64,000 nucleotides of DNA from Kondoa subrosea (lineage: Eukaryota), in contig BCIN01000001.1 of NCBI GenBank assembly GCA_039545335.1, positions 736,208 through 800,207 on the forward strand. The letters run 5' to 3'. A model generated the notes under the pieces. It had not been told where the DNA came from, searched no databases, and saw only the letters and a list, made by a program, of their open reading frames with translations. The stretch's first letter is position 1. The number at the start of each line of letters is the position of its first letter. Shown piece after piece: positions 1 through 64,000 of this stretch. Both the position numbers and the translations under genes were made by a program.

Positions 1-576
1 TCAAACATGGCACCATTTAATTATATACCTACCGTAGAAGTGGCAGCTCCAATGCGTACCGAATAGATCGCAGACCTGATGCAGCGAGAGCTTCGAAGCA
101 TGTAAATTTGTAAGGATCCGGTCTTCTTGGTTGCGATGGCGCTTCCTCGACAGTCTGTGAGTCAGTGAGCATTAAATACACTAATGAAGTGAATCAAAGG
201 ATCAGCTTACCTCAACTGCGGCATCTTCCGGTTGCTGCATCACTCCAACAGCTTGACCATCTTCACCCTTCCTTCGCTTGCCGCTTCTGCCAGTACCGTT
301 CAGACCTTTTGCAGCCCTTCTCGCCTGTTTCTTTTCCCATGCATCTGCTTTCTCTTTGGCAAATATTTCAGACCAAGTCCTAATAGCGACAATTGATAGA
401 TCTCTGTTGAATTCTTGCACAGGATTCAAGAAGACATTCTTAGGTCCAGTACTACTAGTACTTGTACTTCCAGCATCAGCAGCAGCATCAACAGGAGGAG
501 CTTTGTTTGAGGTAGATGCAACTGGAACATAGATTTTTGCTGCTCCTTCGCTGTGAATGGCCATTTCGGTAGACAT
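1..576 (-). CDS. TRM1: tRNA (guanine26-N2)-dimethyltransferase, 5' part (runs off window)
   Basis: VFLNPVQEFNRDLSI and, in the next exon, FEALAASGLRSIRYALE are Trm1 signature motifs; ATG at 576. Confidence 0.92.
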
Positions 577-761
577 GCTTCTAAGTATTATACGCCTTAT
601 GCTAGGCTTCAAGAGCATGCACTGCTAGCAGGATTATCTCGATCAAGGTATAATCCGACGTTTGATTCCAAGCAATAATAGTAGCAATGCCAGCTTGACC
701 TGTCACGTCCAGCCCGATACACAGATTCGTTGTTTCTTCTGTTCTAGGGTAGTCTACAACA

Positions 762-2642
762 ATGACTGCTCCTTCTTCCGCTGAGCTCGAGCGACAACCT
801 CTGCTGCTGCCTGTCAAAGCAATTTCTACAACTCCCTTACCTAAACTCCAACTCTCTATACTACTTTACATGCGCTTAGCTGAACCGATAGCCTTTCATG
901 TTATGTAGCTTTTTATCTTCTCTTCTTCAAAATCTTCTTCGTCTAAAGAGCTCTCTCGTCAGATTTCCTTTTATCAATCAAATGATCGAAGATCTAGGCA
1001 TCGCTGAGCCTGAAAACGTTGGTTACTACTCAGGCTTCATCGAATCCAGTTTCGCGCTAGCACAATTCGTTTCCAGTATGCTGCTTCGCAATGAACTTCC
1101 ACTAGCTTAGGGCTGATATAATATGTTAGTACTGCAATGGGGAAGACTCAGTGATAGGATAGGTAGAAGACCTGTTCTGTTGACTGGACTACTAGGTGTC
1201 TTCTTCTCCGTCTTTTCGTTTGGCTTTGCAAGATCTTTGTGGGCTATGATCGCAGCTAGATGTTTGGCTGGATTCCTGAGTACGTCCTTTCACTGTTCAG
1301 AACAGAACTGAACTCATGAGACTCTAGATGGAAATGCTGGTCAGCTGACGATGCTAAGCTTATTGTTCAACTTTTTAGCTAATAACAGAGCAGGCGTAAT
1401 CAAATCTGCTTTCGGAGAAATTACAGATGCAACAAATGAAGGCTACGCTTTCGCTATCTTACCTCTCACATGGGCAATCGGCTCTGCCATCGGATTATTT
1501 CTTGGTGGAAATTTAGCCCACGCTGCAAGACGTTTTCCCGATCTATTTGGCCAAAGCTCTATCATTCAAGCATATCCTTACATGTTGCCATGCTTCGTAT
1601 CATCGTTGTTTCCACTTTCAGCAGCTATACTAGGTTATTTTTTCCTAAAAGAAGTTGGTCTTCTCATTCCATTGCGTACCAACGAGAGCTAATCTTATTG
1701 CCAGACATTGCAATTGCAGAAGCAAAAGCAACCCGATTCGACACTGGAATCAGCTCCGCTTCTACCTTCCGAATCTGAAGTGCCTCCAACTCTACTTTCA
1801 CTTGTCAAACATCGAAAGATTCTAGCTGTTCTCCTCAATTACTCGATACTTGCACTCTTCACGATGGCTTTAGCAACAATCATTCCTCTTTTCTCCTATA
1901 CACCTAAACAACATGGTGGATTAGGTATGCCGAGAATGCACCTTTAGCGGTGCAATGCATTCACTCATTTGGATGATTTCAGGTTTCGATCCTAGTGAGA
2001 TTGGCGATGTCATGAGTTTACAAGCGATCAGTGTGGTTATCATTCAATCATTGGCTTTCGCCCCACTGCAGAAGATTTGCGGGACAATCGGTAGATCACA
2101 ATATCGTGTAGATTTGTGGCAATACTAACGCTGTCTGCAGGTCTATATCGACTTATGATCAACTTCTACCCTCTCGGGATCTTGCTGTTCGCTTTGGCGA
2201 GTGCTTTGACGGGAGGGAAACAAGTTTGGGCGCCTTTCATCGGTGCTTTGGCTTGTATATCGTCAGTAATACTCTTCGGCTTGTCCTAATACTGGCTAAT
2301 TGAGTTGCGATAGGATTGGGAATATGGTCTATAGCTGCAATATGCTGGTCATTAACAAGTGAGTATAAATCAAGTTCGCGATTAATGTCAATCCAAGCGT
2401 GCTTCGATAGCGCCGCGCCAACCAAATCAAGTCTAGGCACCATCAACGGTCTTTCTCAAACTTGTTCTTCTCTCGCGAGAGCTATCGCCCCTTCAGCAGC
2501 TTCAACTCTCTTCGCATTCTCGATATCGCATCAAAATATCTTGGGAGGAAGACTCATCTGGGTTATTATGCTGAGTCTTACGCTGCTTAGCTCGGGCTTG
2601 ACCTGGACCTTACCGGATACCACACCGAGTTGGAGGAAATAG
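762..2642 (+). CDS. MFS transporter (ZIFL/YCR023C-like), paralog 1, multi-exon
   Basis: TPLPKLQ..EPIAF, WGRLSDRIGRRPVLL (MFS motif A), YPYMLPC, SLGTINGLSQT; GT-AG introns including a 12-nt exon. Confidence 0.9.
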
Positions 2643-2971
2643 AAAGAGGAGGAGTATATAAATCGAGGCTTGTATAAATTGTCACAATAGTGTAAAGATC
2701 ATAGAGCATTAGGCTAGTTATGTACACCATTGCACCGTGACTTCCATCCGATCTGCGATATTGACGCTTCAAGTTGCTCCAATCATTCCTTCACCCTGAC
2801 GGTGATCTCCTGATATCTGCAAGCACGCAACGTGATGCTCATATACCGCTTCGCATCTCTTCAGCTTCTGACCATTGTCTATTCTTACATATTTCTCATT
2901 GTGACTCGAATTCATCTTTTTATGGTCTTTTCTTTTCGTCCGCAAACACACTGCCTCATCCTCCGTTAGCC

Positions 2972-4703
2972 ATGTCCAGCTCGTCAGAACGAGAAGCGCT
3001 CTTGAATGAGCGTGAGTCCGAATCAGAAAGCCTAAAGATTACGCCGTTGCCCAAGCTACAGCTTTTCGTGCTCACGGCTTGTCGCGTTACGGAGCCTATT
3101 GCTTTCTGCGTCGTGTTTCCCTTTATCAATCAGATGATAGTCGATTTGAGGATTGCTGAATCGCCGTAGGCTTCACCTTGCCCTTGCGGTCGATTATGGC
3201 TGAATTCAGATTCAGCAGGGATGTAGGCTGGTACTCAGGCTTCGTGGAAGCAAGCTTCGCGGTTGGGCAATGCTTTTTCTCTTTGCAGTGGGCCAGAGCG
3301 AGCGATGTATATGGTCGACGGCCGATCTTGCTCGTTGGAATGGTCGGATCGGTGCTATCAACTATTGCATTTGGCTTTTCGAGAACATTGGCTGCGATGA
3401 ATGGAAGTAGATTTCTGGCTGGAGCGTTGAGTAAGTTAGTCATATTCACAAGAGAGAATCGATATCTGACACAGACCCCAGTCGCGACCGGCGCTGTTCT
3501 GCGGTCCGTGCTGAGTGAGATATCTGACGAGACCAATGAGTCGCGAGCTTTTTCTACTTTGTAATCTCTTTGCGCTCAAAAGTCAACTTTCCCGCTGATT
3601 TCGGTCTCAGACCAATCGCTTGGGCTCTGGGAGGCTCATTAGGTCTTCTTATCGGAGGCCAATCATCAAGGCCTGCCGAGCGCTTTCCTTACTTCTTCGA
3701 CTATCCCTTTTTCCACAGCTTCCCGTATGCCTTGCCCTGTCTTGTCAGCTCTTTGTTTCCGTTGGCCGGTCTAATTGTGCTATACTTCTTCTTCGAAGAG
3801 GTGAGCATGTTTCTGGCAGAGCGCGGCGCTGGCTGAGCTTCTTGCGCTTGCAGACATTGCCCTCAAAACTCAAGTTGACAGACAGCGATCAAGAGGTAGC
3901 AGTGAGCCCTGCAAAAGAAAACCAACTTGCGCATCCATCTACAATACGATCTCTACTCTCTTCACGGCCGATCTTGATCGTTCTAGCAAATTATCTCCTG
4001 TTATCGCTCTTCAGTATGACGATTCAAGTCATCATACCGCTCTATGCGTATACACCAAGAAGCTCTCGAGGACTTGGCTTATCTGTCGCGACATTGGGCA
4101 GCGCACTATCTATTCAATCCATACTCGTGGTCACTTTTCAGCTGCTCCTATTTCCTCCTTTGCAGTTTCGTTTCGGCACCACAGGAGCTTACAAGATAAC
4201 ATGTCTTGCTTATCCTCCAGCAATTCTTATTCTGGTATTCGCAAGCACTCTCAAAGATACGTCAGCTTCGTGGTACTGCTTTTTACTTTCCATAGTGATG
4301 CTCTCGTTAGTCAGTGTCTGCTTGTAAATGTTCTCGCTGATGATGAAACAGCTTCGCAAATATCAGCTTCGGGTGTAGCATGCTGGCAGTAAATAGCGTC
4401 AGCAAGCTTACGCCAGGTAGCAGCCTTGGCTTACTGAACGGTAAGTCGATTGCTCGCGCAACGATGTTTCGGTGCTGAATGTATCCGGAAGGTTTGACTA
4501 CATCCGGCGCAGCTGCAGCGAGAGTCGTGGCACCACCCGCTACCACTATCATTTTTGCCTTCTCTATCGAACATCAGCAAATATTACAAGGTCGACTTAT
4601 ATGGGCCATTATCTTCTTCTTGAGCATTGCTAATTGCTTGTCATCGCTGTCGCTACCAGACTTCAGGATACTCAATGCAAAGAATACAAGGGGCACACGA
4701 TAG
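2972..4703 (+). CDS. MFS transporter, paralog 2 (tandem with paralog 1)
   Basis: TPLPKLQ..EPIAF, WARASDVYGRRPILL, FPYALPC; similar exon layout. Confidence 0.9.
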
Positions 4704-4852
4704 AGAACGAGGAAAATATTATGGAACATTCTAATGCAAAGATAGCCCAAAGGCTGGATATAAAAAATACAAAGACCAGTGATACAGAATTAGGCCCGAC
4801 AGATATGCAGCTTCTACGAGAGATCTAGAGGGTGAGGAAGGGAAGAGCGCAT

Positions 4853-7855
<3,003 letters not shown>

Positions 7856-8699
7856 ATTGTGTGAGTGTATGAGTGTATTAGTAGTGAAGATGGGGGGAAA
7901 GCGAGGTGAAAGTTTGTTGAAGAGAAATCTTTGAAAAATCTTTTCGCGGCCACGCAGAACAGCGGGTACGCCACCGAAATGTCATGTACGAATAATACTT
8001 ATAGGAGTAGCGATATGAGTACAGTCATCATGCCGTCCCATATAGCTCTTTCGTACACAGGTCAAAACACCATAACGCGTTTACTTAGATCGATAAGTCA
8101 CCAAACCCCCTTGCTCTCGCTTCTCGCTTTGACGCGACTGGGACTGCTAAGCTTCTTCCAATGAGCTGTCCAAAGGTCACGGTTGATGAACTCAAGTTTC
8201 GTAGCTTACTCTGCAGAGACATCTAGAGATGAAATGGGACGACACAGCAGGCATTACAACAGGAACTGACAGAGTGTGCAGAGCGAGTACCAGATCGAGG
8301 ATACGCTGCAATAGATAACAAAATACCCAGTGCAAGCACGATTGAAGGAACTTCCGGCGTCAATTGAACAGGGAAGAAACGCGAAGATAACGCAATGATT
8401 TGGCATAAAGATGATAGATAGCACGTAGAGAGAGCTGCTCGGTGCGAGAAGGAAGGAAGTAGCCAGAAGCATGACAAGTCCGCAAATCCTGAAGTTCGCG
8501 TTTAGTACCCGCTGACTGAAGGGACGCAGAATTCCGGGCACATTTCGATGGTAGGGAGCGCATCAGACACTAGACGATCACGATAGCACAAGCAAGTATA
8601 ACCACTCTGTTTGGTTCACCTATAGAAAGCATCCGAAAATGCTATTTCACGTTCACTGCGTTTTCCACAAACAGTCGCCTTTCGATAAAATCACACAGA

Positions 8700-11183
8700 A
8701 TGGCAAAGCAGATGAAGGAGTTTACGAGAGAGGAAGTAGCCGAGCACAACAAGGAAGGCGACCTGTGGTGTATCGTCGACACAAGTGTCTATGATTTGAG
8801 CAAGTTCAGCGATCTGCATCCAGGAGGGGCGAATGTATTGTTGGATGCCTCTGTCGCTGGCAAAGATTCGTATGTTCCCATATCATGATTGCTATAGTGC
8901 TCGCCTCATCCATGCTCTTTCAGGACCAAGATCTTCTTTGGCTTACACAGATCTGAGGTTCTGTATGTTATTCTCCTCCTTGAATATCAGGCTTTGCTCA
9001 TGTGGTTCACAGCAAGAAGTATCAGCGATTGAAGATTGGTACTATCAAAGGCGAGAAGAGCAAATACATTCTCCCAGTGGACGGAGCAAACAGTACAGTC
9101 CCCTATGGAGAACCTCTATATCTACGACCAGGTTTCAGCAACCCATACTACAAGAAATCCCACTACGATCTACAGAAAGCTGCTCGTCTTTTCTTTGACG
9201 AAAACATAAGAGAGGAAGCAATGGCTCATGAATTGTCTGGACAAAGACCTACTAAAGAATTGATCAAGAAGATGGGTCAACCTGGTATTGAGCTCAATGC
9301 TATGCGTCTTGGTCCTGGCAAGCATTTGCATGGTCGGAAACTGCTCGGTGGTGTTAAGGGCGAAGAATTTGATTCGTTCCATGAATTGATTTTGTCGCAA
9401 GAAGTAGCTAGATTGGGTGCTAGAGGCTATTACGATGGATTGGGAGCAGGAATGTAAGCTTCATTTCATCATATCTAATGCCTGGATGAGTACTGACTTC
9501 AATTGCAGGTGGATCGGTTTGACACCTTTGATCAACTACGAATGCGGTCACGCAGATCGGTACGTCTTAATCTACTGGCTTCTTGATGTCGAGCTGACCT
9601 TCGCTCAGGGAGGTCGTGCCAAAGGTTCTAGCTGGGGATAAGTAAGCTTCAATCTTGTATTCGTTCGGTCGTTGCTCATCCTCTATCAGATTTATCTGCT
9701 TGGCTATTTCAGAAGCTTTCGCTGGATCAGACGTAGCAAGCATGTAAGACAAATTATTAAGTCTTTGCCTGATGTTCACGTCCTAAATCCTGCACGATAG
9801 GCGAACCACAGCCAAAAAGACTGCCGACGGCAAACACTACATCATCAACGGCACAAAGAAATGGTGAGCTGCCTTTTGTGTCGTATTCTACCTTATTGAG
9901 CTCCTACGCAAGGATCACGAACGGAACCTTTGCGGACGTAAGCAAATCTACCTGATTGCCAGATCAAAGTCTTGACTCTTCGACATAGTACTTTTCTGTC
10001 GGTTGTCGAACGGGAGAAAATGAACTTTCCCTGATCCTGGTTCCAAGACAAGATGGACTGGAAACGAAACCGATCAAGACCTCATACTCTGCAGCAGCTG
10101 GAACCGCTTATGTTACTTTTGATGATGTTAAAGTACCTGTTGAGAACTTGATTGGCAAAGAAGGTGATGGTCTCAAGATTATTGTGAGCAATTTTCGATA
10201 CCTTAATGTAGAATTCTTCTGATTTATTTGAGGTTTCAGTTGAGCAATTTCAATCATGAGCGGTAAGCTTATGTTTCGGTACGTTGATGTAGAATTTTTT
10301 CTAATTTTTTTTCAGCTGGAATATGGCTGTCATTACTGCTCGTTGGACACGCTTCATTACTGAAGAAGCTTTCAAATGGTCAGTTACCGGCATCAGAATC
10401 GCCGGCCATGCTGATTATTCATTATAGGGCGCATCAACGAGAAGTCTTTGGCAAACCTTTAATTGACCGTAAGTCCAGTACGCATCCTGAGTGAGAAAGA
10501 TATCAATTCTTGTTCAGAACCTGTTGTTCGCGCCAAGGTGAATCGCTCTTGCAGTGTAATGACCACATGCTGAAATAACGCTCCAGTTTGGCAAAATGTT
10601 TGCGACATCTGAAGCAGTTCAAAGGTAGGTGTATTTCACTCTCTGAAAACGGAACTTGATCTGACATGCGAGAACAGCTGGCTGGAGACTATTACCCACC
10701 AAATGTGTACTATGACTTATCAGCAGCAATCGCAACTTCTTGCTGGTCCAATAGGGTTGCTGAAATACTATTCAACTCGTGTAATGTGAGTTTTCGAAAC
10801 TTTGATCACCTTCATGCTCATTTTCGATTAGCCATGACGTGGTGGACGATGCTGTGCAGATCTTCGGCGGACGCGCGCTCACTCAGGGAGGTATGGGTCG
10901 GTTCATAGAAATAGCACAGCGAACATACAAGGTTAGTCTGCGCCTTGCGGTCCGCGGGACGCAACTTATGCTCTGAATAGTTCGACGCTATCCTCGGAGG
11001 TGAGCCAGGCCAAGTGCTTTGTCGGAATCTTGCTGACTTGCTTTCCCTTTTCTAGGTTCGGAAGAGATTTTGGCGTAAGCAACATATTTTACTGAGAAGT
11101 GCAATACCTACTAATTTTTTGACTACTATAGTGATCTTGGTGTCAAGCAAGCGCGGAAGACTATGCCTTTGGCTATGTTGTGA
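8700..11183 (+). CDS. Acyl-CoA dehydrogenase with N-terminal cytochrome b5 domain, many small exons
   Basis: EEVAEHN..VYDLSKF..HPGG (cyt b5); CLAISEAFAGSDVA, INGTKKWITNG, NFNHER, QIFGGR, ILGGSEEI (ACAD). Confidence 0.93.
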
Positions 11184-11424
11184 TTCTCATCATTTTGTGT
11201 ATGGTGTGCATTTGTAAGGAGTTTTCCGTTATATTAGTGAAGATGCGCGCTCGGGCATAGTGTCTTTATCTCTGCTTGACATCCGAGAAGGACCGTTGCA
11301 CTAATCCATTATTGTGTACTCCATGCAAGCCGAATGCGGCGATATTACGTAATCAATGTGATTCAAGCGTCATGTTCACCTTCTCGAAATCCACTCTCTG
11401 GGTCCTCTTCAACCACATTTCATC

Positions 11425-12804
11425 ATGCCTAAAGTATTCTTCATCACCGGGTAGGCCAAGCGAGTGCTCTATGAAAGCTTCACTGACATTTCACGTCTTT
11501 CAAGCTGCTCGACTGGATTCGGTTTCCATTACGCTCAGGCTGTTCTAGACGGAGGCGATCACTGCGTTGCCAGTCAGTCCGCAAGAAGTCCGGCCTCATT
11601 TTGTTGAGCTGATCGTAATTGTGATTCAGCTGCCCGAAACAAGGACAAGCTCGAATTCAAAAACACTACCAATGACAACTTCCTCGCGCTTTCTTTGGAT
11701 GTGACTGATTCGAAGAGCATCTCTGAAGCTTTCAAGGCCGCTTTGGATAAGTTCGGTCAAATCGAGTGAGTGTTATGCTGCATCGCGGAAGGCCGATCTG
11801 ATTTTGAATTACAGCGTCGTTTGTAACAACGCAGGCTTCGGTTTGGCTGGGCCTTTCGAGACTCTTAGCGAAGCTCAGATCCGCAAGCAAATGGATGTCA
11901 ATTGTAAGCACGCACCAGACTATAAAGTACGAAGTATTGACACTACATGACAGTCTTTGGCTTGATCGATGTTACTAGAGCTGCTCTGGAGACTATGCGC
12001 GAGAAGTAGGTCTACTTGAGATTCAAATGTACAAACTTACATTGTGTACAGGAACAAGAAGCAAGGAGGTTTGATTCAGCAGATCACAAGTATTGGAGGA
12101 CAGACAGGTGTCCCGAACTTCACCATCTAGTACGTATAAGCGACTCTCTAATGCTGGCTTTGACTGAATTTGCCCTTCATCAGCTGCGCTAGCAAGTTCG
12201 GTAAGGTCCTATATTATTCTTTTTGACTCTGGTACTCATGCTCCCTTCCGTTATATAGCTGTCGAAGGTTACACCGAGGCTCTTCAACAAGAATTGAAAC
12301 CAGAATGGAACATTCACTTAACGTGCGTCGAACCAGGAGGATTCCGAACTGATTGGGCAGGAAGAAGTATGGTATTCGGTGAGAACAAGCTTGCGGCTTA
12401 CGAGTGAGTGCACATTAGAGTTTCTCTGCACGATTGGCAACTGACAACTCTCCCTCTTTAGTCACATCGACGCCGAGAAAGCTATGGGAGAGCGCAATGG
12501 CAAGCAAGTCGGAGATCCTAAACGCGGTGGTCAAGCTATGTACGAGGTGAGTTTTGCACAGTCAGCTTTGCTTCCAGTCCTGAATCTTCCTTCAGCTTGG
12601 CAAAGCCTCTGATCCACCCGTGAGCTGTCTTTTGATGCCGCAATATTATATCTAACAACGAGGGAGCAGGCTCGCGTAGTCCTCGGTTCTGATGCTTACG
12701 AGAGGGTATCTAAGAAGTACGGCCCAGAAGGCCACATCAAGGGTTACAAAGCCTGGGAGAAGCTTTCGCTCGGCACAGATGTTGACGACGATCAAAAGGC
12801 TTAG
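11425..12804 (+). CDS. Short-chain dehydrogenase/reductase
   Basis: Spliced MPKVFFITGCSTGFG (TGxxxGxG), NNAGFG, YCASKF (YxxxK), VEPGGFRTDW; missed by the ORF track because exons are short. Confidence 0.9.
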
Positions 12805-12886
12805 ATCCTGCTCAAGCTGCTCAAGTAATAAAATGCAAAAATATGTCTATGTCTCGTAATCTATGCGCGGTATCGACTTTCCCTTT

Positions 12887-14848
12887 CTATACTCTAGGTT
12901 GTTGCCTCCAAGCCGGAGGTGATGACGGCAATGTCCAAGTTAATGCAGAACTGATCACCGATAACATTAGCATCACTACCCAAATCAGTTTCCCGCCGAG
13001 TAAATTGGTATGCGAAATAGAAAAGGCGAAGAGTGATGATGCAGCTGCCGGACTGATTCCTCTGACCATGCTTGAGCAGGTTTGAGCTAGACCTATACGA
13101 CACGTGAGCAAGGAAGAACAGCAAAAAGTTGAGTGCTGACCGTTCATCGAGCCTAGAGCTGATTTGCTAGGTGCCGCCGAATTGATGACGAGCATATTGC
13201 AGCTATATACCATCTGTAATTGGGTCAGATTGAATATCAGTAGACAGAGTTTAGCATACATTGCCCAATCTGATCAATAATGAGTACTGCAGAAAGATGC
13301 GTTATAAGGGAATTTACGCTAAAGAGGCCAGAGACAGTATAAAAGGTGTCCATAGTCCTTGATCGTTACAGGCGGAGGAGATTGCGAGCAGAAGAATACC
13401 GAGAGTGTTGAAATTAATCATCAGTCGATAAAGCGATATGGTGCCAAACCACTTTTGCAGGGGTGCAAAGAGTATAGACTGAATGACTATAACAGCAATA
13501 GCTCGCAATCCAAGTACATTGCCGATGCTAGCCGGAGTCAAGCCTGGCAAGTAGCATCATAAGTAATCTATGTTGCGTTCAATTTGAAAGGCTTGATCCA
13601 TACCTAATCCACCTTGACGACGAGGTGTAAAAGCGAAAAGAGGCAGAATGACCGCAGTAGCGTTTGTGATGAAAGCTGTGGCACAGAAACGTTTTCATAA
13701 CAGAAGCTGTGATTTCACCAGACATCGCTTACCGAGAACGGAGTAGTTCAACAGAACAGTGACGATCTTGCGATTCTGGAGAAGCGACAGTATAGTGGGT
13801 GGAGGTTCTTGCGGTGCAGGTGGCAGAAGAGGAGCTTCCTCAGAGCTTAAGCTGTCCTTAGGCTGCTTGATCTTCGATGAAAGAGTCTGGGTCATTTATC
13901 AGCTACTGTGTCGAATAATATAGGCTATTGAGCTTACCTCCTTAAGACAGAAGTATCCCAGCAAAGCACCTAAGAGCGGGAAAGATGCAGACACCGCGCA
14001 AGGCAGAAGATAAGGATACTGGCGCAGCAGCTGACTATCTCCGAAGATGTCAGGGAAACGTTCGACTGGATTGGATAGTTGGCCGCCGATAAACATGCCA
14101 GCTGCTGATCCGATTGACCAAGTTATCGGCATCATTGCAAAGACTGTCCCTTCATTGCTTGAGTTTGTTAACTCGCCTGATTGACCATCAGCGGCTCGTG
14201 AGAGTGGTAAAGATGTTCCGTACCTAGCGCACTCTTCAAAACGCCAGCATTCCCGTTCAGAACCCCAGAAATGCACCTGTGTGTGTGGAGTGGCCTAACG
14301 TCAATACAGCGCTTCTCAAAACCAGCTGCAAATGCACCTCGCAGCAATCATTTGCTGAATTGACCTGCTAAAACCAAAAGCGAAAACAGATAGAGCTGTC
14401 CCAAACAGCCCGGAAGTCAAGATTGGTCTTCGTCCTACACGGTCAGAAGCGCGACCCCCTTCAACAAAGATATGGGCAAGATGCGAGACCAAAAAGGAAT
14501 AGCAGCTTACACTGCAAGATGAAGAGGACTTGACTCAGAGCAAAAGCAGACTCTATCAGACCAGAGTAGTAGCCAACTTTCGACTTTTCGATACCCAGAT
14601 CCGAGACCATTTGGTTCACGAACGGGAGCTGAGGAAGAAACATCAATTGATGCTTTGGCGGAAGAAACGAAGAAGTGCTCACGATAGAGTGAAATGCGAC
14701 CTACAATGTAGAAGAGCAAATATAAGTGAAAAAGAGAATGCCACCATGAAGCTTCACAAACAGGCTCAGAAATTCGCATAAACATAAGAATGGTGATCTG
14801 CCATTTGGGCAGCCGTGTGCTAGGCAGCAAATTGTCCGTTTCGGACAT
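12887..14848 (-). CDS. MFS transporter, paralog 3 (inverted relative to paralogs 1 and 2)
   Basis: RLPKWQ..ISEP, GRASDRVGRRPIL, YPYLLPC, ALGSMNGLAQT; close similarity to paralog 1. Confidence 0.9.
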
Positions 14849-15044
14849 ATAGACGCGAGAAACAAGGTGAAGGAAGCGAAAGAGAATATTCTCATCAAGT
14901 TGTCGAGCAACGCTGACATCCTCGCACTTGAGCACGATACTGGCTGCACAGAATACCACTTTTGCGATTCCCCAAAGTATTGGAGGAGCTCTACGCCGTG
15001 TCTGCTGGCCAGAGCTTGAATTGTCGCGAAGTCAAGACTCGAGA

Positions 15045-16810
15045 ATGTCACGCTACAGCAAGGGCTTAGCGGGGTCTCCAAGAAGCTACTTCAGCAACCG
15101 CTTGCCTGCAGAACTACGCAGAGAGATCGTGCTCCTGGCAGCTCTGTCGGAAGCAGACATTGATAAACGTGAGGCGGCACTCTATTTCGCGTAGTAGTAT
15201 CATTTATTTTGGGTCTGTAGCTGGCTGTCAGCTTGCTGCTTTCCCTCGCACTCTTCTTCCTGTCTCGTATCTTGCAAATCTCGTCTCTCTTCGACTTGTT
15301 TGTCGAGAATTTTACCTGATTCTTGCACCTCTGGCTGGACACCTGTTCTTCAATAGCTGGGACCAATTGTATGATGCTTTGAATCGGTCAGAAGCTGGCC
15401 ATCTCTGGGCAATGGTCAAAGAGGTTCATATCACTTTCAAAAAGCGGCATTTTGACCGTCAGAGGAGTATCAAGTCCTTGAAGAAATTGGTAGCACATTG
15501 TCCTCGATTGAAATTGGTCACTATCGTGTCAGATGAAATGGATTGGTCCTCTCCTAGTAAGGCCTGTTGTGACGAGTGCTATTGGGATGACATTTACGAT
15601 TACGACGACGACGACGAGTTTGGAGGAACTGCCATGAGGGAGATGCAGGAAATATTGGAGTCTTCTGAAGTTCAAGTTTGGCAGCAATGGGGACATGGCG
15701 AGCAAGGTTGGGGAACTCAGTCGGATTTGAATTCTGTTGGTAAAGACTTCGACGGCAATCGACTGACCATTTTGGTATTGGATGATACATTGATGGTGTA
15801 CGCCGATGGGAAGTTTTGTGGACTGCGATGCTCCGACCTCAAAAACTGGAAGTCCATCACCAAAGCAGACATTCGCTCTGAGATGAGTGCCAATGAAGAA
15901 CCAGGTGAAGAACCAAGCTGGATCTTATCACAAATGCCAATCAATCTATCTTCTCTAAGGCTCAGCTTGCAAGACCGCAATTTCATGCTTGACAATGCTA
16001 ATTTGTTGCTGCATTGTGTCAATCTAAAATGTTTTACTCTGGTCGTTGATTACGAACCGACTTATTGGTCATCCATCAGTGATATCAATCTGCCGCCATC
16101 ACTTGTCGAATTGCACTACATTTTCAATTATCCCTCGGTTCTGTCAATCTGCGAATTGTGTTGCATCAACCGTTCGATCTCACAGCCAAAGCCTGCCTGG
16201 AATTCATTATCGTTGACCTTGCCTTTTGACTGGTCTGAATACGATTGGGAAGATCAAGAATATCTCGAATCCTGCCTCGAGGATCTCAGATTCGATGAAG
16301 GTTCCTCAGTCATTCCTGAACTTGGGTTACCTGTTGACCTGGTCCTGCTCATGATCGGAGATATGAGCCTGCACGAGTACGAAAAATACTATGGTGAACC
16401 AAGATTTACAACTTGGCTTGAAATGAAAATGCATGTTTGGCAGCTTCTCAAGCGAGATATGCGCAAAAAGGGAGTTAAACTAGAAGTTCATTCTGTGATC
16501 AATCCTTTTGCCTTTGAGGAGGAATATGTGAGTTTACACGATATCTTATCGGAACTCTTTTGATCGAGTCTTGGTGCAGCATCTCATCACCGAATACTTC
16601 GAACCTGCTCGGTTCGATTCACACTACCATCGTCCATCTCTATCAGCTCCATTCAATCGCCCTAGCAGTCGATTTTTGATACAGGTCAGTGTTGTGCCAG
16701 AGCCCGCGCTTTGGACTGACAATTGGCGGTAGTCGAAACTTGACACTTACTTCAAACCTGTTGTTACGGCAAGAACTGAGCTGCGTACAAGCTGCGGCGC
16801 ACGTGCCTGA
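15045..16810 (+). CDS. F-box-like / LRR-like protein, family copy 1
   Basis: N-terminal LPAELRREIVLL F-box-like motif; CPRLKLVTI, NLSSLRLSL, NLKCFTL LRR-like repeats; introns near 15169-15220, 16528-16579 and 16685-16732, shared with paralogs. Confidence 0.75.
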
Positions 16811-16892
16811 GGTGAAAGAATACAAGGATTCAAATTGTACAGATATCCTGCTAGTGATGGTATTCAATGAAGGTATACATCTGTAATTCTAT

Positions 16893-19375
16893 CTACACAG
16901 ACAAGACATTGCCTAACCCTTCTTCCAACGACCCAAACCAAGCAGCTAAATCTTGACAAGTCTTTTCCAACTCCGTATGCACATCACTTGATGAGGCAAG
17001 AGCCATATAATCCAGCGGCCGTATGGGCGGTACAGCAGGAAAGAGTTCTCCATTCGACCAAGGAGCAGCAGATGGCAATGGAGGAGCTAATTTGAGTGAC
17101 GGCTTTGATTCCGCTGAGGGAAGTGGTCCGCCAGATACCTAGTACACTTTGAGCAAGTACCAAAACAGAGGGCTTCTTGACTCACCTTCCTCACGTGAGG
17201 CTTATCGTTAGCATCGGAAGAAGTCGTTCCGCTTCGATTCTTCCTGACTGGATTTCGAACAGCTGGCGGACTCGTTTTTTCGAGCAACTCTTGATGCTGG
17301 CTGCTACTCGATGGTATTGGAGCCACAGCAGTACTTGAGCCAGCGGGTGCTGCGTCTTGCGAAGGTGCTGTGTTGGCTCGACTACGATTGAGAGGTACTG
17401 GATTTCGATCTTCAGGCGCTCTGCCGTAGGACATTGTGGATAGGGAAGGTGAATTAGGAACAGGTTGACCATTTTGAACATCCAATGGGAATCGAGATTC
17501 GGTTGGTGTGATTAAGCTAGGTGAAGAGGGTCGAGAATCAGCTGGCGAAGAAGGTCGACGAAGTGGCATTGTAGGTGCTTCTAGAGAGTGTGAAGGCATG
17601 CCAGAAAGAGAGAAGGATCCATTAGCTCGAGGAAGACCAGGCGCTCGTAGAGTAGAAGGACCGTCCCGTTGCGGAAGCGAATCTTGTCGCTTTCGAGCTG
17701 TACGAAGGAAAGGCTCATCGTCTGCGTCGTCATCCGGAAAATTGGGTATGACGACCTGAGCTTGCGGAGAAGATTGACGCATATCCATAGAGGAGGAAGG
17801 TAAACCTAATCCATATGCGTTTACGGCTGCTGTAGCTGAAACGTTTTCGTCTTCGAAGAGGCGCATGAGAGGATGGTTTCTTGACGATGCCAGGCTATTT
17901 GGTGGCCGTTTTGTAGCGTCTAGAGAAATCTCAGCTGATATGTACAGCGGTATCGACAAAACTCACAATCCAGATCAGTTCCTAAGCCGGAGCCTGTGTA
18001 GTCATCTGATGGCACAGGAGACTGCTCAAAACAATATAAGTCATACTTTGCAGCAATCGACTGGAAAACAGACCCAATCCCAACTACTATCAGACCCAAA
18101 CTCTCGCGAATCATCGGTACTGTATGATATTAGCATGACTCAGACTTCCTGATGCTAAAGCTCACCTTGGTGAATCCAGTCCAAGGATAGACTGCCTAAC
18201 ATTTCCGCTGTTGATCCAGTTGCCATATCGCGCAATGAGCTCGCGCAGATTGACGACCGGAATCTTAGCATGAGCGCGGATCCACCTAGTCTTGAGAAGA
18301 TCTTCTGCAGACATTCGCTACAGCCGTATCTATCAGGCCACTCATCTAAGTTATATCTTAAAGATCTCACTTCTGCTGGATTTTCCGTCAAGCAAGAAGC
18401 CAGAAACTCTCGCATAACCGCTGACCAAGGTTCATTGGGATCAAGTTTGGCAGGAGGATTTCTCGGAATCATTTGAATAGCTCTCAGTGGTTCGTAATTG
18501 TGGAAAGGTGGATTGCCAGTAGCGCATTCGTAGCAAGTCACACCTAAAGACCAAATATCTGCTTTAGTGTCGTACATCTTGCTGTCGTCGATGACTTCAG
18601 GCGCCATCCAATAAGGTGTGCCGATGAAGGTCGATCGCTTGTTTTGAGTTTGCAATGTTGCTGCTACACCGAAATCGCAAAGCATGATTTTCCCCGTCTG
18701 AGTTAGAAGAATATTGGCAGCTGTAATACAAGAAGATCAGCATAAAGGTGACGATAACAACGAAGAAGAAAACTCGCCTTTAATATCTCGATGAATGATG
18801 CCTTGTCGATGCAGATAGGCCAAAGCGACCAGAGTCTCACGCATGATGAGCGCGACAAACTTCTCTTCTATCTTGCAAGACTTCATCTGCTCAAGTAAAT
18901 GAGCTCTCCTTCACTCATCTTGGCTTGAGAAGACGACGAACAATGGTTCGAATGCTACCTCCAGAGGCAAAGTCCATAGCGATCCAAAGCTGAGTCTTGT
19001 AAAGCCAGCATCCATGGTAAGCTGTACAGTTGTTCTTGTCTGCTTCTCGCAACTGGGACAGTAAAGCAACTTCTCGTTGAAGTTCGGTCAGATCATCGTC
19101 TGGTGTATCCATTTCGATGATCTTGAGAGCGACGACAGTCCCAGTAGCATTGTGTAGTCTGGAGAGACTAGTATCGGACAAGAGACTCCCTGATTCAGGA
19201 AGGTAGGCAGCTCACGCTCGATAGACCGATCCATATGCACCTGTTTCATTCAGATTGTCAACAAGAATCTTTCACGCGTCAAGACAGCAGATCCCAAACC
19301 TTTGCCTACTGCTTCAGCTCTAGTAAAAAGGGAGGTGACGGGCAGGGTGAGCTCCCTAGGGCTGATGATGGTCAT
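16893..19375 (-). CDS. Ste20/GCK-family Ser/Thr kinase (Kic1/Nak1-like)
   Basis: GKGAYGSVY, VALKII, HRDIKAANIL, DFG, GTPYWMAPEVI; C-terminal IRPLDY..ELEKTCQDLAAWF coiled segment. Confidence 0.9.
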
Positions 19376-19503
19376 GAGCGAAAGACTCGTTGTCGAAATC
19401 ACTTTGATGGATAGGCGACTCTCGGGCTCAATGTCATATGTTATGTTACATGCATGAATGCCAGTTTACATCGATCTGAGTTCAAAGGAATTATAATGTA
19501 CTG

Positions 19504-21435
19504 TTATGCCAATACCCACTTTCGATAGTTTGATGTAGCAATTAGGATTCGCAGCTGTACACATTCCATCGGATCAGCGTATAGTCAGATCACATCTATA
19601 CCAAACTCACGAAAGCTTCGTCTCTTCTTCTCACTTGATAAAATTGTCGAAGCTGTCGTCGATCGCCTTCAGAACGTGCAATGCGTTAAAAGAAAGGATG
19701 AACTCACTGTCCCATCCTCCAGAACCAGCTCAAGTCCATCTCCGATACCTTGCAACCCCAATCCTTCGGCAGCTTGCCAAGCTTGAATCTTCTTACAAGC
19801 CGTGATCAATTTCATCTCGACAGAAGCATAAGGTGCTGGAGGTTCATGTCGTTTGATATGAATACCACGAAAGAAATGAATATGATCAGAAGTGATAGAA
19901 AGGTTGCCTTTTCCTCCTTCAAAATTCGCAAAACAAGCTTCAAAAACAAAAATCATATCGGCCTTTTGTAATTCAGCTGCAACCTTTTGATGGAAACTTA
20001 CTGAATGATCCTAAAGTTTCTTCTAAAGGTAAACTGTCCCCTCGAACTACACTTCTCAAAGCAGAGAACGAAATCGCTTTTTGACCAGTAGCCATCTCGC
20101 TCGATTTCTCTGCCAAATCTACTGCAGTCTTGAAAAAGCCAGTGAGTTTCGCTGTTCTCGTAGTTGGTGCCGGCGTAGGCACAGTAGTTGAACTACCATC
20201 GACCGATTCTACTGCTGCTTTTGGTTCAGGAATGCTAGAGAGCAGAGCTGGGTTCTCTTGAATCTGCGAGAAGATGAGTTGGGCGTTAGTCGGTATACCA
20301 AGGTAGAGGGAACGTTGAAGATTTAGATATTTGGCCAGATCAGGGTTAGAACATGCGAGTGGATAACCGCCAAAAAGGCCAAGTCCGATCAAAGCAGAGG
20401 TACATCGAGCTAAAACATGAGCTGAAGTGAAGAAGAACAAAATGCTGCATAATGCGAAAACGGCTGCGAAACGAAATCTTGGTGCGCTGGAAACGCTTGA
20501 CGAGAAAAGGCTAGATTTTACATCAGCATGTCGACACAACCACCGTTAAAGAGCGAGTTACTTCTGACCACGCTCATGCACATCCGCTATCGTGCCTGTG
20601 ATGACCTGAATGGGTTGACCGTGTCTTCTGATTCGATCTGTCCAACGAGCTCGCAATCCCAAAGGAGTCTTGATCGGTGCGGACATTGTCTGAAGGACAC
20701 TAGCAGCGAAAGAAGGAGCTCGTTCCAAAGTTGGACTTTGACTCAAAAGATCTTCAGAGCGCGAGACTTCGGCAGTAAGAGAATTATCGAGCATTGAGTC
20801 GACCTCATCCGCCAACATAGCTGCGTCTCTCTCTATTTGCCTTTCGTCGAAGCCTTTATGAGACACTTTGAAGGTGCCAAAGATAGGTGCAGCGAAGAAA
20901 GACGGCGAGACCAAATAGAGAGCGAAGAAGGCAAGAATTGCAGGAAGGATGACATTGAAGTACCAGACAGTGAAGTAGAGCTGAAGGAGGGAACGTCAGC
21001 ATCTTAGCTAAGGTGCTATAATATTGCACATTGAAAGGCATTCACAAGAGCCCAAGAAAGAGAAAGCGTTCTGTCTTGCCACGTTGCGACTTTGATCAGA
21101 GCTTTACCGAACGGAACCCAAGTCACAGCTACTCCAGTATAAAGACGAGCTACATTGTGCTGCAAAACACTTGAAACCATTGCTTCTGTTGGCGAAGGCG
21201 AGAGGTTATCTGGAGCAGCCAGTCGGCCATACATCTTGCTAGTCTTGGGTACATCATCCTCCCAGATCTTCACAGAAACGACCCGCTATGCATGACGTGC
21301 ATGTCAATTCGAAGCTGACATTGGCAAGCTCTAGGCAGCAAGCACCTTTGACAGTAGAAGAGTCTTATCCTTCTCAGGCATTGCTTGGATAGGTCTCGCA
21401 GGCAGCGCAGGCGGGACTATTGGAGCTTCTGACAT
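19504..21435 (-). CDS. DUF3292-like fungal membrane protein with C-terminal PH/GRAM-like region
   Basis: NVARLYTG..VATWQDRT, GIPTNAQL, DGLELV..RRDEAF resemble DUF3292 proteins (from memory, not a search); start could instead be Met at 21381. Confidence 0.6.
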
Positions 21436-21478
21436 CGTTGAGATTCGAGAAGAATATTATGCACACCTCTCTTTTGAC

Positions 21479-22029
21479 ATGCCTCGACCGCCTTCGGGAT
21501 TACAGCGAGATGTGTTCCATCTGTACAAGGACTTCCTGTAAGCTTTCTCAGCGCTACAGCTAAAAAGCGAGCTGACAATCCACGCAGACGATTGATTCGA
21601 ACGAAACCTGAAGTGTGTGACTTGGAATCTACACAAGATCGATGCTGATGATCGGGTAGACTGCAAGACCAGGATGGTATCAATATGTACGACATCAATT
21701 CAGAGTCAAAGGATCGCAATTGGGCAAGAGAGATGTAGCAGCCATGTCAGTCTCCGGACACTTCTGAAGGATCTACAGTACTGATATATTCCCTTCAGTG
21801 AATATAGTATACGTGTAAGCGTGTTTTGTGCATTTTATGCTTCTAATGTACAAACGAATTTAATGTGAAATGTTTTCAGCAAGGGAAGAAAATGCTTGAA
21901 GTCTATAATTCACCCAACATTAAGACGATGGCGCAATCGGACCATGAACCGTATCCTTTGGGATGGGCCGCACAACCCGATCGAATAATACCGCCGAAAA
22001 TTAGAATAACTTTAGACAACAACCTTTGA
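21479..22029 (+). CDS. SDH6: LYR-family succinate dehydrogenase assembly factor (SDHAF1/Sdh6)
   Basis: Spliced MPRPPSGLQRDVFHLYKDFLRLIRTKPE..VRHQFR..DVAAIEYSIRQGKKMLEVYNSPNIK; five exons. Confidence 0.85.
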
Positions 22030-24521
22030 ACAGACGTGCTTGGTTCCGCCGCCCATGCGACATTGGCGGGAGCAGTAGCTTTGTTGACATTTAGTACATG
22101 TGGCTGTAACGCAAAGTGTGAATAGGTTAGTTTAATGATCATCATCTTGGTTCAGGTAGAAGACTAACGGAAATTCAATCCTTTCTTACTGCAGAAAGCA
22201 CAACGAGATTTTGCATTGATAACACTATTCGCTTCCAATGCTGAAAGAGTCGGATCCAATTTCCCATTGTGCTTGACATAAGATTGCTTGAATGAGAGAG
22301 GTTGATCTTTGACACTACTTGGGAAGATCTTGTGCTTGGAAAGACTATCTTGATGGTAGCTTGATCGAACCGTACTGATAGGTGTGGGAGCTTGCACAGT
22401 AACTTGAGGTACTTTTCCCTCTTCTTCTTCTCCATCTTCTCCACTACTTCTACCATCATCTTGCTCAACTTCCTCCTCCTCAATAGCCCAAGAAGCTTCC
22501 GCATCCTTTTGCAACACTTCTTCCAAAGCTTTCACAGCTTTGTTACCTCCTGAACCTTCATGACTCCCGCTCAAACTCGCATAAGACAAAACATTCTTCA
22601 AAGCAGAACCAGCTTGCAAAGCCATTATCTTTGCTCTCCAACTTTGTTTCATCTCTCCACCTTTGTACAAATCGCTCAAGCTAACGTAAGAGGAAGAGCG
22701 AGAAGGTGTATGACCTGACCAAAGGGAAGATAAAGAAGTAGTGGATGCTCGAGTGTGATAGTTGGATGAGGGGATTCCGACTGCCTCAATTGAAACTTGG
22801 GTGGTGATACTTGCTGATCGCATTCGAGTAAGCTGAGGTGAACGGAAAGAGTTGATGGATCTGATAGATTGGGTTCGAGTACGAGGGGTTGCGCGAACAG
22901 CTGATGTAGGCTTTTCGGCAGATGGAACAGAAGTAGGAGAGTCCACTTCGATAGTAAACTTTGGTTCTGGACGTGGTTTCAGAGGTGTGGAAGGCGCTAT
23001 ATCCGGTGAAGAAGGATTCGATGGCACTGAGAACTTGCGATCGAGTACAGGTTTGCGAGGTGAATGCCGGACATTTTCTGCCACCTGATAGCTGTGAACA
23101 TGCAAAGCCGGTGGTCTGATGTGCTGTAAAACATTGACGACAGGCGATACTTTTGGTGCGAGAAGAGGAGTGTCGAGCAATTCTGTTGGCGAAAGAAGTG
23201 GTTCCCAAGGTGCTCTCGGTGTAACACGACCATGATCAGACTTGACAGAATGGAATCGATGATAATTTCGTTGTTTCGTTAACTTGTTCATGTCGTCCTC
23301 TCTCTCTTTAGCGATCCGAATCATGTCGACTCGATATTTAGCCTTTTGAATGAGATCTTCAGCTGGTCGAGATGTACCAATACCACCAGGTAAAGATTGA
23401 ATAGCGATGGCTTTCTGCCACCATTCCACTGCTTCTGTGTGATCTGCTGGTTCAGCTCGACCATGATGACCAGAAGGGTAGCTGGTTAGAGCAAGAAGAT
23501 AGCAAAGAGAAATGTAGATGCCTCGAGTTAAAGTTTCATTGCTGTCCAGAGATGCAGCTCTTTTTGGTTGCGATAAAGTTTCAGCAGAAGGTGCTTTGCG
23601 AAGTGTTCGAAACGCAGGATGTTTGGTGAGTTGATACGCAACTCTCGACCCTTTGCAATATCTGATACTGAACATCAGCGCTGGCCAAGCCTCCGTGCAT
23701 ATAGCGACTTACAAATCTTCACCCTTGTCTTTACTATCGTGCGAGGTAGATTCATTTGCAGCTGTAAGCTTGCCGATTCGATAGAGTGAAGTCAGAGCAA
23801 ATGATAGATCTGAAAGAGTTTCGAGATTGATCTCCTTCCTCTCTGCGGAGTCGGCATTAGAAGGAGTCGAAGCAGAAGAAGAGGTTGATGAATCATCGGA
23901 TTCATTCATTCCACCAATACCTTCATCCGAATCATGCGAGCCTGCATTAGGCTTAGGTGTACTGGGACGAAGAGTTGTTCCCGCTTCAATTTCAAGACCC
24001 TTGATGTACCATTCTGCAGCTTGCCTATAATCTGATGAGATGCATATATTCGAGACACCTTTCTTCTGTGACGATGATGCAGCGTGCGAATGATTGTGAG
24101 AACCTGGGACTTTGGGATTGTGAAGACCAGTAGAAAACAGATGACCCAAACTGAGACAAGCTGCTGAAGAACCTAAGTGGGAAGCTTTCTTGAATTGAGA
24201 CAAGGCATTTGCATAGCGATGCTGTATCAGAGCATTCTGTATAGAAAGAAAGAAAGATTCTAGTTTAAATATTGCAAGCCCATGTGCGTCCAATCTTATA
24301 CTAACCTGGGCCATCCATAAGAGCTCCTCTACATCTCCCTCGTCCTCTACATCAGTGTCCTCGTCTGTTGTCTCATCTTCTGATTGCTTATCTGAGGCAG
24401 CAGAAGTAGCGGATACTTGTTCGGTGGATGTTTTCATGAACTCGAAGGGATTCAGCTTGTTGAGCCATGTAGAAGGAGAGGCAGGGGGTACAGGAGAATG
24501 CAAGTCATTGTAAGGTGGCAT
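22012..24521 (-). CDS. Sel1-like repeat protein with disordered middle and C-terminal MYND-type zinc finger
   Basis: KASHLGSSAACLSLGHLF, AAEWYIKG, AVEWWQKA (Sel1-like); spliced C-terminus CAFC..CTKCQQSYCSRQC..HVC. Confidence 0.75.
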
Positions 24522-25166
24522 GCGGCCTGCTCACTTGGCAGGAGTGGGTGTTGGCTGTCTCAGAGATAGAGACGTCGGCGGAAGTTGTCAAACTCAAACG
24601 GATAGTCGGGAAGACCTGATAACTGTCAGTCTATGCAAGGTACTGAATGACTATTTCCGTCGGCCTTGTGAACAATTGTAATCGAATCCAATGATCGCGC
24701 TTCAGGCGGAAATTGCAAAGAGTGATTAGCTAGATTCTGACCTTTGTGCCCTGCATATTGCATCACTGAGTACCGGAGAGATTGAAGTATCAGAGACCTA
24801 CGAGGTTCGGATGGCTTCAATAGAACATGCCGAGTTAGTGTTAAGAAGATCAAATCAGAAGCACGGATGCATAACTTAGCACCAAGGACAGCGATACAGG
24901 TGGGAACATGAAAAGAATCGTGCAGTGACTCGCAAAAGAACAAGCACTTCATGAGTAAAGGTACCGTACCAGGTGACAGAAGAAGAGCAATGACGAAAGC
25001 AGATAAAACGAGTACACTTAGACACACCTAGAATGCAGGAGAGCGATACAACGACCAATAAATACGCCTATACACATGGGAAAGCAATGTCCTAGGCAGT
25101 AAGAAATTAGCGATGATCTAAGCAAGAACAACCTGAGCACACCTTGAGCCATCATTCCAAGGACTT

Positions 25167-25515
25167 CTACATTGTATGCACTATCTGATCTGCTTCAACA
25201 TATTTGATGCCTATTGTAGAGATTCAGTCAATGCGCGATCGACCAGAGTTATGAGCACAAACCTGGAACATCACCATCTAGTTCTGCTTGCCATGCCTCT
25301 GCTGTCTTCACCACAGCGGTTGGTGCACTTTCGAATGATAGACCCTTGAAAGAGCCAAAGGCGTACTCATTGAGTATTGTAGCATCTTTGGCTAGAAGGG
25401 CTGTTTTGAGTTGTTCCAAGTCTCCCTCAGCTTGCAATGTAACGATATAGCGCTGCGCCATGCTGGCTTGTATGAAGAAACAGGCGGGGAGAGCGAAGAG
25501 AGCTGTGAATTGCAT
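25167..25515 (-). CDS. Small secreted peptidase inhibitor I9 (subtilisin propeptide-like) protein
   Basis: Signal peptide, RYIVTL, ILNEY..FKGLSF, second exon GIKYVEADQIVHTM*. Confidence 0.8.
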
Positions 25516-25605
25516 GCGGTGCTCGTTTGCTGAAGATTGCAAGTTGTAACGTTGTTTTCGCACGGTAACTCCTAAACCTCGCTCACAGCCTCTCACAGCG
25601 CTGCG

Positions 25606-26924
25606 ATGCTAGAACAGCTCTATGAATGGACTGTCTACTTCTCTGGCGGTCCTGAGACTCGCGACAGCTTTCCAGCAGAGCTCTCCGATGCTGAATTGAT
25701 GCAACTCTTGGCTGAGCTGCCTGCAACAGCTCTGCGATCTGAGTCTTTCCATGGTCTGAGATTGATTGGTATTCCTGCAAGAGATGGAACTTGCGTTATA
25801 GTATTGCAGCAGGAGGAGAAATCAACACCATCATCCGGATACAACTTCTTTCGTTCGGGCTGTTCTTTGAGCCATATGGCGACTGGTAAGGTCGATTATT
25901 ACGAGTTGCAACCGGAGGCGGTCTCTCTATCTAAATTACCATCCTATCTTTGCATGTCTGCACCTGCACGGTTCATGAATGGCATTACCGTCCTGCTTTT
26001 ATTGGCTTCTGAGGCGACTTCCACTCCTCACTCTGGCTTGAAGTGTCAAGTCCTTCGGAAGTCAGCTCACAAAATACCTCTGCGCGTTTGGACTTCAGAT
26101 CTAGACACTACTTCAGGTGATTGCGCTAGCACAACGGAAGTCGTCTGGGCTGACTATGTGTTAGCTTATCTCCAATCGTATTCACCAAACGATGTGGTCT
26201 TCTTGTTTTCAAATGACGAAGGTCAAACTAGACAGCTCTGGGCAAACAGTTCGATCTTGGCACAACGTTCAGAATACTTTGCTGCTATGTTCTCCTTCTC
26301 AACTCCTTCAATCACATCTCCATCCAGTACTGGCGGTAAAATTACTGAAGATGATGCTGATACGACCAGGGAAGATACTGTCTCGCCAGAAGATCATGAA
26401 CAGCTGGTTCGCAAGCAAATTTCTACTGCCGAAGCAAGTAAAGCAAGCGATGTTCATGTTATTCGTATCAGTAATCACAATTACCTTACGCACAAAGCTT
26501 TATTGCTTTATGTCTACTCTGGCGAACCAATCTTTTATGCTCCTTTGAAATCGTTAGAACTGGAGAATGATGCGGGCTTGAAAGAGGAGAGACCTTCACC
26601 TCGCGCGGTTTATCGCTTAGCTCAGTATGTTCTCTTCAAGTCAAATCTCCTGCCATACTGCTTTACTCATTAGAATCCGCAGTGAATTGAATCTTGTTAA
26701 TCTTCAGCAACATGCGCTGAAGAATATCATGCAGCAGATAACAGTCAAGAACGCTCGAGCAGAACTCTTTGATGAATTTGCTGCAACATATACGGAGGTC
26801 AGTGATTTGCTTTTTAGTCCAATGACGCTTGCTTACTTGTTTCGATTAGGTTCAGGATGCGCTGTTAAAGTGGACTGCTGAAAATTGGGCAGCACTCGAG
26901 GCTGATAAGAAGGCTGCTGCATGA
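25606..26924 (+). CDS. BTB/POZ domain protein
   Basis: NDVVFLF..LWANSSILAQRSEYFAAMF, HKALLLYVYSG, SPRAVYRLA. Confidence 0.85.
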
Positions 26925-27128
26925 TCTCGCTGTTTGCGTTATTGAATATGAGCTCCTCAGTGAGATTGAAGCCACAGAGCTGCACAGTCTTCTAGTACAA
27001 TATCTCTGTGAAGACGAAGTATACTAATAAGCCGTTACGCACCCATTACCGTAAGACCGCGAGATACTACACATTTCGAGATCCTGCAACACACAGCTTC
27101 TTCTCAATCACCAATATCCGAGTTCACT

Positions 27129-27687
27129 ATGGGCAAATCAGGTAATCCTCGAGCTTACGATAAGCTCTACATGATCTGACGACTCCCTCTAGCCAAGATG
27201 ATGAAGCGGCCGACGAAAAACGAAGTCTGTCTCAAACTTGTTTCCCTCTGTGTCCATGCTTATTCTGTCTTCATGTGTACAGAAAATGGGTCTAGCTAAA
27301 CTCAAGAACTCTTCCTCTTCTTCTATCCCTTCCAAAGCCTCCAAACCACTATCAACAAAAAAGCCAACCAAACGAAAACGAGGTCATTCACTTTCTCCTG
27401 TACCTGGTGATGAATCTATGGATATTTCTGCTATGCAAGAAGCTAAATTAGCCCTACAAGATTCTATAGCTTTAGCAAAAGAAGAGAAACTTATGGAATT
27501 GGATGAACAACCTGTATTACCGAGCAAGATGAAGGGAGATCATGAAACTGGAGCGGATATCAATAAGAAAGGAAGGTTGATTGATAAAGATGGGAAAGAG
27601 GTGGACTATTTGAAAATGTACGAGAAGGGCCAAGGTTCCTATGCGAAAGGAAAGAAAGCGAAGAAGAATATGAAGAAGTCTTCATAA
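27129..27687 (+). CDS. Small basic hypothetical protein (possibly nucleolar)
   Basis: Spliced MGKSAKMMKRPTKNEKMGLAK...DYLKMYEK..KKAKKNMKKSS; two short 5' introns. Confidence 0.65.
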
Positions 27688-28333
27688 GTAAGTACTGGAG
27701 AGCTATAAAGAGTGAGAAGAGCCAGGCCGTGTTGGATTCGGCATTGCAATCGCGGACGGAAATCGTAAGCCATATTATTCTATCTCGAGGACCAACACTA
27801 ATCATCACACATTGGCTATAGCAACAGTCCCACATTGACGACTGAACATTCAAGCAGAAAACCAGTCTATGCCGATGCTGTGTTGTTACTCCTGTACAGA
27901 AAGGCACAACATTTGTCAGCGATGAAGTGCTTGGAGCACGCTCAAAACCGGCCTATGGAATTAAGCCATGCCATAGCAGTAATGCCGAAGCAGAAGAAGA
28001 GACACTTCTACTTGAATACATACTTCGTATGACGCTCTTTTTTGAATGAGACATGCATATGCTCGGCCATTTTGTTTTGCCGTTTCCAGACCGTCAGCCA
28101 AGCAACACTCAAAATTCCTTCTTTTTGACAAGTCCATTCATTTGTATACGCACAGCAGTCACAGTACAGTCTCGGGATACTGCATTGCCTCGGAATATTT
28201 GCAAGAAAGAAACTTCGATTCGTTTGAATAATACTGCACGCCTATCACCGAACGCGGTACAGCCCTTATCAACCTCCTGTGTTCTTTCCCTCTGCCCTCT
28301 CCCTTTTCCAAAGCTGGCTACCTTCAATCAGCA

Positions 28334-29136
28334 ATGTCACGACAAGCAAACTTCTTTAATCAAAGTTTCGCTCAAGCCTTACCTCCTCCTCCTTCGACCT
28401 CTAAACCAATAGCGCTATCCAGTCTTCTTGCACCTACAAGTATAGACAAACCACCATCTCTTCTGGATTTGGATTCGAGATTGGATGCCGCTGTTACCGC
28501 ATTAAGTGCTGCAGCACAAGACGATTCCTTATGGTGCTCTTCCTCTTCATCAGACGAATACTCGGAAGATGATGATGATGAAGATGAAATGGAAGAACTT
28601 GAAGATTTTGTAGAAGAAGAAGAGGATGCGAGCTATGATGAAAGTGATTTCGAGTTCGACAGACTATCCAACAGATCTACACCAGCTTCTTCTATTTCCT
28701 CCATTTCTCTATCATCGACAACCCCTTCTCCTCCACTGAGACCATTAAAACCTGCTCTGAGACGTACTTCTGCCTCTTCTACTTCTATCACGGATTCGGC
28801 ACAGCATCAAATTGGAAGGAAATGCTCTTTTTCTGCTGATCCACCTAAAGTCGGTCGTACTTATTCAGCATCTGAATACCTAAGGTGAATATTACTCGGT
28901 CCGCGTTGACATGTAAACTCATTGAGCTGATGCAACAACGTTTCAGAGCTGGACCAACTTTGAAGAAACTGAACGCGCAACGGTACTCCGATATGAGGGA
29001 ACAGAAGGAAAGGTGTTCAGCATTAGCAAATGAGACAAAAGTAGATGCCGGTGACGATGAAGATGAAGAAATAGAAGAAATAGAAGAAGATGGATTAAGC
29101 TTATGCAGATTTCCAAGCAAGACCAAATCTCAATAA
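28334..29136 (+). CDS. Acidic disordered protein with neurabin/Bni4-like PP1-docking motif
   Basis: LKPALRR..RKCSFSADPPKVGRTYSASEYLRAG; one intron after 28885. Confidence 0.65.
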
Positions 29137-29665
29137 GCTTCTCGATCGGTAATCGGGCAGTGAATCATGGTCAATCATCAGTCTTGAAGTAATATTTCGG
29201 GATTAAGAGAAGTACGTTTTAGGGGTATTTAAGTTCCGCATTACGTTCATTAGCATTTCTGTAATTTGTTGTACAAGTATCTGGTAACCATCATCATTAT
29301 ATGGAATACGTTCATGCTTTCTTAAACAATATATCCGCATTCTAGTCATGAATCAATTTAGTCAAATGTTAGATACAGTTCGAGATGACTTACCGCGTGC
29401 GTTTCCCAGAGAAGCTTCGTACCACCAGACTACCATGAAACTTGAAGCATTGACACGGAGATATAATTCAGGTCTTGTAACGCAAGGCGATTTGTAATAG
29501 AGTGCAGCGACGAGGAGAGAATGACTGATCAGCTAGAGCTCGCATAGTCAGTCTGGCTTGTGTGAAACGAAGCAAATCAAAACCTACCCCTCACGTTTCT
29601 ACTTCATTCGCTAACTTTGCAGGTGTGACCTCAAGCACTCATCCTAATGATCGATTGGAGCCAAC

Positions 29666-30379
29666 TCATATCGTCTTGGCCAAAGTCGAGTAGCTGCTAA
29701 TGATGACAACTAGGACTGTGCAAAGCAAATCAATAAAAGGGCTTCTTCCCAGAAGATGGCCAAACTCACTATGTGCCGCAGCCCAAAGAAAAGGTACCCA
29801 AGTACTCATTCTCATATAAGCAGCATTATAAACCGCAGCCAAAGCGAAACCTATTTCCCACCACAACAAGATCAGGTTTTGATTTCACCTTTATAACAAC
29901 TCTGCGATCCAATACTGACCAGTTACTGTAGCTCCCAAAAAAGCACCAAAACAACCTAAGAAGCTATAAATCACAGGTAACCAAATTGCTCTAGTAGCGT
30001 ATTTCGTTCCTTTCCGACTAAAGATGATGAAAGCATAGACGGAAGGGAAGAGGAAAGAGAGGCCAGAAAGAAGTAAAGACCAATAAACTGTGTAGCGCCA
30101 TATCGAAGAAGGAATATAGAGATAGCGACCGTCTGGATTTTGCCAAGGTAGATATAAGCCTGGCCAAGCTGGGATCTACAAAGTACAATGGTCTTAGAAT
30201 AGTGGGCTACAGTGTAACTGAACACACTGTATACCCCGGAGGAGCAGATCTGTCGTAGTGCAGTGTTAGCCCTTGCCATCATAGGTTCTTTCAGGACGAA
30301 CGGATAGACTCCAGCCTGTGTAGGACGATTAGCAGAATTCGGCACTTTTGACGGTATCACGCACAGGATCCGAGGACAT
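29666..30379 (-). CDS. TMEM170/May24-family ER membrane protein
   Basis: Spliced MSSDPAGVYPSAPPGYTIPAWPGLY..IWRYTVYWSLL..FALAAVYNAAYMRMSTWVPFLWA..SSYSTLAKTI. Confidence 0.75.
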
Positions 30380-30775
30380 CTAAGCTGATGCCAAAGACCG
30401 ATTTGTTTTGGTTGAATCCAGCTTGCTTCACGACAGCCAAACCTAGAACAGCAGAAAAGCGGTGGATGCCACCGAGAGGCGCTGAAACGAGGCGAATCAC
30501 AGCCGAGAGAGAAAGCTGGAGTGGATGACCAATGCAAGAGAAGGAGATGAAGTTGCAACAAGCGAAACGTCAAGATCAATAGTGTGCTGCCTTTCTCGTA
30601 TTGTAAAGCTGGAACGCCTACAGCTCTCATTCAATGCACTGACAAAAAGCTCTCGCCATGCCTTCTACCGTTAAAATAGGTCAATGTAATACGTCTGAGC
30701 GTCAATTCTTTAGTCTTCCAGCTTTGTGCTCCCTCGTTTGCTGCTTTCTTCTCCTCTTCTTTCTTTGCATCCACT

Positions 30776-31620
30776 ATGTACTCTTCACTTGTTCTACTTT
30801 CACTACTTGCATTTGTTTCGGCTCAGAAGCCCTACGTCGACAAGGCAGCTCGTTATACTCATCATCGCACAATAGACTTCAGCTCCTATCATCCCGAACA
30901 GACCTCTCTTGCTTCTTACCTTGCTCAGCATGGCTTACGTCTGCGGACGGAGGATGATGCTGTGGTAGATGTCAAAGACAACGCTTTGCATTTGTACCAA
31001 GTCTACAATTCGGAAAAAGAGGAAGGAGAATGGCACAGTACACCTCGAGAGTCGCTAGAAGCTCAAGTGATGTTGATTGATCGAATATCGGATCTTTTTG
31101 TGGAAACGACAGTAGAAGGTTTAATGGATGATTGTGAGTTAAATCCAACTTTCTTTATAATTCCCACATAGCTTACCTGCATGTAGGTAACCTGCATCAT
31201 CGAGATTTACACGTCCAATCGAGAAGCCCTCTACCTCTTCGCTCTCCACCAAAACTCATTAACCAACATTCCCCTTCTTCCGTCTCGCCTTCCTCATACA
31301 CTCAAGACTCAGTCTATACTTTCATACAGACTAAAGCTCACTCTATAGTCTATCTCAACGGTCAATACAAAGGCTACAATATCCATTCAGCAACTTTCAC
31401 CAATCCGAATACATTGACTTGGAACCCATGTTCCGATCGAGGAGTAACCAAGATCAAGAAGATTGAATTGTATTGGAATACTCTACAAGATAATTCAAGA
31501 AGAAGGAGAATGAGATTGGTTGAAAGTAGTGAAGTGATGAATAGGCAAGCTTGGATTAAGGCGAAGATTGCGGATCTAGAGTACAAGCGGAGAAGAGGTA
31601 GCCTTTTGTTAGATGAATAA
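30776..31620 (+). CDS. Secreted hypothetical protein, possible degenerate GH16/concanavalin-like fold
   Basis: Signal peptide MYSSLVLLSLLAFVSA; one intron ~31134-31186 gives a continuous frame to IKKIELYWN. Confidence 0.6.
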
Positions 31621-31702
31621 GAGTAAGGAGTGGAGAGCCAGTAACCTTCATCAATACCCTTAAATACGAGATTAATTTGCACGCGAAGTTAAGCGACCTG
31701 AT

Positions 31703-32598
31703 CTACAGCTTCGGTTCGACGAGAGCCTTCGTGTGTATACCATGAACGAGTAGTTCGCCTTTCGTGTTGGTTATGCGGCACTCAATACTAAATCTAAGAT
31801 CAGCGACCTGGTAGATAACAAAAGTTGGTAAACTTACACAGCAGTATTGCGACTCTGCTTGAGGGTAGAGGAAATGATTCTGGAAGAGCGACCTCACATG
31901 AGAGAACATCGTAGCGATGGTGGAACAGCTGACCGCATGATTTCTCCTTTCCGAGCTGGACCGATGAATCGTATCGACAGATCCTCTTCGAATTAAATCA
32001 GAAAAGTGGTATGTTTTCGAGAAAGGTTCGAAAAGCTCACGAGAAACACCTCCGAAAGGCATCTGGTCATACGATGCACCTTCCAAAGCTATAATCGACG
32101 CGGCAGAGCAGATATCGATGAGAAAAGCCATGCAGCCTCCGTTGACTGTACCGATCTATCCAGCATGATGTTCAGCTGATATCTAGATCATGTAGAGCTT
32201 GATATGCACATGATTCTGAAGCAGACATGCATGTGATTCAAGACAGTCGATTTCGTGATAAGAGTAGCGAACACACCAGCATGTCGTCTGAAACCACTGA
32301 TCAGATTTTCTGCTGCTCAGTGACACCTGAACTTACCTGCGACCTCTACAGTATGCACTATAGTAGCTTTGGAGCCTTTTCTCGCAATGTATTTCCCATT
32401 CTTGACATCTGCATTCTCTACCTTGACAGATTCCAGCTGAATACGTTTGAAGACCTCGTTCCCAAAGCCTAGTCTTGTTTCACGACTGAACTATCCAGTG
32501 CAGTCGTCAGAAAGATTGTACCGGATCCATGTAAAGCGACTCACAGTATGCAAGTAATCGTACAGGATCTGTACTTCTGGTACTTCGCTAAAGCTCAT
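31703..32598 (-). CDS. PaaI/ACOT13-like hotdog thioesterase, copy 1
   Basis: Spliced DDMLNHIGTVNGGCMAFLID..GGVSQDLSIRFIGPA..IECRITN..HGIHTK. Confidence 0.85.
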
Positions 32599-32965
32599 AT
32601 TCAGCTGAGTGGTGGAACAAAACCTACGATTGCAGAAGCATGAGCTGGACAGGTTGGATCAGACTAGAAGACTTGAGAAGACTCGCGAAAAGCAGATCCA
32701 CTGTATCTGTTACTTTTTTGTTTGATCGAAAACCACTTGAGACTATAATAGCAGAGTGTCTGCTTACTTGCTTGCACAGAAACTATCGCACAGGTGTTAT
32801 ATTGAGGAGCGATTTGAGCTCTTTAAGTGTGTAAGAAGATAGGTTTCAATGAAGAGTGCTTGAGATTGGGCACTGTTTCACATTTCGTTAGGGGTCAGAA
32901 AAGGGGACAGTATTTCTGAAAACCTCACCACGAGTACTGAAAGAAAAGGGGTTAGTTTCTAGCTC

Positions 32966-32980
32966 GCTTGATTAGTAAGC
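32966..32980. promoter_or_regulatory. Conserved 15-bp element GCTTGATTAGTAAGC (contains Yap1-type TTACTAA on minus strand)
   Basis: Identical 15-mer upstream of all three thioesterase copies. Confidence 0.65.
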
Positions 32981-33528
32981 TGTTTCCACGGTCAGGTATG
33001 GGCATGTGATAGCTGCAGAGGTCCAACGCTTGTTCAGTGATCCAAAGAGCAGGTCAGACCACATGTAGGAAACTGCGTAACGCCGGTTAGGAGGGAGTAT
33101 GCAGATATCGAGAATCTAAATTTTTTCCAAGTCTGCGACAATAGGGTCAAAGGGATACGGTAAAGTCTATAACAAATAATCTAGTTGGCTGTATACCTGG
33201 CAGTAAATTCATGACGAACAGAATATACAGAGGACGCTTAGGGGAGATGCAGAAGCAAGAAACAAGACCGCTTGTGACGGTCGAAAACAGATGCGCGCAA
33301 CCACCATTGCAATGACAGAGGAATAATCGCGGACGCCAAAGAGAGACTTCGACAGAGGTGATAGACAAGAGATACGATGACAGAAAACGCTCGAGAAGGG
33401 GTGATATTGCGGGTCCGGGGTCTGACCAAAGATAAACGGGCCCTTTACTGGTCAAAGAAGACCCGGAAGCTCAGCGCAACCGTCATGGGCCGACATTCAA
33501 GCAAAGACCAAAATACCCAACGTGTGTT

Positions 33529-34418
33529 CTACAGCTTTGGTCCGCTGAGTGCCTTCGTATGTATACCATGGGCTAGTAGTTTGCCTTGCATGTTGGTGAT
33601 GCGGCACTCGATACTGCATTTGAGATCAGCTAGATGACGCGTAACAAAAATTGGTAATAAACTTACACAGCAGTATTACGACTCTGTTTGAGAGTGGTGG
33701 ATGTGATGCTGCATGCCACACCTCAAGTAAACGATTACTCATTCAATCTGGATCAGACTGACCGTATAATTTCTCCTTTGCGAGCTGGACCGATGAATTG
33801 TATCGACAGATCCTCTTCGATTTATAGTCAGAACAGCAGTGTCTTGGCAAGAAAGGTCAAAAGCTCACGAGAAACACCTCCGAAAGGTATTTGGTCATCC
33901 GTCACAGCTTCCAAAGCTATAGCAGCGTGGAAGAACAGCAATCTATGAGAAAGGCCATGCAGCCACCATGTAATGTCTCAGTCTATTTGAATGGGCGTGA
34001 GTTGGCACTATAGCTTGGCACTGTATCACTTACAGGATTCTGCCCCCAAGAAAACTACGCTTCAATAACTGATTCGACTCAAGTAGAGGTGCCGAACGGA
34101 CTAACATATCGTCTGACAACACACATTAGACTATTCCAGCTAATGACAGGAGTGCTCACCCGTGACTTCCACAGTAAATACTATGGTAGCTTTGAAGTCT
34201 TTCCTTTGAACGTACTTCCCATTTTTGACATCTGCATTTTCTACATTGATGGATTCCAGCTGGATACGCTTGAAGATCTTGTGACCAAAGCCCATACTTG
34301 TTTCCCTGAGCTATTGAATGCGGTTGGTCGGACTAATCGCCTGGAGTCGTGCAAAGGAACGTACAATGTGCAGGTAATCGTCCAGGAATTGTACTTCCGG
34401 TGCTTTTTTAGAGCTCAT
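33529..34418 (-). pseudogene. PaaI thioesterase copy 2, frameshifted (or sequencing error)
   Basis: 1-nt deletion near 33922-33927 relative to copies 1 and 3 gives premature TAG at 33917-33919 just after LHGGCMAFLID. Confidence 0.7.
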
Positions 34419-34480
34419 GATCGGCTGAATGGTGGTACAGGACCTACTGTGCGAGCATGAAAGCGAAGGGGATAATTCTT

Positions 34481-34495
34481 GCTTGATTAGTAAGC
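34481..34495. promoter_or_regulatory. Conserved 15-bp element GCTTGATTAGTAAGC
   Basis: 62 nt upstream of copy 2 ATG. Confidence 0.65.
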
Positions 34496-35198
34496 AGTCT
34501 GTACAGTCAGATGCGCACGTCATACACGCAAGAGGTCGATGCGAAGTCGGGGATCGAAAGAGTGTCAGACGAGATGTAGTACTCCGAGGCAGCTACATAA
34601 TAGAATGACAACAAGAGCAGAACTCCGATTCAAGCAAGATATATGCGACAGTAGCGTATGTGTTCCTTTTCAACTGAGGACGATGAAAGCGAAGACGGAA
34701 GGGGACAATGGCGAGAGATCGAAAAGAAGTAAAGACCAGTAGGCTGTGCATCAGATCAGCAGCGAAAATGCAGATGTCATCGACCAGCTGAATCTTCCAC
34801 AGACAAGTGTACGATAGTGGGACACCGAGTATGGATCTCAGCCTACATAGAATGCTGAGCTGAATATGTGGCAGTAAGTTCATGACCAAACGACCTCCGG
34901 AGGGTGATCTGATCAGATAAAGGAGCAAGAAACATAGACCTGGTAGTGATGGTCGAAATCGAGCTTTCGCGACCAGCAATGCAAAGACAGCTTAACAGTC
35001 GCAGATTCCGCTTAACAGTACAGAGCGAATTCGACATCAAGCGACAGCCAAGAGGAATGTTGACTGAAAACCCGAAAATATTGCGGTAGTAGATGTCTGA
35101 GCAAGGATAGGACGGCCCTTTGCCGAAGAGTTAAGAGTCAAAGATTCGGGGCAGACGCCTGTCTCCAAACGTAAAGACAAAAATGCATAACTTCTGTT

Positions 35199-36092
35199 CT
35201 ACAGCTTCGGTTTGATGAGTGCCTTCGTGTGTATAGCATGAGCGAGAAGTTCGCCTTGCATGTCTGTGATGCGGCATTCGATACTAGGTCTGTGATCAGC
35301 TATAGCAAGCAGGACAGAATTAGTAAACTCACACAGCAGTATTCCGACTCTGCTTGAGTGTAGTGGATGTGATTCTACAGACTCGTTTCGTGTGAGGATA
35401 TTCTATTGCCGCTCTAATCTGAAACGGCTGACCGTATCGTTTCTCCTTTGCGAGCTGGACCGATATACCGTATCGACAAATCCTCTTTAAGACAACAGTC
35501 AGAGCAGCACATTGAAATTGAGAGCGTTTGACTCGCGAGAAACACCTCCGAATGGCATTTGACCTTCCGGTACAGCTTCCAAAGCTATAGCCGATGCGGA
35601 AGAGCAGACATCGATGAGAAAAGCCACGCAGCCTCCATGAAGTGTGCCAATCTATTCCACAGAACATTGAGCTGAGATCTGTGTACTGAAGCGCTTCGTA
35701 CGAACGGGGTTCTGGAGCAAAAATATTACTTAAGTGCCAATTTCCAGTAATATTAGCGCACACACCAGCATATCGTCTGACAGGACAGCACAGATGAGAT
35801 CTTCAACCGGTGAAGGATGCTCAACTTACCTGCGACCTCTACTGTATGCACTACAATAGCTTTGGAGCCTTTCCTCGGAACATATTTGCCATTCTTGACT
35901 TCAGCGTTTTCTATCTTGACAGATTCTAGCTGCACACGCTTGAAGATATCTTTGCCAAACCCCATGTTTGCTCCTCTGATCTTGTAGATGCATGTGCACC
36001 TGTGAGGCAAATCTCTGAAAATTGGCGAAGTGACGAACAATGTGGAAGTGATCGTGCTGCATCTGATCTTCTGGTGCTAGAGTAGATCCCAT
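35199..36092 (-). CDS. PaaI/ACOT13-like hotdog thioesterase, copy 3
   Basis: Spliced DDMLNPIGTLHGGCVAFLID (canonical NxxGxLHGG..D). Confidence 0.88.
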
Positions 36093-36151
36093 GTACGCCG
36101 AAGTGGTGGTGTGCGGACTGCAGAGTCGCGTAAAAGAACAAGAGTACTTCT

Positions 36152-36166
36152 GCTTGATTAGTAAGC
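36152..36166. promoter_or_regulatory. Conserved 15-bp element GCTTGATTAGTAAGC
   Basis: 59 nt upstream of copy 3 ATG. Confidence 0.65.
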
Positions 36167-36373
36167 ATTTGGGCACCTGATAATTGCGTTAGCTAGGCAG
36201 ACGCGGCTCAGGCAATTGAGCGAGCAGGTTAGATCAGGTGAGACCGTTCGTTTGGTCGGCACTCGAAAAGGATAGAAGCGCGGCGATATTGAGCATGAGC
36301 AGGTAAGACAGTGTCATTGCATATAAGTATACGACCCCGATTGCAAATCAGCTGCTGATATCTCCCTATACCA

Positions 36374-36794
36374 TTACTTGTCCTTCTTGCTTGAGGCGTC
36401 TAGCCATGTGCGAGAAGAAGTAGCTTCGCCAGCTTGATTGACGACAATCTTGGAAACGAAGTCGATTGCTGGGTTCTCGGTACCGTCCTTCAGGATATGC
36501 TGAACATTGCCTTCAACCCAGATGGTATCTTCGCCGACCACAGACGAGTTCAAAATGATATAGCGAACAGATTTGAAGAGATTCATCATGTTGGCGATAA
36601 AGTCGACTACTGCTTTTCTGCCCTTGATTACTTCGCCACCGGGAGGTTTATAGCTGCAATCTATATACGCATCAGCTGGAAACTCTTGAATGTAACATGC
36701 ACAAACCTTCAGCAGTGTAAGGAGCAATTGATTTTACGCCCAGTGATTCCAACGCTTCAAAGCAACCCTTGACATCAAACTTAGAGAGACTCAT
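36374..36794 (-). CDS. SnoaL/NTF2-like protein, copy A
   Basis: YTAEDCSY..VIKGRKAVVDF..DTIWVEG..SRTWLD; one intron. Confidence 0.8.
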
Positions 36795-37089
36795 GATGTA
36801 TGTTTAGGAAGAAGAGAGAGAAAAAAGAGAAAAGGAAAAGCACGCAAAATGAAGAGAAGAACAATGAAACGTGTCTCAGCTCTAGCGCGCACTAAAGACG
36901 ACCAATAGGAACCATATTCGTAAGCGTTAGCAGAATACAGGAAGAGGTATTCCAAGACGGATGAACGGGACGGAAAAAGGATCAAGACCAGGTACAGCTA
37001 ACTGCCTCAAGAGCTGAACCCCGGCAAAGTTGTCTTCTTCTTGTCCTGCCCAATTGCGTTGATTCATGATTTTCATACGCTTGCATCTA

Positions 37090-37513
37090 TCACTTATCAT
37101 TTTTGCTAGAAGCGTCGAGCCAAGTGCGGAAAGAAACAGCTTCGCCAGCTTGGTTGAGAATGATTTTGAAGACGAATTCGGTTGCTGATGTCTCGGTGCC
37201 ATCTCTAATGGTATATCGAGCAGTGCCTTCGACCCAAACAGTGTCTTCTCCGACCATTGAGGAATGATGAATCGTGTATTGAGTAGAGCTGAAGAGGATT
37301 CCCGCGTTTTTGACATAATTGACTACTGCTTGCCTGCCCTGGATCACTTCTCCGCGTGATTCAAAGGTACAGTCTTTGTACAGTACTCTATTCAATACAA
37401 GACGAAGGGAAGATAGATGCGCATACCTTCAGCTATATAAACCCGATAGATTTCTCTCCTGATGACGCTAAGGCTTCAAAGCATCCCTTCACATTGAATT
37501 TGAAGCGACTCAT
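37090..37513 (-). CDS. SnoaL/NTF2-like protein, copy B
   Basis: YIAEDCTF..VIQGRQAVVNY..DTVWVEG..FRTWLD; same intron position as copy A. Confidence 0.8.
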
Positions 37514-37864
37514 TGCTTATGATTATTAGAAGAGAGAGAGGGAAAGAGAAGGAAGACGAGTATAAGTGCACAGTCAGATCGGCAGTACAGTCAGAAAACG
37601 CATCACGAAACGTCGCCGCTCGAGCCCTTGTGACATTGCTGATACTAGGTGCAACCAGTACGATCTTGGAATGGCTAGCTAGACCTAGCGAGCTGAAAAC
37701 ATAGCAGACAAAGCAATTTCGGTGATCGTGCTCTCGTGCAGCCGGTAGTTAGCTAATAATACTTGAGGAATGTACGCAACAGAAAGCCTGCTCTTGCCTC
37801 TGATCGAAAGTCAAGCGCGTCATCTTGAGCTTGTTGTTTTCTGCAAACCGCGAAACATGCGAGA

Positions 37865-40800
37865 ATGGATGAATCGCAGATAGCTCAAGAGATAGCTAAT
37901 TCAAGACCCGGTCAGTCGCATCTCAATGCGTATAGCTCTACCCTGACAAGGAAGGATCAGAGGACTTGCAGCGGCCTCAGCAATTGAATGAAATTGGCCC
38001 TTCACCAAACTTCGCAGTCATAGTGCAACTCTTCGAGCTCTTCACTGCAAATAAGGGAGGACCTGCTGGCTCACGCAACAAACCAAACACCCGAAACATC
38101 GCAGAGAAACGTAAAGGATGGATCAATTCTACTTTCGAACAGTACAGGCAGAAAGTGGGACTGGATCTGTTCCCTATCGTACGCTTACTAGTACCAGATG
38201 TCAGTCCTCCTTCTACTTGCTTGCTATAGCTCTAGCTCAGCAGAACAGGGGGATGACAGAGAGACAGACAGCGAAACACTTATGGAGCCAAAGAACAAGT
38301 GTTAGCCAAAGCTTATGTAGGCGCTATGGGTCTCAAGAAAGGTACAACACCTGCCGAGCGTTTGCTTCATTGGAAACAACCAAGGAAAGACGAAGCTGGA
38401 GCTGGTGATTTTGCTGAAGTCGTTATGCAAGAAGTCAAATCTCGCTCTGCCATCACTTCCAAACAAGGCAATATGACTATTGATCAGCTTAATACTGCTC
38501 TGGATCAATTGGCTCGTGCAAGTAGCGAGTAAGTTTTGCTGCTGCTGCGGTCTGACTATAAGCTGATTCGAAATTAAAGGAACGATCGTATCAGGATCGT
38601 CCGGAACTTCTATGAGAACTTGACAGATGTCGAGAACAAATGGCTCGTGCGAATCATTCTCAAAGGTGAGACCGTAGCATCGGTTTCAGCTTCTTGCTGA
38701 TACTACAGCCATATGGTCTACACAGATCTCAAAATATCAATACGAGAACGTACAGTCCTAGCAGTCTTACATCCCGATGCTATGGATCTGTTCAACGTCT
38801 GTTCGGATCTGCGTCGAGTTTGTTGGACTTTATATGATCCCACTTATCGATTACCTCATGAGGCAAGTCTCGTAGATCTTTGGATTGCTCATAAATCTGA
38901 GAGTCAACCGCAATCTTGCAGGATTCGACAGTCAAGATTTTCATGTCTTTCCGACCTATGCTTTGCAAAAGGAATGACAATGATCGAAGAAGCGTGATCA
39001 AGAGCATGGGTCAGTTGCAAAATGATGTAGCAGTGAGTGAGTTCCCGTACTCGCCTGGATTTGGCTTAGATGTGGAACAATTCTCACAGAAAGATGGATT
39101 CATCATGGAAGAGAAACTCGATGGCGAGCGAATCCAGTTGCACAAGCGAGGAGAAGAATTTCGCTATTACTCGAGAAAGGATAAAGACTATACCGTGAGC
39201 CTGATTAGCGACATTCTGTATTTATGATTGGTTTGAGATTGATTCGCAGTATCTTTATGGCAAGAGTCGAGAAGAAGGTTCTTTGACGCCTTATGTACAT
39301 CATCTAATTCATGCAGATATCGAAGAGTGAGCATGCGCAGATCGACTCCTGGGAGTAATTGATAAAGCGCCGGTTGTCCACAGGATTGTCCTGGATGGCG
39401 AAATGCTGGCTTACGACCCGATTTTGCAGAAAGTCATGCCTTTCGGTAGTTTGAAGACTGCTGCGCTTGGTCAGTTGGTTGTGTATCTGTAGCAATATAG
39501 CTGGTCTGATAATCTATTCAGACAAGAGTACAGATCCGAATAAGCCTCGACCGGTCTGTGAGTTTAGCCTTCCACCATTTGGGACAAGCTCGCTAACTAT
39601 ACTCATTTAAAGTCAAAGTCTTTGACGTTCTGTACGCCAAAGGCAAAAAACAAGCTGTTGGCCAAACTTTGATCGCCAAGAAACTTTCAGCTCGCAAAGA
39701 ATTCATTCGCCGATTTACGAAACAATCTTCCGGGCGCCTAGAATGGGCCGATATGCGCTACGGGAAAACGGATGCTGATATCGAAGCGTACTTTGGCGAA
39801 ATCATGGAACGCTTTGGTGAAGGTTTGGTCATCAAGAATCCTCGTAGTCCTTATGTTTTGAATGGAAGAGAGGACAGTTGGATCAAAGTCAAGCCAGAAT
39901 ATACTGATGAAGTAAGATTGTTTACACTGGCGAATTCAGACGTATCGACTAATGAGGTGACTTTAGCTTGGAGAGAACTTTGATCTACTTGTCATTGGTG
40001 GCTTCTGGGGTTCTGGAAGAAGAGGTGGCTACTTCGGCAGCTTCTTTTGTGCTTTGCGAGACAGAAAGAGTGAATCAGAAACCCGGTCAGTCTCGTGCCA
40101 GATCCTGCTTTTTGTTCGAGCTTACGTGAGCAATCCATTGATAGCTACGTCTCCTTCTGTAAAGTCGGTTCGGGTCTGACCATGGACTACTTGAACCATA
40201 TCAAGTGAGTCTCCAAGTTATTCGCTCTGGCGTGGCTAATGGCGTGCAGAGAAACTACTGCCGGTAAATGGCGACCTTTCCCAAAGGACAAGCGCAATCC
40301 ACCTAACCTACTTTTCGGTAATGAGAAGCCTGACGAATGGATTGCACCTGAAGAGTAAGCTCTCTTTCTTTCATCTGATGTCAGTTAATTTGACCGCGCC
40401 TGACAGCTCTTTCTTCCTCGGAGTCAAGGCAGCTGAGATTGTCAATGATGGTCAGTTGATCTTGCCTCGGAAAGACTGTGCTGAGAAATGTGATTTAGCG
40501 CAAAATTATGGTGCCGGCGTGTGTCTGCGCTTTCCGCGTCAGTCGCAACTGAAGCAATGCGCTTTGGCTGATTTTCCGTTCAGGTATCCAATGGCTTGAC
40601 AAAGATCGAAAGAAGAAACCTGAGGATTGTATGGAATTGGAAGGCAAGACAATTTAGCAAACCTTGCGTCTAATAAATCTGAGCGCGATATTGCAGAGTT
40701 CTATGCTCGAAAGGAGGAGATGAAGAACAAGCAGAAGCCTGAAAATCAGAATCCAATGTAGGCTGATACTTCCGCTAACTAACAAATGCTCAAAATCACA

Positions 40801-42231
40801 TTGCAGCAATTTGGCCAAGAAGCGCAAGCTCAAGAAAGAACCTGCTGTAAGCCATGGTCTGCATCTGGGCACCCTGTCTGACGCCTGACCATGTTGCAGG
40901 CTACTACTTATGCGGATACTTTCCGTGGAGCTGATGTTACTGGAGTCGATATCGTGTCACGTGTTTTCGATGGCATGATGTTCTGTAAGCAGGCAATGAA
41001 GCTGACCCAATCTGAACGCATATCTAATGCTCTTTGGTAGGGGTTCTCGAAGGCGGCAAAGGATCTGGAGAAGCAAAGAATGATCTCGAGAGGCTCATAT
41101 ATGCCAACGGTGGTGATTAGTGAGTGTCATTCTCGCCGTCAGATTCTCCAAACTGAAGTATCATATAGCTGCCAGAAAGTGCCTGTTGCGGATGATCGAG
41201 CTATCATTTGCGATCGAACAGACTTTCTGACTGTTCAGAGTGTCATGAATCGAGGCGAGAGCATCATCAAGCCACAATGGATCCTAGACTGCGCTGCTCG
41301 AAAGAAGCGAATTCCATTGTCTGACCAGTAAGCCAGACAAATAATTCTTATCTAGTACCAGCTGAAAGGCCATGTAGATACTACACCTTCAAGTCAGACG
41401 AAACTATAGCAAGTCCAGTTCGGACTAAGAAAACTTCAGCTACATCAAAGAAGCAGATCAAAAAAGAGGAAGAAGAGTCGGCGACTGAATCGGACGAACC
41501 AATGAGAGATGCTTCGCCTGTTGCGAGTACTAGCAAATCAATCAACAAAGGAACCAAGCGAAAGTATCGCGAAGCCGTACCTGTCGATTCGGATGATGAA
41601 GAAGAGGAGGAAGAGAAAGTCAAGAAGGAGAGCGAGACTGAAAGCGAGACTGCTAGTGAACGTGATCCTAATGAAGATGATCCGGACTCGCATGACGAAG
41701 ATCAGGTTCAAGGTCGAGTGAGTCTCTTTCGCTGCAGTAAACGAACATGAACTCATAATTGGATAGCTCACTGGCTTTGCAAAGAACTCTGGTCCCGGAA
41801 TGGCTGCTGGCGTACCTAATGCTCAAGCGCATTATGGAGTAGAAAAGCACGAGTTGTTTAAGCATCTCTTCTTCTACCTCGATACACTTGAAGCGGGTCG
41901 CCAGAACAATCTGAGAACGGAAGCCACTACTCGAGCGACGTACGATGAACCTTGGCGAACAATCAAGGAAGACATACTGGCTGCAGGCGGTCAGATAGTC
42001 GGAATCAAGGATGATCGCTTGACGCATGTTGTTGTTTGGCCAGGCGACATGAGTCGGAGCAAGCAACTGTATCACTTGTATGTGCTCTTTCTCTGTTCCG
42101 ATGTAATGCTGACCACGCCTGACAGAACACCCAAAGAGCCTCGCTATCGTCAATTTGTCTCTTGCGCATGGGTGACCGATTCTGTGATTGAGGAACAGTT
42201 GAAGTTGGAGAACGAGTACAGGCCTATGTAA
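37865..42231 (+). CDS. LIG4: DNA ligase IV (NHEJ) with C-terminal BRCT domains
   Basis: EEKLDGERIQLHK adenylation motif, VLDGEM, EGLVIK..WIKVKPEY, CLRFPR, BRCT-like IIKPQWILDC and VSCAWVTDSV. Confidence 0.95.
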
Positions 42232-42376
42232 GGCTCTGAATATAATTGTAAAATAGTTTGCAACTCCGCATATGCCTGCATCGTCACTTTGTTGAAATTG
42301 GTCCCTTGCTTCGAACCATTCCACATTATACCAGATTTGCGTTACCATCCTATTGCAATATCCTATCTAGCACTCT

Positions 42377-44294
42377 ATGACGTCGTCTTACCGAGAAGAA
42401 GACACCTTTGCTTCCGTGGTCTGGGAACAAGAAGATCAGCCTGTGTCGAAACCAGACGAGTCGCCTCTGCACGAGAGCAAAGCGGACGAACAAGATGATG
42501 TGCAGCAAGAACAAGAGCCTTCTACCTCTTCTGCAGCAGTGGTGTCCAGTCCTAAAGCTTCGCGAAAGCCTCAAGCTCGAAATGATTCTGCTTCAGCTGG
42601 AAGCTGTTTTATGCGTGTATGCCAGCATCCTAAAGTATTATGCATCGGCTGAGTGACATTGTAGGTCACGGTCAAAGAGCCAGTCAAGGAGCTCGAGGGC
42701 TCGAAAGATACATTCGTTTCCTATGCTATCATAGGCGAGGTACGTAATGCTTCACGCTTTGGCGTATTTCGCTCAGAGGGGAACGATCAAATGCACAGAC
42801 TAATCTTCCTCAATTCAAGAACAAGCAATTTGCAACGCGCAGACGCTTTCAGGACTTTGTCTTTCTACGAGATCATCTATCAAAGGATTTTCCTGCTAGC
42901 GTAGTACCTCCGATACCTGACAAGCATAGAATGGGTGAGTTATGTCCACTCTATGCGTCGCCGTCGCTCATTTCGTTTGCAGAATATCTGACTGGAGATA
43001 GATTCAGTCCTGAGTTTGTAGAAAGGCGAAGAATGGAGTGCGTACAGTTTCCAATGATGCAGAGTCTCTGTTCAGCTTGCAATGTGCTACGCACAGTCTC
43101 AACCGCTTCTTGCAAAGAATAGCAAGGCATCCAACTTTGGCTCGCGCTAGCCTGACTCAAGCTTTTCTAGAGTCTACAGAATGGGTCAGTCCTGAAGTCA
43201 CTTACTGCTACCGGTTGAGTGCTCAAGAAGATTTGACAGACCGTTCGTATGCATCAACACGCATCGCATCCCGAAACACCTGACCCACCTCCTTCTCTGC
43301 TTGACAATCTATCAGACACGCTGCTGAACGCATTTGCGAAAGTACGGAAACCAGATGAGCGCTTTGTTGAGATCAAAGAAGGCATCGACAAGTTTGAAGA
43401 ATCGCTCGGCGGTGTCGATCGGATTGAAGGTCGAACGCGAACGAGAATCAACGGTCAGTCTGTCGTACTGCATCCACAGATCTTCTTACGGGCTTTCACA
43501 GATCTATCCAACGACTATGACTGCTTATCTGCCTCAATTCAAGGTCTAGCTTATCTGGAATCCGGCATTACAGAACCTCTTTCACGTTTCGAACAATCTC
43601 TTCTAGACTTTAGTGGCACTCTCCGTACATCTACGACCCGAACGATCGACCCATTCTTATACCACCTCTCTTCCCTCTTAGCCTATTCGCACGCTTTCCG
43701 AGGCGTACTGAAGCTCCGAGATCAAAAGCAATTGGATTTCGAAGAATTATCAGCTTATCTGTCGACAGTCACTTCGGAAAGAGATCGATTGGCTAATGGT
43801 TTGGCCGCTGGACCTGGGATTACGAGTTACCTTAAAAGCAAAGTTGAAGCTCTTAGAGGTAGTGATAGCGAGTATGGAAGGGACAGCAAGATGCATAAAT
43901 TGGATGCGAAGATTAAAGAGGCAAGTCAACACTTTATAACAGCCGAATTCGCGAGCTGATGTAACTTGAACGCCTGCAGTTACAAGAAGCGGTCTCGACT
44001 GCTCATGATGCATCAACGGACTTCAACACTGAAGTACTGAGGGAGCATGCGATCTTCCAGAAGGCGAAGAAGGCAGAGATGAAAGAACTGCTTGCGGCCT
44101 ATGCTGAAGGTCAAATTGCTTTTTACAAGAAGGTCGGCAAAGGTTCAGCTGTGCTCTGTTTTGTGCTCACTTGACCATGATGTTGACAGTCTATGGCTGA
44201 TTTCCAAGCTTGTGTGCCTTCGTATGTCCTGCTCTTTTGACTTGCCCGATCGCTGATTCGCTTCCCTAGCATTGAGACCATCCGAGTATCATAG
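42377..44294 (+). CDS. SNX4: Sorting nexin 4 / Atg24 (PX-BAR)
   Basis: RRRFQDFVFL..VVPPIPDKHR..DRFSPEFVERRR..LQRIARHPTL; LKLRDQKQLDFEELS. Confidence 0.92.
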
Positions 44295-44424
44295 AATTAT
44301 CAGCACTTGTATAAATGGCACGATGTGCAATATATGCGTTACATCAGCTGTATTACTCGAGATCAAAATGTTATCGGACTCTCTTTTTGACCACAAACAC
44401 TTCAATGCAATAACCAAGCTCAGA

Positions 44425-44677
44425 ATGGCAAAGAGCGTCGGCGGTCCTGTGAGGCTTACTACAAAAATGTCCACAAGCTATCTCATACTGTGCTCAGCGT
44501 CAAATCCTCGCGCCCATGATGGGTTTAATGGGACTCAGTTTAGTCGATGCAATCTCTTACCAATGCCTTGCTGAAAGATCAATAGTGGGCTTCGGCTACT
44601 TCCTGCTCAAAGTACGCAACGAGCGCGGCTGGAAGAAAGTTATCGAGCAGAAGCCATCTGGTGTCAAGTACGGGTGA
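44425..44677 (+). CDS. Predicted ~51-aa single-pass membrane microprotein (3 exons)
   Basis: MAKSVGGP|RQILAPMMGLMGL|MGFGYFLLKVRNERGWKKVIEQKPSGVKYG*; two ~50-nt GT-AG introns (second donor uncertain). Confidence 0.55.
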
Positions 44678-45317
44678 TTGACGAAGGAGAGCTCAGAGCG
44701 TGGCGCGTCAAAAGAAACAAGCACTGCATGTATTGCACATTGTATAGTAGATACTGGTTTATATTAAAAGCCTCAACATCCCTTGCAAGAATATCACAAG
44801 CTCTTTTGAATATTCTCAAACATACCCTCGACTAGAAACCCATTCTACTGTTATTTGCCCCAATAAATATACGCACAGCCCTTTCCCTTCTTTTGTTGAT
44901 GTTGTCTACTTTGATACAAGCCCCTTTTTGAAGTCTAATGATTGAATGTTGAATGCTGAGAAATGATGTCTAAAATTTGAGAAAAAGAAATGCCGTCTAA
45001 GTCTATAGAATTCTTCTAGTGTTGTTCTAAGTTTGCGAGTAGATGAAGAACGAGTAAGAAAAATGCTGAAAGTAAATGGGAAAGACGGTATCGCTTCTTC
45101 GAATTTCTAAGCATGCAACGAGTGGTGAAAAAGGGCTTGACTTGAATAGTAGAAAGCTGATTGAAGGAGAGAGATGCATAATTCGTCTATTGAAATCGGT
45201 TGGTTGAATGGATGCAAGGATATCTTCTATTTTGCAATAATGTCTTGAGGCGAAACGGAAATCTTAATCACATAAGGGGGAAAGCCGGAGGAGTCTTCTG
45301 TCGCCAAAGTGGGACTA

Positions 45318-47666
<2,349 letters not shown>

Positions 47667-47855
47667 ATTCTTTGGTTTGAGAGAAAAAAAGACTTGTACA
47701 AATTTTCATTCGCGCGACAGTGGCGATTCTTAGTAATTGCTTCGAAACGTATGCGAATCTAGAGTACTGCTACAATATACAAATTACATGCCTGAACTTT
47801 ACAATCTCATAGCTAACGAAAAGAACGACGAAAATGCATACCCCTTTCAATAAAC

Positions 47856-48772
47856 TCACGACTCCCACCACGGTCGTGATGTTTCCTTCTGCTCAATCTC
47901 CCTTAACACCCTAGCAGCTTCTCTATCATCTTCTTCATGGTTCCAACTCGGTGTTCTCGGTGTCAATGCTTGCATCGAAGATCTTCGACTATGATGATGG
48001 TAATGTTTGTTTCGAGGTGTAATCTCTTCTCTCAATATAGCACCACCGAAAGACAAACGTTTCTTTCCTGCTCCAACAGGCGATGATAAAGCTTCGTTAC
48101 CCGACTGAATGAGGGATTGAATTTGACTATTCATCTTGGCTAAATCGTCGTCTTCCTCTTCTATCGCTGCAGGGAGAGGTTGAGAAGGAACAGTGAAACT
48201 GAATGAAGAAGTAGGGAAAGAAGAAGTTTGGGTGGAAGATGGACGAGGTGCGCGAGTTGTTCGAGACGGTAGTCTAGCTGTCGACCGACGTGGAGCGTGA
48301 TGAATGTGCTTGACTACAGGTTTAGATGGTGATGCCGGTAAGGGGCTCTCGACCTGGACAAAATTGAAAAACGGAGAGTCGTGATACAAATATGAAACTT
48401 ACGTAGGCAGGTGGTGGATCTTCCTCTTCTTGAACTGGAACAGCACCAGCCTTTTGATCTTGTTGATTTGTAGCAGGCCAGAATACGTTGTATACAGCTA
48501 ATCCAACAGCAGCCCCCGTGTAGATTGTATCCACAGCTATTCAGGTTGTCAGACAACCCCAAGCTTTCTATCGCCAGCGGCTCACCACCAGTGACCAAAG
48601 AGCTGGCGATAGATGAGATCCTTCTACGCTTGCTAGCTCTACCTCCCTGATCTCGCTCCGATTCTACTGATAATGTTCCTTGCACCAAAACAGGCGACGT
48701 GCTCGCTTCTGCTGGAAAGGAACGCTTGCGATTGGTATACAGCGATTCGCTTGAGCTGGATGCGGGTAACAT
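47856..48772 (-). CDS. Hypothetical protein with short hydrophobic segment and PPAY motif
   Basis: Three exons in consecutive ORFs: KRRRISS..AAVGLAVYNVFW..PPPAY..QIQSLIQSGNEALSSP. Confidence 0.65.
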
Positions 48773-49185
48773 CGCGATTCTCTGGTATTTGTGTTTCGCT
48801 GCGACTTGGGCGTTCGAGGGAGACCTAAAGGGTTCAGCGAAAACGGCAATCCCTTCGCAGAAAGATATGGTCTCCTTTGACTGCCGCGCCGCAGAGAGTA
48901 ATCTCTATAGTCAGCCCTGCTCTAATTTGATTCATGCCTGTCCTGGTTTGGCCAATTCGACGTGAAACTTCGCTGCAACTCGTTTCGATTGTCGGGTCCG
49001 ATGGCTTCTGTGCTATATGTGATCTGTGTATATTCTGCTGTTCTCCTACGCCTCTTTCTGCCGTGAAATTATATCGAGCGCGTACTGCTTGACCCAAACA
49101 ACGACTCATCGTCTGTTCATCCATCTGCTCCCAATCCTGATATACACCTTACAAAACTAGCTTTGAATCGTTCTCGATCCCCGCA

Positions 49186-50534
49186 ATGAAGCGCGATACC
49201 CAGACTTGGGATAAACCAGATCCTCGTAAAGCATCATTATTACACTTTCACATGTCATCAATACTCATTCCTCGTTTGCCCTGCCATAAGAAGTAGCACA
49301 AGTACTCAAAGCTTTACCTGGAATGGATACTCTCTTATCTGGATCGTATGAAGAGATTTCTGAGAAATTCAGTCGATTCAAAGCTATTGGTGCAGCGAGC
49401 GCCAAATTGAACGAGAGTGGAGTGGAGCAACAAGAGATACTTTTGAAGCTACAAGGGAGGGAAAACGTGCCTGCTAGGATTTATACACCTTCGAAAGCGA
49501 AAGGCAAACTACCAACATTGATAGTGTCCGTTTACTTATTTTGAGCTTCTTCTCGATAATGACCTATCCCCTTAGCTATCATGGTGGAGCATACTGTTTT
49601 GGTTGGTGTGTCGCGTGTTTTCAAGGCAGGAACTAACCTCTAGGTCAGGCGATTTGGAGTCAGAACATGTTGTCTGCGTCAAGCTCTGTCAAATTCACAA
49701 ATGCCTCGTGATCAATGTGGACTATCGCTTAGCACCTCAGCATCAATTTCCAGCTGCACCGGATGATGCATTGACAGCGCTTGATTGGGTCAGTACGGCG
49801 AGCCTATCCAACTCGCAACCACTAAGTCTTGCATTCATAGACTCTTGCCAACGCAGAACAGTACAATATCGATCGCTCTCGAATCGCTTTATACGGAACA
49901 TCAGCAGGCGGTTGCTTAGCACTCATGACTGCCATCAATGCTCGAGATCGGTCAATCCCTCTTTGTGGTCTCGTTCTTCGCATTCCAGCAACTTGTCATG
50001 CTCTAGCTTGGCCCAAAGAATACCCTTACGAGAGTATGTTCACTCATGCGAATGCACCTATACTATCTACTTCAGCAATGAAGAATTTCGGCAAATGGTA
50101 TAACCCGAATGCAAATCCTCACGATCAGAGAGTTTCACCACTACTAGCTGATATGAAAGGCATGCCAAAGACATATATCGAAGCAGCAGGTTGTGATCGT
50201 GAGTGTTTTCATTTCACTTTCTGCTCTAAATCTGATGAAGACAATAGCTTTGAGAGATGAAGCCCTAGCATTACACGAGAAGATGATAACGGCAGGGTGA
50301 GGTGCTTCGCTTTGCTTCCTTCGAGGGTCTGATCGTTAGAAAATAGAGTCGAGTCTACCGCGAGAGTCTTTGCTGGTGTACCTGTGAGTGTTCAGCATCA
50401 GGTATAGGACTGCCTGACGTGGTTCGCAGCATGCTTTTGCTACGCTCATGACTTTGGACAAAGCGCAAGAAGCGTTCAAGGAGCTTGTAGTTCAGGTCGG
50501 ACGTATCTTCAAAGTCGAAGGAGCGAAGTTGTAA
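49186..50534 (+). CDS. HSL-family alpha/beta hydrolase (esterase/lipase)
   Basis: YHGGA, VDYRLAP, GTSAGG nucleophile elbow, GCD.LRDE, GVPHAF. Confidence 0.92.
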
Positions 50535-50707
50535 TTTTTCTGTAATCGCTATATTGTGTACCATAGCAATCACATTAGATCCGATCTCTAAAATTGCCAA
50601 TGGCGCATGCATTACGATATAATGTCTTGATGCTTGTCTCATTGTGTTTATCCTGAAGCACGTACTCGCTCTGACCATGGCCAGCGCAGCTGATATGTGA
50701 TCACTCG

Positions 50708-51872
50708 ATGCTTCTCCGATCTCCTAAAGCATGCAACAAGCGAGCCTTCCACTCCTCCCAATCGCTTGGTCGAAGTATTAGAATCTACGAGGTATCGCCT
50801 CGTGATGGCTTACAGGTGTGCATGAAGCCATTCTTCATGCTGTAGCTGAAGTTTATTTAGAACGAAAGAAAGACTATACCCCCAGACGTCAAGATTGGGC
50901 TGATCCAGCGATTGGCGAAATGCGGCTTCAAGTATGTTGAAGCTGGGTCCTTTGTTTCTCCAAAATGGGTTCCTCAGATGGCAAGCACAGCTGAAGTTCT
51001 GCCTCATCTTCCTCAAGCCGCAGGGATCACGTATTCATGTCTTACGCCGAACGAGAAAGCTCTTGAACTCTTCCATTCTTCTGGCTCTGAGCAATACTGC
51101 TCTGAAATTGCTGTGTTCCTAGCGGCGAGTGAGTCCTTCAATAAAGTGAATCTCAACCGGAGCGTGCAGCAATCACTCGATATCTGTCAACACGTGATAG
51201 AGAAAGCTCGAAGGTCAAATCTGCGGGTCAGAGGATACGTCTCGACTGTTATTGGTTGTCCTTTTGAAGGCCCGATCGAAGCGAAACAAGTCGCTTCCTT
51301 GACCAAGACATTGCTTGACATGGGCTGCTATGAAGTCTCGCTTGGCGATACAAACGGAGTCGGTGTGCCAGGTGCATGGGAGAATTTACTCAACGAAGTG
51401 ACGAGACATGTATCGGTCGAGAAACTGGCTGTGGGTCGTCTTTTCCGCTGTGAGTGCTATGCTGATTGACCACTCAGTCTCATTGTCACGATACATATGG
51501 CTGTGGTATCGCGAATGTACTTCGAGCAGTAGAAATGGGTGTCAACACTGTTGATAGCTCGATAGCAGGGTGAGTGCGACCCTGAAACGTTCGAAGTTTC
51601 CTGATGCAAGCAGGCTGGGCGGATGTCCTTATGCACCAGGCGCTACAGGCAATGTGGCTACTGAAGATGTTGTCTACGTGAACTGACTTGTCTGTGACAC
51701 TGCAAAAGCTAAGACTTTTGTACAGGCTCTGCATGGAGAAGGTTACGAAACGGGCATAGATTTGAGAAAGGCTGCGGACGTAGGGCAATGGATCAGTGAC
51801 TATTTAGGACGCGGGAACAGTAGCAGAGCTGGTATTGCTACTCTAGCCACGGAGAGGCGAATAAAAGATTGA
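50708..51872 (+). CDS. Hydroxymethylglutaryl-CoA lyase, mitochondrial presequence
   Basis: [56 protein letters not shown]. Confidence 0.95.
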
Positions 51873-51897
51873 TAGCAAGGTTGTCATACTCTCTAGC

Positions 51898-53592
51898 TCA
51901 GTCACGTGCGGGTCTTGCTCTCCCATCGTTTGGAGTTCCGAAGTCCATCGCCGGTAGATAGCGCTATAATGAGGCTTCTTCAAGAGCGAGTCTAAGACAC
52001 TGATAAGTATGAACTTACCTGTCTATATTTCGGTACAAATCTAGATCTTTTCGGCTTGGGTTGCGACTTCATGGGCGTTGACGCGTCACAAACGAGCTGA
52101 AAATACTCAGTGATAAGATGCTACATATATCCGATGAGCTGAATAGTGCCGAAAAAAAGGCCCGCTTACATTGCCTTCCTCTAAAACAAATGGACTTTCA
52201 GCTGCATTCACTCGCAAATTGATTTTCCTCTTGAATGTCAGGCCCTTGAGCTTGTGAAAGACATGCATCTTCAGCTGCAGTAGATTTCGTATTTGGGGCA
52301 TCTCATCAGCCACTTGCGCTTCTTCCTCACTCGAAGGGCGCAATAAGTTCAGGAGCACTTCTGTAGGGGCGCCTAGCTTCGCCATGAGCTGCTCGTCTTC
52401 GTCCTCATCATAAATCTCCATTATTTGATCAAGATATACTGCATCGGCAGCTTCCTCTTGCCAGTCTGCGGGTAAATTCAAGACAAGCTGCGTGCATTTA
52501 GGTAATTTATTCTTGTCTTGAAGTAGCGGAATGAGGTCGGATAACATCAAGACTGAGGGATAGAGAAGAGTGTATTGCACGATTGCCACGGATGCAGGTA
52601 AAAGAATGTCGCAAAGAGATCCCCAGCCGGAAGAATAGTCGAATACGAGATTAACTTGTTGCAGATTGGGACATTGTAGCAGAGCTGTGCGATTGGTAGT
52701 CCCGTACATGTCGTGAGGTATCGTCAAGCTGAGAGATTGAAGAGCAGGAGATAAGTCGGATAGAAGACGGGAAGGAGTATCCAGGTCATGATCGTCGAAC
52801 CATTGCAAACAAATACTCATTTCTGTAATCGTTTCGATCTTCAAGAGCGTGTCTAGCTGTTGGTCTGAGTAAACTCCATCCACAAAAGCGACCAATGAAT
52901 CGTCATCCATGCAGAAGACTAGGCTTTTCGGTATAATACCGCTGGCACTCTGAACTGAAAGCTTGGAACGACAATATTCATTGTCATCGCCGACTCCCCA
53001 CGATTGTAAGTATTTAATTCCAGCGGAATCGAGAATTTCCTCCATCTTCCGCAGAGGCGAACCATGCAGATAATCGTCGTCTTCGTAGTAGTGTAGTCTT
53101 AGAGGATAGACCATTTTGTCGGCGACGAGCGTCAGAGCGTGAAGATTCGGTAGACTACCTACCAATCTCATAAGAAGCGCGTAAGCTGAATTTCGTCGAA
53201 AGTCTTTCGCGCTGAAAGTAATGTGAACTTCTTGAACCATACACAGGTAAGGCTGCCCCTTGAAGTAATCCAAGGCTTCCTGCACGCCCGCCCAGCTATT
53301 GAAAAACAATTGGCGAAATGCAAGCGGAGCGAGAAGCGCGTAAAATTCCCAGCAGACGCGTCTGAGCTTGGTGAGATTTGAGAGATAGAGAACAGGGAGA
53401 AGTGTTCGAGGAAAGGCGGCCAGCTCGCAACCAGCTAGAGCCACACCGCTGTCAGCATAAGTGCAAGGAGATCATGACACCCTGTTGCAGCTCACGCTTC
53501 CTGTAGTCTGCTTCTGCATGTGCTGCGAGAAGAATGATCTCTCTACGCAGCTCGAATGGCAGGTTGCCAAACAGTGTTTTGCTAGGACGCAT
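51898..53592 (-). CDS. F-box-like / LRR-like protein, family copy 3
   Basis: LPFELRREIILL; LAGCELAAFPRTLLPV shared with copy 1; same intron positions; HLITEYF exon. Confidence 0.72.
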
Positions 53593-53660
53593 TTCGAGCT
53601 TGAAATGGTTAACGGTTCAATAAGCCAGCTGTAATCAACAGCCTGTTGTATCGAATGCTC

Positions 53661-53843
53661 AGGTATCCGATATCGCAGCTTCTCTTCAGCGGATGCGGAA
53701 CTTCTTCGACGTCGCAGATCAAAACACTAATACAGAGTATGGAGAAGTCAAATTAGTCAATCGTCACTTAGTGCAAACGACAGCTAGTTTGGTCAGATCA
53801 TGTGATACTTCCGCATCCGCATGCTGAAAGAGACAGGATGCCT
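53661..53843. repeat. Imperfect inverted repeat / foldback (MITE-like?)
   Basis: GCGGATGCGGAA 53689-53700 vs TTCCGCATCCGC 53809-53820, with imperfect outer extensions. Confidence 0.5.
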
Positions 53844-53938
53844 AACGATTGACATATGCATTGCATGGATAGGTTTCGCGATTTTCATGTACAAACCCAT
53901 ATCATCAGCTTGCGCAGTATTGACTCTAGCGTGCTACG

Positions 53939-55650
53939 TCAGGCTTGAAAAAAAGAGTCGAGATTGGACTACGACATAGTTAGGTCCAGTGCAGATCGCG
54001 GACAGAACACGCTGACTTACGTGTATCAAATCACGACTGCCAGGGCGAGAAGCTGCAGCTGCTAGGATCTCACGACGACAACTTGGGTTGACGGGCGCAG
54101 ATCTGAAGTATTCAGTAATCAGATGCTGCGCGGAGATTCGATCAGAAAATTTCAATAGCACATGATATGAACTCACATTTTCCTCCTCGAGAGCGAAAGG
54201 GTTGGTGATGGAATGAACTTCTAGTTTGACTCCCTTCTCGCGCATATCTCGCTTGAGAACTCGCCAAACATGCATTTTCATTTCGAGCCAAGTTGTAAAC
54301 TTTGGTTCGCCATAGGTTTCTTCGTACTCTTGCAGGCTTATGTTTCCGAGCATACACAATGCCAGTTCAACAGACACCCCCAATTCAGGGATGATTGTAC
54401 AGCCATCATCGAATTGCAGACATTCGATGCAGCCTAGAACGTATTCCTCATCTTGTTTGTTAGTTGCAGACCATGCAAAAGGTACGGTCAAAGACAGCAG
54501 ATTGTAGGAATGTATGTGACTCGGAGAATTTAAATTGTTCTGACATCGCAAATCGCCAATTGCCAAAATCGAGGGATAGTTGAGGATGTAGTGTAATTCG
54601 CTGAGCGATGCTGGAAAGCGGAAGTTGCCGATAGATTGCCAACCGAAGGTCTTGTGATCGAAAACCAGAGTAACAGATTTGAGATTGATGAATTGCAGCA
54701 AGGCTTTAGATGCCATAGATCGACATCATATAAGCTAAGTCTCAGCGAAACAAGATTGCGTGGCAACTGCCTCAAAATCCAGCCAATATCTGCATCTGGT
54801 TCATCATCAGGACTCATCCCAAAGCGAATGTCTGCTTTCGTGATGGATTTCCAGCCCCTGAGGTCGGAGCATCGCAGTCCAGAATACTTCCCATCGAGAT
54901 ACACCATCCGTGTATCGTCCGATTCCAGTATGGTCACTTGATCGCTGACAACGGCCTTCGTAGCAGGCTCCGACTGAATCCCCCAACCTTGTTCTCCAGA
55001 TCCCCAATGCTGCCAAACTTGGATTTCTGAGGACTCAGCTACTTTTTGCATCTCCTTCATCGCCGTGCCTCCGAAGCCATCATCTCCATAGTCGTAATCG
55101 CCCTCTAAGTAGCACTTATCACAGCAGCAATTTTCACGAGAGCGAGACCAATCCATCTCATCTGCCGCAATTGTGACCAATCTTAATACAGGACAATGTG
55201 CTACCAATTTCTTCAGTAATTTGATACTCCTCTGACGGTCAAAGTGCTGCTTCTTGAAAGTGATATGGACCTCTTTGACGGTCGACAGGATTTGGCCAGC
55301 TTCTGACCATTTCAAAGCATCATGCAATTGGTCCCAGCTATTGAAGAATAGGTTTCAAGCCAGAGGTGCAAGAATAAGGTAAAATTCTCGACAAACAAGT
55401 CGAAGGGAGACAAGATTCGAAAGATATGAGACAGGAAGCAGAGTACGAGGGAAAGCAGCGAGACGACAACCAGCTACAGCAGATTGCTAGAATGAGTGAC
55501 GCGGCTACACGAGTAGAGTGCCATCTTACGTTTATCAATGTCTGCTTCAGAAAGCGCTGCCAGGAGCACAATCTCTCTGCGTAATTCTGCAGGCAAGCGG
55601 TTGCTGAAGTAGCTTCTGCTGATGTTCACCGAATGCTGATGTGAAACCAT
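53939..55650 (-). pseudogene. F-box-like family copy 2 with frameshift (or sequencing error)
   Basis: Closely similar to copy 1; ~7-nt deletion near 54715-54725 splits it into two ORFs. Confidence 0.7.
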
Positions 55651-55833
55651 ACTCCTTTGAGTAGAAGCTCCCTGTTTACTGCTCTTCCGGTGGCTCTGTT
55701 CCTAATAAAATAGCGCGAAGAACAGTGTATCAAGCAGCTCTGGTATCAAGCAAATCTGGTATCTCTTGAGTATACAGTTCGAAGCTCTTCGCCGTTGTAA
55801 GACAAGCCAGAGATAATTTTGAGATGTTGTCAA

Positions 55834-57123
55834 ATGTCAGCCAACGCCTCTCAGTCAAGCCTGATTCTGGAGCTCCTAGGATTCCTTTTACCAGAGCACA
55901 ATAACCAGAATGCAGTACAAGTGATTGCCTTGCAAAATCTCTTGCAATTTACACCTTCGAGCAATCCGCATAGGCAGCTTTTCAGCGGTCGTATACAGCC
56001 GCAGCAACAACAGACTTGGATTTCTCTGATTGCGAATGCTAGTCGGCGAGAATCACTGGGCAGCGTTGGGCAGCATAGCGCTATCAACATATTGGTCAAT
56101 TTGACAGATGGGCTAGAAAGGGTTAATATGGTCTTGAAAGATCAAGGATGGTTAGAATGGGCTATCAAGACTATTCTCGTGCGCTTCTTCGACTTTTGCT
56201 TGTTGCTACCTTGGCCAATTTTTGAGAACAGCAAAAGGATTCTTTACTTGCGGATCCACTTTGCATGCTGCTTTCAAACCTAACGCAAAAGTCAGAGAAC
56301 GTCTCTTCTTCACTCCTTTCAATGAAAAACGGAAATTCGTCGGCTTTCGCACAACTGTTTGAAGTGTTTGTGAACGGAGCAGAGAAGAACCCACAAGTGA
56401 ACAAGAATGCTTCCTTTGATTTCTTAGCATCGTGCTTTGCCAATATTACAACCCTTCCAGCTGGAAGACGAGCTTTGTTTGCTTTACCGAAAGATGAAAA
56501 GGGAGAAAGTGCCATCACCCGCCTGGCTGCTTTCACGGAATGTAAAGACACGATACGAAGAGGAGGAGTCGCTAGTATACTCAAGTAGGCTCTTTTTCTG
56601 TTCTCCTTGTAACAGTAGGCTGATCATTGAATCAGAAATCTGTGTTTCGATACTTCAGCTCATGAAGATTTGCTTTCGCCCGAAAAGCAGAACATTCTGC
56701 CTCGCCTTCTTTTACCTCTTTGTGGTCCGGAAGAATATCGTTAGTCAAAAAAAAAAAAAACCTTCTTTTAGCTCAGTTCTGACATCGGATATAACAGCTT
56801 TTGAAGAAATGGACAGTTTCCCCCCTGAGGTACAATTGCTAGAAGAGAACAAAGTTCGAGAACCAGATGCAGCTATAAGAGCCATTCTTTTGGAAGCTTT
56901 ACTACTCTTGTCAAGTTCCGCGAACGGAATAGGACGAGAACACTTGCGATTGAAGAATGTGTATCGGATAGTACAAGTACTACATTTGAGTGAAACGGAT
57001 GAAAGGTGTAAAGAGCTTTGTGTTAGGTTAGTGGGATTGCTGATGAGGGACGAGTTGTCACGGGATATGCAAGGTCAGCAAATAGAGGAACTAGATGAAG
57101 ATTCAACCGTGCAGGAAATGTAA
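55834..57123 (+). CDS. HGH1: Hgh1/FAM203 (eEF2 chaperone) armadillo-like protein
   Basis: ADPLCMLLSNLT, FDFLASCFANIT, IRRGGVASILRNLCF, LPRLLLPLCGPEE, REPDAAIR..LEALLLL. Confidence 0.9.
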
Positions 57124-57188
57124 TAACAATGCAATGCAAACCCTATAGACAATCTTTGACACCTTATGACTGAAAGAGACTGAAAGTC

Positions 57189-59688
57189 TCAGACTTTTTC
57201 TGCTTTCTTTTCGTTCGTCCCTTGTATTCGATCTTGTGAAGCTCTTCTTGATGGTACGCGAGAATGACTTCTGCTGTTGCCTCTGCTCTCCTTATATGCA
57301 TTTGACCTTGCTACTTGTTGTTCGTGCAGGCGCTGTACTTCTTGTAATACTTTCGATTTCTGCCGGATTTGTTTACCCTTGAAGAAAAGCACAAACGGTA
57401 TCACGCCCAGCAGCAGTCCTGTTCAAATGATGAGCGAAATCTCGGGATATTAGCGAGTCTACTTACCAACCATAGAGACCAAAAAGGATGCCCATGTGTA
57501 GCCCATACCGTCATACATTCTTTCGAGGAATAGAGGAAATGAAGCTCCAGCCATATTCCGCTGAGAAAAATCGATGAGCAGAAAGCAATCACATGCGGAG
57601 ATGACTTACTGCGAATGACTGAGCTGCTATTGCCGAACTTGCATAAAGCAGATATGAATCGCTGAGATAGTTGAAGACAGCGATACTATGAGCAGCATGG
57701 TTAGATCAAGCTAAATGTGTCTAAGGTGAACGCACTAGATATGATATATACCGAGTAATATGAGAGCTAGACCGACACATGGACCCATCCAGTGACCACG
57801 ACCTTGCGAGAATCCAAAGATGAAACTGGTTACACACGTTACTTCTGCAATTGCACACGCTGCTGCTAGACATACCCGCCCATCGGTAGAAGTAGACCAC
57901 CAACGCAAGCCATGTATAAGCGAGCTTCAGGACCTTTCCTGGCTACGTTCTGCTTGTACAGCCGTTCTTGATAGCTGAGCCAAAGAATATCAGCCGCTGG
58001 CCAATCTTGGGTTGGAAGACACTAACACATTCAATAACATGCCCAGAGCCGCTCCAATACTGTTTTTTTCCAATACTGTTCAGCGCAATTCGACGCATCA
58101 AGTAATAAGACTTACACAGTGCTCAGATACATCAGACCGATAATACCGGTACTGAAGCCATACTGTGTGCGGAATACGAGAGTGACCGCCACGAGCAAAC
58201 CCCATCTGCTTACGCATCAGCCTGCAAACTTTGATATTGCTGAAAGAAGCCCACAGAACAGCCCAAGCGAAAGCAACCCAAAGACTCATGAAAGTAACAA
58301 CTGGTTCTCTGACCAGAAACGATAATGGTCGAGTCAGGGAATTCTGAGATTTTCATTTAGCAGAAGATCAAGTCATAACCGACATGACTGACCTTGATTA
58401 ATATTGGTAGCGATGCTCTTTCAGCATCTGCTCTACATTGATAGCGCTGATCGCCTGTTTCCTCTCGCATTTTCTTCGCTCGCCGTGATAGTATAACAGA
58501 ACCTGTGTCACGAAAATAAGCAAGAAGCAGATCTTCTCGTCAGACAATCGCCTCACCTCGGCTTTCCTTTAGGACGAGAAACATCACTACCCATGACACT
58601 CCGCCGACGATGATCTGAATCCATTGTATCCACCGCCAGCTCAATTCTGTAAGATGTGTTAGCGCACCTTGGTGCGTCTGATGAAGCATTTCGCCGACCT
58701 TGAGCTACAAATCCCATAACTGTAGGTGCTAGACCCGTCCCGACTGGTACAGCTCAGCGATCAGTATTGGCCAGCTCATTAGGAGGAGCTGAACTGACAG
58801 AAAGCAGCACTAGAGAAGACAGCCATCGGCGTTCCGCGTTCGCTCGTCACCCATATATCACTGTAGAAGGAACCAGCATAACTCGATCAGCACAACTTCA
58901 ACTATAGTAAACGCGTCACGAACGCTAAAACTCCTCCAGAAACTGTTGAACCCGTCGATCCCGCAGCTCCAGCTAGAAATCGACCGACAATGACTGTAGC
59001 TATGCTCCTTCCCGCTGCACTAGGTATCATGAACACCACCCAAAGGAATAGCGTAACGACGAAAAGAAGTTTTCGACCATAGACCTCCGAAAACGGTGCT
59101 GTTACTAGAGGCGTTATTCTGCGGTCAGAAGATTCAGCTTCTTGTATACCAGAGTGTGATTGTGACTGACCCGAAACCGAATGGGTAGACTGAGATGCCT
59201 AAGAGCGATAATTCATGCACTGTAATCTTGAGTTCTCGTTCCATGTCTGGGATTCCGATAGGAAAAGAAGAGCCGCCTTATGCGCGTATGATATTGAGCG
59301 ATCCGCTCACTGAAAATGGAAGTGAAACAGACCTACCGAATGCTACCAAAAAGGTGTTCCAGCATACAAGATAAGTAATGATCCACTTCTTCCTCCTTGG
59401 CCAATTGAAAGGGTTCTCGCTATCGCCTTCATCGAATTCAATATAGATAGGTTCCCCTTCACTCTTCTCAGCAAGCCCAAGGTCATCCACTGCGGTTTGA
59501 TCAGACTGTTCATCCGTTCGTGATCGTACTCTGTATTGCTGTCCTGTTGCATCCCAGCTTATTCCAGCGCTCATTTCTTGCCTTTCGTTCTCATCCTGAC
59601 GCTCTTGCTCAGTTTTAACTTTATGCAGCTTCTCTGTCAATTCATGTTCATTTATATCCGTAGGTTTCGGTATCGGCTCAGCACTCAT
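57189..59688 (-). CDS. MFS multidrug transporter, DHA1 family
   Basis: DSENPFNWPRRKKW, APFSEVYGRK, WRWIQWIQ, ESRGSVILSRRAKKMR, IPFVLFFKGKQIR. Confidence 0.92.
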
Positions 59689-59851
59689 GCTTCTCGTCAG
59701 TGGTATATGAACGATCGTTCGTTCCTTCTTCGTTGAATGTGAGAAACGAGCAGAGCTGAGTCAAAAAGGTTGTTAGAGCGGCTAATCTTCTCAATCGGCA
59801 GCAATTCGGCAAGTTTGATAAGATTGGATTCAATTGCTAGAATTGCTAATT

Positions 59852-61091
59852 CTACAGTGAAGGATATACGTCCGTTCGCCTTTGATCCCATAATGGCATG
59901 TCTTTCCGACTATGTAATCCAATTAGCGAACGAATTTGCACAAGAGTACAACGAGAAGACTGACCATTTGCGAAGGAACTCCAAATCGATTTCCGCTACA
60001 GCGAAAGTCTCTTCGCCATGTCCTCCAGCATCCGCAATTACTGTCCCCCACGGATCGATAATGAGACTGTGACCATAAGATTCTCGACCGGGAATGATTT
60101 CTGATAAGAACACAACCTTGTAAGTTTTCCCTGTCTTCATGCTGATGGAGAGAGTGTACCTTTGTCGTCATTTACATAACCTGGATAATGCGTGCCAGCC
60201 TGAGCAGGAGCCAGAACATAGGTCTGCGTTTCTATGGCTCGGGCACGAAGTAAAGCAACCCAATGCGGCGGTCCAGTCTTAGTAGTAAAAGCGCTCGAAT
60301 AAGTGAGAATATCCTGATGTACTCAACTCAGCTCGAGACCCGGTCGCGAGGAAAGTGACTTACTGCTCCTTGACCTCTCAGAGCTAAAGCAGCTTCAGGG
60401 AATCTCATGTCGTAGCATGTCAGCATGCCAATGTTGCCTAGAGGGGTTTTGGTTGGTTTGTTGAGCTTAGCGCCTGGTATTGTACTTTTGCTTTCGAACA
60501 TCCCTTGACTAGCCTAAGTATTCCTATAAGTCAGGATATTACAGAAGAAGGAAGTTACTGACCACTTCGAACATGTGCACCTTTCTATAGGTATCTACTA
60601 TCGTCCCAGACGGATTGATCAGATGTTGGCTGTTGTAGACTCGTTCTTTGTCTTCTTTCTGCTTGAGCTGTCAGCTTCCGTTCAGAATTTCAGGTTTAGC
60701 AATGACTCACGCTAGGTTCATGAACGCCAACACCAACTATCGATAGATCAGTACGCTTTCACTAAAGAAAGTATCAACTTGTCCTAAAGACTCACTCCAT
60801 ACTTTGTGCGACTTGGCTTCTTCCTGCATACCTTCAATGAACTGACGATTTTCTTGTGAATGAGTGAGCTTGTAGATTTCCGTAGATCTGGCCAAGAAAT
60901 CGGATGCTTCAGCTGTTTGCGCACACAAATGAGCCAACATAGATCGTCTGTCGAAGACTTTCTGACATACGCAGGTAAATTAAAGAAGCTCCTGATTGAA
61001 CAGCTTTCTTAATCACTCGTCGACAGCTTTCCAAGTTTTCTAGAATCGAAGGGACCGATTTGATTTGACAGACTGCTGCTCTCATAGCCAT
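59852..61091 (-). CDS. Nit-family nitrilase/amidase (Nit1/Nit2-like)
   Basis: YRKVHMF, LTCYDMRFPE (catalytic Cys), PHWVALLRARAIETQTYV, SYGHSLIIDPWG. Confidence 0.9.
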
Positions 61092-61236
61092 TTGAACGGA
61101 AAGTGCGATGTATTAGATCTTGAGAGAGCGAAAGCGAGGTATCAAGTTGCAAGGGTATCGACTTCCAACACCAAAGAGATCGACGTCTTGAGAAGAGAAA
61201 AAGAGAAATGATGCGGGTTGTTGTTCACGTAGTGCG

Positions 61237-61563
61237 ATGTCACGCGTATCTCTGCATCCGAATGCAGGTCTAGCAAGTCAATCAACCCAAAGTACGAAAC
61301 AACGCCAGATCCAAGCTTTGCAAGCGAAATTGCAAGAATTGGCAAACAATGTACAAAAACTCGATCAAGTCGTTTCAGTCACTGCGGAACAGGCTAGCTG
61401 CATAAGGGAGTTGGGTGGATATCATGGTGCTTTGTAAGTCTGCAAGGAGGACGCGCTGGAAGTCACTGTGCTGATGTGAGAGGGATTGATCAGATTCATG
61501 TCAGCCCAAAGAGTAATGACCGAAGAGCCGCAATCGACGGAAAGAGCAACAAACCAACAATGA
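61237..61563 (+). CDS. HSK3: DASH/Dam1 complex subunit Hsk3
   Basis: KQRQIQALQAKLQELANNV..LDQVVSVTAEQA..IRELGGYHGALFMSA. Confidence 0.85.
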
Positions 61564-61633
61564 ATGGAACAGAATGCAAAAAAAGACGTGTCCATGTAAT
61601 AAATGTTGTAAATCCCTATGCTGTAAAATATTC

Positions 61634-64000
61634 TTATGCTCGTGTACTTTCGCTTACTGCTGGAGATGATGCGAATGTTGGTACTGTGCCATTTGATTTG
61701 ACGTTCATCAAAGCAGCTGGAGGCATTTGAAACGGTGCAGATCGACGGAAAGAAGTGTTAAATTCCTGCTGAGCAGAGTCATGGCTGGTAGGTTTGATAG
61801 ATGTGGCTAAAGAAGGCTGCGTTGTGCTCCTGTGACCATTACTTGTCGGTGTGGCTGGTCTTGCTCCCGATGCAGAACGGTTCATAATCCAAGTATGTGA
61901 ATCCATGCTTTGCTGCCCATTTGACTTTGGTGCAGGAGAAGGCGGAGTTACATGCTTGGATCGCTGAGAGGGTTGTACTGTCTGCTTCACTTTCCCTTCG
62001 CCTTCTTCGGAGTGTTGGCTTGCCCTACGAGAAGGTGGTATTTGAAGAGGTAAAGTAATGTTGGTTTGTCTCTTGTCATTCAGCTGGTTGATATTGTGAA
62101 GTGAAGACTGTTTCTGATGATGAGGATGCTGGTAAATATTAGATTGCGGACGACGAGAAACAGGCGGAGTAGGGTTGCTTTGACTTCGAGCCATAGGCAC
62201 CTGCTCGACATATTGCGGTGTGCGAGAGAAATTCCCAAGTACCGGACCAGAGCTTGTCGGTTGTGGCAAGCTGATGCCCGATCTGGATACCGTCTGTTGT
62301 ACTGATGTCGCAGCTTTGGTATTGGCTGGTTGCAAGTCGACAGGCGATGACGATGATATGATATGAATAGCTTGTAGGGGAGGTGAAGCGAAGGAAGAAC
62401 CAGGTGCTGAAAGACCAAACGGATCAAGAGACGGGTTAGATGGGTAAAACGAGGGCTCGAATCCCATTGCTTTGAAATCGCGCTGGACTTCTGTTTCTGA
62501 AAGTTGCCAAGTGTCATCGATAGGTGCACAGTCGGCAAGCAACGATCGTTCGTCTGCCCTGTTCGTTGCATCGATATCTTGCTCGGTCGACAGAAATGGC
62601 AGAAATGAGGGCGCTTTGTCAACTGGAAGGTACAGTCGATCTATAATGGTACTCAGTAGGTAGTTTGGTAGCACAAGCACGATCTGACCTTCGTCACGAT
62701 CCCAAAATTCCGAATAGGCAACGCGCATGCTTGACTCGGCACCGCGTAGAAGACTTGCGCGCAAGTCACGCTTGGTCTCCTAGAGTCGATTATTAGGATT
62801 GGCCTTATTCAGAGGTAAGGCACTTACCAGCCAATGAGCCACTACATCACGTTGGTCCGAAATATTCAATACATCGAGCTCCTTCAAGCGGAAGCCGAGG
62901 TATGCTTTTGCATTATCTAGCCTTCTCTGCCTCTCGCTTGCCAGAGTAGTCAGTAAGCTGATGAGAATTGGATGAGTATCGTTCTCTAATAGATCCTTTT
63001 CGATATGAACAGTTGCCGATGCTCTGTGCGACAGTACAATTAACTCAGTAGATGACTATAGATGTACAGCAGATATCTTACCTTTGCCTGATTATGTCGT
63101 TTTCTGCTCTCTTTCTCTCTCTAGCCGTTCGCGTTGTGACTGAGACAGCAGCTATCGCGGATATTAGGCAGTGATCAGCTTCAAATGACCAAACTTACGA
63201 GAGGGCTCTCGACTACCAGCTTTACTGCTTCCAGCTTTTGACGAACCTGCAGGTCGACCTCTTGCGGTCACAATGATCTCTGGTACGAGTAAAGTCTGCC
63301 TGACCGAGTTGCTGGAAGTCGTAGAGGTAGGTGTGATCTCCTCTGCTTGGTCATTGTGCTGTTCACTCTCTTCACTCGAAGACAGATCAGCTACTGCTTT
63401 TCGTTTACTTGAAGGTCGAGCTTTCCCGCGTCTGTCTGATCCGGAGGGAGGTGCAGGGCTTGGTCTTCTACTCGAAGTGTTGGATGCTCGACTTCTGCTC
63501 GTCGTCGCTAACTTCGGTGGAGCCTTTTTATTGACAGCTGCGACTCGTTTCGATCTACCGCGCGTTGCGACTTCCGGACTTTCAGAATCGCGTGAATTGG
63601 TTGTTTTTGTTTTCTTTGGCCGCGAGCGGTGATTCGTCTTTTCAATGATAGGCGGAGCAAGACTTATCACAGGCGGCCGATTGGCAGAATCCGACACAGC
63701 GTCATCGGAATCAGATGCTTCTTCTGAAGAGCTGGAGATGTCTGACATGCTGCTAGTATGATCAGGATCTATCCTTTGACGTTTGGTGGACGCAGAAGCT
63801 GATTTAGCCGGTGAAGGTCTTGCGCGAAGACGACGAGGTGAAACCTGCCCATCTCCATTGTTGGTATCACCTTCAGCGTCGCTTCCTGCAGGAGATGCTA
63901 CTGGTGAAGGAGATAATGCTTTACGCTTTCGGGCGCTCCGGCGAGCAGAGGAATCAGCGTTGGGAGTTGGCCCTCGGGAATTTGCAGGAGTATTCTTCGG
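61634..64000 (-). CDS. Sds3/Dep1-like Rpd3L-associated protein (5' end outside window)
   Basis: Central IEKDLLENDTHPIL..ERQRRL coiled-coil block flanked by long low-complexity regions. Confidence 0.6.

Follow-up and report, generated by a model that had tools for sequence, protein, structure and literature searches.

Three paralogous genes lie within the window, by which is meant the whole 64-kb stretch of Kondoa subrosea DNA that was analysed, and all three open a small exon near the C-terminus with the same heptapeptide, HLITEYF. We give even chances to the interpretation that they form a lineage-restricted, fast-evolving family of fungal F-box-like/LRR receptors with a conserved putative docking peptide in the tail. 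Two of the genes look intact and one appears to be decaying. Their most likely role would be to select substrates for ubiquitin ligases of the cullin (SCF-like) type, with the flexible tail predicted for each gene being encoded by two mini-exons. The conserved block around the heptapeptide, [NS]PF..EE..HLITEYF, may serve some partner as a short docking peptide or as a segment that folds conditionally, and it is not taken here as a canonical PCNA-binding box. Fungal genomes carry many fast-evolving F-box-like genes.

The G+C content of the window is 44–49%, and its GT..AG introns are short, at about 50 bases. Its gene content, with DEAD-box helicase, HMG-CoA-lyase-like, BTB, MFS and DUF384/Hgh1-like genes, is a set typical of a fungus, and neither Rfam families nor tRNAs were found across it. 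Searching the window by tblastn with the copy 1 model returned exactly three related genes: copy 1 at 15045-16810 (+), copy 2 at 55650-53939 (-) and copy 3 from 53592 (-). Copies 2 and 3 are arranged head to tail on the minus strand, about 37 kb away from copy 1.

Copy 1 is predicted to consist of four exons encoding 538 residues, joined by the donors GTGAGG, GTGAGT and GTCAGT and the acceptors TAG, CAG and TAG. Exon 1 (15045..15168, +) runs from the ATG at 15045 through 41 codons plus 1 base to the GTGAGG donor at 15169, and contains the F-box-like start LPAELRREI (15102-15128). Exon 2 (15221..16527, +) contains the invariant block LAAFPRTLLPV (15232-15264), LRLVCREFY as the second half of the F-box-like region, the acidic insert CCDECY (15565-15621) and the LRR-type solenoid, and terminates in ...NPFAFEEEY. 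The 35 codons of exon 3 (16580..16684, +) encode HLITEYF (16580-16600) and then a P/S/R-rich linker, the last codon, CAG (16682-16684), supplying the Q of a second motif. The remainder of that motif, SKLDTYF (16733-16753), opens exon 4 (16733..16810, +), which encodes 25 residues and ends with the stop codon at 16808-16810.

The exons of copy 2 (53939..55650, -) were placed at 55650-55530, 55473-54177, 54125-54021 and 53968-53939, with HLITEYF (54125-54105) and SNLDSFF (53968-53948) in the tail exons. Copy 3 (51843..53592, -) is apparently intact. Its first three exons are 53592-53496, 53434-52170 and 52120-52019, the third starting with HLITEYF (52120-52100), while its last exon is ambiguous, at 51963-51898 in an earlier version or at 51977-51843 if a 41-base intron is used. 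The position of intron 1 is shared by all three copies, which have it within the same codon and in phase 1. Over the whole body, copy 3 is 36% identical to copy 1, and the pieces of copy 2 are 56–68% identical to it. The CCDxCY acidic insert is common to copies 1 and 2, as the initial annotation had reported, and does not occur in copy 3.

Copy 2 is a pseudogene. An in-frame TGA is present at 55357-55355, where copy 1 has GGA, and the reading frame changes near 54725-54709 as a result of a 7-base deletion relative to copy 1; neither the stop nor the frameshift had been recorded previously. Re-assembly of two runs of one sample, at word depths of 143 and 53, gave contigs with identical letters over 53900-55614; the sample being the same, this is not an independent one, but the agreement argues against a local assembly slip. 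The decay appears recent, since dN/dS against copy 1 in exon 2 is about 0.3. The earlier description of an expanding family is therefore weakened, one member of the trio being a pseudogene-like wreck; that the three are true paralogs stands.

Copies 1 and 2 are not uniformly similar along their length. The 5′ part (15081-15548 in copy 1 against 55146-55617 in copy 2) is 87–92% identical, compared with about 75% further on, and a stretch in which both copies have identical letters, 55585-55617, is a branching point of the re-assembled contigs. The higher 5′ identity and the branching of the contig graph at this place suggest gene conversion between intact copy 1 and its pseudogene partner.

An LRR-type solenoid body is supported with modest confidence by structure prediction. 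The AlphaFold2 model of copy 1 exon 2 (pLDDT 61.7, pTM 0.55) contains 11 strands alternating with helices; its N-terminal 29 residues have pLDDT < 50 and the acidic Cys-rich insert is of low confidence. Foldseek placed COI1-ASK1 first (E 4.2e-4, with a TM of only 0.2), and the other matches included TIR1, D3, MAX2, Dia2, NLR and other LRR proteins, interspersed with less probable matches to aldolases and dehydrogenases. With VIA-align, which works independently of Foldseek, the Z values were 11.1 and 10.4 for RanGAP1, 9.2 for Rad7, 9.1 for FBXL2, 8.8 for FBXL3, 8.1 for Dia2 and 7.5 for Skp2, with NLRP3 also among the top rows, and values of 8–13 can be reached by repeat proteins through a common repeat arrangement. 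In the ESM-Atlas, copies 1 and 3 were nearest to the same fungal clusters (scores 0.94–0.96). F-box or F-box-like families are found in 13–18% of the members of some of these clusters and, together with LRR_15, in 34–97% of the members of others.

All three copies have an F-box-like start (LPAELRREI in copies 1 and 2, LPFELRREI in copy 3). The F-box consensus consists of a first helix of the form LPxE(I/L)..I, followed by a hydrophobic third helix of the (V/L)(C/S)(K/R)x(W/F) type. As aligned by eye, LP(A/F)ELRREI is followed by the invariant LAAFPRTLLPV insert and then by LR(L/R)VC(R/W)EFY, such that the presumed F-box has about 20 extra residues between the first helix and the VCxxF part. 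Scans of exon 1 (41 aa), exon 2 (435 aa) and exon 3 against Pfam gave no family at E up to 10, the F-box profiles PF00646 and PF12937 (roughly 45 residues) included, with one exception in copy 3; the exons were scanned separately, and the presumed F-box is split by intron 1. No Pfam LRR profile was matched at E up to 10 in copies 1 and 3. As the exception, residues 290-385 of copy 3 exon 2 (52170-53444, -) matched the Cns1/TTC4 'Wheel' with E 0.0074 and 17 bits against a cut-off of 27; sub-threshold and missing from copy 1, this match is probably due to chance.

Of the original F-box/LRR-like assignment, the LRR part was supported with modest confidence by the predicted strand–helix solenoid and by the presence of solved F-box/LRR proteins among the best structural matches. 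The F-box part has the LPxELRxxI start in its favor and the absence of a Pfam match for the exon pieces against it; an F-box in this family is plausible and would provide a link to Skp1. Known SCF receptors of the F-box/LRR type (FBXL2, FBXL3, Skp2, plant COI1/TIR1 and yeast Dia2) are alike in their LPxE-type start and strand–helix solenoid. The family described here differs from them in giving neither an F-box nor an LRR match in Pfam with its exon pieces, in the LAAFPRTLLPV insert within the presumed F-box, in the acidic Cys-rich loop and in the tail motifs. One such receptor, yeast SCF-Dia2, has reportedly been seen on the replisome.

The first tail motif is strictly conserved. As originally described, all three copies keep HLITEYF, preceded by Y in copy 1 and by N in copies 2 and 3, and the flanks diverge, the remainder of exon 3 being barely alignable. 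In each copy the motif stands at the start of exon 3, directly after a CAG or TAG acceptor. The corresponding 21-base stretches are CATCTCATCACCGAATACTTC, CATCTGATTACTGAATACTTC and CATCTTATCACTGAGTATTTT in the three copies; every difference among them falls at a third codon position and is synonymous. Elsewhere, synonymous sites have reached saturation between copies 1 and 3 (pS 0.77–0.83). The longest identical run between these two copies in exon 2 is LAAFPRTLLPV, with 11 residues, and the next has 6, so that the seven residues of HLITEYF outlast all but one of them. With lengths of 52, 51 and 49 bases, the introns preceding the motif would encode residues that are unconserved.

Because the changes are exclusively synonymous, the synonymous sites are saturated elsewhere and the intron-encoded residues are not kept, HLITEYF is judged from the three paralogs of this one genome to be genuine coding sequence under strong purifying selection. 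It could be argued that the tail exons are an artefact of the gene models, transcripts ending in or just past intron 2 and the motif being untranslated, and the unspliced reading of copy 1 does stop only 12 codons past EEEY. Nevertheless, the synonymous divergence of the 21 bases, the GT..AG borders, the differing lengths and frame classes of the introns and a conserved branch-site-like stretch ahead of the acceptor of the HLITEYF exon make this explanation very improbable.

A structural role was considered for the same segment, in which HLITEYF would either close the repeat domain as its last element, a strand or helix that caps it, or be a fold-back pseudo-substrate tail. The conserved island continues unbroken from the end of the domain, with [NS]PF..EE.. 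directly ahead of HLITEYF; the motif begins about 10 residues past the last confident strand, and hydrophobic and polar residues alternate within it. However, both models give the segment pLDDT < 50, every copy has an intron between it and the domain, and the P/S/R-rich linker that follows is unconserved, so that a cap or pseudo-substrate is regarded as quite unlikely. In the read-through model of copy 2, a poor model of an artificial protein (mean pLDDT 53.8), the residues with pLDDT < 50 are 174-212, comprising the acidic segment, the intron-encoded residues and HLITEYF. These low values would agree with a flexible tail. When the 35-residue peptide of exon 3 was co-folded with the repeat domain, in a run without controls, the score was 0.00, and no conclusion is drawn from it.

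The acid-flanked block that spans intron 2 was also compared by eye with patterns for other partners. It fits the acidic dileucine pattern, [DE]xxxL[LI], in all three copies and the Atg8-type LIR in copy 1 only; an NPF motif is present in copies 1 and 2 and replaced by SPF in copy 3. Such fits only show that the conserved block matches several loose consensus patterns.

The second tail motif is less uniform. In copy 1, QSKLDTYF is an exact PIP-box consensus, with Q encoded before the intron and the other residues after it, and in copy 2 the motif is HSNLDSFF (53968-53948 plus the H codon ahead of the intron), followed by QA and a stop; both agree with the initial annotation, and both are obtained with the first usable acceptor, 48 and 52 bases past the donor, respectively. 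For copy 3, the QRYLPAMDF given previously is obtained with an acceptor at 55 bases, but other acceptors are also possible, those at 41, 44 or 128 bases leading to a different tail that matches the relaxed PIP pattern. A looser block, x-S-x-L-D-x-[YF]-F, stands at the start of the second mini-exon. An origin of the two mini-exons by internal duplication was not established: a 13-base match past the YF codons in copy 1 was reached by 85 of 2000 shuffles, and the best match in copy 2 was equalled by 532 of 2000.

Both tail motifs had been proposed as PIP-box-like. In the literature, the canonical PIP box is given as QXXhXXaa, with non-canonical boxes that have no Gln also known (PMC7225939), and the PIP degron as a PIP box with TD at positions 5 and 6, before the aromatics, and K/R at +4 past the second aromatic (PMC7225939, PMC3711418). 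Prestel et al. 2019 (PMC6881253) state that affinity for PCNA is strongly dependent on how positively charged the box's surroundings are, up to about 5 residues away, and that proteins whose motifs have negatively charged flanks are likely non-binders.

Within its last 60 residues copy 1 has a strict match, QSKLDTYF, and a relaxed one, YHLITEYF; its other 478 residues contain neither kind. In 20000 shuffles, a strict match within the last 60 residues occurred with a frequency of 0.0023–0.0045, two relaxed matches within the same region with 0.0066–0.015 and at least one relaxed match anywhere in the protein with 0.82; these are post hoc frequencies, uncorrected for the many genes and motif types scanned. 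The six-frame ORFs of the window yielded 3 strict matches in 26168 residues, one of the three being an artefact of reading through an intron of copy 2. Within 5 residues on either side, the net charge around HLITEYF is -3, -2 and -3 in copies 1, 2 and 3, with an internal Glu in all. Around the second motif, copy 1 has +2 and copy 2 has 0. Flanks that are neutral or positive are thus lacking at HLITEYF and present at the second motif of copy 1, which is also the only one to fit QXXhXXaa, copy 2 having H at the first position.

If the tail motifs were PIP boxes, docking on PCNA could bring SCF to sites of replication or repair, or the proteins themselves could be destroyed through a PIP degron. 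In favor of this explanation, copy 1 strictly matches Qxx[ILMV]xx[FYW][FYW] close to its C-terminus, the match having positive flanks and being rare in shuffles, and both matches of copy 1 are confined to the tail; the existence of Gln-less PIP boxes and of other ubiquitin-ligase receptors that bear a PIP box adds to it. Nevertheless, the most strongly selected motif, HLITEYF, has no Gln and has acidic flanks in all three copies, and the strict motif is found in one copy out of three, since copy 2 has H and is a pseudogene and copy 3 is ambiguous. The resemblance of copy 1 to a degron, with T at position 5 and R at +4, did not hold for the family: TE replaces TD in every copy, and a basic residue at +4 is found in copy 1 only (R), against P in copy 2 and C in copy 3.

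With no Gln, acidic flanks and degron features that are not kept, HLITEYF appears a poor PCNA candidate, and a PCNA mechanism for it is disfavored on its sequence. Docking on PCNA through QSKLDTYF of copy 1 is possible from its fit to the consensus. A good PCNA candidate, in the form of a strict box, is confined to this one copy. The proposal of tandem PIP-box-like motifs is weakened for HLITEYF, and PCNA docking as the general explanation of the tails is considered unlikely. The more elaborate proposal, in which lineage-specific fungal F-box/LRR receptors with tandem PIP-like peptides from mini-exons ride on PCNA as a clamp-tethered SCF set with varied substrate-binding repeats, is held to be distinctly unlikely. 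A short docking or conditionally folding peptide for some other partner is the reading that we prefer for the [NS]PF..EE..HLITEYF block.

Two ligase receptors offer precedents for an association with PCNA. Human F-box DNA helicase 1 (FBH1) is the nearest one for an F-box combined with a PIP box: according to PMC3711418, it is recruited by PCNA through a PIP box plus an APIM at opposite termini, and is degraded by means of a PIP degron of non-canonical type that has the basic residue at +4 and no TD. It differs in being a UvrD-type helicase rather than an LRR protein, and in that binding has been measured for FBH1, whereas the family described here is known from sequence. Cdt2 (DTL), the receptor of CRL4-Cdt2, is the second precedent and uses a C-terminal PIP box to dock on PCNA (PMC6312923). 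It differs in being a WD40 receptor of a CUL4 ligase, with unrelated fold and sequence. Tandem PIP boxes at the C-terminus of an F-box/LRR receptor would be a variation on a known principle and not a new principle.

Searches for homologs returned blanks. Exon 2 gave no match when 5.8 billion proteins were searched by indexed words, the paralog profile gave none at E up to 0.001 when HMMER was run exhaustively over 1.84 billion representatives, and metagenome scans with the single protein and with a two-row alignment found no relative. A sequence search of the PDB with the paralog profile returned only a chance row (E 1.6). As a control, the DUF384/Hgh1-like ORF at 56428-57123 (+) matched one protein in the 5.8-billion library, with 58% identity over 37% of the query, and no relative among longer proteins. 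Since the universally conserved Hgh1-like control found a single protein, the libraries searched appear to hold few fungal proteins, and because even this control came out nearly blank, the blanks are uninformative on the spread of the family. The best-matching literature on F-box, PIP box and PCNA described no fungal family of F-box plus PIP-box proteins, and nothing relevant was found among the best matches on F-box expansions in Basidiomycota.

Other repeated or ligase-related features were observed in the window. A unit of about 1.7–1.8 kb is repeated three times in tandem at 31677-35974, with blocks 67–93% identical (families D1, D2 and D5–D8), and is probably another tandemly triplicated gene. 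The ORF at 25576-26673 (+), 9 kb from copy 1, has a BTB/POZ match (E 4.9e-06) and is a possible adaptor of another class of cullin ligase. Two DEAD-box helicase genes share a stretch of 84% identity (6796-6863 and 46515-46582), and the ORF at 45315-47476 (-) gave DEAD and Helicase_C matches.

The three-gene family illustrates how easily PIP-like patterns are over-read, the best-conserved motif being the one least suited to PCNA. A receptor family with a well-conserved C-terminal peptide would be useful for annotation and would offer a clean candidate for peptide pull-down, and it would be unsurprising. If the tails do bind PCNA, the genes would represent a diversified family of clamp-docked SCF receptors, a class of ligase receptor of which, to our knowledge, only single cases are known (FBH1, and Cdt2 for CRL4).
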